Assembly: GCA_023515725.1 (NCBI GenBank)
Contig: JALDTO010000206.1
Coordinates: 392,189 to 456,188, forward strand
Reading direction: 5' to 3'
DNA length: 64,000 nt
Source of the DNA: Amoeboaphelidium protococcarum X5
Lineage: Eukaryota > Fungi > Aphelidiomycota
Shown here: positions 1 to 64,000 of the stretch, piece by piece
How positions within the stretch are numbered: position 1 is the first letter of the stretch
How the letters are laid out: each line of letters begins with the position of its first letter
Made by a program: the position numbers and the translations under genes
Notes under the pieces: model-generated
The model's input: the letters and a program-made list of their open reading frames with translations, nothing else
The model's database searches: none
What the model was told of the DNA's origin: nothing

Positions 1-137
1 ACTAGATGCCATTTGATGACTGTAAAAATGATATATTCAAAAGGCATTCTTGTATGAAAGCTGCAAACAATAAAATATAAATTCACAAAAAATCTCTTTT
101 AGTAAAATAGTATTCCACAATAGTCAAATTCAAAAGT

Positions 138-1469
138 TCACTTTCCAAAGATACCAGTCTTCTTTAGCTTAATCTTTCCACCGCTGTCCTAGGTGGTTGA
201 GTTTCCAATTGCCGCAGCTCCTCTGCCAGCCTCCAGTCTTCTCTTCTTCTCCTCCAGCTCGGCGCGCTTTCTCTCAATAGCCTCACGACTCTCGCGGTGC
301 TTCGTGTACAATTCTTCTTCATTGGCACGCATCTTGGCCTCCTTCTCCGCAACTTTAGCCTCAAACACCTACTTCATCTCAGCCTCCAACTTGGCAATCT
401 TGGCCTCGTGCGCAGCACGCTCCTCCTCAAACTTCAGCATCGGATTCACCTAGCCTTGCGCATTAAACGTGCCATTAGAACCCGTCTGACTCAACTTTTA
501 AGTTCTATACTGCTCATACAACACTGAACTGGTCACCTCTTTCATCTCCTCCATGTGACTTCTGATCAACATCTGACGCAGCTTCACAAAATCATTATGC
601 TTCTCGTTATCCACTTCAACCACTCCCCAAGGATATTATCGACCACGAACCTTCTTGCCATTCACATCAATCTCTTTCGTGCTTCCCACAACGGCAAACG
701 GGATTCTACTGACCAAGTCCTTCACCTCAGCCTGAGTCTCAGCGTCATCATACGGACCAACTGTGGGCGTGTAAATCTAAATACCATTCTCATTGATTCC
801 ATCCATGATGCTCTACTTGAACTAGCTCAATTCTTCATCATTCATAATGTCAGACTTGGCAATCACGGGGATCAGATTAACTCTTTAATGCAGAGCTTTC
901 ATGCACTCAATATCCAGAGGCTTCAAACTATGACCACTTGGAGCGATAAAGTATAGGCAAGCATGAACACGATTATCCACAATCTTCTTCCTGTTTACTC
1001 GCATCTCCTACTCCAGATACGAGTCGAAGCGCTGTTCAATGTTTTACACAATAGGCACCCAGCACTAGTCATTATTCATATAGTCACCATAGCCAGGAGT
1101 ATCGATCACAGTCAGGGTCAAGTTCACACTAGCCTCAGTCAAAGTTGCACTCACAGCCTATATATTAACCGTCTTTGGTGTCTCTGCAGACAATTCCTAC
1201 TGCTCCTTCTGAGGATACATGTTCGCATTAAACAAAGTATTCACCAGCGTAGACTTGCCCAATCCGCTCTCACCAACAACCATCATGGTAAAGTAGAATC
1301 CCTTCTTCACAGACTTTCTGTGCACCTAATTTGGAAGATTGGCAAACCCAACAAAGCCTTTCAATGCCTTCTTAACAATTGGCTACTAAGAGTCAGAGTC
1401 ATCATTACCAATGCTAAAACTATTCTACTACTACTGCTGTTAAGTTGGACTAACGTTTTCTCTATCCAT
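138..1469 (-). CDS. Septin, Cdc3/SEPT7-like (~443 aa with TAR=Gln)
   Basis: [17 protein letters not shown]-loop [30 protein letters not shown]-terminal coiled coil; ends [11 protein letters not shown]; length divisible by 3. Confidence 0.9.
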
Positions 1470-2023
1470 TCTTGCACTCTAAATACTTGATATAAAAGTA
1501 GACCTGAATATTTCCTTAACCAATTTAATATCAAAAAAGATAGTATGAAAATTCCCACACAAGTGAACGACAATACAAGCTTCAACCTTAGTAATGTTTG
1601 GCACCAAAGAGAAGAAGAAGTTGATACTACAAGGAAGGAAAGCTGTCAATTTTGAAACTGAATTTCGTCCGTCTGCTCATTGGTGAAAGGAAAGATCGAT
1701 TCGTCGCAAGAGGAAACGCACATAATGCGATCTGTATGAATTGAATGAACTAAGCGGCTGGAAAGATTATGCCGTGATTCGGATCCATTTGATATTGTGT
1801 AGTATTTTTATAAAGTATTCCTCATATGTTTAGTATGATTAAAAGTAGACGAAATTTGACGTAATCTTTAGGCATTTAACCATGATTAATCTCGCATAAA
1901 CCAAAATGAAATTTACGCTCTGGACTCTTTCTTCTCTTATCACTCACTACACGCGTAGAATTTAAAGCTACCGAAATGATACTATTGCATTTACTATTAA
2001 TGAATTGACTTTAGTGTACTTAA

Positions 2024-2042
2024 AGAGAGAGAGAGAGAGAGA
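2024..2042. repeat. (GA)n microsatellite in intergenic region
   Basis: agagagagagagagagaga; similar GA/CT tracts at ~12703-12723, ~41223-41249 and ~62207-62227. Confidence 0.8.
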
Positions 2043-2266
2043 AAGATGGAAATAGTTCCAAGGAATCCAAAATCTTGATTTGTTTCACGCGCAGAGCCGA
2101 TGAAAGCTTTCTTCGTTTCTAAACTGAATGGGAAGAGAAGAAACAGATCGGCTCTAAAGAATCTTTTCTTTTCCTTCTTTATTCACCATTTATCTGTAGT
2201 ATCTCTCTTTGAACCGAGTTGAAGCTTTCCACCTTTTTAACTTCAAATTCTATTTATATTTAAAGT

Positions 2267-3575
2267 ATGTCATTGTTGAGAGTATCTAGAAGAGGATTTG
2301 CAAGTGCTGCTGCCGAGTCGGCTGCTTGGGCTAAGCCGTAGCCGAACGATGTGGTGATTGTTTCGTAAGTCTTTCCACATTGTTGTCGTTGATTGATTAT
2401 AACTATTTTAATGTCCTTGCCCACATATATAATTATGATTATAATGTAGAGCTTTGAGAACTCCAATGACTCGTGCACGTAAGGGTGGATTTAAGGATAC
2501 AACGCATGAAGAGTTGTTGTCTTTTGCCCTCAAGGGAATCTTGGATAAGACTGGCGTTAAGCCGTCGTTGGTGGAAGATATACAGGTGGGTAATGTTCTC
2601 CCTCCAGGTGGTGGAGCTACTCTTGCTAGAATGTCCATGTTGCACGCTGGGTTCCCCGATACTTCCAGTGTCTGTACCATAAACAGACAGTGCTCCAGTG
2701 GTTTGTAGGCAGTTGCCAATATCGCGGCGGCTATTCAGACTGGGGTGATTGAAATTGGTATTGGTGGTGGTGTGGAGTCGATGACGTAGCATTACACTCC
2801 AGATCTATTTAATATCCCGGTCAGCAAGTCGATTTTGTCTAACAAGTAGGCTAAAGAATCTCTGATGGCTATGGGAACTACTAGTGAAAATGTCGTTGAG
2901 CAGTTCAAGATCACTCGTGAGGAGCAGGATAAGTTCGCCGTGTCCAGTCATGAGAAGGCGTCTCGTGCTTAGAAGAGCGGATACTTTAAGGATGAGATTA
3001 TTCCATGCTCTGTGGGAGGTGCTCAGTTGACCGAGGATGATGGTATCCGTCATGGAACCACCTATGAAGGTTTAAGCAAGTTGAAGCCTGCATTTAAGGA
3101 GAACGGTACCACCACCGCTGGTAATGCAAGTCAAGTCACCGATGGTGCAGCTGCTGTACTGTTAATGAAGCGCTCCAAAGCTTAGCAATTGGGTCTGCCT
3201 ATTGTTGGAAAGTGGATCAGTTTTGCCGTCGCAGGTGTACCTCCTCATATTATGGGCATTGGGCCGGCTTTTGCCATTCCAAAGGCTTTGAAAAAGGCTG
3301 GCTTGAGTGTGAATGACATTGACATTTATGAGATTAATGAGGCTTTTGCGTCCTAGTGCGTATACAGCATCAAGACTTTGAACATCCCATTTGAGAAGGT
3401 GAATCCAAAGGGTGGTGCTATTGCATTGGGTCATCCTTTGGGTGCTACTGGTGCAAGACAGATTGCCACTTTATTGCCTGAACTGAAGCGTACTGGAAAG
3501 AAGTTGGGTGTCGTTAGTATGTGTATCGGTACCGGTATGGGCGCAGCTGCTGTAATCCGCGCTGAGAGTGCTTGA
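2267..3575 (+). CDS. 3-ketoacyl-CoA thiolase, copy 1, with mitochondrial-type presequence; intron 2365-2449
   Basis: INRQCSSGLQA, NEAFASQ, GGAIALGHPLGATG, SMCIGTGMG; GT..AG intron restores VVIVSALRTP; N-terminus MSLLRVSRRGFAS. Confidence 0.92.
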
Positions 3576-3697
3576 AGCTCTTTTAATTCTGAAGTGCCCT
3601 GACTAATTGATTTATACACGATCAATAATATTAATGAGGAGAGCATCTCGTTTTAGTTCCACTTGCATTATTGATAAAAGTTTTTTTTTTATTTTAA

Positions 3698-5704
3698 TCA
3701 TACATCATCCAGAATAGTGTAAGCATATCTGAGGTCAGCATGTTCGTTAAAGTACTCCACCATCTCCTTCATAAACTTGTCATTGGACACAGTTTCCGCA
3801 TCACATATAAGGACTGCTTGATACTTGGCTCGAGTTATGGCCACATTTAACCGTCTCTTCTCCACCAGGAAGCCAACTTGCTTTTGATCATTACTTCGCA
3901 CTAGAGACAATATTACGACATCCTTCTCACGGCCTTGATAGCTGTCAATAGATCCAATCTCAATCTGAGGATAATCTTCCAACAGCATCCGTTTAATAAG
4001 ATGCACCTGAGCATTGTATGGAGAGATGACGGCAATCTACGCTGGATCTACGCCAGCCTCAGTCAATAACTGTATATGATAAAGCACCAACTTGGACTCT
4101 CCTTCATTGTACTTGGACTCGCCACCTCCTTTACCGCCACTGTTATCATCATCATCTTCAATGCTCTCATACAAGTGACAATTACTCGTGTCATACATCA
4201 CCAACGGCGTATTAGTGTCTTCATTATCTTGAACTGACTCCAAATCGCATAAAAGCCGGTCCTTTACAGAATCATGAGAGATTAATCTACCACCATACAT
4301 TGCATTAGAACTCCAATCACTAATAATTTTATTCATTCTGTACTAGACATTCAGCATATGCTGGATAGATTCACCATGCAGCCGGTACAGACGATCATAG
4401 ATGGTGGTCTCAAGTCCTTCACGAGCAGCCTTTGGACACAAAACAGTCGGTGGTAACTGGTGTGGATCGCCAGCAAGTATAGCCTTGTCCCCCTTCAACA
4501 AAGCTATCCAGCACTCTGGCTCCAATGATTGACTAACTTCATCAATAATCACAAAATCAAACTTTTATTACTGAAGCATTCTACTACCAGCACCACTCAA
4601 GGTGCTAAATACTATCTGACACTGATCCAGGACTGTGGATATCAATTTGGGTTCCCTCTGTCGCAAGTCCTTACGCAATGATCGAATCTCATTCTGAATC
4701 ACCTTTTTATCAGAGTATGACTTGGCTTTAGCTTTCTACTTGAACGCTTTTTCTATGTCGACTCGGATGTCTTGTACTAACTAACCGCTGTCAGAAGTCT
4801 TGATCACAGTATCTAGAGCATATGGTTAAGCATCAGGCAACATTCGACTAGGATGTCCGATGCGAACAAATTTCAGCGTCTTGCCATACTCACAACCAGC
4901 CATGCGTTCCACCAAATTATCAACAGCAACATTGGATGGAGCGCAAACCAATAATCTATATTAGGAGCGAACAACCAGCTATTTAATGATCTCCAATACA
5001 GTTGTAGTCTTACCAGATCCTGGAGGTCCTAGTATGAGAGCGATTGATTGTGCAGACAGTGCGAACTATATTGCCTCTTTCTAACTTTCATTTAGATTCG
5101 GATTAATATATTCGACTGCATCATTTTTACTCTACAAGGATGTAAATAGCGGCTTCTATCCTTCTATACTAAACGCCACTCTAATCAAGTCTGAGATTTA
5201 CTACGTTTAAGACTACCTGATGATAGATTCAAGAGATTAGAGAGCCTTCTACATTCTGGTATATGACACATCATCAACCAGCTTATTAATGCGATATTTG
5301 TTCCCATTAATCTAATCTGATTCTACTTCTCGATCTAATATTAAAGTGACAGATTAGCTATTAACGCGATGAACTACAGCTCTTAGAGCAGTAGGTAATT
5401 CATCAGCTTTCTTCTAACCACCTCCATCATTACGCGCAATATCTCGATCCAACAGCTCAACTCTGTCGCCAGGCCTGAATTAATTCTACGGAAGTTCATG
5501 ACCAACCATATGATGTTCAAAGTCTATTGACAACTTTCCACCAAGACCAACACGCTAATTCACAGGCCGCATGTTTAACAGAGATATTCCCTTCTTCTAT
5601 GCTGACTGTGCATCCAACTAATTTAAGTCTTATTACACTTGACTAATCGCATATTCTCGCTCCAATTCAATTAGCTTCATCATTTTATGCACCACATCCG
5701 CCAT
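3698..5704 (-). CDS. SF1 Upf1-like helicase, IGHMBP2/SMUBP-2/Hcs1 family
   Basis: [50 protein letters not shown]; one frame with TAR=Gln. Confidence 0.9.
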
Positions 5705-5863
5705 CTTTTGTAATGCGCTGCTTTGGCTCTTAGTACTTACTACAAAACTATAATGAATTCAAAAAAAAATTAGATTGTTACGACGAATTCCAATCAGATT
5801 AAATTCTAAAGGAAAGCCAGCGATAACAAAGTAGACCTGAGATAAAAGAAAAATGTCAATATG

Positions 5864-6880
5864 TCATGAATGTATTATTTAATAGCTATTATAGTTCATG
5901 TATAGAGTCAATACCTTTTGCAGCAGTAGAACTACGCGATTATGAGCATCAAAAATGATCCATTCTTCGGTAGGAAGGCGCATCCTGTTGATGGCCACCA
6001 CAGGTCGGCTGGTAGAAGTCAGGAAACACGCATCCCATTCACCACTGTTCTAACGCCAATTCAAAAGTCCATATGTCCACTGGAGGGAGTGTAGTAACTC
6101 AATCTCAGAATCAGATAACAGTTGCGATAACTTCACCTAATTACCACCACCGCCATCAGTCTTTTAGTCGTTAGAACTCACCGCCTTGAACAGTAAATCT
6201 TGCATAGTACCTGGTAGGACGACATCAAGAGGACTAGTAATAATGCGATTTCCCGCAATGGCAAAGAAATTACTAGTTGAGCCTTCATATACGTAGTCAC
6301 CATCAAAGAGCAGTATCTCATGACTTGACGGTTCACGACGTACCATCAACTTGTCGCGGTCTTTGATCCACTGAGTATCCTTTTGAGTGGCATGACTCCT
6401 CACAGGACCGCCAACTTCAACTTGGACACCATCCGGAGCATTAACTGTATGCAATTCACTCAAATGAACATGAAGCTATTATACTTGTTCTGCTGATTAC
6501 TTCTCCTAATCACAGCTATCCATAAACGTAAATACGGCAATCTTGCACTCGGTTTTACGATGATGATACGGCATCAAATGAACTTTTAAAATATCCTCTA
6601 AAACTTTAGCTATTTGAAATCTCTGGAGTTGGCTCTGTTCCAACAGCAGCCTGTCCACATGCATATCCCATTGCAGAACCCTTTAGGCCTATTCCACGGT
6701 CCTCATCACCGTGTACAATCCGCGGGGAAGTTCCATCGCATAATGCTTAGGATCAAGAGAAGTCCAAAGTTCGCTGCATTCATTAGTTTTCAAATTAAAT
6801 ACCAGCACTTGATACTGCTTTGATGATCCATCAACACTAGTAGTAGCACCAGTGGCAGGAACGGTGGAGTTGTTGCTCAT
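5864..6880 (-). CDS. PLP-dependent aminotransferase class IV-like protein
   Basis: PRGLYTVMRT, EILLFDGDYVYEGSTSNFF, VLPGTM, CFLTSTSR motifs. Confidence 0.75.
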
Positions 6881-7015
6881 TGTAAATCTAGCAACTCTAT
6901 CAGTGACGACACGAGTTGACGCGCAAAATCTTCTCCCTTCTGACGATAATAGTTGGCGAAATTTAAGGAGAGAAGCGGCACGACTGAAGGCTAGTAATTG
7001 ACGCCATCCACTGCA

Positions 7016-7653
7016 ATGCTTAGTATAACTGGAATAGCTCATGTGGTCTATGATCAGGTGGACTCCAATGTAGATGTTGATGATTACTTTGACTCTGAAT
7101 CAGAACTTAAGCTTCAACATCAACTGCATGGAATTGTGATACAATTGCCGTCGCGTCAAATTTACACATTACATGGTACGCGTAAGATTTACCTAAACTG
7201 TCATAATACTTATATTTGAGTAATATCATGTCATTACTATTTAAAAATGTAGTCGTTAAACCTCCTAAGAATTATGATTTGAATTGGTGCACTTTGCACA
7301 AGCACTAGAATCAGTTCTGTGATGGCAAAGGCAGTGGCTGTGAAACGCGATTAGTTGATTGTCCATTGTTTTATCGCGTGTCTATCCTTCTACAAGATGG
7401 TTCATTACTGGCTGCTATTGGGAATGTTGAGAGAGAATCTTTGGTTAATGATGCAATTAATCTATCATCACAATAAAGCATGCACCATTCATAAGAGTTC
7501 AAGTTTACTACTCAGTATATGAAAGTGAATTTGGAAGCAAAAAATCTAGTCTAGCAGTATTTCCCTCACATAAAGACCATGGCTAGTTCAGTTGTCTGCG
7601 TCGGGCAGGTTGATATAAACATCACAAATGTGAATAATGATAAAGTTGAATGA
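7016..7653 (+). CDS. Hypothetical protein, probably one intron near 7180-7252
   Basis: Two TGA-free blocks under TAR=Gln separated by a GT..TAG segment; no recognisable motif. Confidence 0.35.
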
Positions 7654-7780
7654 ATAAATGTCTATTACTGTACCTTTTTCATCTATCTATATCATCTCAT
7701 GTATAATATTTTTGACTACGAACTGGCCATCTGGTAAAGTAGTAAGGCGGTGTTACATACCTGCTGTATGACAACGGAAT

Positions 7781-8293
7781 TCAAAAAGCCATCATAGATT
7801 AGCGTGCACCTGCCATAGATCCTGAGCGAGCGCCACTACTCTTCTAACGAGGGACACGAACGACAGGTATCTGCTTTCTCATAGCACTGCTGTGGGTCCA
7901 GCTTGGGCGATGAGAAGGATAAACAGGCATGGGCTCATAAGATTTCTTATCTATCGCTTCTTAAGTACTTTTCCATGCAGAGTCAAGCTTCAAGGCTACA
8001 TGATCCAACTTTTTGTATTTAGAGTACGCTTCCATCGCGCGTGCATTCAAATCTGCATTATCAGGATTACTCAGAGCCTCTTGGTAAGCATTATAATATT
8101 CGTGATTAGCGTGCATTGCATTGCGCATCAAATCTGCATTGTAGCCATTGGGCATTGACTCCAGGTCAATATTATCATTCTCGGTTTAGGGCAAAGCATA
8201 ATCATCAACATCAGATACATCGAAATCGCTTCCAAAAGGTACAGCGAATGTAAGAGAAATCAGTGACACTACAGACAGGAATTACAGTTTCAT
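7781..8293 (-). CDS. Small secreted protein (~170 aa) with signal peptide
   Basis: MKLQFLSVVSLISLTFA-VP hydrophobic N-terminus; in frame with ORF 7961-8155; TGA at 7781-7783. Confidence 0.7.
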
Positions 8294-8420
8294 AATTATT
8301 GTTGTTCTTGGTATGTTAATTGCTTGATTAAGTATTGTTCTGGAGCAAAATAGAAAAACTGCTAATCACCGTGGGAAATTTATCGATATTGATGCCCCTC
8401 CCCCTGTTCACGGAGTATTA

Positions 8421-8433
8421 ATGTATTTTTCAC
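8421..8433 (+). repeat. Left terminal inverted repeat
   Basis: ATGTATTTTTCAC preceded by TA; reverse complement of 11751-11763 apart from the terminal base. Confidence 0.7.
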
Positions 8434-8472
8434 ATTTTAAGCGAATCACAACAAAGTAGGTCAAGCGTAGTG

Positions 8473-9060
8473 TCAAACGCGACGATTTCAATCAGGGCGT
8501 CCTCTACTCTCCGCAAAATATACTGCCATCAGTAGCATGCTTTAAGTTGCGTTGACATCCCGATATACAAATAAGGTAGGCCTTAGACTTAGCAATTTGG
8601 GCAAAAGCTAAGCTTGACTCCACCTACTTCTGTTGACGGTCAGGACAGCTGGACGATACATGCAGAAAGGAGCTAGAAGCATCAAAGCAACAGAGCACAG
8701 GGTGGGACTACTTGGGGACGCGCCTTCTACCCTTCTTAACGCGACGGTAGAGAAACCAACCTTTTCCAATTTTACACCCATGGCGGCAACATGAGCAGAG
8801 CTTTGTACTGTGGTATCTGGGGACGGAGACGACCAATCCACGACGACTGAGGCGACGCGTTAAATCTACAACGGGCACTGGTGGATTTTTATTGACATGC
8901 ATCATGCCAGCATTGATCACCAAAAACATATCCCTTAAGCCTGTTCAGCCTTTGAATATATATTGTCGATTGAACGCTCGTTGGATTCGATTCTCATCTT
9001 ACTATGATTGTAGGTAAACGAGGCGATTGAAGCATCTGTTGCAAGCGTCAGCAACCTAAG
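8473..9060 (-). pseudogene. Degenerate Fanzor/TnpB C-terminal fragment (RuvC-II, zinc finger, RuvC-III)
   Basis: PPVPVVDLTRRLSRRGLVVSVPRYHSTKLCSCC, then FCPNC and YRDVNATQSMLLM..RGRPD in shifted frames; parallels PATP..RVRLVPEYRTSQRCSNC..HCP..WHRDVNAARNI of the intact copy. Confidence 0.75.
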
Positions 9061-9518
9061 AGTAGAGGCTGTTAAGAGGAACCAAAAGGGGGAAAAATAT
9101 ACTGTAGCCGTTCAGTATATACTGCAGCTGTCCGCCGATTATTCAAAGTCATAATCAGAAGACTCTTTTACTATGACAAATGTCTACATTAAGCCTTGAT
9201 GTGTACCAATATAATTGCGCACGAACAAAACTACCATGTAAGCGTAAATCGAAGTACAATAATGCGTAATATAAATTTAACAAAATGTATAGCGCTTAAT
9301 CAATATATATATCGTTCATTGATCAACCGATGATTAACTTCATTAGATGTTCCATAGACGCATTGGTCACTTCTCAATTTAGCGGCTGTCTATATCTTGT
9401 GTCAAGATCTTAACGTTGATCTGCTTCCTCCTATTTATAGCAACTACTTGACTTAGCGGTTAAAATTAGATTTGGCAAAGCGGGACTCCATTTTGAGATT
9501 CGTCCGAGCCATTTTCAG

Positions 9519-9550
9519 CCAATCATAAAGTTGGTTTTTTGGGTATAAAA
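9519..9550 (+). promoter_or_regulatory. Putative CCAAT and TATA boxes of the Fanzor gene
   Basis: CCAAT at 9519-9523 and TATAAAA at 9544-9550, about 50-75 bp upstream of ATG 9596. Confidence 0.45.
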
Positions 9551-9595
9551 GCGTAATCGGACTGGTTTCAACTCTTTTCTTCAATAAAATCAGAA

Positions 9596-11686
9596 ATGGC
9601 AGATCCCCCTATAGAGGTAGCTGATATCGGTGGTGCCTTACCGCCGCGTAAACGTCAACGAGAAGTAAATTGTAAAGCATGTGGTCGCGACGATTACAAG
9701 CGCTCATCCAGTAAACTGTGTCCCAATTATGTCCCTCGTGCAAAAAATGCTGCCAAACCACAAGACAATATGGGAATACCTGTGGCTGAAGCCTACGTAG
9801 CTGTACCTATTGGTTTAAATGTATTTTGCAAAATCGACGCGGTGAAGCATGAGATAAGTGATTTGGTTTCGCGTTGTACTGATCTCAAAGTAGAGGCTTG
9901 CAGACTTCTCCTGTCCTTCGTGCTTAATCATTTGGTATACAATCCTGACACTCCAATGCCAGACATCCGCTTTGGCGCAAATGGGTAGATGCGTAACTTC
10001 TTCAGCTCTTTGATTGCTAATCCTAGGCGGCGTGATCTGCTTAATCGTAATACCTGCAACTGGGCGGCTTTAAACGAGTTTATTGAAGCACACTATGTAC
10101 CTCGTCGTCCTGCTGACTTGTTTTGGTGTGACATGCGAGGCTACTCAAACATGGTTACTGCCTTGGCTTCAGCTCACAATGACGATTGCGCTAGACATAT
10201 AAGCACAAACTTGCCATCAAGGCTGAAACAATGGCTGCGCCACAAGTTTCGAAAACATCTCGGCTTCTGTTTGGAGGAGGATGATGTTTGCACCCTTGCT
10301 GTTTATGTCTTGGCGTTGATAAACCCACCTGAAGATATTGAAGAAATGCCTCCTTATCCTGCAGAAATTATCGACAATTGTGGTAACGGAGAATTGGTGG
10401 TGTATTACATGGACTACTACGAGACGCGTGCACGTCAATACATCCTTTGCAATCTCCCAATGGATAAGGCTAGTCTTCAGAACAACTGGCATCTGTATCT
10501 GAAATCCATGTGGCGTATCCTTCGTACATTTGAAAGTAATCATCAAATGTATGAGGAGGAGTATCTGCTAAACAATGAAGGTCCTCTACTAAACGTTTAC
10601 GCGTTGCTGCCTCTAAATGGATTTACGCAGAAACACATCCTGATCACGTCCAATGTGCTGAAGGAGATATGTGTTGCTGCTAATCTGCCAGATGTCCGTC
10701 AGATGGATGTTCACGCTTTGTGGTCACAATGTTTCAAGTTGAACAAGGTCTCCACTACTGGCAATCAGAGAAGACGTTTTGGCTACTCCATAACATCCGA
10801 TGGTGTTGGCTGTTCTGCTTCCGTTTTACGTCCTGCCTATCCTGCCCCTCCTGCTAGCCGCTACGGGTTCGCTTTCGATGGTACCGGATATTAACCGCTG
10901 GATGTAAACAATGAGACCCGCGTTATCGGGATTGACGTCAATCGTGGCGTGCTTTTGGCTGCTTCTTGTGGTCCTGATGACCGGATTGCAGATGTTCCAA
11001 CCGATCAGACGCCGTTTGCTGATGGAACGCATGAGCTGGTGTACACGACTGCTAGATGGCGTGAAGAGAACGGAGAAAAGTTTGGTGAAAAGAAGAAGGC
11101 TGCATGGAATGAAATAGCTCCAGAGGTCGTTAATGCCATGGCCCAGATTCCTTCCGCCAAATCAACTTCGTTTCTGGGGATCATCTAACATTTGCAGTAC
11201 GTACTGCAACATAGAGATGCATTCACTGGCTTCTACCGTCCTGAGATGTGGCGAAAGCTGAGGAGAAAGCTATTCTCCAAGCGCCAAAGGGCCTATGACA
11301 ATTTGGCGCGTATGCTGACTCTCCGCCAAGATGGTTAGTTTGACCATAACACCATCATTGCATACGGCGCTGGCAACTTTGACACTGCGTCTCCTGGATA
11401 TCCTGCGACTCCAAATAAGCGGCTGTTTTATGAGCTGAAGAAACGCTGCAGAGTCCGCTTGGTCCCTGAGTATCGAACCAGTCAAAGATGTAGTAATTGC
11501 GAGAGTGAGCTTGGTCAATCACGAGTATGGAGAATTAAGCATTGTCCAAATAACAATTGCTTAGCTATCTGGCACCGTGATGTGAATGCGGCACGTAACA
11601 TTCGCTACATCTTTCTGGCAAGAAATCGTGACGGTGGTGAAAGGCCGGTTCCATTTCGATACGATCCTCCTCGTCCTCAATAATGA
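9596..11686 (+). CDS. Fanzor1 (eukaryotic TnpB-family RNA-guided endonuclease), 696 aa, apparently intact
   Basis: Four in-frame ORF pieces join under TAR=Gln. WED-like LLP..SITSDGVGCS; RuvC-I VIGID (D447); IIAYGAG; RuvC-II VPEYRTS (E625); CSNC..CPNNNC zinc finger; RuvC-III WHRDVNAARNI (D662). Confidence 0.92.
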
Positions 11687-11783
11687 TCAGTCCAGGCTCC
11701 GCGCGCAACAGTCTGATCGGCGGTGCAAATCCGTTGCTGTCCCTAGTTCGGTGAAAAATACAGTAACACGCGAATATCGAGAT
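11687..11783 (+). ncRNA. Candidate Fanzor omegaRNA (77-nt scaffold up to the TIR end plus flank-derived guide)
   Basis: GC-rich segment between the stop codon and the element end; hairpin CGGCGG-TGCAAAT-CCGTTG; GATCAG/CTGATC and ACAG/CTGT complementarities; expected position for Fanzor/TnpB guide RNAs. Confidence 0.55.
11751..11763 (-). repeat. Right terminal inverted repeat
   Basis: GTGAAAAATACAG followed by TA; reads TA-CTGTATTTTTC on the minus strand, resembling Tc2/pogo-type ends. Confidence 0.75.
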
Positions 11784-12841
11784 TACGCGCTATCTGGTCG
11801 TCGAGTTCCGAAACAGTTGATGAAGAAGCAAGTTAATAATAAAACTAAGTTACTACTAAAGTTACTTTTGTATATACAACGACTAATCTCATTCACCCAT
11901 GATCATTATAGCAGACTCAACTGCTTTTCAATCAACAGCTTTCCCCAAATAGAAAAAGCGCTATTCACAGTTCCACAGAAGAACATCACATCACCTACAA
12001 GATCACAGTCAGAAAGATTCATTAGAATTCAATACGAGCGCGTCTAAAGTAAAACTTACTTGGATTGTCAGACCAGCCGTGAGCAGAAATATTCATCTCA
12101 GATTCTTAAACGTTAAGCCAAGATCCACCATCGTCCGAGAATAAGAATAAATTTTGGAAGTAACGCTCAGCCTCAGCCTAGTTGTTTGAATACACAACAA
12201 CGGTGAGAGAGTCCAGCAACTGAACCGTGATACAAAAATTCTTCAGCGGCTCAAATTTCCTAATAAACAATTATTCGCTCTACACTGAATATAGGGATTA
12301 TACCAGTTAACACCTAAATCAAATCTTACTGAATAGCGCATTCTGTCTAGCTTGTGGTCCCAGCCTTGTTCCATCAGCCATTTCATGTTAATGTCAATAG
12401 GGACAACACTTGGTTGACATTTGATGACAAAAACTTGGTTCGCCATAGTACTCTCCTGGCTCATTGAATCATTTGACAATCGATAATCCTTAAGTGGTAA
12501 GGAGGATATTGGGGTATTCTGCACAGTCATTTCTTTCTTGACAACTTTTATACTAAATTATAAGTAAATTTTGTAACGGTTTAATGGTATATTGCACGTA
12601 TGAAAGCGAGGCTATTGAAGAATGCGTCCACGAGAAAAGCAGAAACGCGAAACGCGAAGACGCTTAGAGCACAGCTGACGCTTATGATAGTTCTCGCAGT
12701 CAAAGAGAGAGAGAGAGAGAGAGTTTGAAGCGAAAATAAGGGACAAGGTAACATTAACAATGTTGTAACGATAGAATTCTCATCAGTCTCATCTCCAACA
12801 AGGTATGCCAACATGACGATCAGTATAACAGAGGAGGAGTT

Positions 12842-15420
<2,579 letters not shown>

Positions 15421-16011
15421 ATTGAGTGGCAGAGTTCTAATTCAGAAAACTAGAAGTACAGTAAATTAAAATTACTCCAGTTTCAAAATAGAAAGCGTGT
15501 TGAAGACCGGTGGCGATTTGCTGAAACGCGCGTTCGTTTAACGGTCCATTTAGTGCTTTCCTTCTCTTGTAAAAGTACCGTAGTTGTAGCGAGTTCTGAA
15601 ACAGTTGACGATAAGCCTAAGGACTGGCTAATGAAGCAGGAAAACTTTGCCGGTATTCGATGCGGTTAAAGTCTAAATCGTGTAATTAGTATGGTTGCCT
15701 TTTAATTTTGTGTCGGATTCATCATGCACTTGTTTTGAGTTCCGAGCTGAATCTATTAAATCAAATATGAATGTTTAATTCTACTATATCATAAAGAGCT
15801 CACATAACACTTTTTCATCCCGTCTTCATAATGCCACATAACGCCGATCAATGAGCTCAGTCCATTCGACGCGTTACGTTTGCTCTTGCCGTTGTGAGAT
15901 TTCTTCATCCGTCCGTTCTTTCGTTCAAGCCGACGACACTCCCGACAATCTCCTTCCTCCTCTACTGATAATACTCGACAGTCTAACTAATAAACTTTAT
16001 TTTCAATTAAT

Positions 16012-17338
16012 ATGGAATCTTAGAGAATTAATTTAGTTAATAGCCATTTGGAAGCTGCAGCTGGAAAGTTTGCTAAAAAGAGCCCAGATGATGTAGTTAT
16101 TGTTGCGTAAGTAGTTCATATCGCTTCAGTTTTGTTTATAGATAACCACCTATGAATGTTACACACGTTAACTTTACATCTCTATGTGTAGTGCTGTGAG
16201 AACTCCTTTGACTCGTGCTCGTAAGGGTGGTTTCAAAGACACTTTGTAGGAGGAGATATTGGCATTTGCTTTGAAAGGAATCCTGGACAAGACTGGTATC
16301 GACCCTGCTCTGGTTGAAGATATTCAAGTTGGCAATGTTCTGCCTCCTGGTGGTGGCGCGACATTGGCTAGAATGTCCATGCTGTATGCTGGGTATCCAG
16401 ACACTTCAAGTGTGAGTACCGTGAATCGTCAGTGTTCCAGCGGATTGTAGGCTTGTGCTAGCATCGTGGCTTCTATTTAGACTGGTGTTATTGAAGTCGG
16501 TATCGGTGCCGGTGTGGAGTCAATGACCAGCAACTATGGTCCTAATGCTGTGCCATCTCAGATGAGTGATAAAGTGCTGAGCAATAAGCAGGCTGCAGAT
16601 TCTTTAATTCCTATGGGACAGACCTCGGAGAATGTTGCCTCCTAGTTTGGAGTGTCGCGTGAGGTACAGGATAAGTTCGCCGTGGCCAGTCATGAGAAGG
16701 CTAGCATTGCAACGAAGAATGGCTGGTTCAAGGAGGAAATTGTACCGTGCCAAGTCACTGTCACTGGTAAAGATGGTGCTGAGAAGACTGTCACTTTGAC
16801 GCAAGACGATGGTATTCGCGCAGGAACAACTTTTGAGACGCTGAGCAAGTTAAGACCTGCCTTTAAAGAAGATGGTACCACCACGGCTGGTAATGCAAGT
16901 CAAGTCACCGATGGTGCAGCTGCTGTATTGTTAATGAAGCGCTCCAAGGCTTAGCAATTGGGATTGCCTATTGTTGGCAAGTGGATCAGTTTCGCCGTTG
17001 CTGGTGTACCTCCACATATCATGGGCATTGGACCAGCTTTTGCCATTCCAAAGGCTTTGAAGAAGGCTGGCTTGAGTGTGAATGACATTGACATTTATGA
17101 AATTAATGAGGCATTTGCGTCCTAGTGCGTGTACAGCATCAAGACTTTGAACATCCCATTTGAGAAGGTGAATCCAAAGGGTGGTGCTATTGCATTGGGT
17201 CATCCATTGGGTGCTACTGGTGCAAGACAGATTGCCACTATATTGCCTGAGTTGAAGCGTACTGGAAAGAAGTTGGGTGTTGTTAGTATGTGTATCGGTA
17301 CTGGCATGGGCGCAGCTGCAGTTATTCAAGCTGAATGA
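16012..17338 (+). CDS. 3-ketoacyl-CoA thiolase, copy 2, peroxisomal (PTS2); intron 16107-16191
   Basis: N-terminal RINLVNSHL fits PTS2 (R-L/I-x5-H-L); VNRQCSSGL, GHPLGATG, SMCIGTGMG. Confidence 0.92.
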
Positions 17339-17406
17339 TTTGTTGAATGAAAAGTTTTTAAACATTCAACAAGAAGAATGAGAGGAAATATATATATCAG
17401 TGTTAT

Positions 17407-19743
17407 TCATGGACGATCACGTACATTTTTTGACTATGGTGACCATTATGCTTTCTTGGCACCAGGATTCAGAGATCTTATTGGAATGGGTGCACGCAAT
17501 GTTGTATCATTAGGTACGTCAAACTTTGGACTAAACGCAGATTGAGGACTATCCAATTCAACCTACCTGTTGTTGGCAATCACAGCAGGAGTCACGGGTG
17601 ACATTGCATTCGGGGACATTGGTGACATTTTACCCGGACCATTATCATCTTTTAACTAGCGCAGCCTTTGTGATGGAGCAGGAATTTACAGTCGTGGTGG
17701 CGGCGTCACAGCAACATCGTACACGCTGGTCAGGCGCTTGTGTTTAAACGGACTGGTAACTAACCTTTTCCTACCATCTTCCACTATAATGTTACGCGCT
17801 ACAGGACTCGCAGGTCCAGAGCTAATATCTGCCAAGTGTGGCAATTATCGTCGAGGTATAAGACTTTCCACCTCAGACACTCTTGCCTACTTCTTATTCT
17901 GCATTGGCGTTTTAAGGGCCTGCTTCTGCACTTGCTCGTGCAACTGTTGCGCGGCTTATTGTAGCATCAATTATTGTCTAGGAGACAGACTACGTCTAGG
18001 AGGTGACCGAGAATTAGGAGACTTCTTTACGACTGGCGGTTCTTCATCCTACGTACGACCTTTATCCAAAGCTGCATGGACTTCATCTCCTTAAACGCGC
18101 AGAGATGCCTGCCTCATATCGATAAATAAAGGGGGATTTTCCACCATTAAATCCTCAGGCTGCAACTGCTTCTATAATGACTTTCGCTCAGAATCACGAA
18201 TATCCTAATTCTCAAATGGCTGAGCTGCTAATTTCTAGTTCTTCCTCTTCAGCTATTACAATCTCCTGCGTCGATTACAGAACCACACCATGATCAAGAC
18301 AACGGTAACAGCCACCACAGATCCAACAACAGCATATATGATTGTTTTAGTAACATCCGGCTTGTTAGTGCCTCTCAAAACCGACTCAATATATCCTGGC
18401 GGAGCAAGTTTAACAAATTGTTCCTTAGCACCAGGAGAATTTGCCTCTGGGATGCTGAAGGATTTAAGCAACCTATTAGGACTACTTTATGCATTTCTCA
18501 CGACATTCATCTGAGCAGCGCTGATGAGAGCATTTTTTACATCTTCCGGAGACGCGTTAGGATTTCTCTGTAAGTACAATGCTGCAACTCCGGCAGCAAA
18601 GGGAGTTGCCTGACTTGTACCATCTCTAGATAGATACTAATTGCCTGGTGCTGTGCTAACAATTCCTTATCCAGGAGCAAAGAGGGAAACGCAAGATCCA
18701 TAATTGGAAAATGAAGCTCTCCTATCACTAGAGTCGCTTGCACCAACAGTGAATACATTTGGGGTTCCAGCAGGAGTACCGTCACACCCGTCTAGATTAT
18801 CATTTCCAGACGCTGCAAACACTGAAATTCCAAGATTGATCACTCTACCGATTGCTGCATCCAGAGGCTAACTACGCGGATACTGGCCTTGCGCATTCTT
18901 AATTGGCCCAAGACTCATGTTAATCAGAGCTGGCTTAACATAATTCTAGGTAACATACTCAAGAGCTGCGACAATATCGGAATTTGATGCGCGATCAGCA
19001 CAGTCAAAAACTTACAGCGAGAACATATTAGCCTGCTTCGCCACTCCAGTATTCACGCCACCAATGATACCTGCAACGTGAGTGCCATGTCCAGAGCAGT
19101 CTCCACCACGAGCCTAGCCTTCTTGAGTGCTAAATACTATTTTAGATCGACCGGTGAATTCAGGGTGAACAGTATCCATACCACTATCGACAATGTAGAC
19201 ATTTACACCATTTCCAGTTAGATCAAACGTATACTGGCGATCAAGTGGTAACATTGCCTAATCGATCCTGTCAAGACCCCATAAATTACTGTCGCATTAC
19301 TGTACTTACGTCAGAGAGTGAGTAAAATCTTGCTCAATGTACTCAATATAAGGAATCCGTCGAATAATATCTATCGGTATTTCAGCAGGAAATTGTACAG
19401 AGAATCCATTCAAAGTCTTTGTGTACCGATGTACAACAGAGCCATCAAGCAGCAACATGATTTAATTGATGACGTCAATAGCACTTTTTGGCGTAGAATC
19501 CTTCAACTTTATAATGTATTGGTTGTCTATACGTGAGCTATTAGAGGCCAGTATAAGAGGTATATTCAAAACCTCTCTTGAAAGTGTACCATTACTGATC
19601 AACCGTTAGAAAGTTGAGACAATGGACGCGTTACTTTTTACCAGAGGGCCCAACATATCCACCAATTGCAGCTGTGCTCGAATTTATACTATACAAGAAA
19701 GAAATAGAATACATAGATAAAAACAAGCACGTGATATGAGCAT
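17407..19743 (-). CDS. Subtilisin/proteinase K-like S8 protease with signal peptide, TM helix and Pro/Gln-rich tail
   Basis: [45 protein letters not shown]; TM segment [22 protein letters not shown] followed by RRR. Confidence 0.85.
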
Positions 19744-20137
19744 TATATATATCTGAATATTTACAGTCTGTGTGAGGTTGGAATTTGAAACTAAAAGATT
19801 AATCAATGAGGATCACAGAGCTTGGCTGCAAGAGATTGTAACAATCTAGCGTCAAGATCATGCCAATCACAAGCTAATTGTTCTCTTGATTAAGACTTCT
19901 GATTGGCTCAGAGTTGTTATTTCTTTTTATGAGTGTTATTACTTTGCTCTGCTTATAACTGTTATCCATTAATATCCCGCCTCATTATTTGAATGGCAGT
20001 GATAATTAGGCGAAGCGGATCATCCGTTTCAACCGTTGTCAAGTCGGGAAATTCCCGTTGTTTTATCTCCTGAAATCAGATGATCATCCATCCATCCATT
20101 CAGTAGTAATCTTTCTTTCAACACCGAATATATTTAC

Positions 20138-20797
20138 ATGACTGCTGGTTCAGATAAAGATCCTCAAGATTCAAATACTTCCTTAGGCGATTCCCCTAAT
20201 GCAGTACATGCTGTTAGACGGAAATTTAAACATCTCACCAAAAGTATATTGAACTCAAGGGATGACAATGTCAACAACACCTTTACCGCTAATGACAATA
20301 GTAAAGGAAAAGACGATAATGGAGGAACTTCAATGGGTCGAATCTAACCAGAAGAGTTAAAATGGATCAAACAGTATGGAAAGTGGGATGAACTGTGTCT
20401 CGGTGTCTGGAAATAGAACTAAATCGGTCGCAAGTATAAATTTCCTGGGCAGTGCCGAGGAGTCCAGGTGATCAGATCTAACAATGTAGCCGAGATCAAA
20501 ACGGGCCGTTTCAGCGACGGGAATTTTACGATTGTGCTTCCCAAGAGAAGAGTTGGAAATGCGGCGCGTTCTACAACCGTTCAGTAATAACAAAGCACTG
20601 GTGACCGGTTCATTGCATTGTGGGAAAAGCAAAAGATTGTCTCCCAGAAATTGATTAATAACGTATGGGATTAGGATAAACTGTATCAAGGCTTTCATAA
20701 GCTAATTGATATGTCATCAAAAGTGTTCTATCTCAATCTTAAATTCATTGATGCCACTTTAAATAGGATACTGAATATAAAACCCAAAGATGTTTGA
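20138..20797 (+). CDS. Hypothetical protein (~219 aa)
   Basis: Continuous ATG-to-TGA frame with TAR=Gln; no motif recognised. Confidence 0.5.
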
Positions 20798-20867
20798 TAC
20801 ACTGATGGATGAATAGATTTGATTTGCGATTTTTTGTTTTCAAATTTGCAGATTATCTGAGTTCAAA

Positions 20868-21171
20868 ATGTTCATTGATAGATAACGACTGCTGCACAAA
20901 GGCGCGTATTTCTCGAGGTTCTTTCAGTTTAAAAGTAGACGTAACTATCTCATACTGAGTTCCCTGCTGCTTGCCAACGCAACTCTTAACGGTATAATTT
21001 TGTACAAGTACTTTCAAGCTCCTGATGAATTCACCGTATGATTGCTATTGTGATATTCTTGATTTGATCTGAATTTAAATTGATATGTAGGAGTATATCG
21101 CGTCATTATGGAATATGAATGGTGCATTACAGTAAAAGTCTGATCAATCAGATAGTATATCACAAGAATGA
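20868..21171 (+). CDS. Small hypothetical single-TM protein (~80 aa), intron ~21037-21090
   Basis: Basic N-terminus, hydrophobic LILSSLLLANATLNGIILY segment, GTATG..GTAG intron. Confidence 0.4.
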
Positions 21172-21266
21172 GTATTGTAAGTAAATAGAATATTTAAATT
21201 GTTGAACCTTTTCTACTTGAGATTTTCATCGTTCGTTACTCACACACAAGTTCTCAGCAATAGGAG

Positions 21267-21731
21267 ATGGGCAAGAGCAGCCTATAAAAGGGTTCCAACA
21301 AAGCAGATGGGTATTTTAGATTAAGTAAAGTCAATTAATGATTTGATGTATTTCCGTGTAGACAATCTTTGAAGCCTGCCAATAGTATCAAGGTGCGACA
21401 TATTCTTTGCGAGGTATTACATTTCAAGTCGATGGCGCGCTCAACTTTACGCGTAATCATTCATTGAGGGTAGAAACTTGGCAAGTGTATGGAGGCATTA
21501 GAACAACTTAAAGCCGGTAAACCATTTGACAAAGTTGCAGAACAGTATTCAGAAGATAAAGCGCGGAATGGGGGCAGTCTGGGCTATATGAACAGAGGGA
21601 GTATGGTTGGACCGTTCCAAGAGGCCGCGTTTGAACTTCAAGTGTCAACAGTCTCTTAACCAATTTTCACTGATCCTCCTGTGAAGACCAAGTTTGGTTA
21701 CCATATCATAATGGTTGAAGACAGAAAATGA
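21267..21731 (+). CDS. PIN4: Parvulin-type PPIase PIN4/Par14; two introns
   Basis: [58 protein letters not shown]. Confidence 0.9.
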
Positions 21732-21796
21732 TAAAATAATGTTTAATTTGTTCAATATTCAAATTCTTCATATCGAGTTAATGATATAACGCGCTC

Positions 21797-23605
21797 TCAA
21801 TCCATTTAAAGATACTCTTCATAACGAGAAGTAAATGGCCACCAACTGTAACTGAATAGAGAGAGATTATAGTCAAATCTCCAATCCACCCGCTAAAATG
21901 GTCGGTATGCAATATCTTTAGGCACAGAGTAGCCATCAGAGTTCCTACAGAATGGTCTACTGTTAGGCGTCTACACTTTACTACCGCTGTTGTTAGTACT
22001 GATAAATTGATCTTTAATCAACTACCAAGCATCGAGTCTAGTTTAATGTACAATCTTTCTATTCTGAATAATGTCTTTGAACAGATGCACACTTGGCCTC
22101 TCCTCTCTACCAAATCCAGCGTCTACACTCTCATTACGCAAAACTTTATACAGACCAAACTTTGGGCAGTAGCCATCAGCCCATTCGATATTGTCACTCA
22201 GAGTCCAATGATGGTATCCAACAATTGGCACACCCTCATCCAGCAACCGGCGTAACACAAGCAGATGTTCAATGAGATAAGCAGGGCGCAAAATATCAGT
22301 ATCATCGCTTATACCGTTCTCAGTTATCATGATCGGCAAATTGCGCCCCATAGCAACATTGTACTCCTAGTGGACAGTCTAGATTATTTTGTAAAATCCG
22401 TACGGAGATATGGCACGCCCAGCTTCAGAGTACTCGACACCATTTCTGATTGTCAATCCTAAGGGACCAACAAACTCTTTTCCATAATAGTTGATGCCAA
22501 TAAAATCAAGTTCTGTGGCAATTAGGTCCATAAAGTGCCGATTCATTATAAAGTCCATAAAATTGCGTAGAGGAGTAGATATCATTTTAGGTTAGATAGC
22601 GACATAGTACGCCATATTCTTTGCGATACCAACCACAGCAGGTCGACTACCAGAAGTTGTATGCTCGCCAATTTCGTCATCAAAATGGTGAATCAGCTCA
22701 TACGCCATAGAATGTGCCTTGGCCATATTACGCATAGCTTTAACAACGTTACCTTCGTACTTGCCAATTTTCCAATACGCATTCGGATCCACGCCTTTAT
22801 TAATTCTACCAGGCCACATTCCGATTCCATAGACAGCATTGGCAAACCATGCAGGTTCATTCAGTACAACATATCGATCAACTACGTGCTTCACATGCGG
22901 AACAACATCGTGCACAAACGCCGCAAAGTAGTCAGGCATCTTATCACTGGTCCATCCTTTGTTAGCCAACTGATCACTCCACTTCGGGAGAGAGTGATGG
23001 AAAAATGTGAGCATAACATTGATACCCTGCTGCTTGATCTAATTAATGATTTTGACATATCGTCGCAAAGCTTTAACATCTTACACTCCCTCCCGGCAAG
23101 GATACTTCTTGCTAAGCCAAGATTTACTACTGAAATCAGAGTCAGCAGCATTATGATGGGATGCTTGGGATGCTTGATCTGATAATTATTTCTCTTGGAC
23201 GTAGCCATACCTATTGCAATTCAATGAGCCAGGCATATGAGGTACAACGCGACCCCAATCGATACCAACACGAACTGAATTAACGCCAAGATCCTTCATC
23301 AAGCCAATCTCCACCTCAGGCCTAGTCCAGAACTGCAGACGCTTCTCAGGATGGGGTACATTGTAGAAATGAGGTATCTTGCTTTCATTCGCTGGACGCG
23401 TCCACTCCATCCACAGATCATCAGCTTCATCCTCAACGTGAGCAGGTGCACTGGCAATACCGAAATCAAAGTCTTGAGGGAAAGTGGCGATCACCTTTTT
23501 ACTGTAGAAGATGCTCTTGAACAGATGATCACACTTTAAGAACACCTGGACACTAATCCACACACAGAGTAGTATAATGAAAATAGATTGAAAAGACAGC
23601 GCCAT
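21797..23605 (-). CDS. GH1-family protein resembling plant SFR2 (galactolipid:galactolipid galactosyltransferase), ~602 aa, intronless
   Basis: N-terminal TM; FGIASAPAHVEDEADD, RLQFW, FFHHSLPKW, LNEP, LDFIGINYYG, EYSEAGR, ITENGISDDTD, WTLSDNIEWADGY, RPFCR, RPFQRVDWRF. Confidence 0.85.
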
Positions 23606-24034
23606 TCAATATACTGTATTATTCTAATGCGATATTATGATTAGGACTATTAATGGAAACCAATGGGAAATATATAAATTCTATTCAAGGAGATTATGAG
23701 AACGATGATTTGCTAATCAGCATTCGCTAAGCCTCAGATTGAAATAAAAGCACATTGTTCTCTTATTGAATTTAATTAAAATGAGCAGAATCTAATTCAA
23801 TGATGTAATTCATTAACTCAATTTTGGCAGGTATTTTATATTTAATAAATGAAAATATTTTTCAAGTTGAAAGTTGAGACTCATTAGACAAGATGTATAT
23901 ATTCACCATTAAAGAGGAGTCAGTTTGCTTTTCTCCTTACTCTTTTCTGCCATCTTTCTTTAGATTTCTACAGTAAAACGTATTTTTTGAATCAAACCTA
24001 ATTTAGAATTAAGTACACTATAATATAGTAGAAA

Positions 24035-24544
24035 ATGTCTTATTAGAATAGAGTTCCTCCGTATAATGATCCCCCTGAATTCCAAGGATTGAGTTAGTAA
24101 TAGGATGATGATGTAGAAGCACAGTCGCCTTAAAAATAATACGACTCTCTTAATCAGTAATAGTAATAATAATAACAGCCTGTAACATCTAAATATGAGA
24201 CTGCCTTACCGATTAGAATAGATATTGAAGCTGCATTGTGTTATGCGCTTGGTGTGTTTACTGGGATTCTATTTCTAGTCTTTGAATACAAGAATGCATA
24301 TGTGAGATTTCATGCATATTAGTCGAGTCTGGTTTTTGTCACTATGCTGCTATTTCATCTCATATTCACTCTGGCCTCATTGAGTTTTACGTGGCTATTA
24401 TATCTCGTGGATGTGGGTCTCATAGTATGGTTAATGTATAAGGCGTACATCAATGGGTAGACTCTGGTTAGGTACAGATTGCCATTCTTTGGTGACTTGG
24501 CTGATCGCTGGACCGAGAGTGACTATGGAGTCACATTGGATTGA
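24035..24544 (+). CDS. UPF0132/DUF4870-like small membrane protein
   Basis: YETALPIRIDIEAALCY..GILFLVFEYKNAYVRFHAYQS..YRLPFFGDLADRW; poly-Q encoded by TAA/TAG. Confidence 0.75.
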
Positions 24545-24825
24545 TGAGTTCTCGTAATAATTCTTCTTTTTTTTAAATATTTTGAGGTAATAAAGTTTCT
24601 TCTTTTCGATTGAATTACTATTTCAATTCCTGGTACCATCTTGAATGAAATGCTTTATAATTGTCTCCTACATTCGATATGGCCCCAGTGATAACGTTAA
24701 AACTTATCGCGCCTTGATGAGTTCCTCATTTTCTTTTCACTCGACGACGCGTTCTGCTTGTTGAATTTTTTAACGACCCAGCTAATTCTGTATATATAGA
24801 AGCTCGGTTCATTATTATATGCAAT

Positions 24826-25353
24826 ATGACCGGGATAGAGGACATTTAATTGCCTAGAGCATCGCTTATCAAACTGGTAAAGAGAAATCTACCGCCTAAT
24901 GTATTTCTGAGTAAAGATGCAGCCACAGCGATTCTGAAAGCAACCACAATGTTCACAACGTATCTCACCGTGACAGCTGCTGATGTAGAAGGTAAGAAGC
25001 AGTTGACCAGTGAGGATGTATTTAAAGCTATGGACGATCTAGATATGGAAGAACTGCTGCCTAGATCCATCGAGTTGTTTAAATCATTCCGTAAATTGCA
25101 AAAGATGAGAAGAGACTCTTGGAGGAGTAACACGCTTAGCAGGAAGATGGAGCAATAATCTTAAAGTCAAGATACTGGCAGTGGAAGCGTCCCTGCTCAA
25201 GATGAAGAGAATGTTGGTTAAAAAGATGCTCTTTCGCAGTAGGCAGATTATGACGATGAGGACATGGATCAGGAGGATGACGAGGATATTGACGATGAAG
25301 TTTCTAATGATTCTGCTTCTGACAATGAAGAAGTTCAGAACGCTGGACAATGA
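24826..25353 (+). CDS. Histone-fold protein DPB4/POLE3/CHRAC17-like with acidic tail
   Basis: IEDIQLPRASLIKLVK..LP..SKDA..AILKATTMF..YLT..KKQLTSEDVFKAM. Confidence 0.8.
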
Positions 25354-26075
25354 ATACTATGGTCCCGGTACCAAATTGTATACAAGTGGTTTATTGATTA
25401 TATCTATTTTTCCTCCTACGACTCTTAATGGCTCATTAATTAGCGTCCTAATAGTGTAATTGTCTTTGTTTAGATATTACATCAAGCTTCAATTTTTATA
25501 ACTGTAACCTTTATCTTTCTTCTAGATGACTGAAATAATATGGTTGATCAGTGCAACGCAATTCTGTACGCGCTTACTCGGGCCTTTACGGTTCTTCGTT
25601 GCAACGGAAACTCAACTTGTAACAACTGAGCTGAAGGCATTAGCTACCAAATTTGAGTTCTTAGTTTATTATTATAAAAAATATTGAGAACTTCGCGAAT
25701 CATGATCATCTAAGAGTTCGTAGTCTTGTCATCTCCAAATTTCGTACAAGCCATCGTGTGATACCTTCTTATGTGATTCAATATTGCTCTTTTGCACAAT
25801 CTTCCAAAGGACAGCATCCGAATCTTCTGCTTCAACAAGTTCGTTATTGATGTGAATAAGATCTACCGAGGGTTTCGTCAAAGGATCGGTAGACAGATTT
25901 AGCTACTTAAATTTTTTTGATAATATGGACTGATCGTAAGGAGCAACTACGCCCCGTCATCCTCAAACACCTTCTGAAACTAATCATATCTTTTGTGTCA
26001 AATCTTTTCTCAACATAAAAGCATTCTGAGGTAAATGAAGTTGTTCGCGGGGTATTCTATATAATCAGAATCAAT

Positions 26076-27317
26076 ATGCTATAAGGACCATCATACTAAA
26101 GTGGATAACAATAAATAAACATTCGCGTCAATTAGGATCTAGAAAATTATTAAAGTGAAAGTGATGTACATACGGTGTTATCTGTAGAGTCCTTGAACGA
26201 TGAGAATTTGTAGTAAGAAGATTCTATGGAAGTAAGGTTGAATACTAACCGCTAATATTTGGATGAGATAGTACATGAATGGGAGTTTATGGGCTCTTCA
26301 TCCATTGTTCCAGATACTGCACGCTTTATAAAAAAGCCCACCGCGTCACAGTTGCAGCACTTGGTATTAAATCCTTATCTCTATCGCGGCCTGTAATAGA
26401 TTACGTCTTTGGAACACTTGGCGGAAATAGTCGGCGCTCCATCTACTTGGTTCGGTACTTATACGGAAAATGTAATGAACAATGCACTAATCCGCCGTTA
26501 TTTAAGAAACTTTGTAGATTTGGAAGATAACAGTCCTGAGATTGTGGTCCAAAGCGCATTTGATGACTTGGTTAGATATATTGGATTTTAATTGGGTATT
26601 TCCGTCACTAGCTCGTACTCTAGTCCTTTTGTGGTTGGCGCCCTGTTTGCAGATCCCACCTATGATGTCCGTGGTCAATCCGACACTATATTTAAGGGTT
26701 TATCAGGTAATCCTCTTTTAGCGACTGAGACCAAAAGAGCGACTGCTTTTCCCATCTCTAAATTATGGCACCATGGTTCTCGCGGGATATAAACACTTTG
26801 CTCTTTATATCGCACTGGTTGTCCGACAATACTCTACTCGTAGAAATGCTTTAAAGTATTCGTTGAAAATGATAGCCGAGATGCGATACTTACGTGGCCT
26901 TTTAATAGCGGCAATGTCAATCAAAGTGACTAGCCATACTCTAGAGAAAGGGTGGCGCGTTCTTATTCTCTCCAGGTCATGACCAGTGTCATAATGCAAG
27001 TTATTACAATATGCTTGCTGGCTGGTGGAGAGGACGATGAAGTCTCTTCCTTGATGCCTGTGGCTGTGGAAGCGACACCTTTGAAGAATATCCAGGCACC
27101 CATTACTGGCGCCTTTACGTTGGAGAAGGAGTAAGGTCGAAAGAGGAAGAGGGAAGACGATGCTTTGTCGAAAAAGTAGGGTCGCTCTGGTTCTCTTAGA
27201 AATATAGTTCCTTAATACATTTCAGGATATAGAGATGATGGGTAGCCTATTTACACCAAGATACGCGTAATGAATGAGTCGCAGCTTGAAGAACTGGAAA
27301 GAATATCAGAAGAGTGA
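26076..27317 (+). CDS. Hypothetical protein with a possible PD-(D/E)xK (REase-fold) domain, Crinkler-effector-like
   Basis: One frame under TAR=Gln; E..VQ..RGQSD..LLATETK..GIQTL pattern; basic RKRKR NLS-like motif. Confidence 0.5.
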
Positions 27318-27552
27318 GGTTGTTGACTACAGTTTGTTTATTAGGTGGCACCAACCGCAACCAGAGAAAGCTTAAATACAGTTTATTCTGTTTCAGACAT
27401 GACGCGCCTGTTCGGCTTCAAACAGATTTTTTTGCACTGCAACAGATCATTGTGACACAATCGATTAAGATAAATCCCAACCAATGGCTAAAGAACAATA
27501 GCCCGTGAGATAAACCTTTGGAATTCCTGGAATTCAAGTTGAAAACGAGAAT

Positions 27553-28131
27553 ATGGCTGCAGATGTTGAAGCAGATCAAGAGATCAATCCGGAACATGCA
27601 ATTTAAGCTCGCAATGATTCAGATTTACTAACCGCCAAGCGTGCCAGAAACGAAGTGGATGATTAGACGACTGTGCGCTCCAGAGTGAGATTATCTCTGG
27701 TTGAACAGCAGATGGTTCCATTGTTGTTTCCCGGTGTTGGTGCTTTAGCTGATGCGCCTCTATGGGCTTAGCAAATTGCAGCTGGTGTCAACCGTTTAGC
27801 CATTGATGTTAATCGTAATTCTGAAATGATGCGCGAGATTGAATACATAATGCTCACTGAAAAGAACAATCGCCGAGGTGACGGCTCTCTGCAGCCATAC
27901 GTTGAAATACCGCGTTACGTTAATGGAATCCGTGTCGTTCCCTCCACCCGTCGCTTAATCAGGGAGGAACTTCCAAACTTGATTCCTTTAAATACTCTGG
28001 CTGCCGTCAATGCACTGACAAGATAATAATTAGATCTGTATTTGGAATTTTATGGTATAGAGGCACCAAACTTGCTACAAGACAAAAAACAGGCTATACT
28101 AAACCACATCGGAAGTTCTGTTATACTTTGA
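27553..28131 (+). CDS. Mug135-like C-terminal domain protein
   Basis: APLWAQQ coiled region; LNTLAAVNALT..LDLYLEFYGI..KKQAILNHIG. Confidence 0.55.
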
Positions 28132-28287
28132 GTTGAATAAAATATGATTGCATTAAGAATATCATAGAAATATTGTTGCAATGATCTATTCTTCCCTTGA
28201 AATTTTCAGACAATTGATTCCAAAATCCTAGTTAATCTCTCGTTCAAAAAGTCGGTCGGTCCTCTCTTTAATCACAAGTGTGTTTGT

Positions 28288-29937
28288 ATGTCAACGCAGC
28301 ACAATCGCATGGATATACAAAGTGAGGCTAATATAGACGAGGTGCTCCAAGTAGAAAATGTGCCAATGGTTCATCCCTACCCCAGGAGCCAGAGAAATTA
28401 TTATGTACGTCCAACTTATAGGTTGACATTCGCGAAAATATGCGATTTGTTATATGAATCTACCGAAAACATTGATTATTTATCGATATCAGGCACTCCT
28501 GGAATTGGCAAGTCGGTATTCTATATGTATACTTTTCGCAAAATGCGCGATAAATATCCTGATACTACCATAATCATGGCGTCATTCGCAGCTGGCGATA
28601 TGGAGGAAGCTCTAGTCTTCCTTCCTCAAACGACAAAGCCGCAGTCGTTGGACTTGGAGCAGCTTGAGAGGGCAGATCGTGATTATCCTGGTGCCTTACA
28701 TTTGTATGATGGCGCTCCTAGAAAAATACCCAAAAAGAACAACGCTAAAATGATTGTATTCACGAGTCCTAACGAAGGGTGGTTTAACATTGTCCGGAAG
28801 TATTATAACCATTGCAAATTGTATATGGACGTCTGGAGTTTGAGAGAGCTGAATAATGCCGACAGTTTTCTGCAACTCAATATCGGTTCGGTGGAATTGC
28901 AGAAACGGTTCAATATCGTTGGAGGTGTCGCGCGACACTGCTTGACTACAGATCGAGAGTTCCGCAATGCTGTTAAGGATATCAATGAGGCTATTGGTAA
29001 GTTAACTTCGATCCGTGAACTCTACATGTGCATAACTGGTGTTTCTGTGCACACTATTGTTTCGCATAGATTATTGCATTTTCGTCCTATAGCTGGCGAT
29101 TAGACGGATTATGAAGTGGAATTTGGGTCCAGCCACATCAAAGGGAAACTTGCTTAAAGGTTTCGTGACTTTGTGCGGACAGAACGCGGTGAATTATTCC
29201 ATGTTTTATAGTTCGTGCCCAAAGGATCACAAATGCGTGGGTGGTTGTTTGAAAGCTGCGTTCATGATGCATTGTCTGTCGGTGGTGAATTTGAGTTGAA
29301 ACCACTTTTGGACTCGGTCTTGCCAAAAACGATAGTAATGAATCCTACTGTGGATCAGTTGATTTTAGAGTTTAACTACTGGTTTGACGGCGGCACATAC
29401 ACCATGCCATCGAAAGACAATAATGAATTGATCGATTCTTGGTACCTGTCGTCCACGAAAAAGCAACTGATTCTATTCTAAGCCACCGTTTCAGCTCACC
29501 ATCCGATTAAGGCCCGTGGAGTTTTGTCTTTACTAAAAGGAAAGTTGGATATGTTAGACTAATTTATGCAGGGCAGCTTGGAGGTCATTTTAGTATTCAT
29601 CGTACCTAAAAGACTGGCGGATACTTTTATAGCGCAAGAATTCTAGATGGCGCCTGATTCGGCATTATCTGATTTGAAGTCCCTGTCACTGTCAGACATT
29701 GCTGGTATTGGGAAAACAAAAGCTGATAGGCTAAAAGAAAGTTGGACGTTTACTGGTGAACAACTGTACGATAATGTGGACCAGAATCCCAATGATGAGC
29801 GGATCAAATCCGTCAAGAAATGCTGCGTGAAATCTCATGAACTTGGACCAGTTTTAGAAAAGATCTGCCGCATTGATCAATTTGTCTTGGGATTGGACAC
29901 GAAATAAACTTTATCTACTCTAAGCTTTCATCTTTGA
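28288..29937 (+). CDS. Crinkler/RHS-type effector: P-loop NTPase + REase-like nuclease + helix-hairpin-helix
   Basis: YYVRPTY, ISGTPGIGKSVF, LYDG, VFTSP, LYMDVWSLREL, VGGVARHC, GWLFE, NNELIDSW..LFQATVSAHHPIK, LSDIAGIGKTKA. Confidence 0.8.
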
Positions 29938-30432
29938 CTCATCATCTTTGTGATTGTACCTTATCCTTGACGCGTTTCAGCATTACATGTTTCATCTTAA
30001 TCCTTAATTGAAGCATTCCAGCTCTTCAATTTCATTTAAACACTATAAGAACGTTTCAAGAGGACGATAGTCACCAAGCAGACGAGGCTCAGCTCCATAA
30101 AGCATCTAGAATTGAGAATAACTGGTATCGGTGAAAGCATGACTATGTACGCGATACCATAAACAGTTTGATCCAAATGCTAATCCCATCTTTCCGATAA
30201 TCCCAACTTGATTTTGTAAGTGCATTATTCAATGGAGAGTGCATTCGATAGTCCAAGCCGTTTGTCGATCAATGCTCATTCAGTCAAGTGCTTCACTTCT
30301 TTTTTTCTCTTTCGTACGTGTGTTTCGCTTTTTGTTTAGCTCGAAATTGAACTATTCACTCTGCGCAAAATTACATTTGTATTTTCAAAATCTACTGAAA
30401 AGCCATTTGGATTAATACTTCACTAAATTGCA

Positions 30433-32901
30433 ATGAAGCTTCCTATAATTGTAATTGATAGAGTGATTCTACCTGGTGGCACTATTAGACTGTCGGTTAG
30501 CGATGACGTGTCAGCTATTGATGGTGTAGACAGTATAGTTATTGGGTATCGTCGCATGTCCGGTGAAGAGATTAATCAAGTGGGAGTGTTGGCCAAGATT
30601 ATAGGGACCGTGTCGTTGAATGAAAAGATGTTTATCATGGCTAGAGCTGCGCTGAGAGTCAGAATTTTGAATACTGATGGTGATTCCGTTGTCGAGGTTG
30701 AACTACTAAAAGTCGCTGAAGCAGAATCGGCTCAATTTGCTGATAGATTAAATTAGATCCGCAAGTCTATTTTGGACATGTTCCGCGGCACCAATTATTA
30801 TGGTCTCTTAAAGTAGCTGTAGACTCTAGATATCTGTGATTAATTTGTAAACTTGTTGGGTGATGGTGTGGATAATACAGTTCGGCTGTCAGTGTTGAAT
30901 TCTTTAAAGATTGAGGATCGTCTGACTCTAGTTGAGAATATTATTGAATCTCATGGCTCAAAGTTTCCCTTAAGAAATACTCAGAATCAACGGGCTATTA
31001 CTGATTCTAAACTTTCGTAATCTGGATAAAGGTAGAATGGGAGGCGAAACTTTAGTAAAAGCGATAGTGGCGACGACAGTATGGATGATTAGGACGAATT
31101 ACGTCAATTGATAAAGAGAATTTAGGATGCATAATTACCTGAATTCGTTCACTCTCAAGTTATGAAGGAGTTTAAGCGAATGAGTAAAATGCAGAATGTT
31201 CAGGCAGAGTTTTCAGTGTTGCGAACGTGGATTGAGACTGTATTGGATCTGCCGTGGAATCAAGATAAAGATGACCATTTGCAAGATGTTGATATTGCTG
31301 CTGCATAAAAAGTATTGGACCGTGATCATTATGGATTAGATTAGGTGAAGAGGCGAATTCTAGAGTATTTAGCTGTTCGAAAGTTGAATAAATCTGTGAA
31401 AGGTCCTATTATTTGTCTTGTCGGATCACCCGGTGTCGGAAAGACTTCACTCGGTAAAAGCATCGCTGCGGCTTTGAATCGCAAATTTCATCGAATTTCA
31501 CTTGGTGGTGTGCGTGATGTAGCCGAGATAAAAGGACATAGACGAACGTACGTCGGAGCTCTTCCTGGTCTCATTATACAGGCATTGAAGTAGTGCAAGT
31601 CGAAAAATCCGGTTATATTACTGGACGAAATTGAAAAAATGGGTCGAGATGCTTTCCGAGGTGATCCTGTCAGTGCCATGCTGGAAGTTTTGGATTACGA
31701 GCAGAATAATACGTTTACTGACTTGTACATGGGACTTCCATTTGATTTGAGCCAGGTTATCTTTATCTGCACTGCTAATACTTTAGATAATGTACCCGCT
31801 CCACTTCTTGATCGTATGGAAGTTGTACGTATAGCTGGATACACTCTGGACGAAAAGTTGCACATTGCTCAACAGTACTTGCTTCAAAAGTAATTGCAAG
31901 CTAATGGATTGTTAAATGAAGATGTTGAAATGTCACAATCTACATTACAGGATTTGTGTGTGAATTACACGGCAGAAGCTGGTGTGAGGAACTTGGAGCG
32001 AAAGATTGCAGCTATTTGTCGCCACATAGCAATGAAAAAGGCCGGCAGTGGTAGTAATATAGATTCGAAATTTGCTTCTATCAATATCACGCCGTAAATG
32101 CTGATTGATATTCTTGGTCCGGGTAGAGCTGAATAGGATATAAATAGTCGATTGTAAGTGGCCGGTGTATCTGCTGGTCTGGCTTATACCTCGGATGGAT
32201 CAGGTGCACTGTTATTTATTGAGTGCACTGCTTACCGGTCGAGTGGCCCTTCTGCTCAGCTTCTTCTTACTGGAAAACTTGGAGATGTGATGAAAGAATC
32301 TGCTCAGGCTGCACTATCCTGGGTTAGATCCAATATCAATTCTATTAGATTAAGCGAATAGTTTTCTTCAATCGCTCACAGTCGCAGCTCTCTGTTGAGC
32401 CTACCATAGCCGGATCATGTTGATATAGGTTCTATGCACTAGGCAAACCCGCAGGTAAGCAATAGTTCTGGTCAGTTTAAATACCCGTTGGATGTACATA
32501 TACATTTCCCTGCGGCCGCAGTGTCTAAGGACGGTCCTAGTGCAGGAGTCGCAATTGCAGTTGCTCTGGTTTCCCTCTTCTCTGGACGTGTATGCCGTCC
32601 TGACACAGCCCTGGCTGGGGAGATCACATTACATGGTCAAGTGCTACCCGTTGGTGGAATCAAGGAAAAGCTTATAGCTGCGCATCGCTGTGGAGTAAAA
32701 AGAGTTATCATTCCGGATTAGAATAGTCGTGATGTTGTACATGAAGTTCCTGACCGTGTCAAAGCTGGACTGGACATTATATATGCAAAGTCAATTTTTG
32801 ATGTAATCAAAGCTGCCTTCCCTGGATCAGATTCTCCTGTGATTATGAACGATACCTCTGATCAGTCATCATAGACTTCCCTATAGCGTAGTAAATTGTG
32901 A
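30433..32901 (+). CDS. LONP2: Peroxisomal Lon protease (LONP2-like)
   Basis: [47 protein letters not shown]; C-terminal SKL (PTS1) just before TGA. Confidence 0.92.
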
Positions 32902-33090
32902 ATTGTTTGAGTATATGGAATACATTGATTACCGTAAATTCTCATTTATTGTGGGTTGCACACCGGCGTTGATAATTTTAAGGGGCTCCGATGGAATGGA
33001 ACACTCACTCATGTTCATTAAATACTCGTATCTTCAATCAGTACAGTTTAAATCACTCGGCCTCTCAAAGATATCAATTTAGAATAGTCA

Positions 33091-33891
33091 ATGTCGTTCA
33101 TTTCACCTTTAAGAGTCTTTTTATTTGTAGGTACTGTGGGATCTGCTATCGGCGCATTGCTAGGCCTGTTGGTGCTGTTGAACGATGAAGTGCGCGCCAA
33201 ATTGATGGCGGACGATATGGTCAAACCGGTGCTCATGGGTGCATGGAGATAGCCTGGCACTTTTGAACCTCATTACACCGTATTCAATAAAATGCCATTA
33301 CCTGTTGTGATATCCCACTTTATCGCTGCGTTTGTGTGGATGTTATGCGTTCCATTTTAGTTATATCCTAGGCTGCGCCACAATTACAAGCGTGTACATC
33401 GCGCAATTGGATATGTGTTCATGACATCTGGAATGGTGCTTGTAATTAGCGGATATGGCATGATCTTGTCCAAGATGTATACATCATCCTTTTAGGAGTC
33501 GGTGCTGAATTTGAGATCAGCATTCACTCTTTTCGGGGTGGCCGTGTCATGCGCTCTCACTGCGGCGTTATCCAATGCACGCGCCAAGGATTTTGATCAA
33601 CACAGAGCATGGATAGTCCGCGCAATTTGTTTGGGCATGACTGGGTTTTATGCGCGTATAATATCCGTTGGACCATTGAATGCTCATGGCTACCAATGGC
33701 TGACCAGAACTAAAGTGTTGCCTGCTGTTGGCACTGATGAAGCAGCACTACTAGAACGTCTCGTGTTTGGTTACGCTGAATGGATTGCTTTCGCATTAAT
33801 GGTGATTTTGGCTGAGATTTGGGTAATTCCTCAATTCAAAGATAAGAAGCCGCTAGAGAATAAAGCATAACTAAATAGCTCCAAGGCTTGA
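33091..33891 (+). CDS. DUF2306-like membrane protein
   Basis: HFIAA..PFQLYPRLR..VHRAIGYVF, DFDQHRAWIVR; several TM helices. Confidence 0.7.
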
Positions 33892-34011
33892 GCTTAAAGT
33901 TCATTTTAACAGGTAGTTTTAATTTAAAATAAGAGAATAAATCCAATTTATGCTTCAAATCACCGTCTTTCATCTAATTGGAAATGCAGCACCTACAGTA
34001 CAGTACTTCGA

Positions 34012-35671
34012 TCAACGAAGTTCAGTCCAAATCAGAGGAAGCATGATGGCAGCAGCGACATATAGCACATACAAAGATAATATTACATTTACAGGCAGAC
34101 ACAAAATAGTATACAGAACATAGTTAAAGGAGTACAAAAACTGAAATGCGCGCAACATGAAGAATTGACCGTTGTTTTCCAGTCTGGCGACTTCAGACAA
34201 GTAGGATTAACGAGGAAGTAATACATCTTACATAGGCTTCCAAGGACGCGATATGATAGATCCCATACCATAGAACGCCACCGAAAAGAAATGCAGATAA
34301 AGTACCAGCGGTTTACGCGTAATTCCAGTCAATAATCCCACAGGATGTCTCATAAATATACCACCAAGTCCCAAATAATCAAAACACGATCTTCTGAGGA
34401 TATCCAAAGCCAAGTCATCGCCTGCTGAGAAGAGTCGATATAGAGCCATTGCGAGAATATTGATGGCACTAGAATAAAATTTTCTGTTGTAATACAATAA
34501 TGGAAACTGTTCTTTTAACAATACTTTACCAGCTCTTGACTTCCATGAGACGTTCTTAACATCAATTAAAAGATCTTTCAACAAAACTACATCATTCAGT
34601 GCGACAGTCATGCCACCACCAGTCAATGGATGTCGCATATTCCAAGCATCGCCGAGCAAGAGTAAACCGTCGCGACCTTAAGGCTTCGCAGGTAAAAAGC
34701 TATTAGGCATGACTCTTAGTCGCTGGGTATCCAACGCCTCATAAAAGGACTTCTGCGTCTCCTTAGGAAGCTGAGGCCCAACAACATCCCTCATGTATTG
34801 TTTCAAGTCACCATTAGAATTAGATGGAAGTTTCCCGGGAATATCAACCAAAATTCTAGTATCCTGGCTACCTATTTGATACAACAGAATGGGACTAGGA
34901 GAGGCAAGAATGACATGTCCATGTCTAGGCATTGGTAGCAGGCAGTCTTTAAGAACAAGGCCGACAAAATGAGATGCCGTCTATGGCGCGTAATGATGAA
35001 TTTCCGAGCGAAACTTGCTAAAGCACCCGTCCGCAGCAATGGTCAGATCTGCGTGCAGTGTAACTTCAGACTTGTCTTTTTATATACATTAGACTCCCGT
35101 GATAATGGCTTCCTCTTCACTATCGCCGCGCATTTGTTTACAGAGTGACTTCACGGTACCTTCAACAATCTCCACGCGACCGTTGGTGCCAAGGCAAGCC
35201 TGTCGCAAAGCTTAAACAAACTTGCCATGATGAAAAGAACATCCACGCAGCTGTTCAGTAGCTTACAATTTTTCATTAAAGACGTCCAAGTAAGGCAACG
35301 GAACGATTTCGTCTCCGTAAAATAGACCATAGCCTTCATTGAACACAGCATCGATGCCCTCCAAACAGTGACGTAATCCCAATTTCTACAGAGCCAGCAC
35401 ACCGCCAGGTTGTAACAACTCTCCAACGATTCGATCAGGTTCGCTCCAATCTCGCTCTACACTATGAAGTATAATTCTAATAGTCAGATTGGTATGAGTA
35501 CTTTTATAAAAGTAAAATTGGAAAATGCCTACCTATTAACGTAACTTTGATGCCTTCATGTTGAGATAGTGCATAGGCGAGAGCACACCCAGCGATTCCT
35601 GCTCCAACCACAATCACGCTATTCTCAACAACGCTTTGAGATCCAGTATAAGTACAATCTTCGACAGTCAT
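34012..35671 (-). CDS. ERG1: Squalene epoxidase; intron near 35463-35533
   Basis: VIVVGAGIAG, ERDWSEPDRIVGELLQPGG, ADGCFSKFR, LGDAWNMRHPLTGGGMTVALND. Confidence 0.92.
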
Positions 35672-36158
35672 AATACCAGCGACCTATTAGAATGTGACTT
35701 TAGCTCTGGAAGAGTGGACAAGAGCAAAAAAAACACTGCGATCTTTACAAAAGTGGCGTCTCTCGTGTTTCAAGAAACTATTTTTCTCAATCGCTCAGGG
35801 GGCTCAAACCGCGTAAAATCTGAATCTCTCTATCTGCAGAAGGAGTAACAGTAACAGACACTCTTAAATCGATAAAAATCAAACTAAAAAAATAAAGCTG
35901 AATAATATTGATGAATTTACAGTGATGAATCAAGTTTATTGCCAACTATCCATGACGAAAGACAGACAATTCTCAACCATGTTTCAACCGTGGCGTTCTT
36001 TAAGGGGAATGAATGTTCATCGTTCTGCCCCGATCACTTCGTCTTTCAGTCGGTCACGCTTGATGAGCTAATCACCCATCATGTTTCCTTCCTCATTTGT
36101 TCGGCGCGCTTGCACGTAACACACACAAAACTAAAGATCAACACATATACATTCAATA

Positions 36159-39053
36159 ATGATTTGGCAATAGATTAGAGCGCTCTTGGTCAAGAACTGG
36201 ATTCTATAGCGACGTAATATATGGAGCACGTTGGTTTAGGCGCTTATTCCAGTGCTAATTGTCAGTTTAATTGGTGTGTTCTAGATCATTATCAATAATG
36301 AATTGGCGCGATTTAATGATTAAATGCAGGCTCAAGATTTTTCACCTTACTATCTGGGCGATATTACTCCCAAGAATGGCTCTCTATCTGGTCTTCCCTA
36401 TTTCTATTTTGTGGTTAAGAATAATAAGCAGTCTAGCGATATTGGTCGCCGCACGATTGATGGTAAGCTTGGTGGTCTGTTGGCTCAGACGCAGAATATA
36501 TCTCTACCATTCTATAGATTTCCTATATTTAAGCGGTTCTCCACGTTGACTGATTTGAATTTTCGTCTATATGAACAGCATAATTACTGGCGAGAGTTAT
36601 TACAAGACAGAGATGGTATTTAGCCAAAGTTGTCTAAAGCTTAGCGGAAGATTGCCCTTGAAATTGCGCAGAATGCTTTGCTTAGCCGTAACTTTACTTC
36701 TCTGATTCCGCAAGGTGCATTTGTGTTTAATGACTATCAGAAAAAGTCTGGTGCTGGTAATTTTAAAGCTGATATCACTTTGATGCCCGCTGGGCGATAT
36801 GGTGGGTGGTTTCCTTCTATAGATCCCAAGAGTGGTCGGATGAGCATTTTTCAATTGGCATATCCAGAGGCTGATCGCATTGGATCGGAGCTGAATTTGA
36901 TAAATAATGCTTTGCTCAGGGATTTTGTGCGCGTTAATATCCAGAATTCATCTTCAATTCCATCCATCAAAACTTATTATTAAGGAATGCCCGAGAAATC
37001 TGCCCCGTCATTCGATCTTGGATCTGTCGCTGGTGCGTATCTGCTATGCTTTGCGGTATCTTTTATGCTACCCGTTTTTGTTACCAATATCGTTGTGGAC
37101 AAGGAGGATAAGATTTTAATGATGATGAGAATGTCTGGTCTTGATATAAAAGTGTATTGGCTGGTGTCGTACGTTTACAATATGTTATCGTATCTACTGG
37201 TGTTTGGATTGACTTGGCTTACTGGATTTCTCTTCAGTATGAAAGTATTTACGGAGACTAGCTGGGTCGTGATATTGGTGTCTTTTCTGTTGTGGGGAAA
37301 TGTTTTGATTTCACTATCATTCCTACTGTCTACAGTGTTCAACTCTGCGCGCTCCTCCTCCATAGTGTCATATTTCCTAATCATAGCCTCTGTTATCGTA
37401 AGTAATCTTCTCAATGCTACAGTTTTTATGAATTCAACGCCACCATTATGGTGGTTTATTCTGTGGCCTCCGTTTGCTTTTTACCGCTTAATCTTTATCA
37501 TATCTGATGCCTGCATTAATCTCCTTTGTTTAACTTCCCGATCTCTAATTGATGGCACCGTAAATGGGGCTCGCACTGCCAATGGCTCGGAAGATAGTCT
37601 AACGTTGACCAGTGCCACGTAATTTAGTACTATTCTATTAATCATGCTGGTATAGTCTGTTGTAATGTTCGTGCTCAGTTGGTATATCTACGAGATTTTA
37701 CCTAAAGAGTATGGTGTTTAAAGAAATTGGCTCTTTCCATTTGAGGGTGTATTTGGATGGCGGAGTGGGAGTAAGTTGTAAACCCAATAGTAGTCATAGT
37801 CTTTACCAGGATCTGCTTCTGTCTTGATTGAAGAGCAGTCGGATATTGGTGGTGAGAGCGATTTATTATTGATGGATGAGGATGTTCGGCGCGAAAGAGA
37901 TCATGTCTTGAACGACGGAGATAGTGTTGAATCTTCACTCATTATCAATGGATTGACCAAACGATATGCCGGGTGTGAAGATGTGGCTTTGAAGCCATTC
38001 TATCTGCGTATGGCCAAAGGCGAAGTTTTTGGACTGTTGGGTGCAAATGGAGCTGCCAAGACTACATTGATATCTTGTCTCACTGGACTACTATAGCCTT
38101 CGGGCGGAAATGCATTTTACGACAATATGTAATTGGACATCGTCAATGACATGGTACAAATTTAGAAATCTATAGGTGTCTGCATGCAATTTGATGTATA
38201 TTACTCCAAGTTGTCGTGTGAGGAGCATTTGATCTTCTTTGCAGGTTTGAAAGGTGTACCATAATCACAGTTGAAAGCTAAAGTCTCACAAGTTCTAGAC
38301 ATTGTTGGCCTATTGAGTGATAGACACAAGCTTGCTAAGTAACTCAGTGGAGGAATGCGGAGGCGTCTATCTCTGGCCATTGCTTTGATAGGCGACCCAC
38401 AAGTTTTATTCTTGGATGAACCTTCATCTGGATTAGATATTGTTACCAGACGTCACTTATGGGAAGTTTTTAGTCTTGTTTATGAAGCCAGAAGAGCCAG
38501 CAGTGATCCGTTGACTGTAATTCTGACAACACACAACATTGATGAGGCGGATCGTTTGTGCAATCGAGTTGGAATCATGTCCCATGGGTAGCTGAATTGT
38601 ATTGGCGCGCCTGATTATTTGAAATAGAAGTTTAGTGTTGGTCACACTTTAACATTAAATGTTGCACGTCTTAGTTCCGAGTAAAGCAGCAGTGGTCTTA
38701 GCGATTTTGAGTTGGCTGATTTTGTTGTGGAAGCAGTTGAAGGAGCAATCTGTCCGCACTTGTCCACTCATTGTAATTCTGCATTGTACTCTTTTACTTC
38801 ACGGCGCTTCCGCTATTAAATGCCGATTGTATCCTGTGGAAGTATTCTAAAAGTATCCATCATTCCAAAGACTGATATTGATGGTGCTTAATCTATATAA
38901 TGGTCCTCCGCCATGAGTTTGATGGCCAAAGCCAAAGAGAGTCGCCTCGCACTGAAAGCTGGCCGTGAATTGAACTTTACCATACTGGATTACGAAATCA
39001 CGGAAACCTCTCTACAAGATGTGTTTATTAAGGTTTTGAAGGACGTGGATTGA
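36159..39053 (+). CDS. Half-size ABCA-family transporter
   Basis: QIRALLVKNW N-terminus, IVVDKEDKILMMMRMSGL, Walker A GANGAAKTT, LSGGMRRRLSLA, FLDEPSSGLD, TSLQDVFIKV. Confidence 0.88.
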
Positions 39054-39129
39054 ATCCGGAATAAACCTTAATTTATTGTTTAATAATTTGTCTTTCTTGA
39101 GTCTGTACTTGACACTATCATACGCGTCA

Positions 39130-40588
39130 ATACAGTTTCAGCTCATTTGTACTGTAGTCCGGTCTATGATGGAAGGCGATGTTCTTAGCATGGCTGTTAA
39201 AGGTTGGTAATCGGATAATCACTGACCAAATCTAACACACTCTTTCGTTTGGTTCAACTAATGGACACATAGCCCGCAAAGGTGGGGAGTTGAGATTAAT
39301 TCCATCTGCTAACATCAAAAGAGCATCAGCGTAAAAGCCAACATCTTTCAAATGCAAAGCTTCCAGGGGTGAAAACTGCAATAATTCAGCCAAGGAGGCG
39401 CAACACGCAGCTGACAAGGCATTATGATTGAAATTAACATCCTTGACGCGATTCAACTCGAGAAGGGATTCCACCAGCAGAGCAAAGGAATGGCTTGTTC
39501 TTTTTTACAAGGCAAACATATGAGAACCATCAAATGATTGCAGACATACCAATTTGTCTAGGCAGGAGCACAATGCTCTAATCCCGGATACTGAATATGA
39601 GCGCCCTCCAACTCCCAAATGATCTAAAAATGCTCCAAAATGTTACGTGGGCTGCCCGTATTATTAATACCGGCAGAGACACGGGAACCACCGTTCCAAT
39701 GGACGTATTTGTCAGTCATGGAAAACACCATTTCCAGATAATATTATATTTAATTACTCAAAATTCCTATTCCAAAAAATCCCCCCAAAGAAAAGAGGCG
39801 ACAAACTCCTGGTCACCAATCACTCGTTAACGCGTCAATCTTCATAACTTGACCGACCGTTAACGCCTCTAACACAAAAAGTCGAGCATCCCGCTCCAAG
39901 CCCGTCAAGTCGCTTGGTTCTTCAACAATCAAAGCATCTTAGGCCAAGTTATAGTGCTTCAGAGCTTGCTGTATTCCACCTTAAGACATCTCTAGACATT
40001 ATAGGCAGCGCTGTATCTAATCCAGCTCCCATTCACCCTCTCTTTCAACAAACACGGATTTGACTACAGGCAAATTTTGCTCGCGTTTCACAGCCTGAGC
40101 ACACAGATCCTGTTACAGGAATAATACAATTGTTTTGCAACATAAATTGTTGAACTAATCTCAGATTATTCTCATAAATGTCACCCTCTTCATCATCCTT
40201 GTACTGTTCTTACATACACTTGGCTACATAATTACATGCTGTACCAAGAGACTTTATTAAAAGACTATCTCCAAACTTAATCCCACGCATGGCCTTCACT
40301 ACTGGACGGATGTAAGATTTAACAATATTTCCCTACTCAATCTCAAAGACAGCCAGACGTAATAGGTTCTCAATAATTCAATAGGATAAGATATGGAAGA
40401 TATTGTAACCTTAAAGTACGAAAACTATCAAATCACATATTAAATATCCCTTACCCTAACAAAACGCTTTATCATCAACAGTTGTTCATTTTCCATCTCA
40501 GCCTAATTCTGTCCAATCTTTGTCAATTTAGCATTAATAGGATTCAGCTCATTCTTAACAGTTCTTAACTTTATTCAATTGCGGCCAT
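39130..40588 (-). pseudogene. Disrupted gene with a helical/TPR-like N-terminal part and an RI-like LRR C-terminal part
   Basis: LRR-like VKDVNFNHNALSAACCASLAELL..LEALHLKDVG; upstream helical blocks broken by frameshifts and TGA; boundaries approximate. Confidence 0.35.
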
Positions 40589-41217
40589 ATTTTTCGACAA
40601 AGTGTGTTGGGTATTGAATGAACGTGAGAGAGTTGCGTGTTGTTAAATTCTTTCAATGGGAAAGAAATGATTCTTCAAACAGAGTATCAATCTTCTATCC
40701 CTAATCACATCATATAGAATAACTGAAATCTGTTCAGCTTTTAGAGATTATCAAACAAAATCAAATTGCCAGTTTCAAAGAATCGTTGGTGTTTTTGAAT
40801 GGTCAGAGACTAGCTATTATGCAAGTCGACCCAGCTTGGGGCTCAAACGGTGCAAACGAGCTCAAAAACTGTGCTGTTTGGATAACTTTTCTTAAATTGT
40901 GTCGAATTATTTGCAACTTTACAATATTACAGCATTAAATGTATGCTACAATTTACTTTAGAAAAAAGTTGGCACAATTGTCTCATTTTTCAACGCGAAA
41001 TAGAAACTTGATGTTTGCGGACTTCTCTAATTGTGCTCAAGCTTAACAATGAATTCCGTAGCATTTCCTGGCGTAACAAGTTACACCGTTGATTGCTAAT
41101 ACTTAAAAAATATCGCTTGGTCTTTAGTTCTGCATTATTGTCCTTCAATCTTTAAAGATTCCGCGAGACGCGTTTCAACTCAATTCTGTTTCAGCTGACT
41201 TTTCTTTTTTTGAAACG

Positions 41218-41253
<36 letters not shown>

Positions 41254-41313
41254 CTTTTATTTTATACTGTATTCAACCTGCAACAACTTGTCTACAATTT
41301 AGTTATCAATTAC

Positions 41314-44286
41314 ATGTTGAGCTCTTTTTAGGCACCCAAATTCCTATAGAGACTTCTCGGGTCTAGTGAAGACTTGAGTCGTAATAGGGAAGTTGCGAGT
41401 TCCAAGCCATTTCAAATCGAGATTGATCTGACGGGTGAAGATATTGATGCTGGTCGTCCATCTGCTGTTGAAATACTAGCTGGTGCGCAGACTATTGAAT
41501 TTTAGAGCACGTAAGAATTGCCACATTCTGATGATTAGTTACTTAGGCTGTTTCATACTTTATCGTGTCCTGTCTGTTTGCACCTCTTAGTGAGAGATGT
41601 TAATCCGGTATTATTGCAGTGTGGTCATTCTTTCTGCTCCTCATGTGTTTAAACGCTTCCAGTCTATAGTAGTAACTTGAAGTCTCAAGCTGATGGTGAA
41701 TTTATATGTTGTCCAGTGTGCAGAGTGAAAACTGAATTACGCAATGCCGATAGCTTGTAACCTGCTGATAGTGTTATTGCTTAATGTGAGAACATTCGAG
41801 AGTCTATTGTCATCTGTAATGAATGTGACGAGGCAAGCACTGAATTCTTCTGTCCGCAGTGTGAAATGTATTTATGTGTCTCGTGTACGCATCGTATACA
41901 CTCTGGAAGGGGTACTAGTAGACACATATTGTAGCCGTTTGAGTTGGACTGGCTGGATGGATAGCAGGAGAAGCTGCATTGTCGAGATCACGAGTAAAAG
42001 AAGGAACTCGTCAAGGGCACCACAATTTGTACTGATTGCGATGGTGCTCTATGCTTTGAGTGTAGTATTAGCTCCCGTCACAAGGGTCATGAAATCCAAA
42101 TGATCGACCGTGTCACTAGCTAGGTGCAATAGAGGTTGTAAAGTCTTCGTAAGTCTTTCAAGACGGAGTAGACTAAAATTGGCATTTCAAGGTCTCTGTT
42201 GAAGAAACACGTTAATCTATTGGAGCTCAATCATGTGGATGCTCGCCGCAATCTGAGATTAAGGTTTGACAATCTGAGACAGTTGCTGCAGTAGACGGAA
42301 ATCGCCATGTTGAGTGAAATTGATAATCAAGTCATCATGAAGAAGGATCAATTTGAGAAGTAGCTTAAATCCCTTTAGCTTGTCGATTGTGATCTGTCAA
42401 TGTAATTCAAGGTTGCTGGGAATGTGGCAAAGAGTCAGAATCCTTCAATGATGCTCTCAATGGGAAAAGATGTAATTAAAAGTTCTTAATCTATTTTAGA
42501 TGAGATGCCCAGTCTGGTTGCTGGTGTAGATATTCAAACCGAAGTGCCTTTGGATAATCTTAAAATGGTCCTGCAGTCTATAATTCATGATTTGCCTCAA
42601 TACGAAAGGCCTTTTGTGTCAAGGACAAGACAATTCAAAACTAGTAATCAAAGTAAGAAGTCGTTTGGAGGTAAAAGAAGGCACGAAGATGGTAAATAAG
42701 GTGAAGATGAAATTATCATGCTCTCCCCTAAACGGTTGAAATAGTCTGAATATGTTCAAAATCAACGTCGGCCGTCTATGGCTGATCTTGAGGAGTGGAA
42801 GAGAAGAGTGCTGGCTAACTTTATTGACTCTTCTTATCTGACTTTAAAACCAAAGAACTGGGAGCTGGTTTATGCTGGACACTAAAATGTTTTGGATTAG
42901 AGATATGATCGCAGGCTTATTTCAGTTTCTAATGCCATGTCCACTGATACTCCTACATCTGACGCCCAAAAGAATGACATTGTCTGGCAAAAAGGGTAAT
43001 TGAATGGTCTCCCTATTTTGTGTGATTCCAATAGTCATACTCGTAAATTCCATTTTACTAAGGATCATTTGGTCGTACTTAATTCAACAAGAAGTGTGGC
43101 TGTAATAATACAACGTGAGAATCCATAGAATAAGTTTATGCAAAGATTGCTGACACCCAGCGGATAAAATAATACTGACAACAACAAAGATGTATCTGAA
43201 GTTTCCTGTGCATCTTTTCTCATGTCCGCCGTAAATCCACTCGTGGTTAGTGGAAGTCCTACCATTGCTACTGGGCACTAGGATGGATCTCTTAGGTTTT
43301 GGACTATGCAGAATACAGCTGATAAGCCAAGCTTCGTTTGCATGGTCAGCGTATAGGCACATAGCAAGTAAGTGGCATATATTAACGGATATGATTCTTG
43401 CTTTGCTTCGTGCACTGTGGATGGTGATATGGCAATTTGGAAGTTTCCAACCGGGCAGCGAGATCGTGCCGATTTGAAGACGTTATTACAGTCGACCGTT
43501 AGTCAATAGTTGGACAGGGTGTAGGTACAGTTTCTGGAGGCAAACTCTGCTGGGTTTTTTGTGGGATTGAGTAATGGCGTTGTGGCTCTGGTTAGTGCCG
43601 AGGGAAAGCTGAAGCATGCTTTTGTTGAGCCTGAAATGTCGCCACTGAAAGCTCGTCGTGAACAGGTTGATTAATCTGGCTCTTCAACAGGACATGGAAA
43701 TGGTGATAGTCACCGCGGTGAGAATGAAGATCTAAATGCCAGACCATTCAGTCCAAGGTCTCATATCGCTGTCTCTCGTCCAGTCTGTGCTTTAACCAAG
43801 CGCTACCTGTTCGTATCCAGCTATCAAGATCCTTATTCTATTTGTGTTTACGACATTGCGGCTGCATTAGACGCTGGAAAAGCTCCATACTCTGGAAAGT
43901 CTGTGGGATTCCTGTATCGTCTTGCTGCCCACGATATCGTTCCTCGTAATGCCTACCTTAAATCTATTTCAATCACAATGTCTGGACTGAAACTACTTGC
44001 TTATTTCGCTATTGATTAGCCTTCATCCAGAACAGGTAATAGCAGTGAGAGTACTTATCCTGACTTGCCATCAACTTCGTAATCTGAATTCTACGTTCTC
44101 TGGAATTTCGCTGCAGATGAAGACGCCGCTCTTAATTGCGAATACGTTAGATTACAGAGCCTTGACAATACTGCAACTTCTTGCTTTGGCTGGTACTTGA
44201 AGCAGGTGAAAGATGACAGATAGCAACAATAATAGCCTGGAGAAGAATTCCGCGTCAAGAATGTCCTGTGTCGTATTCTAAAGTGA
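41314..44286 (+). CDS. TRIM/RBCC-like protein: RING + two B-boxes + coiled coil + C-terminal beta-rich region (~990 aa)
   Basis: CPVC..LQCGHSFCSSC..CPVCR; CNEC..CPQC..LCVSC..IH..H; CRDH..CTDC..LCFEC..HKGH. Confidence 0.8.
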
Positions 44287-44384
44287 TAATTGCTTCCGTG
44301 TAATAATGTCATTAACTAGCAAGATGAATGTTATAAACCGAACTGTATACTTCTATAATGACATCAATCTATTATTATAGTCTA

Positions 44385-45465
44385 TCATTGTTATCGAATA
44401 CGTTACTTCTGCTATAATTATTGTTGCACAAAATAGCGCTTGCCCATCTCGTAAGTCACGATCATTATGGCACATGATGGGGCAACTTTCAAAACTCTAG
44501 GACCACTGCCAGTCATTAATCCACTCCATCCTTCAGTGCGGTATATGTCTCGCAATATGGGTATCATGCGCGATCTTCCCTCCCCATTGTGCATCTACCG
44601 CCTAGTCTTTACCACATCAAACGGTGTTGTAATATAAGCCGCAACAGAGCCACTCGCAGCGCCCGCAACAAAGTCTGCCATAACTTATTTGTATTCAGAG
44701 CCAGGATCATCATGATTTAACTAGTACCGCTGCTTTAAATCTGATCTAATGCTCTCATACCCATACCAATACAGTGCTGAAAACGGAACATCACGCCACA
44801 ATGTCGGTGACAGACCACGCCAAAGAGACAGCCGCCCCTGCGAGCGGACCATTTATTTAATCTCATCAGTGATTTCAGCTAATGAGGACGTAGAATGACC
44901 ACTTTACTATATCCTCGTCCTAAACAATTCCAATGGAGATATACAAACCGCGGCGACACTACGCGAAAATGAACCGGCCATCAGAGGAGTATATTACTAT
45001 AGAGACGCATCCAGGCGCGCATTCATCAAATCTCGACAATTCTCATAGCCAACCATATAGATTACAGTGGCAGGTATTCCCATTAAGAGTGTCGCACCAA
45101 GTCCACGCCATAATTTGATTACACCTTCATCTCGCGCGATTTTCATCATTTGTTACACGGTGCTAATCTACTATTACAACCGTTACTACTACTATATTTG
45201 AGTGGTCGGCTATTTTACTTCAGATTAGATACTCTACTTTAGCGATGACTGGAGCCTGATTCTCACCACATCTAACGGGTTAACTACACATTTTATAGTC
45301 AGGTAAAATCGTAAGATCTTTATGGGATATCATTTATAAATACCTACCTAATAAAGCAGTGAGACAAGATCCAGCAAGAGCACTTAAAGCTCGCTAGTAA
45401 TTAGACACGCTGTACTACTACTTGTGTATATCAGTATGCTGCGAAATTACCACTTCCTCCTCCAT
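44385..45465 (-). CDS. Mitochondrial carrier, SLC25A39/40 (MTM1)-like; one intron near 45290-45345
   Basis: NPLDVVRIRLQ, LWRGLGATLLMGIPATVIY, LWRDVPFSALYW, TTPFDVVKTRRQ. Confidence 0.85.
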
Positions 45466-45640
45466 ATGATTAGACTTTAAGACGTCGATATTTTCAGACC
45501 GATTGTGAAAAGTCGATGATGGAGATGATGGCGAAGAATAAAGCTCCCCTCTTCTTCTTTTGAAAGGAGAGATATAAAATGTTGATGAAGATCTTACTTG
45601 AATCTACACAGTAGAACTCAGATGACTTTTAATCATTTTT

Positions 45641-46080
45641 ATGTATATCTTTTTGATGTATCTCTTTTCTTCAAGCTACGACAAGTATCCCCATCACTCT
45701 GCTGATGTGGCAAAGGAGATTGATGGACTATTTAAGTGTGGCGAGCTGTCGGCGTTAGTAACCACTAGTTCCATTGCTATTGCCGTTTATATTTCTGGCG
45801 TTAGAATTGTAATCCACTGTGGTCGTGGCTATACTTTTCTAGACCACATACAAGACGCTGGACGTGGCGGCCGCAATGGTTCTTATACTGTCTGTTTGCT
45901 GGTTGATCATGGCTGCACTAACCTGATCCGGCCAAGTTCGCTAGTCTGGTCGATTACTGCGAGAATTCCACCTCTGCCGCAGGTAGCTGATATACAGGGA
46001 ATTCGATCTTCAGATTGATGAAGACTGCTTGGAATGGGAAGTGGAACCGTGTGCTGTCTTCTGTCTAGATTGTCCTCCGT
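45641..46080 (+). pseudogene. Degenerate RecQ-like helicase C-terminal and Zn-binding fragment
   Basis: ALVTTSSIAIAVYISGVRIVIH..FLDHIQDAGRGGRNG..CLL (decayed motifs V/VI), then frameshifted CRRQLI..FD..C..C..FCLDC. Confidence 0.65.
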
Positions 46081-46210
46081 AGCCAATCGAGCGAAGAATC
46101 GGCGTTGTCGTAGTGATAATAGAGTTGGATCATGATTTCACCTTGCTGGTGTGGAATCAAAGCAGCTAATAGTTAAGCTCTCTGAGAGCTGAAATACGGC
46201 GGCTCGTATG

Positions 46211-46223
46211 ATGAAAAATACAG
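46211..46223 (-). repeat. Third copy of the Fanzor-element terminal repeat
   Basis: ATGAAAAATACAG|TAA; 15-nt exact match to 11752-11766. Confidence 0.6.
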
Positions 46224-46225
46224 TA

Positions 46226-47560
46226 ATGTCAAATCAATACGAATATATATCAACATATAGCCTCTGACCATCTGAAACGCGCCAGAAAATTGATTAAGCT
46301 AAGACTTAAAAGTATATTTAATAAATGCTATATAATAGCGTCACTACAATCTCTACTATTAGGTCTTTTAGAAAATCCTCAGGTGAATAAAAAAGCAGAC
46401 CGAAGTACATTAGTGTCTACAGAAGTGTTTGAAAAACAGAAGTAAAGATTGCTAAATGATGAGCCGCGGATGTCTGATTTGCTGTAATTTGTATCAAACA
46501 TTTGTGAGTATCTCTCAAATATCTTTAAGGGCCAATTCAAGGTAAAGCATCCAATTGTTGGGATTAAGAATTACAAGCGTTACTCGTACATGTACTTGAA
46601 GATATTTCAACGTTGTAACTCTGAGCTGGTGCGTTCTTAATGGAAAAGCTTCACCTTGCTGCCAGTCGTGGCTAATAGAAGGGCATTTGCCCATTTCACA
46701 GCCGCTGGTATAAGATTAATATTTGATGATGCTAACTTAGAGTTTAAAGATATTTGTCGCGCACCCAAGGTGAAGAAGGCGAAATGGATAAAAGTCTGCA
46801 CGAAGGGGTTCTCCGTTCACTTTCTATATGAATATGATTAGCAGCACTAAAACTTGGCGCCACAAGTCATTCATTGCGTCGAAGTAATTAAATCCTCACG
46901 CGCTGCAGTGGCACATAAGATGCAGTTTAGTTAGTACAATCTTGACACAAGTTCCAAGTACATGGAGATCAAATCCACTAAAGTATCTGACTCAATGTCA
47001 GAAGATTAAGCGAATAATATGCCTGATCTGGAATCTAGCTCAAAGGTGGTTAATTAACCTCTTAACTATTTGTCTCAATCTTGGAGAAAAAATCCTGGGA
47101 AGTGTCAAGTAATAACTTTGAATTACATTAGGAAGCGGAGTCCGAAGCTGATAATTAGGCGGGGTCTGCGGATGAATCAAGGGATACGTCTGGGTCAGAA
47201 TCTGGTGGTGATTATGGTCAAACGGCGTCTAATTCTTGCAAACTCGTTCAGATACTGGTATATTCTTGTGGATTGTGGCGTGATTTAAATAATTAGACTT
47301 AATAACAGAATGCTAAAAGTATAAGGGAAGTTAAATTAACGTATTTACATATTACCCGAACCGTTTTTTCTTATCATAATCTCAAGTGTAAGAGCTAGTG
47401 AAAGAATGGCCAGAGCGTGGGAAGATAATATACGATCTGAATCAATTCACACCATCATGGAAAAGGATGTTAAGGTAAACATTGCTGTTGATCCCGGCTT
47501 GAAAAGTGATTTAGCGTTCAATGGATCTGGGCTAAAGTAGTAAAACTTCCCCGTCAAGGT
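46226..47560 (+). pseudogene. Fanzor relic (REC/WED region through RuvC-I), 5'-truncated and frameshifted
   Basis: NIYQHIASDHLKR, KSFTLLP..AFAHFT, VCTKGFSVHFLYE (compare SITSDGVGCSASV), KVNIAVDPG at ~47475-47500. Confidence 0.55.
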
Positions 47561-48749
47561 AATTCCCTTCAATAAGTAGTAAATCGGTGTTGGAATCTGA
47601 ATGTATTCACGGAATCGTGATCAATCGTTTCAGTTATAAAAATACCAAGATAATACGGATCAAGGTTGATTAGCTGACATTCATATTAATCTTGGCGAAC
47701 AACCTCTGTTTAGAATGAACAATGAAGTTCTTCCTGTTGATGAAGGTGCCAAATTTAATGGGAACAACTTGTTGAAGAGGGACAACTTTTTAAAGATATT
47801 TGCAAACGACCACAGAACAAATACATAGGTTAACACCATTTATACTATACTTGAAAATTCAACATCAACTTACTAGCTCCAGCTGATAAATGAAAATTTT
47901 TTGGCTGATTATGGGTCTCTCTAGATTGTAAAGACGAAATAGTATAGAATATAGAGAATACTTTAACTTTTCGCTTTGACTGACCACTATGTAGTGTAAT
48001 TTCATATCCATGATGACATTATCAAGCTGTCGATGCTTCATTGCGTTTTGATTGGACATCACTTTTGCACAAGGCGTGGCCCAAAACAACTTGTGGGATT
48101 TACACACGTGTTATCAGATCATCGCACGATTCATCAACGCTCAATGTGGAATTACACGTGATTTGACATGTGCATTAGTATTTCACGATTTTTGAGCCAT
48201 GATGTCCTTTTTATTATGATTAAATCATTAACATTGGACTGAAATACTTCATTTGGATTCGCCATGAAAAGCTTTATGTGGCCTCTACTCGCTGCCTTGG
48301 TATCATCTGCTAATCTGCCGCATGATGGTTCTTCAAGCAATCAGGATGTTGGCGCTTAAACTGGGTTTAGTGATCTGCCTGCACAGTTTATTCACAGTGT
48401 GGCGCTTGAATCTGAGAATCCCGGGGTGATTGGTGTCAATAAGGCTACCCGTGACATTTATCAAGGAAACGCGTAGTTGAGTGGAGAATTGGCGCACAAG
48501 ACTGACCGTGAAAAGCAGTATCTCATCTCAGTGTTCAGAAGAAGAAGAAAATTTATTAAACACAAGTCACGATTAGTTATAAGAGCAACCAACCACTACA
48601 ACACATACCATCCCCTTTTCCTCCCCGTATCGACGATATCGGCTACCGAAGTAGACGCACTCGCGAGGAGTAGCTATTACGCGGTTCTGGCACAACATTC
48701 TTGCGAACATCGGTGCGTGACTTAACCTCCAAGAAGAAAGATACGTCTT

Positions 48750-51700
48750 TCACATATGTGTTTGAGTGTTGGATTGGGTTTCCTCCACTCGTTCATCGTC
48801 TAATTACTGTCTTCTTCTTTACAATTGTCTTGCTAATTATTTTTCCTATTATTGCCGTTGTTGTTTATTGTTCTGACGCGTTAAATTCCTTATAGTCTCC
48901 TTGATCCCCATTTTATTACATCTGCGTTTCCAAATCATATCATAGAACGCGTCTATCCAGCACGTTTTGGCGTATTTGAGCCACATTATGGCCTTTGTCC
49001 TCTTCATTTAAAGTAATCTTATTGTGTTTTGTACCATCTGTTCGTTTATGATGAGTTATGTATGTGTGTTGTGTATTGGTCTAGTTCGGCGAACTCCTAA
49101 AATATCTCTTAATTTGCTTGTTGACGGTTTCCACTTATCTTTATTTAGTTTCCTCCAATCGTAGTCTGTTGATAGTCTTGTCGCTGCAAGTTCTTCGAAT
49201 TTGGATACTAACTCCGCCCAGTTATTGATCGTATCTTCACATTGCCATAAGTGATCCTGTGTTTCAATCTCCTTGTTGCATCGCGTACATTTATCTTCTT
49301 GGTCGATTTTCATTTTCTTCAGCTTATTTCTCGTTGGGAGTTGTTTGTTCAGCATCTTTATTCTGAAAGCTTGTGCTGATGCGCGGGTACAGTCGTATCT
49401 GCTCTAGTTGCCTAGTCCTAATCTTGTCAGACTGATGGTATCGTTAATGAGCATGTTTTATTACTCTGTATACAAGACTTTTAGGCGTTATTCCGCTTCT
49501 ATTTCCGTTGTGGTTTATATTCTGGATTTTAGTAACTTCGCGATATTCATGTCCATCAGATTGTCGTGCGAGTCTTGCAATAGGCGTGGCTGTTTGTCTA
49601 TAAATTAGATGTCTGTTGGTATTACATCATTTTTTGTTCTGGCTTCGTTTGCTGCCCTGTCTGCTAGTTCATTTTATTCTATTCCTGAATGTGCCTTTAC
49701 TTTAATCAGTATTGGTTATTGATCAAACCGCTGTATCTATTACTTTATGGCTATTATGTGCCCATGGTTGGCTTGTTTGAACGTGCGTCTAGTTATCGAC
49801 TTCTCTTTAAGGTGTTTTTTTATGCCATCGATGGCTGCCTGTGAGTCTGTATGTATTTGTACTTAGCAGTTGCTATTCACCCTCTCTAATCCCGTTAGTA
49901 TCGCTTGCAGTTCTGCTTTTGTTGATGACGGATTTGATGCTGTTGGTTTTACGTATATAGTGTCTATATATCGTCCCAAATCGTCGCAGACTATCACTCC
50001 CGATCCCATAATTCCATTTTCGTCTAGTGATCCGTCCGTGTATAATTTGATCGTTTCATGGTCTCCGAATTTCTGCTCATGTTCTTGTACTTCTCCGTTT
50101 ATTAGCCGTCTCTTCACTTTGTGTTTCTTATCCGGGTTGGCTATATCTATCTCATCTGGCTGTTCTATAATATTTTTAATAGTTGCTACAAACCATTCTG
50201 CTGCTTCGTAGTCTTCACCTGCTACCTCTCTTCTTCTTTTTTTGATGCGCTTGTCTGTTGCAATGTTGTAATATGAATTGACTATGTCTTATCTTCTTCC
50301 TGTTAGTATGTCTTGCAGTCCTGATATTCTATGGATACATATGTCTTATATATATTATTAGTAATCACTCCTGTCCATCATTTGAAATAGTGGGTCTATT
50401 TTTTCGTTGTATGTTATTGACCAGCCGTGTTTCTTTAGCATTTTGACTAGGTATGTTATGAAGTAGTTTTTAGACGCCATTTTGAAATCTGTGTTTGGGA
50501 CGTGTAGAATGTCTGTTGGGAGTTGTATCTTTCCGGTCCAGTCCTTAACTACTGCTTAAAGCAGCTTACCTTGTATTGACTCCTAGTTAATCCATGTAAG
50601 TACGTCTGTTACTGCTTTCTGTACTATCTTCGAGGCTATATTCATCATTTTGATTCCATATTCTTAGTGTTCTAGTACGTGATTTGGCATATTCCGAGGT
50701 AGTTGCCATCTCGATCTGATTGTTTTCCTTGCTATTGTCTCTAGTTTGAGCAGGCACTAGTTCGATATTGGTATGAGTTGTGTCACGTATTGTATCCTTG
50801 GTATTATGACTTGGTTGAACATTCTGACTGCGGTTTTGTTTGGTATAAGTTTTGTTGATAGTTGGTTACATGCTAGAATTGTTGCCTGTTAGATTTTCCT
50901 TTCCACTGCTTTGTGGTTAGTACCCATTGTCATAGTGAGTCCGAGAATCTTTACGGTATCATTACGATTTTTGATATCATGTATTGGTTCTCCTTGAAGT
51001 TTAAATTCAATTCCTGTCTGTTATGCGATCGCCTTTGTGTTCTTCTAGTTAGTGTGGACGTTGCTTTTGTGTGCGCTTATTTTCATATGGTTCATTGTTA
51101 AGTAAGACGATATTATATCGAGCTGGTTCTATAGATCTTACAGTGATTCGCTGACTGGTGTCGCATCGTCTGCAAATGCTGTTGTTTTGATACTTATTTC
51201 GTCGTTGTATCTGTATCCTGTGCATTCTCGTTCTATCCTACAGAGCATGGCGTCGTAAAATATAGTCCATAGTATCGGGCTTATTACATCTCCTTGTGGG
51301 AGTCCCCTTCCTGGTGTAAATGGTTTCGAGAATCCTTGCGGTGTTTTGACTTATATTTGCCGTTGAGTCATCATGTTCATTATAAAATTGATTGCTTTCT
51401 ATGGTAATTTAATTCTGTGTAGCGCTTTTAGCAGTCCATCCTTTGAAAGGGTGTCGTAAGCTTTTTACACATCTATTTATGCTATTGCTATGAGCTTCTT
51501 CCGTAAGTTTGCGTCATCAGTGAGGAGTCGCAGTGTCATTAAAGAATCTGCAGTGCTTTTTCCTGTTCTGAATCCGTTATTATGCCCTCTTAGGATGTCG
51601 TGGTTATCAAAGGTCTTTGTAAGTCTCGCTGTAAAGATTGCGGAGTATAGTTTTTTAAAGGACTCCAGTAGTGTTATTGGTCTCATTTTTGATAGGTTAC

Positions 51701-53774
51701 CATTATGGTCTTTTACTTTTGGAAGTAGTATCATTGTTCCCAGTTGGTCTCCTTTAGGTATTTCTCCTGTTTACAAGATCGTATTGATTAAGTCGCGCAT
51801 ATATTCTAGGACGTGCTGCTCGTCTATCAGTTACAGAATCTCGTTTGATATTCGCGATGGTCCTGGAGTCTTGCCCTTGGGGAGTAGTTTGATCCTCTCT
51901 TTTAGTTCTTCTATCGACACGTCGTCCATGAGATGTTCGTACCATGCCTACTAAATATATTCTTTTGGTGTCATTTCCTCTCTCCATTCCTCGTTTATTT
52001 CCACGGTTTCCGGCGTGTAATCATTTAAGTCTGCGTTTCCCATTAGCGAGATCTGGAAGTCTCTAGCCTTTTCGCTAACTTTTACGGGATCGGTGATTAT
52101 TTCTTTTGATTCTTGGTCAACTATGTAGTGTAGCCCGTCAAATTAAATTCTTTTACCGAACGTTGCATTAATTTGATTTTTCTGATTCTTTTCATATTCC
52201 ATTTGCCATTTGAGTCTTTATTTCTTTAATGCTTTCCTTGCTTGCTCCGCACATTCTTGTAGAATCTTTTCGGCCACTAGATTTAGTAAAGCCTTGTGGC
52301 TGTGGCCACTTGTTTCAACGCGATGTTTCTGAACCCAATGTTGTATTTTGTTTAATTAATGAGTGGCGAGGGGAACTTACTCTTTCAATTGGAACAACAT
52401 AGCTTTAATCTCAATCATGTCTGCTCTTACATTTGGGCGTCTTTTGACGCGAATCCGGCCCTCTCCGCTTTCATCGACGTGCAAGAACATATTATTGTGC
52501 TCTATCGCGTACCATAGGGCTTAGTTAAGGTGTTTGTATCTATCGTTTAAGTCTCCATGTTGTTAGTTTGCCGTCAATTGTTATAGTTTGGCTTTTAGAT
52601 CTTGATTAAATTTGGTTCTGTTGGCATTGTATTCTTCGTTCTCTTGGATGAGAATCCTTTTTGATGTTTTCTTTTGTAGTTTGATTAAATTTCTCTGATA
52701 ATCGGCTTTGAGCGTCAAGGTAATCCCCTTGTGGTGTGAGCTTTCCAGAGGTATCATGTCTGTAATATCCGTGTATTCCGTTTAACGGATTACTTTTTCA
52801 CTTACTAGAAAGTAGTCGAGTCTTGCTTTAGATGTAGAGCCTTCTTTTTGCCCCACTTCGTGTGTGTATTGTTTTTCGAGAGGATTCTGGATTCTCCACA
52901 CGTCGTGCAGTTGCTTTTATTGAAGTCCTGGTCTTGTGAGGAGTCGGATCAAGTCTCCATTGTTTCTCGTTACTGGCGTGTATTCTTCTCCGTCTTATCT
53001 AGTGCTGATCCTATCATCTTTCCTGTCCATCACGTAGTTCCAATCGCCGCCAAAGATGATCATATCGCATCGCTAGGATTCTTCAGAGAATATGTCTTTC
53101 ATTCTTTCGAAGAGGATTGTACGTAGAGGTTTATTATCGTTATTGGAACTGACTGGGTAATAAAAAGCCCCGATCAAATACTTCTTGTTTTCTCTATAGA
53201 ATTTTACTATGGTCGCCATACCGGGTATTTTAATTGCACCTTGATAATAAGGCTACCACGATTTGTGGTAGAGGATTGCAGTTCCTTTGCCGGTTAATCG
53301 GTCTAATTCGTTTTCGCCGTCTGATACTACGTTGTAATAATCACTTAAGTTAACCGTCTTCGATTTATTACAGTCGAGGTTCCACCATTTGTACAATTAA
53401 GTCTACGCGTTGGTCCATGTTTCGGACATCAGAAAGAAATCTATTGGGTGTCCTGTTTCCATCGCGTTTATAAGCTCTTCATCGATACATTTGAGTTTGA
53501 ATGCAATTTCTTCACTTCCTAGGCATCTTATGCTCCCCATATTCTGGTGTTTTACTATGAGTTTTGTGTTTGCTCCGACCGATTCTGCTAAATTTTCACG
53601 TTCGTTTCTGGATAAATCTGTTTGATCAATAACTAAGCTTGGTGTTTGCGAAGCTCTATTTTACGCGTTCTGGCTTATTTCGGATTGAGAAAACTCTGTA
53701 TTTTCGTCGAAGCTATTACTTATTTCCTTCACCTATTAATCCCTATTCTGAGTCTCCGGTTCTTACTCACTCAT
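48750..53774 (-). CDS. LINE ORF2: APE endonuclease + reverse transcriptase + RNase H + Cys/His zinc motif (~1670 aa)
   Basis: DFFLMSETW, FGGDWN, RLDYF, MRPITLLE, GLPQGDVISP, AFADD, LYTDGS, VKAHSG, CTRC..ETQDHLWQC; all checked pieces share one frame. Confidence 0.88.
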
Positions 53775-54852
53775 TATTTGCTCGCTTCTCTTCGGTCTCT
53801 TGGTTCTCAACTTGCATCTGACTACTCAGAGGGGATAATTCCTTGATGATAGGCTATTCAGCATTTTCTGCCGGAAATAGGACACGAGCCGTTTGAGTTC
53901 CTTCAACTGACTCCTTATCCAGCTTACGATGCGTATCCAAGTCATGCTTCTTTCCGTTTGGCACACGTTTGCTATTCAGATCTGTTTTTGTGACTTTGTA
54001 CACTGGTTCATTGTGGAACGTTCCACGCTTGAACATCCTTTCGCATATCTCAGCTTTAGCCTTGTCCGCGAATAGACTTCTAACCAGATATTTATATTCA
54101 CTTCCCCTGAAGTATTGCACATAATCAGGCTTACATCTCATTTTTTCTAACTTCTTGGTCACAAGCTCTGTTGTCATTATCCCATCAAATTCTTTCACCG
54201 CAAAGTCCACGGAGTATCTGCACTCCTTAATTGCGTCCTTTACGAAACAGGTGTTACCGTTCTCTGAATGATTAAATTTAAAGACTTTCTTTTTCATCAG
54301 CTTTCCTGCGTTCTCTTGGGATGTAAAGACGACGGCGGAGTAGGTTTTAACTTCCTCTTTACATATCCACACCGCATCTTGTGCATTTGTTGCTTTAAAC
54401 TTCTCTTCACCTTTCAGAACACCTGCTATTGCTTCTTTAATTTGGCTCACTTCAATATCCTATGGAATCCATAGAACTACCTTTCTTTCAAATTTCTATT
54501 TATCTAGTCTACTAGTCTTGTCTGCATTTGAACTGACTTAAGATGTCCCTTCATCGCTGTCTGGTTCCACCGGTTTTTGACGCTTGTTTGCTTGACGTTC
54601 CATTAGTGAGGATAGTTGGTGTCTTTGGATCTTCTAATCCTACACCTTGTTCAAGTTTGAGTTCTCCTGCATGAACTTCTTTGCTTCTCTTTCTGCTTCC
54701 TGTTTATCTAAGTCTTCTAGTATATTCGTTACTGGGTTCATTGCTGAGTGTCTCTGTTATGAGTGGATAAGGGGCTGTTGCTCCTATGAGAGTTCCCTCT
54801 TCGCTTGGCTTCTTGAACAGGGTGGCTTTACAGGCCGATCGGTTTAATTCAT
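53767..54852 (-). CDS. LINE ORF1 (~361 aa)
   Basis: ATG 54852 in frame with ORF 53854-54450; TGA at 53767; lies upstream of ORF2 inside the TSDs. Confidence 0.75.
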
Positions 54853-56270
54853 TTATTATCGGTTTGCTTCGGATCTGATTTTTTATGTATCAGGAGCATC
54901 TTATAAGCTCGTAGTCTTTAACTCAATAAAGACGTCTTATAGAACTGCTGTACTCAGAAAAGAAGTGGTGCTCATCTCAGTGTTCAACAGTCAGGGTGCC
55001 AACGCATTTAACCATGAGCTGAAGCGTCGTGATTACGATCCTTTGCTTATAATGGAATCTTTCTCATATGCCTGTCAGACTGGGAAAGCCAATTACGTTA
55101 TGCATTTGATTAAGGAAAAAATCATCCCTCATCACGGTGACTAAGAAAATTGTGCTCTCTAGGCGACCGAGTATCAGCATATTGACTTACTTGCTCAACT
55201 TGATAAGCTGATCCTCCTGAGAGGTTATCGTATCTGCCAACCTCTCATCAAGGCATTAAATAGAGGTGCCCCGATAGAATATTTGTAAGCTGTGGTCACG
55301 AAATTTATCGGCGATTTATCGTTGCGCTAACAGTTGCTTGATTAAATTCTCCTTGCCGGGTTAAGACCTGACGCAAGCGCTTGGCTCACCTCTCAGCTTC
55401 GTGTGCGTGTATCGGAAAATGCATTGAAATATGCTTGTGATGCACGGCATTGGGAAACGGCCAGTATATTATTAACCCATTTTGCTAAGACTTTGAAGGA
55501 GGTTAGATCAAGATATAGGGAAATATTTTTCAATTTGCCTACGTAGGAGGCCGTAAATTTTGTGAGGTTCTTGTTGCCCAAGTGTAGCGTTGATTAAATT
55601 ACTACGGTCCTATAGCTGGCGGCAGAACTTCGTCAATTTGCAGTTTTTGAGCTCATCCTGAAAACTGCCGACGTTGATGCCAGCCAATTAGAATTTATTG
55701 ATGAATTCACTTAGCGGATTGATGTTGACCAGAGAATGGTGATAACCATTAAAAAGTTGATTTAAGATAGACCAGGCTAGTCCCCGTCTCAGACACGCGA
55801 TCGTAGCCCAGTAAGAGAATGAAGGTTGCGTAATAGAGTAAGGTGATGATTAATTTTGATAGAATAAAGAAGCAATAATTCGTAATCTTGAGTACAATTT
55901 ACAGGAAATTACATAGTTCCATGCGATAAATTTGTATTAGCTGAGTAAATATGGCAATGGAATCTTGATTTGAATTATGATCGCGATACAATTTCCATTC
56001 TTAAGAACTAGACCGCAACTTTTACTTATTTTTTAACGAAGGAGAGACCAAACATTGTGTTAGACCATTAACATCGAAGATGCATAGCTTAACTAGCCAT
56101 AAGAACGTTTCAACTTGATGATGCTTCACAATGGCATTCCTAAAGAGTCCCTACTTATTACGACGCGCGTGATTCTTGCGCGTTTCTCAGTGACTCTCAA
56201 TTTTGCTCTCCCTTTCATTCTCGAATCACAGCCCCTTTCTAACTGAATATATCACAGCAATAATTATCGA

Positions 56271-58163
56271 ATGGTAATTAGAGAAACTCACACAATGGTT
56301 GAGATTGATAATGTAAAAGAGGCTGCACAGAGATGGTTATCACTGGATCAGAACCCATAGACCAGAGATGAGGTATAGTCGCTTCTGCAATAGGAAGATT
56401 GGACCTAACTAGAAGATATCATGTGTTAGCCATTGAAATTTGGTACTGCTGGATTGCGTGCTCAGATGCGCGCCGGATTCTCGTGTATGAATGAGCTGAC
56501 TGTCATTCAGGCATCATAAGGATTGGCAATGTATCTATTAGAATCAGTAGCTGCGTCTGATAATAGTGATGGCGGTAGTGGTGGTGATGCACAACACATG
56601 CAATCAATTAGACGTCAAGGTGTAGTTATTGGATTCGACTATCGCCATAATAGTAGGAGATTTGCTCAACTGACAGCTGCCGTATTTAAGCATGCATCTT
56701 TTTAGGTTTATCTATTTGATGATGCTGTACCTACTCCATTCGTATCTTACGGTGTCAAATAGCTATAGACCGCCGCCGGTGTAATGATTACCGCTAGCCA
56801 TAACCCAGCTCAAGATAATGGGTATAAAGTGTACTGGAGTAATGCTTGTTAAATATAATCAGCACATTCTGATAGAATTGAGTAAATGATCTAGGAGTAC
56901 TAGAGTCCATGGCTGTTCAGTACCAAGGCATTGGAGGTGGAAGATGGATTGCTCTCTCTATTGCCGCCAATGAATTAAGAAAATGATCATAATTAGTCCG
57001 ATAAATAGACTGAGGATTCTATTATCTAGAAATACTATAAAGAGATAAAAGAGCTGCTGTACTTTAAACATAATAGTAATGACGAGTAGAAGTCTGCTAA
57101 GGATTTCTCGTGTGTGTATACAAGTTTGCATGGCGTTGGGTTAGAATATGCGCGCAGAGTATTTAATGATATACTTGGATTAAATAATGTGCACTATGTG
57201 ACTGAGCAGTGTAAACCAGATGGTGATTTTCCAACCTTAAAGTACCCTAATCCTGAAGATGCTGCCAATGCCTTTCGATTGGGCGTTCAGCTTGCAGATC
57301 AGGTGGGTGCTCGTGTTGTATTTGCCAATGATCCCGATGCTGATAGACTAGCGATGGCTTATAAGAATAGAGATGGATGTTGGGTGTATCCTACAGGAGA
57401 TTAAATTAGTGTTTTACTGCTAATGTTTATTATCCAGCATTTGGATAGTGGATCCGGTGATTAGATGCAGCCTGATAAAAGAGCTATAGTAACCTCATAG
57501 GTGTCATCCGGAATATTTTAAAAAATTGCCCAGAGTCGAGGAATTCATCTAGCTGTGGCAGAGACTGGATTCAAGAATATCGGAAATAGAGCACTGAAAT
57601 TGCAGTAGGAAGGCTATCAAGTTTTATTTGCGTGTGAGGAGGCACTCGGTTATAGTCCGATGAATATCATCCCTGAGAAGGATGGCATTAGTTCACTGTT
57701 ATTATTGGTATAACTTATGATGGAACTACATAATCAGGATAAAACTGTAGATGAATGTTTTGAGAGTTATTATGGGTAATTTGGTTATCACAAATAAGTT
57801 AATTTCAGTTACAAAGTGTCTTAGAATCTCTAATTAACATCGATTGTTGATCATGTCTAGAACTAGTTATTGCTCAATGAAAAGTCGTCTGAGCTTGGTG
57901 GCTTTTAATTAAAGTGTAAAGATTAATAATCAGTCTCTGATGACAATTCTTGCATTTAAAGGAGCAAGAAAATGTTCTGTACACAGTTATACCATGAAGA
58001 TTCAGGAATTGAGGCGCGATTGATTATACGTAAGAGTGGCACTGAGCCCAAAGTCAAATTGTATTTAGAGCTTTGTGGAACTCAGAGAGAAGAAGTTGAT
58101 GAAGCAGCGTAGAATCTATAATATAAATTGCGCGATGTTTTGTAGTTGCAGCTGTAAAAGTGA
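56271..58163 (+). CDS. Phosphoglucomutase-2/phosphopentomutase family enzyme
   Basis: LKFGTAGLRA, GVMITASHNPAQDNGYKVY, YTSLHGVG, FANDPDADRL, RKSGTEPKVKLY. Confidence 0.9.
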
Positions 58164-58272
58164 CATAGTTTTGAATTAACTAATATTGTTTGCGATGAAA
58201 AGGGTAAAGAAATTTTGTTTAAATTTTAATAAACGTATAATATTACTATCAAACAGTCTACTTCATAGAACT

Positions 58273-61200
58273 TCAGAACGGTCTTGCAGAAGATTTGAGC
58301 TATTTCCGAGCAGTCTTGGACCGTTAGGAAGATTGCTGCTCTTGTGCAGCAGGATCGGCCAAGTTAGAATATTCGCTAGAGGCGAACTATGGTGCCTTCT
58401 AAGACTACAGTTGTTATTATGCATGCTAGCTAGGTTATTAGGCCCAGTAAGCTGATGAATTATTGCCTTCCCGTCCAAACTCAAACACCGGTTCCATGTA
58501 CAATTACTGAGTAGGCAGGGACACTCTGCCTTTTATTGGTGGCGGGACACCATAATCTGCTTCGCGGCTATCAAGTCGATTCATTTCAATTTCATTGTCA
58601 GTGTACCTACGACGCGATGATGATCTTTCCGGACGGTGCGGGGAAGTCGGTGATGTAGTGGAGTTACTGCCATCGCCATCCTAAAGTCTTTGGACAGACA
58701 GTGGCAGATGACCAGGATTATATTCATACTGATCCTAAGACTACTCAGACACAGGGAAAGAGCCTTGTGCTTAAAGAGAAGACTGAGCAAGTGGCATAAC
58801 AGTATGACGAGCAGTCATACTCTTTGGCAGAGGCTTGTTGTATTGATAAGTTGGATTCATGGGATTGTACGTCTGAGCCTTGCGTGGTCTTTCACCAGCC
58901 AGAGGCACACCATCAACAGAATCAGCCTACGGACGGCCAGTCTTTGAGATCTAGTCCCACTCTTACCATCGCTTCATTTCAATCAGGCGACCATCAAACT
59001 GACCTGCAGCACCACCATGCCCATTAGCGCCATCCTCCTTACTCTCACCCTCCACCTCACGCGTCTTACCCCAACCGAAATCATCAAAGTGCCAGAAGGA
59101 GTATACGGGTAGCACAAAATTCCATATAGGCAGAGCTAGCAAGTAAATGAACATATATATGACAAAGTAGTAGCGCTTGGTCAAGAAGAATATGAGCACA
59201 GCTGGGAGGATTAGCACCACAATCAGAGTCATCAGCGGAATCAGGGACTCTTTGACAAAACTGTTCTTCGGTGTGGCAATACTGTAAATGAGCAGAAAAG
59301 TGAAGAATATAGCAGCAGGCAGAACCACAGTACCAAATAAGTCCATCAGAATGACAAACTGCATAGAGATACAGAACGTACCACACAGATCTTTAACAAA
59401 GACCAGTTCGGCGAGATTGTGCACTGTAGAATTAATCCAACGACGACGTTGCGACAACAGCACGCGGAACTTATCAGGCACAACAGTCTCACATTGTGCC
59501 TATGGCAAGAATATCATCTACCTCTTTGGGAAAGTCTTGAGCATCAGAGTGGACAAGAATCGATCTTCACCCAATAACAAAAGATTCTTCTTATGCAAAG
59601 TATCAACAACATTCTGCGAATACTCTTCAATAATATCTGGATTAGCTAGAATAGGCACCCAGAATCCATCACCCTTAGGAGATTTAATTCTATACATGGA
59701 GAAACAGCCGGGCAAGCAACTCACACCACCAAAGATACTCTCGAAATTCTTCACCAGATAATGACTGATAAAATACTCATACACCTGAATCATCGTCACC
59801 CAGGATGCATTAGGATTAGCCAGGCGCGTCTCACCACAGACTCCCATTAGTTTAGTATCATTTCTCATGGCGTTGACCATTTTGGGAAGAGAGTCTGGGT
59901 AGATCTTCGTATCAGCATCAACCATCAGAACCAGTTCAAAGCGATCACAATACACGCCAGTTATAGAGCGAATCTTTGTAAACAAGTCATATTCCAACTC
60001 GGTCATTCTATCATCAAACATCACCTTACTCAGGAAATTCATCAAGATAATCTATGAATCTCTTTTACCCCTATTACCAGGCTTAGGCTCATTCGCCTCA
60101 GCAGGTGTACCACATTTGACAACCAGCACGGTCGGCACTGAACGTCCATCATGATCAAATGTGCCATAGAACACCTGAGCCATGTTGTGCTGCTTTGATC
60201 CATCAGCAATGGCGACATAACTCTTTGGCTGAGCTTCTGGTTCACGCAGAGTCAACAAACTCTAACAAATCTCTGGTGTACTCTTACTCTGTCCACCACC
60301 TGTGATGAGACCATCGGCCACCATGAAGATCAACTTTTATTCATCAGGATAGTGTGTCTCAGCGATGGATATCAGGGACTTTTTAATCTCGTCCTCATTC
60401 TCACTGTACATGGTGACTAGTATCATGACATGACACGCGAATATACTCAGATCAATCTGAGACAGATCCATATCTTCAGGGAAGAGTGACATTCTACTGG
60501 ATTTAAACATTTACGTGATTGGTCTCTTCGATTCATCCAGTTATGTAAATCTGGACTGTCTGAATGGTATGACACTTTTACGGCCATCCTAACCAGCTGG
60601 CTGAGTCAACATTTTACTTTTCACAGACTTTGGGATGACAACACCAGGTGGCACGTATGGAATACCTTTAGGCTCGGCACTGAGAGCAGGAGCAACCACC
60701 CACGAATAGATCAGAGCCATTATGAAACGCACCAACACCAGACCCATAATAACGACCAAAATGATGTAGTTGATGACATTGGCTGCAAAACAACCGACAC
60801 TCTACTTGGACACCAAGCCGATTTGATACAGTTGAACAAGACAGGGAACCTTTTCAGAAGCAGAAGGATCTTGCAGAAAATTCCTCGTAACATCCGTGCC
60901 AATACCATTGATAATGATCTTATGAGCAGAAGGACCTAAAAATTCCGAACCACCTTGCAGATAATTACTCACATCCAGCACGTAACCGTTATATACGAGC
61001 AGGTTAGAATCAGTCTTCTATACATCTGACCACTCAAAAGACACACCAAGACCGGCAAGGTTACCAGACAGCTGACTAGCGGTATACGAATGACAATGCT
61101 CAGGTGCGCCAGATATGGAACATTTCGTCTGAGGAACAGAGCCTGTGGTCTACCCATTACAAGCATCAGTATTAGGAACCCTGGGAAATAGGACCGATAT

Positions 61201-61905
61201 ATCACGAGGTCTCCCACTTGACTAAAAGTCATTTATAGCACCAATGGACGCTGTATGAAACCTTTACATATCATTAGGCTAAATCACGTACCATTGTCCA
61301 TGAATAGCCCACGCATCAGGAAATGGAGGACTATTGATTGGAGCACGATTACCCGTAGGCAGACAGATGGTAGCCTGCAGACCGACAATAACGAAGCCCA
61401 TCACAAAACAAGCTAGCAGGATGGCAAATATCAAAGTCATCTTCTCTCGCCATGCCCACATCGCAACAGGGTCCTTCTTACCGAAACACTTGCGGATCAT
61501 GATGTTAGGGAAACAGCAGGTGGAGGCTGTAACTAGATATATCCACCAGTCATACACGCGCTTCTTCTCTTGGTCCATTTTTTATTATTATTTCATTTGC
61601 TATTCTTTATAAAGCTGCTGGTCATAACTGTCCTCCTGATCACCATCACCACTTCTACCAAGCGTGCTGACATACTGTGGACCACCGCCATTCTAATATG
61701 GCACTTGCTCAACTTGACGATGGAAATTATCTGCAATACGCGTGGTATTATCAGCAACCAGAGGTCTTCTAGCCACCGACTGACTTCTCTCCGGTCGCGT
61801 CAGACGAGATTTACTCCGATGCAATTTCCTTGGCTTATACTGATTCTGCTATTGATAGTAGAGATCACCAAGCTCTTCATCCGCATATTGATTATAAGGA
61901 TTCAT
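58273..61905 (-). CDS. Chitin synthase, class IV (Chs3-like), ~1210 aa
   Basis: [60 protein letters not shown]. Confidence 0.93.
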
Positions 61906-62862
61906 TCTCTCTCCCTATATCACTCAGATATTTATTTACAGATTTTTAGGCAGAGCAATACTGATAAGAAAAAGACAGCGCAAAAGTCAAGTTAAAGTAT
62001 TCGATTATAACTTGCCAAATTTAGATTGCAAAGGCCGAATTTGACCAATCGGCCACGCTTTCAGATTCTCTTGGCGCTCGCGTAAAGATCGTGCTTTCTT
62101 TCACTTCCACCATCATTGATTTAAAGCTTACAAAGGAGCCACTCGGTCAAGCATCCTTAATTATTATAAATGCAACATATAATAACTTTTTACGTGATTT
62201 ATAATTTCTCTCTCTCCCTCTCTCTCTGAAGGCCGACCCAAATGCAATGAGTCCATTTTGGATGTCTATACACGCGTTTTATGATTCAACCTTTTAATGC
62301 TTCAACTTCTGCAGTCTGCAAACTACAGTACCAACTCGCCATAAAGCACGGAATTATATAAAATACAGTTTTCAGTTACCATTTCTGAATAATAATGATT
62401 ATAATAATTAACGTAAACATACTTTTATTAAGCCCTAAACTTGATAATTAAATTCATAGGGCTATGGACAAAGCCTGAGACAAGGGGATCATGTAAGAGT
62501 GAAAAAGAGTCGCTTTAACAAAATTCTCAACAAGACTTTCTGATGATGATGTTAATGATGTACTTTTGTATTTCAAATGATTGCAGTCAGCTTAATGAAA
62601 TTTTTACAATAATAAAAATTTGAGTTAGTAGTTTGAACTGAAGCAATGACATACCAACTGATCTACGGTCTGAATAGATCGGTTCGAGTTCTGCGCTTGT
62701 CCAATCAGCGAGTGACTTGTTCTCCAATTCTCTTTAGATGCCTTTTCCCTCTTGAAAGTTTTCGCTTTGCAATCATTGGATAATTCTGTACTGCTCCAGG
62801 CTCTTATTACATCGTTATATATTCATTTGTTCACGTACGCTCATATAATAAAAATATTAATA

Positions 62863-63249
62863 ATGAATGCACCTGCTAGGCATGAGATTATTGTACTACC
62901 CGATGGAGTGAAGAAGATCACCGTGAAGCAGGACATCAAGATACCGAATGCGGCCACATTCGAGATTTAGAGAGAAGATCATACACTGGGCAATGTGCTC
63001 AGAGAATATTTGCTGTAGAATCCCAAGGTTTTATTTGCCGCGTACAAGATGCCTCATCCTTTGAATCCGTGGATAGAACTGAAAGTACAAGTGACCGCTG
63101 ACACTACACCTCGGAATGCTGTAATACAGGCTCTGAATCGCATAATCATTGACGGTAATCATATGAGCGCTTAATTTAAACAAGAAATTGAAAGATTCCA
63201 GCGACGCAGAGGCATTCATTAATAGTCGACTTCTTCTTATTATCAATGA
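62863..63249 (+). CDS. RPB11: RNA polymerase II subunit RPB11
   Basis: MNAPARHE..PNAATFEIQREDHTLGN..VLFAAYKMPHPL. Confidence 0.93.
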
Positions 63250-63550
63250 CATGTTTAATTGTTGTTGGTGAATTTTCACATAGAATGAAACTAATGTATT
63301 TTAGGCTTTTTAATGCTATCTCTCTATTGCCTGCCTTATGTTTCTCGCGTTCCTCTCCTCTAGGCATTTCCCTCACTTGCAGCTTTATCGAAAAACGTTC
63401 TCTTTCATTTCTCCCTCGAATTCGCATTCTCTCTTCTCTTTAACGCGTCTCGGTTTGTCTTTTACTAACCATCGTTTATTATCTCCTTATAACTTTATTA
63501 CATTCTTGAACATTGCTGAAGCTACAGAAATAAATTATTGAAAAGTGACC

Positions 63551-64000
63551 ATGTCTGTGAATGTGCACTATAATGGCAAAAGTGTCAAGGTGAAAGCGTC
63601 TCCGAATTCTGTTCTGAATTAGATTAAAGTGGAGGCTTGTCAGTTGCTAAAGTTGAATGATGAATCCATGTTTGGTCTCAAGTGGATAACTATCAGTAAT
63701 AATAAAAGCAGCAGTAATGTTGCAGGCGGTGGTAGTAAGAAGAGTAATGGTAGTTAATTGTTAGACTTGTCACTTAGTCTGCGCTATGCTAATATTCCTC
63801 TGAATTCTCGGCTTGATCTTGTTTAGTTGACTGCTACCAACGCGGCTCGAGGTTAGTCTTCAGTATTGTCGTCCAACGCTGCTGGTAATGCATAATCAGT
63901 TCTGGTTGCATTGCAGTTGGAAGATGCGCGATTAAAGTTATAGTTTCCATCCACTTGTACATTGTTGGACATTTTGCTAAAGTTTGAAGATTAGCAATCA
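63551..64000 (+). CDS. TUG/ASPSCR1 (Ubx4)-like protein, N-terminal TUG-UBL1 domain; runs off the window end
   Basis: VKVKASPNSVLNQIKVEAC..LLDLSLSLRYANIPLNSRLDLV..VLVALQL. Confidence 0.7.

Follow-up and report, generated by a model that had tools for sequence, protein, structure and literature searches.

A chimeric, non-autonomous Fanzor1 transposon of an aphelid with a left end derived from a second Fanzor element

The window analyzed here, a 64,000-nt stretch of the genome of Amoeboaphelidium protococcarum, an aphelid that parasitizes algae, holds a mobile element (hereafter the A element) that raises the question of whether a single transposon can carry two nucleases and aim their guides at both sides of one insertion site. 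A first-pass annotation had read the element in this way, with two divergent Fanzor genes that each point at a terminal inverted repeat (TIR) and an insertion in a palindromic TTAA. We found instead a chimeric, non-autonomous element that encodes a single nuclease (FzA), because the piece of the second Fanzor (FzB) is broken and the left end is the right end of an FzB element. The features of the locus are listed in Table 1.

Table 1. Features of the A element (8419-11765) and its immediate flanks, in window coordinates
Feature	Position	Strand	Remarks
Flanking AT followed by left TA target-site duplication (FzA TAM predicted as 5'-ATTA)	8417..8420	+	AT before TA in 10/12 copies
Decayed copy of putative FzB omegaRNA scaffold, possible ghost guide	8419..8515	-	Stems weakened
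Imperfect left TIR of ~26 bp, corresponding to the inverted guide-side (right) TIR of the FzB element	8421..8446	+	
Pseudogene fragment, FzB codons ~609-759 of 759	8461..8915	-	81% nt identity; weak PF07282 match
Segment holding the partial TIR-like motif 9090-9106	8916..9150	.	Long copies only (n=4)
FzA 5' non-coding region	9150..9595	+	Common to long and short copies
FzA, intact 696-aa Fanzor1 (TAA/TAG=Gln)	9596..11686	+	RuvC D447 (D-V-N), E625, C4 zinc finger, D662
Putative FzA omegaRNA scaffold through right TIR and TA	11684..11765	+	7 nt of terminal hairpin/TIR missing; by analogy (PMC10432273, PMC10711439)
Right TIR (13 bp remaining) and right TA duplication	11751..11765	+	
Flanking DNA from which FzA would take its guide	11766..11780	+	By analogy (PMC10432273, PMC10711439)

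Boundaries, copies and insertion sites

In the window sequence, positions 8415-8433 and 11751-11769 form an inverted repeat. The assembly (23.6 Mb) contains a second copy of the DNA that flanks the element, at ~88% identity, and four full-length copies of the element itself (97-99% identical), including that of the window. Eight shorter two-ended copies (91-92% identity) present the same TA-flanked ends, and all of them lack element positions ~168-731 (window ~8586-9149), with position ~167 fused directly to 9150. The genome also contains a single fragment of the left end, as well as older relics of the right end. The limits of the element were set by the three other full-length copies and by an element-free site in the sister subgenome, whose breakpoints match 8418 and 11759-11765, and the boundaries first proposed are thus confirmed. 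The inverted repeat described earlier is real, but the TIR of the family is imperfect and ~26 bp long, and it seems to measure 13 bp in the window because 7 nt are missing from the right TIR of this copy, which leaves 13 bp to pair. No copy of FzA with its own left end at 9060-9590 was found in the genome, in agreement with the proposal of one mobile unit, and the same ends recur in 11 further copies, none of which encodes a second Fanzor.

Several copies show unusual structures. The tip of the left TIR of L004 (L004:1480-1510) is swapped for a 9-bp copy of the right flank and the left junction of L006 (L006:1325-1352) is a short palindrome, both of which resemble aberrant repair at the left end. 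Copy L011 carries two different inserted repeats of ~170 bp (C98:635572-635745 and 637665-637835), each of which recurs in the genome as several near-identical copies.

Only TA is duplicated at insertion, and this duplication together with the TIRs places the element in the Tc1/mariner group. The other copies are not inserted in TTAA, so the palindromic target was not borne out, and the 12 flank pairs likewise led us to reject a piggyBac-type element. On the left side, AT precedes the TA in 10 of the 12 copies, relative to a background of 10.7% (P about 10−8). The right flanks of the same 12 pairs show no consensus: a single one starts with AT and six have A as their first base. This one-sided bias predicts, by analogy with known Fanzor systems, a single TAM for FzA, 5'-ATTA, rather than a guide and a TAM on each side as had been proposed. 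Were a second system functional, constraint would be expected on the right flank as well, unless its TAM is little more than TA.

The first-pass annotation had expected the empty site to be the simple junction GGAGTAT-TA-ACACG. The element-free homeologous site instead reads GGAGTAT-TACAGTA-ACACG, both in the assembly and in a contig from run X4. The additional bases (TA-CAG-TA) look like an excision footprint and fall within the span of 0-4 bp reported for a pogo element (PMC9976928). Finding such a footprint in the sister subgenome is difficult to reconcile with a recent insertion, unless the element was copied between subgenomes or homogenized. At other loci, two paralogues of the L003 site are element-free with single-TA spacing and the homeologue of L007 differs by one base (+1). 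The element-free site of L002 has ambiguous coordinates and a pattern search for it found nothing, and the homeologues of L008 and L011 contain gaps at the junction. The right end was found joined to the same flank in two unrelated metagenomes (X2 and X9), and the X9 copy carries the 7-nt TIR deletion specific to the window. Beyond 53 bp, the X9 flank is nearer to the homeologue than to the window, a comparison of 30 letters (window 11819-11850) that gives a weak hint of copying between haplotypes.

An intact Fanzor1 and the remnant of another

Only when TAA and TAG are read as glutamine do host genes (e.g., an MCM helicase) and the Fanzor have open frames. As a control for the genetic code, the MCM3-like helicase gene at 12842-15268 (minus strand) presents nine in-frame TAA/TAG codons at glutamine positions. 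The same reassignment (UAR=Gln) has been reported for A. protococcarum (PMC11687900).

Under this code the intact Fanzor that had been described on the plus strand is indeed open from 9596 to 11686, and 77 nt separate the end of its frame from the right end of the element. FzA matches PF07282 (5e-12) and possesses the RuvC triad with the glutamate in the alternative position, six residues upstream of the C4 zinc finger (E625-x6-C632), followed by R661-D662; together with the TIRs and the TA duplication, this bears out its earlier assignment to the TA-TIR Fanzor1 elements. The DPG motif at RuvC-I is described as 'near exclusive' in Fanzor1 (PMC10711439) and is absent from FzA, which has D-V-N in all four long copies. 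Relatives of FzA present DPG or DPN, and we counted D-V-N, in which the catalytic aspartate is kept, as a variant because SpuFz1, an accepted member with DPN, also departs from DPG. A full-length FzA frame was found in five copies with pairwise dN/dS of 0.08-0.22, which indicates that FzA is under purifying selection.

FzA scored 574 bits on a profile of 38 relatives, and the best PDB matches of this family profile were SpuFz1 (1e-42), then GtFz1 and PpFz1. The fold was assessed by proxy on P0001, a relative 41% identical to FzA, whose structure model aligns to SpuFz1 with a TM of 0.63-0.65; FzA and FzB were otherwise searched as pieces. The sequence of P0001 alone gave no match against the PDB, whereas the family profile did. 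FzA has the size of a Fanzor1 (600-800 aa) and, as modeled through this proxy, probably its REC/RuvC fold. A pogo-type transposase adjoins the relatives of FzA in four of six unrelated contigs, three of them in tandem, which suggests that the ancestral layout included a transposase. One relative lies among primase-helicase (D5/AEP) genes in a 95-kb ENA contig (L056); these surroundings are viral or plasmid-like, and no pogo transposase is present.

The minus-strand Fanzor of the first-pass annotation is Fanzor-derived and points at the left TIR as claimed, but it is a 455-nt 3' fragment rather than a gene, and it stops ~40 nt from the left end instead of ~50-70 nt. The N-terminal 80% of the protein is missing, and with it the first catalytic aspartate of RuvC. 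The fragment contains four single-base indels (frameshifts) and an in-frame TGA, and its catalytic glutamate is replaced by arginine in all four long copies, such that there is neither a full-length frame nor a set of three catalytic residues. Upstream of the fragment, we found no Fanzor homology in any frame of 8916-9595, and a third Fanzor helix suggested by eye in 8916-9150 did not score when compared with the profile or with ~150 homologues. No copy of the element can encode a second nuclease. The ratio pN/pS of ~0.55 between the remnant and FzB is as expected for a sister lineage that later decayed. We rejected the idea of a nuclease-dead protein maintained by selection because the frame varies among copies and is absent from the short ones. 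The model of two functional nucleases with their own guides at a palindromic TTAA site would account for the divergent layout and the shared TIR, but most of its second protein is missing or mutated, its gene is nearly absent in 8 of the 12 copies and the insertion sites are not TTAA, so that we consider it refuted in this genome.

The left arm has a clear source. Over element positions 1-497 it shares 81% identity with the 3' end of an FzB element, and the left end matches the right end of that element, as anticipated by the proposal that a second Fanzor has its guide-side end here. Intact FzB genes are found at C249 and C207 and encode a 759-aa Fanzor1 with DPG, E and RD, which shares 24% identity with FzA over 198 aa and ends ~37 nt from the same TIR as the left end of the A element. 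Upstream of FzB lies a DDE_1 (pogo-type, PF03184) transposase, with a full-length pogo-like frame interrupted only by TAA/TAG at C207:301882-303015. The first-pass annotation had called for a DDE transposase family with the same TIR, and this gene provides a candidate, the TIR match to the transposase-bearing element having been made at its right end only. The two loci where a pogo transposase precedes an intact FzB (C207:293363-303600 and C249:1-2334) are candidates for the autonomous element; the C207 region looks partly duplicated or triplicated around an assembly gap. A scan of metagenomes for relatives of FzB returned one distant match, probably a giant-virus Fanzor. At L009:4254-5411 (C211:212700-213860), 130 bp separate a short A copy from an FzB gene that is decayed and internally deleted, beyond which lie remains of pogo.

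All A copies whose left end could be read have preserved 167 nt or more of the FzB end, and the short copies, which retain 167 nt, carry their own set of differences from FzB. In the left arm of L003 (alignment columns ~330-408), a tract of ~80 nt shows 3 differences from FzB, compared with 24-25 in the other copies; two of the frameshifts are absent from L003, although the gene is still 5'-truncated. A weaker FzB-like tract was detected in L004 (columns ~150-260). The simplest reading of these patterns is gene conversion from FzB, and all of the tracts lie outside the last 100 nt of the element end.

Mobility, guide RNAs and competing explanations

We consider it likely that the A element is a cut-and-paste element of the pogo branch of Tc1/mariner, non-autonomous, with one working Fanzor1 and a borrowed left end. 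Its ancestor would have had the order TIR, pogo transposase, FzA, omegaRNA, TIR. The transposase and the native left end would then have been lost and the inverted last ~500 bp of a co-resident element with a pogo transposase and FzB gained, and this piece, which bears the same TIR, supplies the left TIR. The transposase of the FzB element may mobilize the A element in trans into TA sites. As in SpuFz1 and TnpB, FzA would load an RNA made through the right end, with its guide from the right flank, and would cut element-free alleles beside the 5'-ATTA TAM; repair from the occupied allele would therefore preserve or copy the element. The FzB piece would be a decaying passenger, at times patched by conversion.

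In Fanzor1 the TIR and the target-site duplication belong to the RNA scaffold (PMC10711439). At the right end of the A element, the same stems were predicted across 15 copies with few breaks and one-sided changes only. Support for a guide RNA at this end is modest because no covariation was found across these copies and predicted folding was not above that of shuffled sequences. The last 90 nt of FzB fold with z=-3.7 into three stems, one of 7 bp closed by the TIR and TA. The corresponding 90 nt of the borrowed end give z=-0.8 in the window and from 0 to -1.4 across the left ends of A copies.

These values bear on the possibility that the borrowed end still makes a ghost omegaRNA that loads FzB produced elsewhere, with FzA served in cis and FzB in trans and the empty site cut on both sides. 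The end retains more of FzB than a TIR needs, its arms are refreshed from FzB, intact FzB genes are present in the genome and ghost omegaRNAs work with SpuFz1 (PMC10432273). The terminal hairpin is also invariant and some stems partly survive in the long copies. However, this hairpin is the TIR itself, the other stems are broken and no compensatory changes or covariation were found at the left ends of A copies, the conversion tracts miss the terminal 100 nt, the promoter and 5' part of FzB are gone, and no consensus exists in the right flank where an FzB TAM would lie. We therefore regard this second guide as unlikely, if the best placed of the alternatives. If it were real, one transposon would feed guides to two Fanzor families.

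Another account derives the left part from an internally deleted FzB element (8419-9106) that sat upstream of FzA, with the outer ends now moving together; Fanzor would play no role in site choice and the AT/TA bias would come from an asymmetric transposase complex. The TIR-like motif noticed earlier at 9090-9102 does exist (9090-9106), ends in TA and faces the left TIR, and the two ends of the element differ in their first three bases. However, the motif is only partial, has no subterminal box and is confined in this genome to the interior of the four full-length copies. An independent mini-element was ruled out by the lack of a free copy of 8419-9106 in the genome, where 8916-9150 has no match elsewhere either. 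Against an asymmetric complex as the source of the bias, the target consensus of the pogo element Passer is palindromic (PMC9976928). A nested origin as such could be accommodated in the borrowed-end explanation that we favor. What competes with that explanation is the attribution of the bias to the transposase alone, which appears improbable, more so than the second guide.

Comparison with known Fanzor elements

TA-flanked Fanzor1 elements with TIRs, their link to mariner, chimeras and ghost RNAs are already known (PMC3627910, PMC10432273, PMC10530073). The closest counterpart of the A element is Spu-1 of Spizellomyces punctatus (PMC10432273, PMC3627910), which also lacks a transposase, has ~30-bp TIRs with a TA duplication and carries one Fanzor1 that ends ~75-80 nt before the right end. 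SpuFz1 shares D-x-N at RuvC-I with FzA and is the best PDB match of the FzA family by profile and fold. Both elements conserve two flanking bases before the left TA, AT in the A element and CA in Spu-1, where CA matches the CATA TAM (PMC10432273). The A element differs in its predicted ATTA TAM, its genes written in the TAA/TAG=Gln code, a left end taken from a second, distant Fanzor family, and the presence of a candidate transposase in its genome, none having been found for Spu-1.

The mariner-type elements PGv-1, PUl-1 and PUl-4 (PMC3627910) combine a Tc1/mariner transposase with Fanzor1 in autonomous members, and Fanzor-only members share their TIRs; like the A element they show a TA duplication, but the transposase related to the A element is of the pogo type (DDE_1, PF03184). 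Chimeric Fanzor elements were reported as common (PMC3627910). In the literature that we covered, which is incomplete, we found no report of a Fanzor element that uses the guide-side end of another Fanzor element as its left end. Ghost Spu-1 loci (PMC10432273) resemble the borrowed end in having a Fanzor right end without an intact protein gene in cis, but they are conserved and expressed, whereas the borrowed end has diverged and points away from the cargo gene.

The A element thus points to a route by which a Fanzor element without its own left end can stay mobile, the inverted right end of another serving instead. The family constitutes a natural test bed for the role of Fanzor in eukaryotes, with a candidate transposase, two intact Fanzor1, a predicted ATTA TAM, and occupied and element-free alleles in two subgenomes, where the likely excision footprint would come between the TAM and the guide target. 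Elsewhere in the genome, two pairs of facing TIR-like motifs, 660 bp apart at C205:742106-742765 and 2.8 kb apart at C146:814390-817230, show no match to the A element and possibly represent a MITE and a third cargo family.

What the first reader, a model, noticed from the sequence alone, without database searches (positions are those of the whole stretch)
11687..11783. Candidate omegaRNA with a T-loop-like hairpin and a predicted guide
Seen: the 77 nt between the stop codon and the TIR end are GC-rich, with stem CGGCGG/CCGTTG closing a TGCAAAT loop (GGTGCAAATCC, T-loop-like) plus GATCAG/CTGATC and ACAG/CTGT pairings. Established: characterised fungal Fanzor1 omegaRNAs are short (under ~100 nt) and overlap the right end. 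Inference: scaffold ~11687-11765 and guide beginning ACACGCGAATATCGAG.
Basis: inference. Interest (0 to 1): 0.75.

Follow-up and report, generated by a model that had tools for sequence, protein, structure and literature searches.

The report
Fanzor guide RNA in algal parasite
The 77 bases after an intact Fanzor nuclease gene sit at the end of a young, multi-copy jumping gene and likely form the scaffold of its guide RNA, predicted to aim the nuclease at the transposon-free version of this same site; that makes it a new member of a known system.

Summary
The stretch lies at the right end of a TA-flanked, inverted-repeat element (8421-11763). Under the TAA/TAG=Gln code its gene is an unbroken 696-aa Fanzor1, 98-100% identical to copies annotated in the aphelid Amoeboaphelidium protococcarum; a 92% identical copy is already listed as FZ1 by Saito et al. 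2023. Contigs from public runs show three other copies diverging right after 11765, elements lacking the Fanzor gene that keep the post-stop segment, a single-TA empty allele, and a probable TA-CAG-TA excision footprint. A guide starting at 11766 fits the published SpuFz1 architecture. The named pairings exist, but the region folds no better than shuffles. The 'T-loop' hairpin is one of two exclusive folds, and the matching SpuFz1 bases are a stem arm plus linker. One distant Fanzor1 locus shares the motif; no real covariation test and no small-RNA data were available. Verdict: likely omegaRNA scaffold (about 0.8), expression unshown, new member of a known kind. The coexisting filled, empty and footprint alleles could help test Fanzor homing in a cut-and-paste transposon.

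The parts
8417..8420 (+). Predicted TAM, (A)TTA, ending in the left TA target-site duplication (8419-8420)
   Evidence: TA duplication shown by the single-TA empty allele (run X3). Two other left ends align from 8417 and 8418 (X11 records 1 and 2). TAM = left flank plus TA is by analogy with SpuFz1 CATA; inferred.
8421..8433 (+). Left terminal inverted repeat (12 of 13 match to the right end; the first base differs)
8421..8852 (+). Left segment that other elements share before diverging at 8852; no transposase remnant found in 8421-9596
   Evidence: Loose ends at 8852 in X7, X3 and X11. Six frames gave no Pfam hit above its cut-off.
9596..11686 (+). Intact Fanzor1 gene, 696 aa under code 6; RuvC D447/N449, E625, D662; zinc finger C632, C635, C650, C655
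   Evidence: (PF07282, E 1.9e-10)
11687..11765 (+). Predicted omegaRNA scaffold (5' end uncertain, about 11684-11694), including the right TIR and the TA duplication
   Evidence: architecture
11696..11726 (+). Candidate stem-loop 1 (6 of 7 pairs, 17-nt loop ending UGAUCG), preceded by UCC at 11691-11693 and followed by an AAAUCCG linker
   Evidence: Pairing probability 0.89-0.95 for spans starting at 11687 or 11690 with the guide; post hoc grammar hit
11719..11735 (+).
   Evidence: a similar hairpin is the favoured fold in distant locus L004
11735..11765 (+). Terminal stem 2, closed by U-A and G.U pairs with the TA duplication; other copies carry 7-8 nt more in its distal part
   Evidence: on its own not above chance
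11751..11763 (+). Right terminal inverted repeat
11764..11765 (+). Right TA target-site duplication
   Evidence: Shared by three other copies whose flanks diverge after 11765; single TA in the empty allele
11766..11780 (+). Predicted 14-15 nt guide, from host flank
   Evidence: Boundary; guide length from Saito 2023 section 7 and Yoon 2023 passages; not observed as RNA

Best explanation
The segment is the right end of a multi-copy, TA-duplicating element that carries an intact Fanzor1 gene, and it likely encodes the scaffold of that Fanzor's omegaRNA, with a predicted 14-15 nt guide starting at 11766. Shown: the element boundaries, the TA duplication, the intact gene with its catalytic residues, many near-identical protein copies, and retention of the post-stop segment in elements without the gene. 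Inferred: a transcript running through the right end is trimmed to about 90-95 nt and bound by the protein. In the complex it would fold as UCC, stem-loop 1 (11696-11726), an AAAUCCG linker and a terminal stem closed by the duplicated UA, as in SpuFz1. The complex would cut element-free DNA that has an (A)TTA-like motif followed by the guide-matching sequence. Repair from the filled allele would copy or restore the element. A Tc1/mariner-like transposase acting in trans would move it; none was found in the element.
For: The ORF opens under code 6, a code reported for A. protococcarum (PMC5304391 passage). Eight of the 14 aligned copies are 99-100% identical. A 92% copy is classed FZ1 in Saito's Supplementary Table. 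SpuFz1 is the top solved relative of the family profile, E 1.1e-23. Three listed loose ends (X3, X11, X9) start right after 11765. Contigs of 771 and 1957 nt join the region only at 11679, and two X7 records at 11683, as ghost Spu-1 loci keep the 75-nt region. The empty allele has one TA. A SpuFz1/PpFz1-like grammar, relaxed after seeing this sequence, hits once in both strands of the window (at 11691) and in 9 of 20000 shuffles. Distant locus L004 (35% protein identity) has a similar post-stop segment (score 36, 2 of 20000 shuffles) and ends with the same eight bases as the SpuFz1 scaffold.
Against: Folding energy is no better than shuffles. The strict grammar fails, and the relaxed one hits 0 of 78 related regions. 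The terminal stem is not above chance: 19-21% of TA sites give 6 or more pairs, and six relatives give p 0.51. Some copies carry changes in the stem-loop 1 5' arm (11699, 11701, 11702), and others lack 11705-11730; whether partners compensate could not be read. The window's long-range stem-loop 1 is not conserved in L004. One of 5476 control tiles scored 37 against the segment, so L004 is suggestive, not overwhelming.
Confidence: 0.8

Rival explanations
1. It is the omegaRNA, but its core is the first reader's fold: a GAUCAG/CUGAUC helix plus a T-arm-like hairpin, rather than the SpuFz1-type stem-loop 1 and linker. This is a sub-case of the best explanation.
For: It dominates (probability 0.94-0.98) for 11684-11765 without the guide. 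Gene-less elements keep sequence from 11679-11683, which includes GATCAG. In L004 a hairpin over the same motif has probability about 1.0. With the gap placed in the loop, 5 of 5 stem pairs hold in both sequences, one with a change on both sides (by inspection; two sequences only).
Against: The T-loop hairpin falls to 0.1 or less once the guide is present, and to 0.01 for starts at 11687 or later. In the SpuFz1 structure the homologous GGUUC-AAUCC straddles the end of stem 1 and the A29-C34 linker (numbered on the scaffold). The GAUCAG helix is not conserved in L004.
Confidence: 0.25
2. The segment is only a subterminal transposon end or 3' UTR, kept in gene-less elements because a transposase needs it, and makes no functional guide RNA in this family.
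For: No folding signal above shuffles, no RNA data, and degenerate copies with deletions in the 5' half exist.
Against: The left end has no inverted copy of the segment beyond the TIR (16 of 25). Retention starts at the stop codon. The nuclease is intact in many copies. Saito et al. report the omegaRNA for 20 further Fz loci by the same workflow.
Confidence: 0.15
3. The GGTGCAAATCC motif is a tRNA-derived B box that lets RNA polymerase III transcribe the guide RNA on its own, also from gene-less elements.
For: SpuFz1 scaffolds and L004 carry GGTTCAA at the matching place, which fits the B-box consensus (recalled, from no call).
Against: No enrichment in post-stop regions of relatives: 4 of 44 clusters against 5.2 in shuffles; A-box 15 of 44 against 12.0. 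The window has G at the position of the conserved T. PpFz1 RNAs lack the motif. No tRNA or Rfam match above threshold.
Confidence: 0.07
4. A box C/D snoRNA-like RNA.
For: snR40 scores 17.8 bits over 11679-11784.
Against: The gathering score is 50, E is 4.5 and 0.16, and the match runs across the element boundary into variable flank.
Confidence: 0.02

Closest known systems
SpuFz1 / Spu-1 element of Spizellomyces punctatus (Saito 2023, PMC10432273; Bao and Jurka 2013, PMC3627910; PDB 8GKH)
   Same: Fz1 gene alone between TIRs with TA duplications, no transposase inside, 75-80 nt between stop and end, gene-less 'ghost' elements that keep that segment, TA inside the scaffold, a similar motif before the terminal stem.
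   Different: The element is 3343 bp with a 1.2 kb 5' region (Spu-1 about 2.1 kb). TIRs are 13 bp, not 30-33. The predicted TAM is (A)TTA, not CATA. The candidate SL1 loop is 17 nt, not 6. The protein has an N-terminal C-x2-C-x4-H-x8-C motif (damaged in this copy) and uses a non-standard genetic code.
PpFz1 (Parasitella parasitica) and GtFz1 omegaRNAs (Xu 2024, PMC11423790)
   Same: 7-bp first stem-loop followed by a variable region and the guide; PpFz1 shares UCC and a UUAUCG loop with SpuFz1.
   Different: Sequence is not alignable by eye; the profile matches to these proteins are weaker (E 3e-10 and 4e-15).
Mariner-associated Fanzor1 elements such as PUl-4 (Bao and Jurka 2013)
   Same: Fanzor-only elements flanked by TA duplications.
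   Different: No matching mariner family or transposase was identified here; no genome was available.
TnpB restorative homing in IS200/IS605 and IS607 (review PMC13565253)
   Same: A guide taken from the right flank would target the element-free site.
   Different: Those elements excise without a scar; a TA-type DDE element leaves footprints that change the bases in front of the target.

Membership tests
Fanzor1 protein | RuvC D...E(6 residues before zinc finger)...D triad with a C4 zinc finger | tested here: met
   D447, E625, C632/C635/C650/C655, D662. The motif reads DVN where Yoon 2023 gives DPG as the Fanzor signature.
Fanzor1 protein | 600-700 aa, TDG-type WED motif, closest solved relatives are Fz1 | tested here: met
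   696 aa; ITSDG at 399; the profile's top three PDB hits are Spu, Gt and Pp Fz1. The single-sequence search found none. A 92% copy is labelled FZ1.
Fanzor1 omegaRNA | [quoted passage not shown] | tested here: met
   Copies share sequence to 11765 and then diverge; gene-less elements keep it.
Fanzor1 omegaRNA | 7-bp stem-loop 1 and a terminal stem that includes the TSD | tested here: inconclusive
   Foldable with 6 of 7 pairs. The strict grammar is not met and the relaxed one is. The terminal stem is not above chance.
Fanzor1 omegaRNA | Covariation across homologues | tested here: inconclusive
   Same-species variants were seen only as partial tables; one alignable distant locus among 75 tested.
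Fanzor1 omegaRNA | Expressed small RNA extending 14-15 nt past the end and bound by the protein | not testable with these tools
   All 24 listed runs are kept as contigs.
Fanzor1 system | RNA-guided, TAM-dependent DNA cleavage | not testable with these tools
   Bench assay needed.
Tc1/mariner-type element | TA duplication and TIRs | tested here: met
Tc1/mariner-type element | DDE/D transposase in the element or in a partner with the same TIRs | tested here: inconclusive
   None in 8421-9596; a partner could not be sought because no genome is held.
tRNA or tRNA-derived RNA | Cloverleaf, or Rfam/ARAGORN match | tested here: not met

The most novel reading that the evidence does not exclude
This site records natural Fanzor homing in a cut-and-paste transposon. 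A young element sits at one TA on one genome copy. On the diverged second copy (about 88% identical flank) one sample has a never-filled site with C where the predicted TAM has T, and another has a TA-CAG-TA excision footprint. The element would have been copied across by guide-directed cutting and later excised, and both surviving element-free alleles would be immune because their TAM is broken. Footprints would thus switch off re-cutting, so the Fanzor would spread its element to homologous copies rather than restore excised sites.
Probability: 0.18. Interest if true: 0.75.

Novelty: new member of a known kind. Interest (0 to 1): 0.38.

Why it matters
As an omegaRNA it adds a compact Fz1 guide scaffold and a predicted (A)TTA TAM from an aphelid, a lineage with no characterised omegaRNA in the table part read. 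The family looks recently active, which makes it a reasonable candidate for tool screens. The biological role of Fanzors is stated as unknown (Saito 2023, discussion), and a 2026 review finds their link to scar-leaving DDE transposons hard to explain. A locus with filled, empty and probable footprint alleles in one species offers a direct genomic and biochemical test of homing.

Tried and rejected
No genome is held, so copies could not be aligned in full. The four in-frame TAA/TAG codons first suggested a pseudogene; rejected, since code 6 opens the frame and annotated copies have Q there. Folding stability as evidence was rejected. Rfam and ARAGORN gave nothing above threshold. A terminal stem closing on the TSD looked shared by eye among relatives but failed its null (p 0.51). 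A general B-box or A-box signal failed, and so did a UURUCG loop signal (3 of 44 against 4.6). The relaxed grammar found 0 of 78 related regions. A consensus pattern of the window and L004 gave one bacterial hit that is not a tRNA and none in viral contigs. A ten-locus family around L075 starts with TCCAGG after its stop, but its 53-nt alignment folds weakly and was not pursued. L073 and L009 scored 45 and 655 of 20000 shuffles and are not counted as homologues. X11 is of unrecorded kind and its depth is not read as expression. Earlier findings of the scan: nothing returned. Literature searches for Fanzor with Amoeboaphelidium and with B box and polymerase III returned no papers. Fanzor with tRNA-like returned five listings that look like unrelated reviews by title, and Fanzor with footprint, excision and mariner returned two, one checked by passages and not relevant.

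Full report
Observation. The sequence at 11687-11783 is as quoted. Read with the standard code, the upstream frame 9596-11686 has four internal TAA/TAG codons. With table 6 it is one 696-aa frame ending at TGA 11684-11686. Its closest database relatives are annotated from Amoeboaphelidium protococcarum, for which a UAR-to-glutamine code is reported (PMC5304391, two passages seen). So 77 nt separate the stop from the end of an inverted repeat at G11763. The segment is 55.8% GC, a level reached by 0.84% of 77-nt windows. The named helices can be drawn, but GATCAG starts at 11685 and C11718 is needed by two of them. All five spans folded are no more stable than their shuffles (z +0.89 to +2.02). 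The T-loop-like 11-mer occurs once in the window and in 23 of 100 shuffles.

The protein. It carries PF07282, a RuvC triad D447/E625/D662 and a C4 zinc finger. The 90% cluster has 16 members, of which 15 were listed, and five more clusters are from the same species. Eight of 14 aligned copies are 99-100% identical to the window's, so the family is young. A profile of 26 relatives finds SpuFz1 first (E 1.1e-23), then GtFz1 and PpFz1; the single sequence found no solved structure. One 92% identical copy is listed as FZ1 in Saito et al. 2023 Supplementary file 3. The species name does not occur in their omegaRNA tables (file 2 of that supplement could not be read).

The element. A 13-bp repeat at 8421-8433 matches the right end at 12 of 13 positions with TA on both sides; three matches with at most one mismatch against 0.07 expected. 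Five of 24 listed public runs were laid, all as contigs. Three listed loose ends (X3, X11, X9; 8 more rows not shown) begin right after 11765, so copies share the TA and then differ. Run X3 has a contig joining the two flanks with a single TA, which shows the duplication, and also a contig identical to the filled right junction at similar depth (53.6 and 56.4; the tool warns that depth is no copy number). Contigs in X11 and X3 meet the region only at 11679, after 705 and 1891 other bases, and two X7 records at 11683. Left-end homology ends at 8852 in three runs. I infer gene-less elements like the ghost Spu-1 loci; that both ends lie in the same molecules is not shown. No transposase remnant was found in 8421-9596.

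The RNA. In SpuFz1 the 75-nt scaffold ends with the TA and the guide is the next 14-15 nt (Saito sections 7 and 10; Xu Table S3). Yoon et al. say the same of other Fz1s (passages). Numbering the published scaffold against the structure text shows that its own T-loop-like motif straddles the 3' arm of stem 1 and the A29-C34 linker. The window can be read the same way: UCC (11691), stem-loop 1 (11696-11726, 6 of 7 pairs), linker, and a stem (11735-11765) whose first pairs are U-A and G.U with the duplicated TA. This fold has probability 0.89-0.98 for most pairs when the RNA starts at 11687 or 11690 and includes the guide; the T-loop hairpin then has 0.01. Starting at 11684 without the guide reverses this. 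A strict version of the published grammar fails here. A version relaxed after seeing the sequence hits once in the whole window and in 9 of 20000 shuffles, an optimistic figure, and in 0 of 78 related regions. Among 75 related post-stop regions from 84 loci, one, L004, aligns to the segment (2 of 20000 shuffles; one of 5476 control tiles scored higher). There the T-arm-like hairpin is the favoured fold, although a Spu-like short stem with 6 of 7 pairs can also be drawn. The fold is therefore open. The terminal stem and B-box ideas failed their nulls. Same-species variants were visible only in part. Insertions of 7-8 nt after 11748-11750 fall in the distal part of the terminal stem, which is dispensable in SpuFz1. 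Changes at 11699, 11701 and 11702 and a variant lacking 11705-11730 count against, or mark decayed copies.

Mechanism. Most likely a read-through transcript is trimmed and bound by the Fanzor, and the complex cuts the element-free form of the site. Three left ends share TTA before the element (window, and X11 records 1 and 2), which suggests an (A)TTA TAM; this is weak. The element-free alleles seen lie on a diverged copy of the locus (25 other letters and 6 gaps in 203 nt for X7); genome-wide duplication in this species is mentioned in PMC10608142 (passages). The X3 allele has C at position -3. The X7 allele resumes alignment at 11759 without gaps, which reads as TA-CAG-TA, the canonical Sleeping Beauty-type footprint (bioRxiv 659086 passages); the tool did not print those five letters, so this is inferred. 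Both alleles would lack the predicted TAM. A footprint on the diverged copy at the same TA as a young insertion is most simply explained by copying across and later excision, but gene conversion of a footprint, or a contig artefact, is not excluded.

Comparison and verdict. The locus works like Spu-1 and meets the testable Fz1 and element criteria; expression, binding and cleavage could not be tested. Papers seen: Saito 2023 (abstract, sections 7, 10, 11, supplement searches, file 5 part 1 of 2), Xu 2024 (abstract, results part 1 of 3, section 11, Table S3), Bao and Jurka 2013, Jiang 2023 and Yoon 2023 (passages), PMC13565253 (passages, section 6.2), PMC12292965 (passages). Supplements of Jiang and Yoon were not searched and may list this family. 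It is a new member of a known kind: omegaRNA identity about 0.8, T-loop hairpin as the working fold about 0.25, interest 0.38.

Noticed in passing
window 46212-46225: An exact second copy of the last 14 bases of the right end plus TA, downstream of a helicase C-terminal fragment (45641-46018). It may be a decayed element end; no matching left end was found.
   Followed up: partly
window 9671-9724: N-terminal C-x2-C-x4-H-x8-C motif shared by this Fz1 clade. The window's copy has Y for H at residue 34, unlike the other full-length copies (T9695 differs in the runs covering it).
   Followed up: partly
window 8421 and 11763: The two ends differ at the outermost base (A versus G), and another left end in run X11 seems to share the A, so the asymmetry may be family-wide.
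   Followed up: no
window 11705-11730: Diverged copies in runs X7, X3 and X9 appear to lack these 26 nt while keeping the terminal stem region.
   Followed up: no
whole window: Host genes read through TAA/TAG (MCM3, an aminotransferase class IV, a mitochondrial carrier), consistent with code 6.
   Followed up: partly
L004:683-758: Candidate omegaRNA of a distant Fz1 with a long terminal stem and a Spu-like end.
   Followed up: partly
L003, L007, L015, L023, L048: Metagenomic Fz1 relatives with candidate TA-flanked inverted repeats, 2.1-3.3 kb apart.
   Followed up: partly
L081, L083, L084 (one viral contig): Several Fanzor-like 3' ends with long inverted repeats in one 146-kb viral contig.
   Followed up: no
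window 11630-11818 and 11721-12000: The same filled junction is present in two environmental metagenome runs (X9 record 23, X5 record 24), so the insertion is shared among samples.
   Followed up: no
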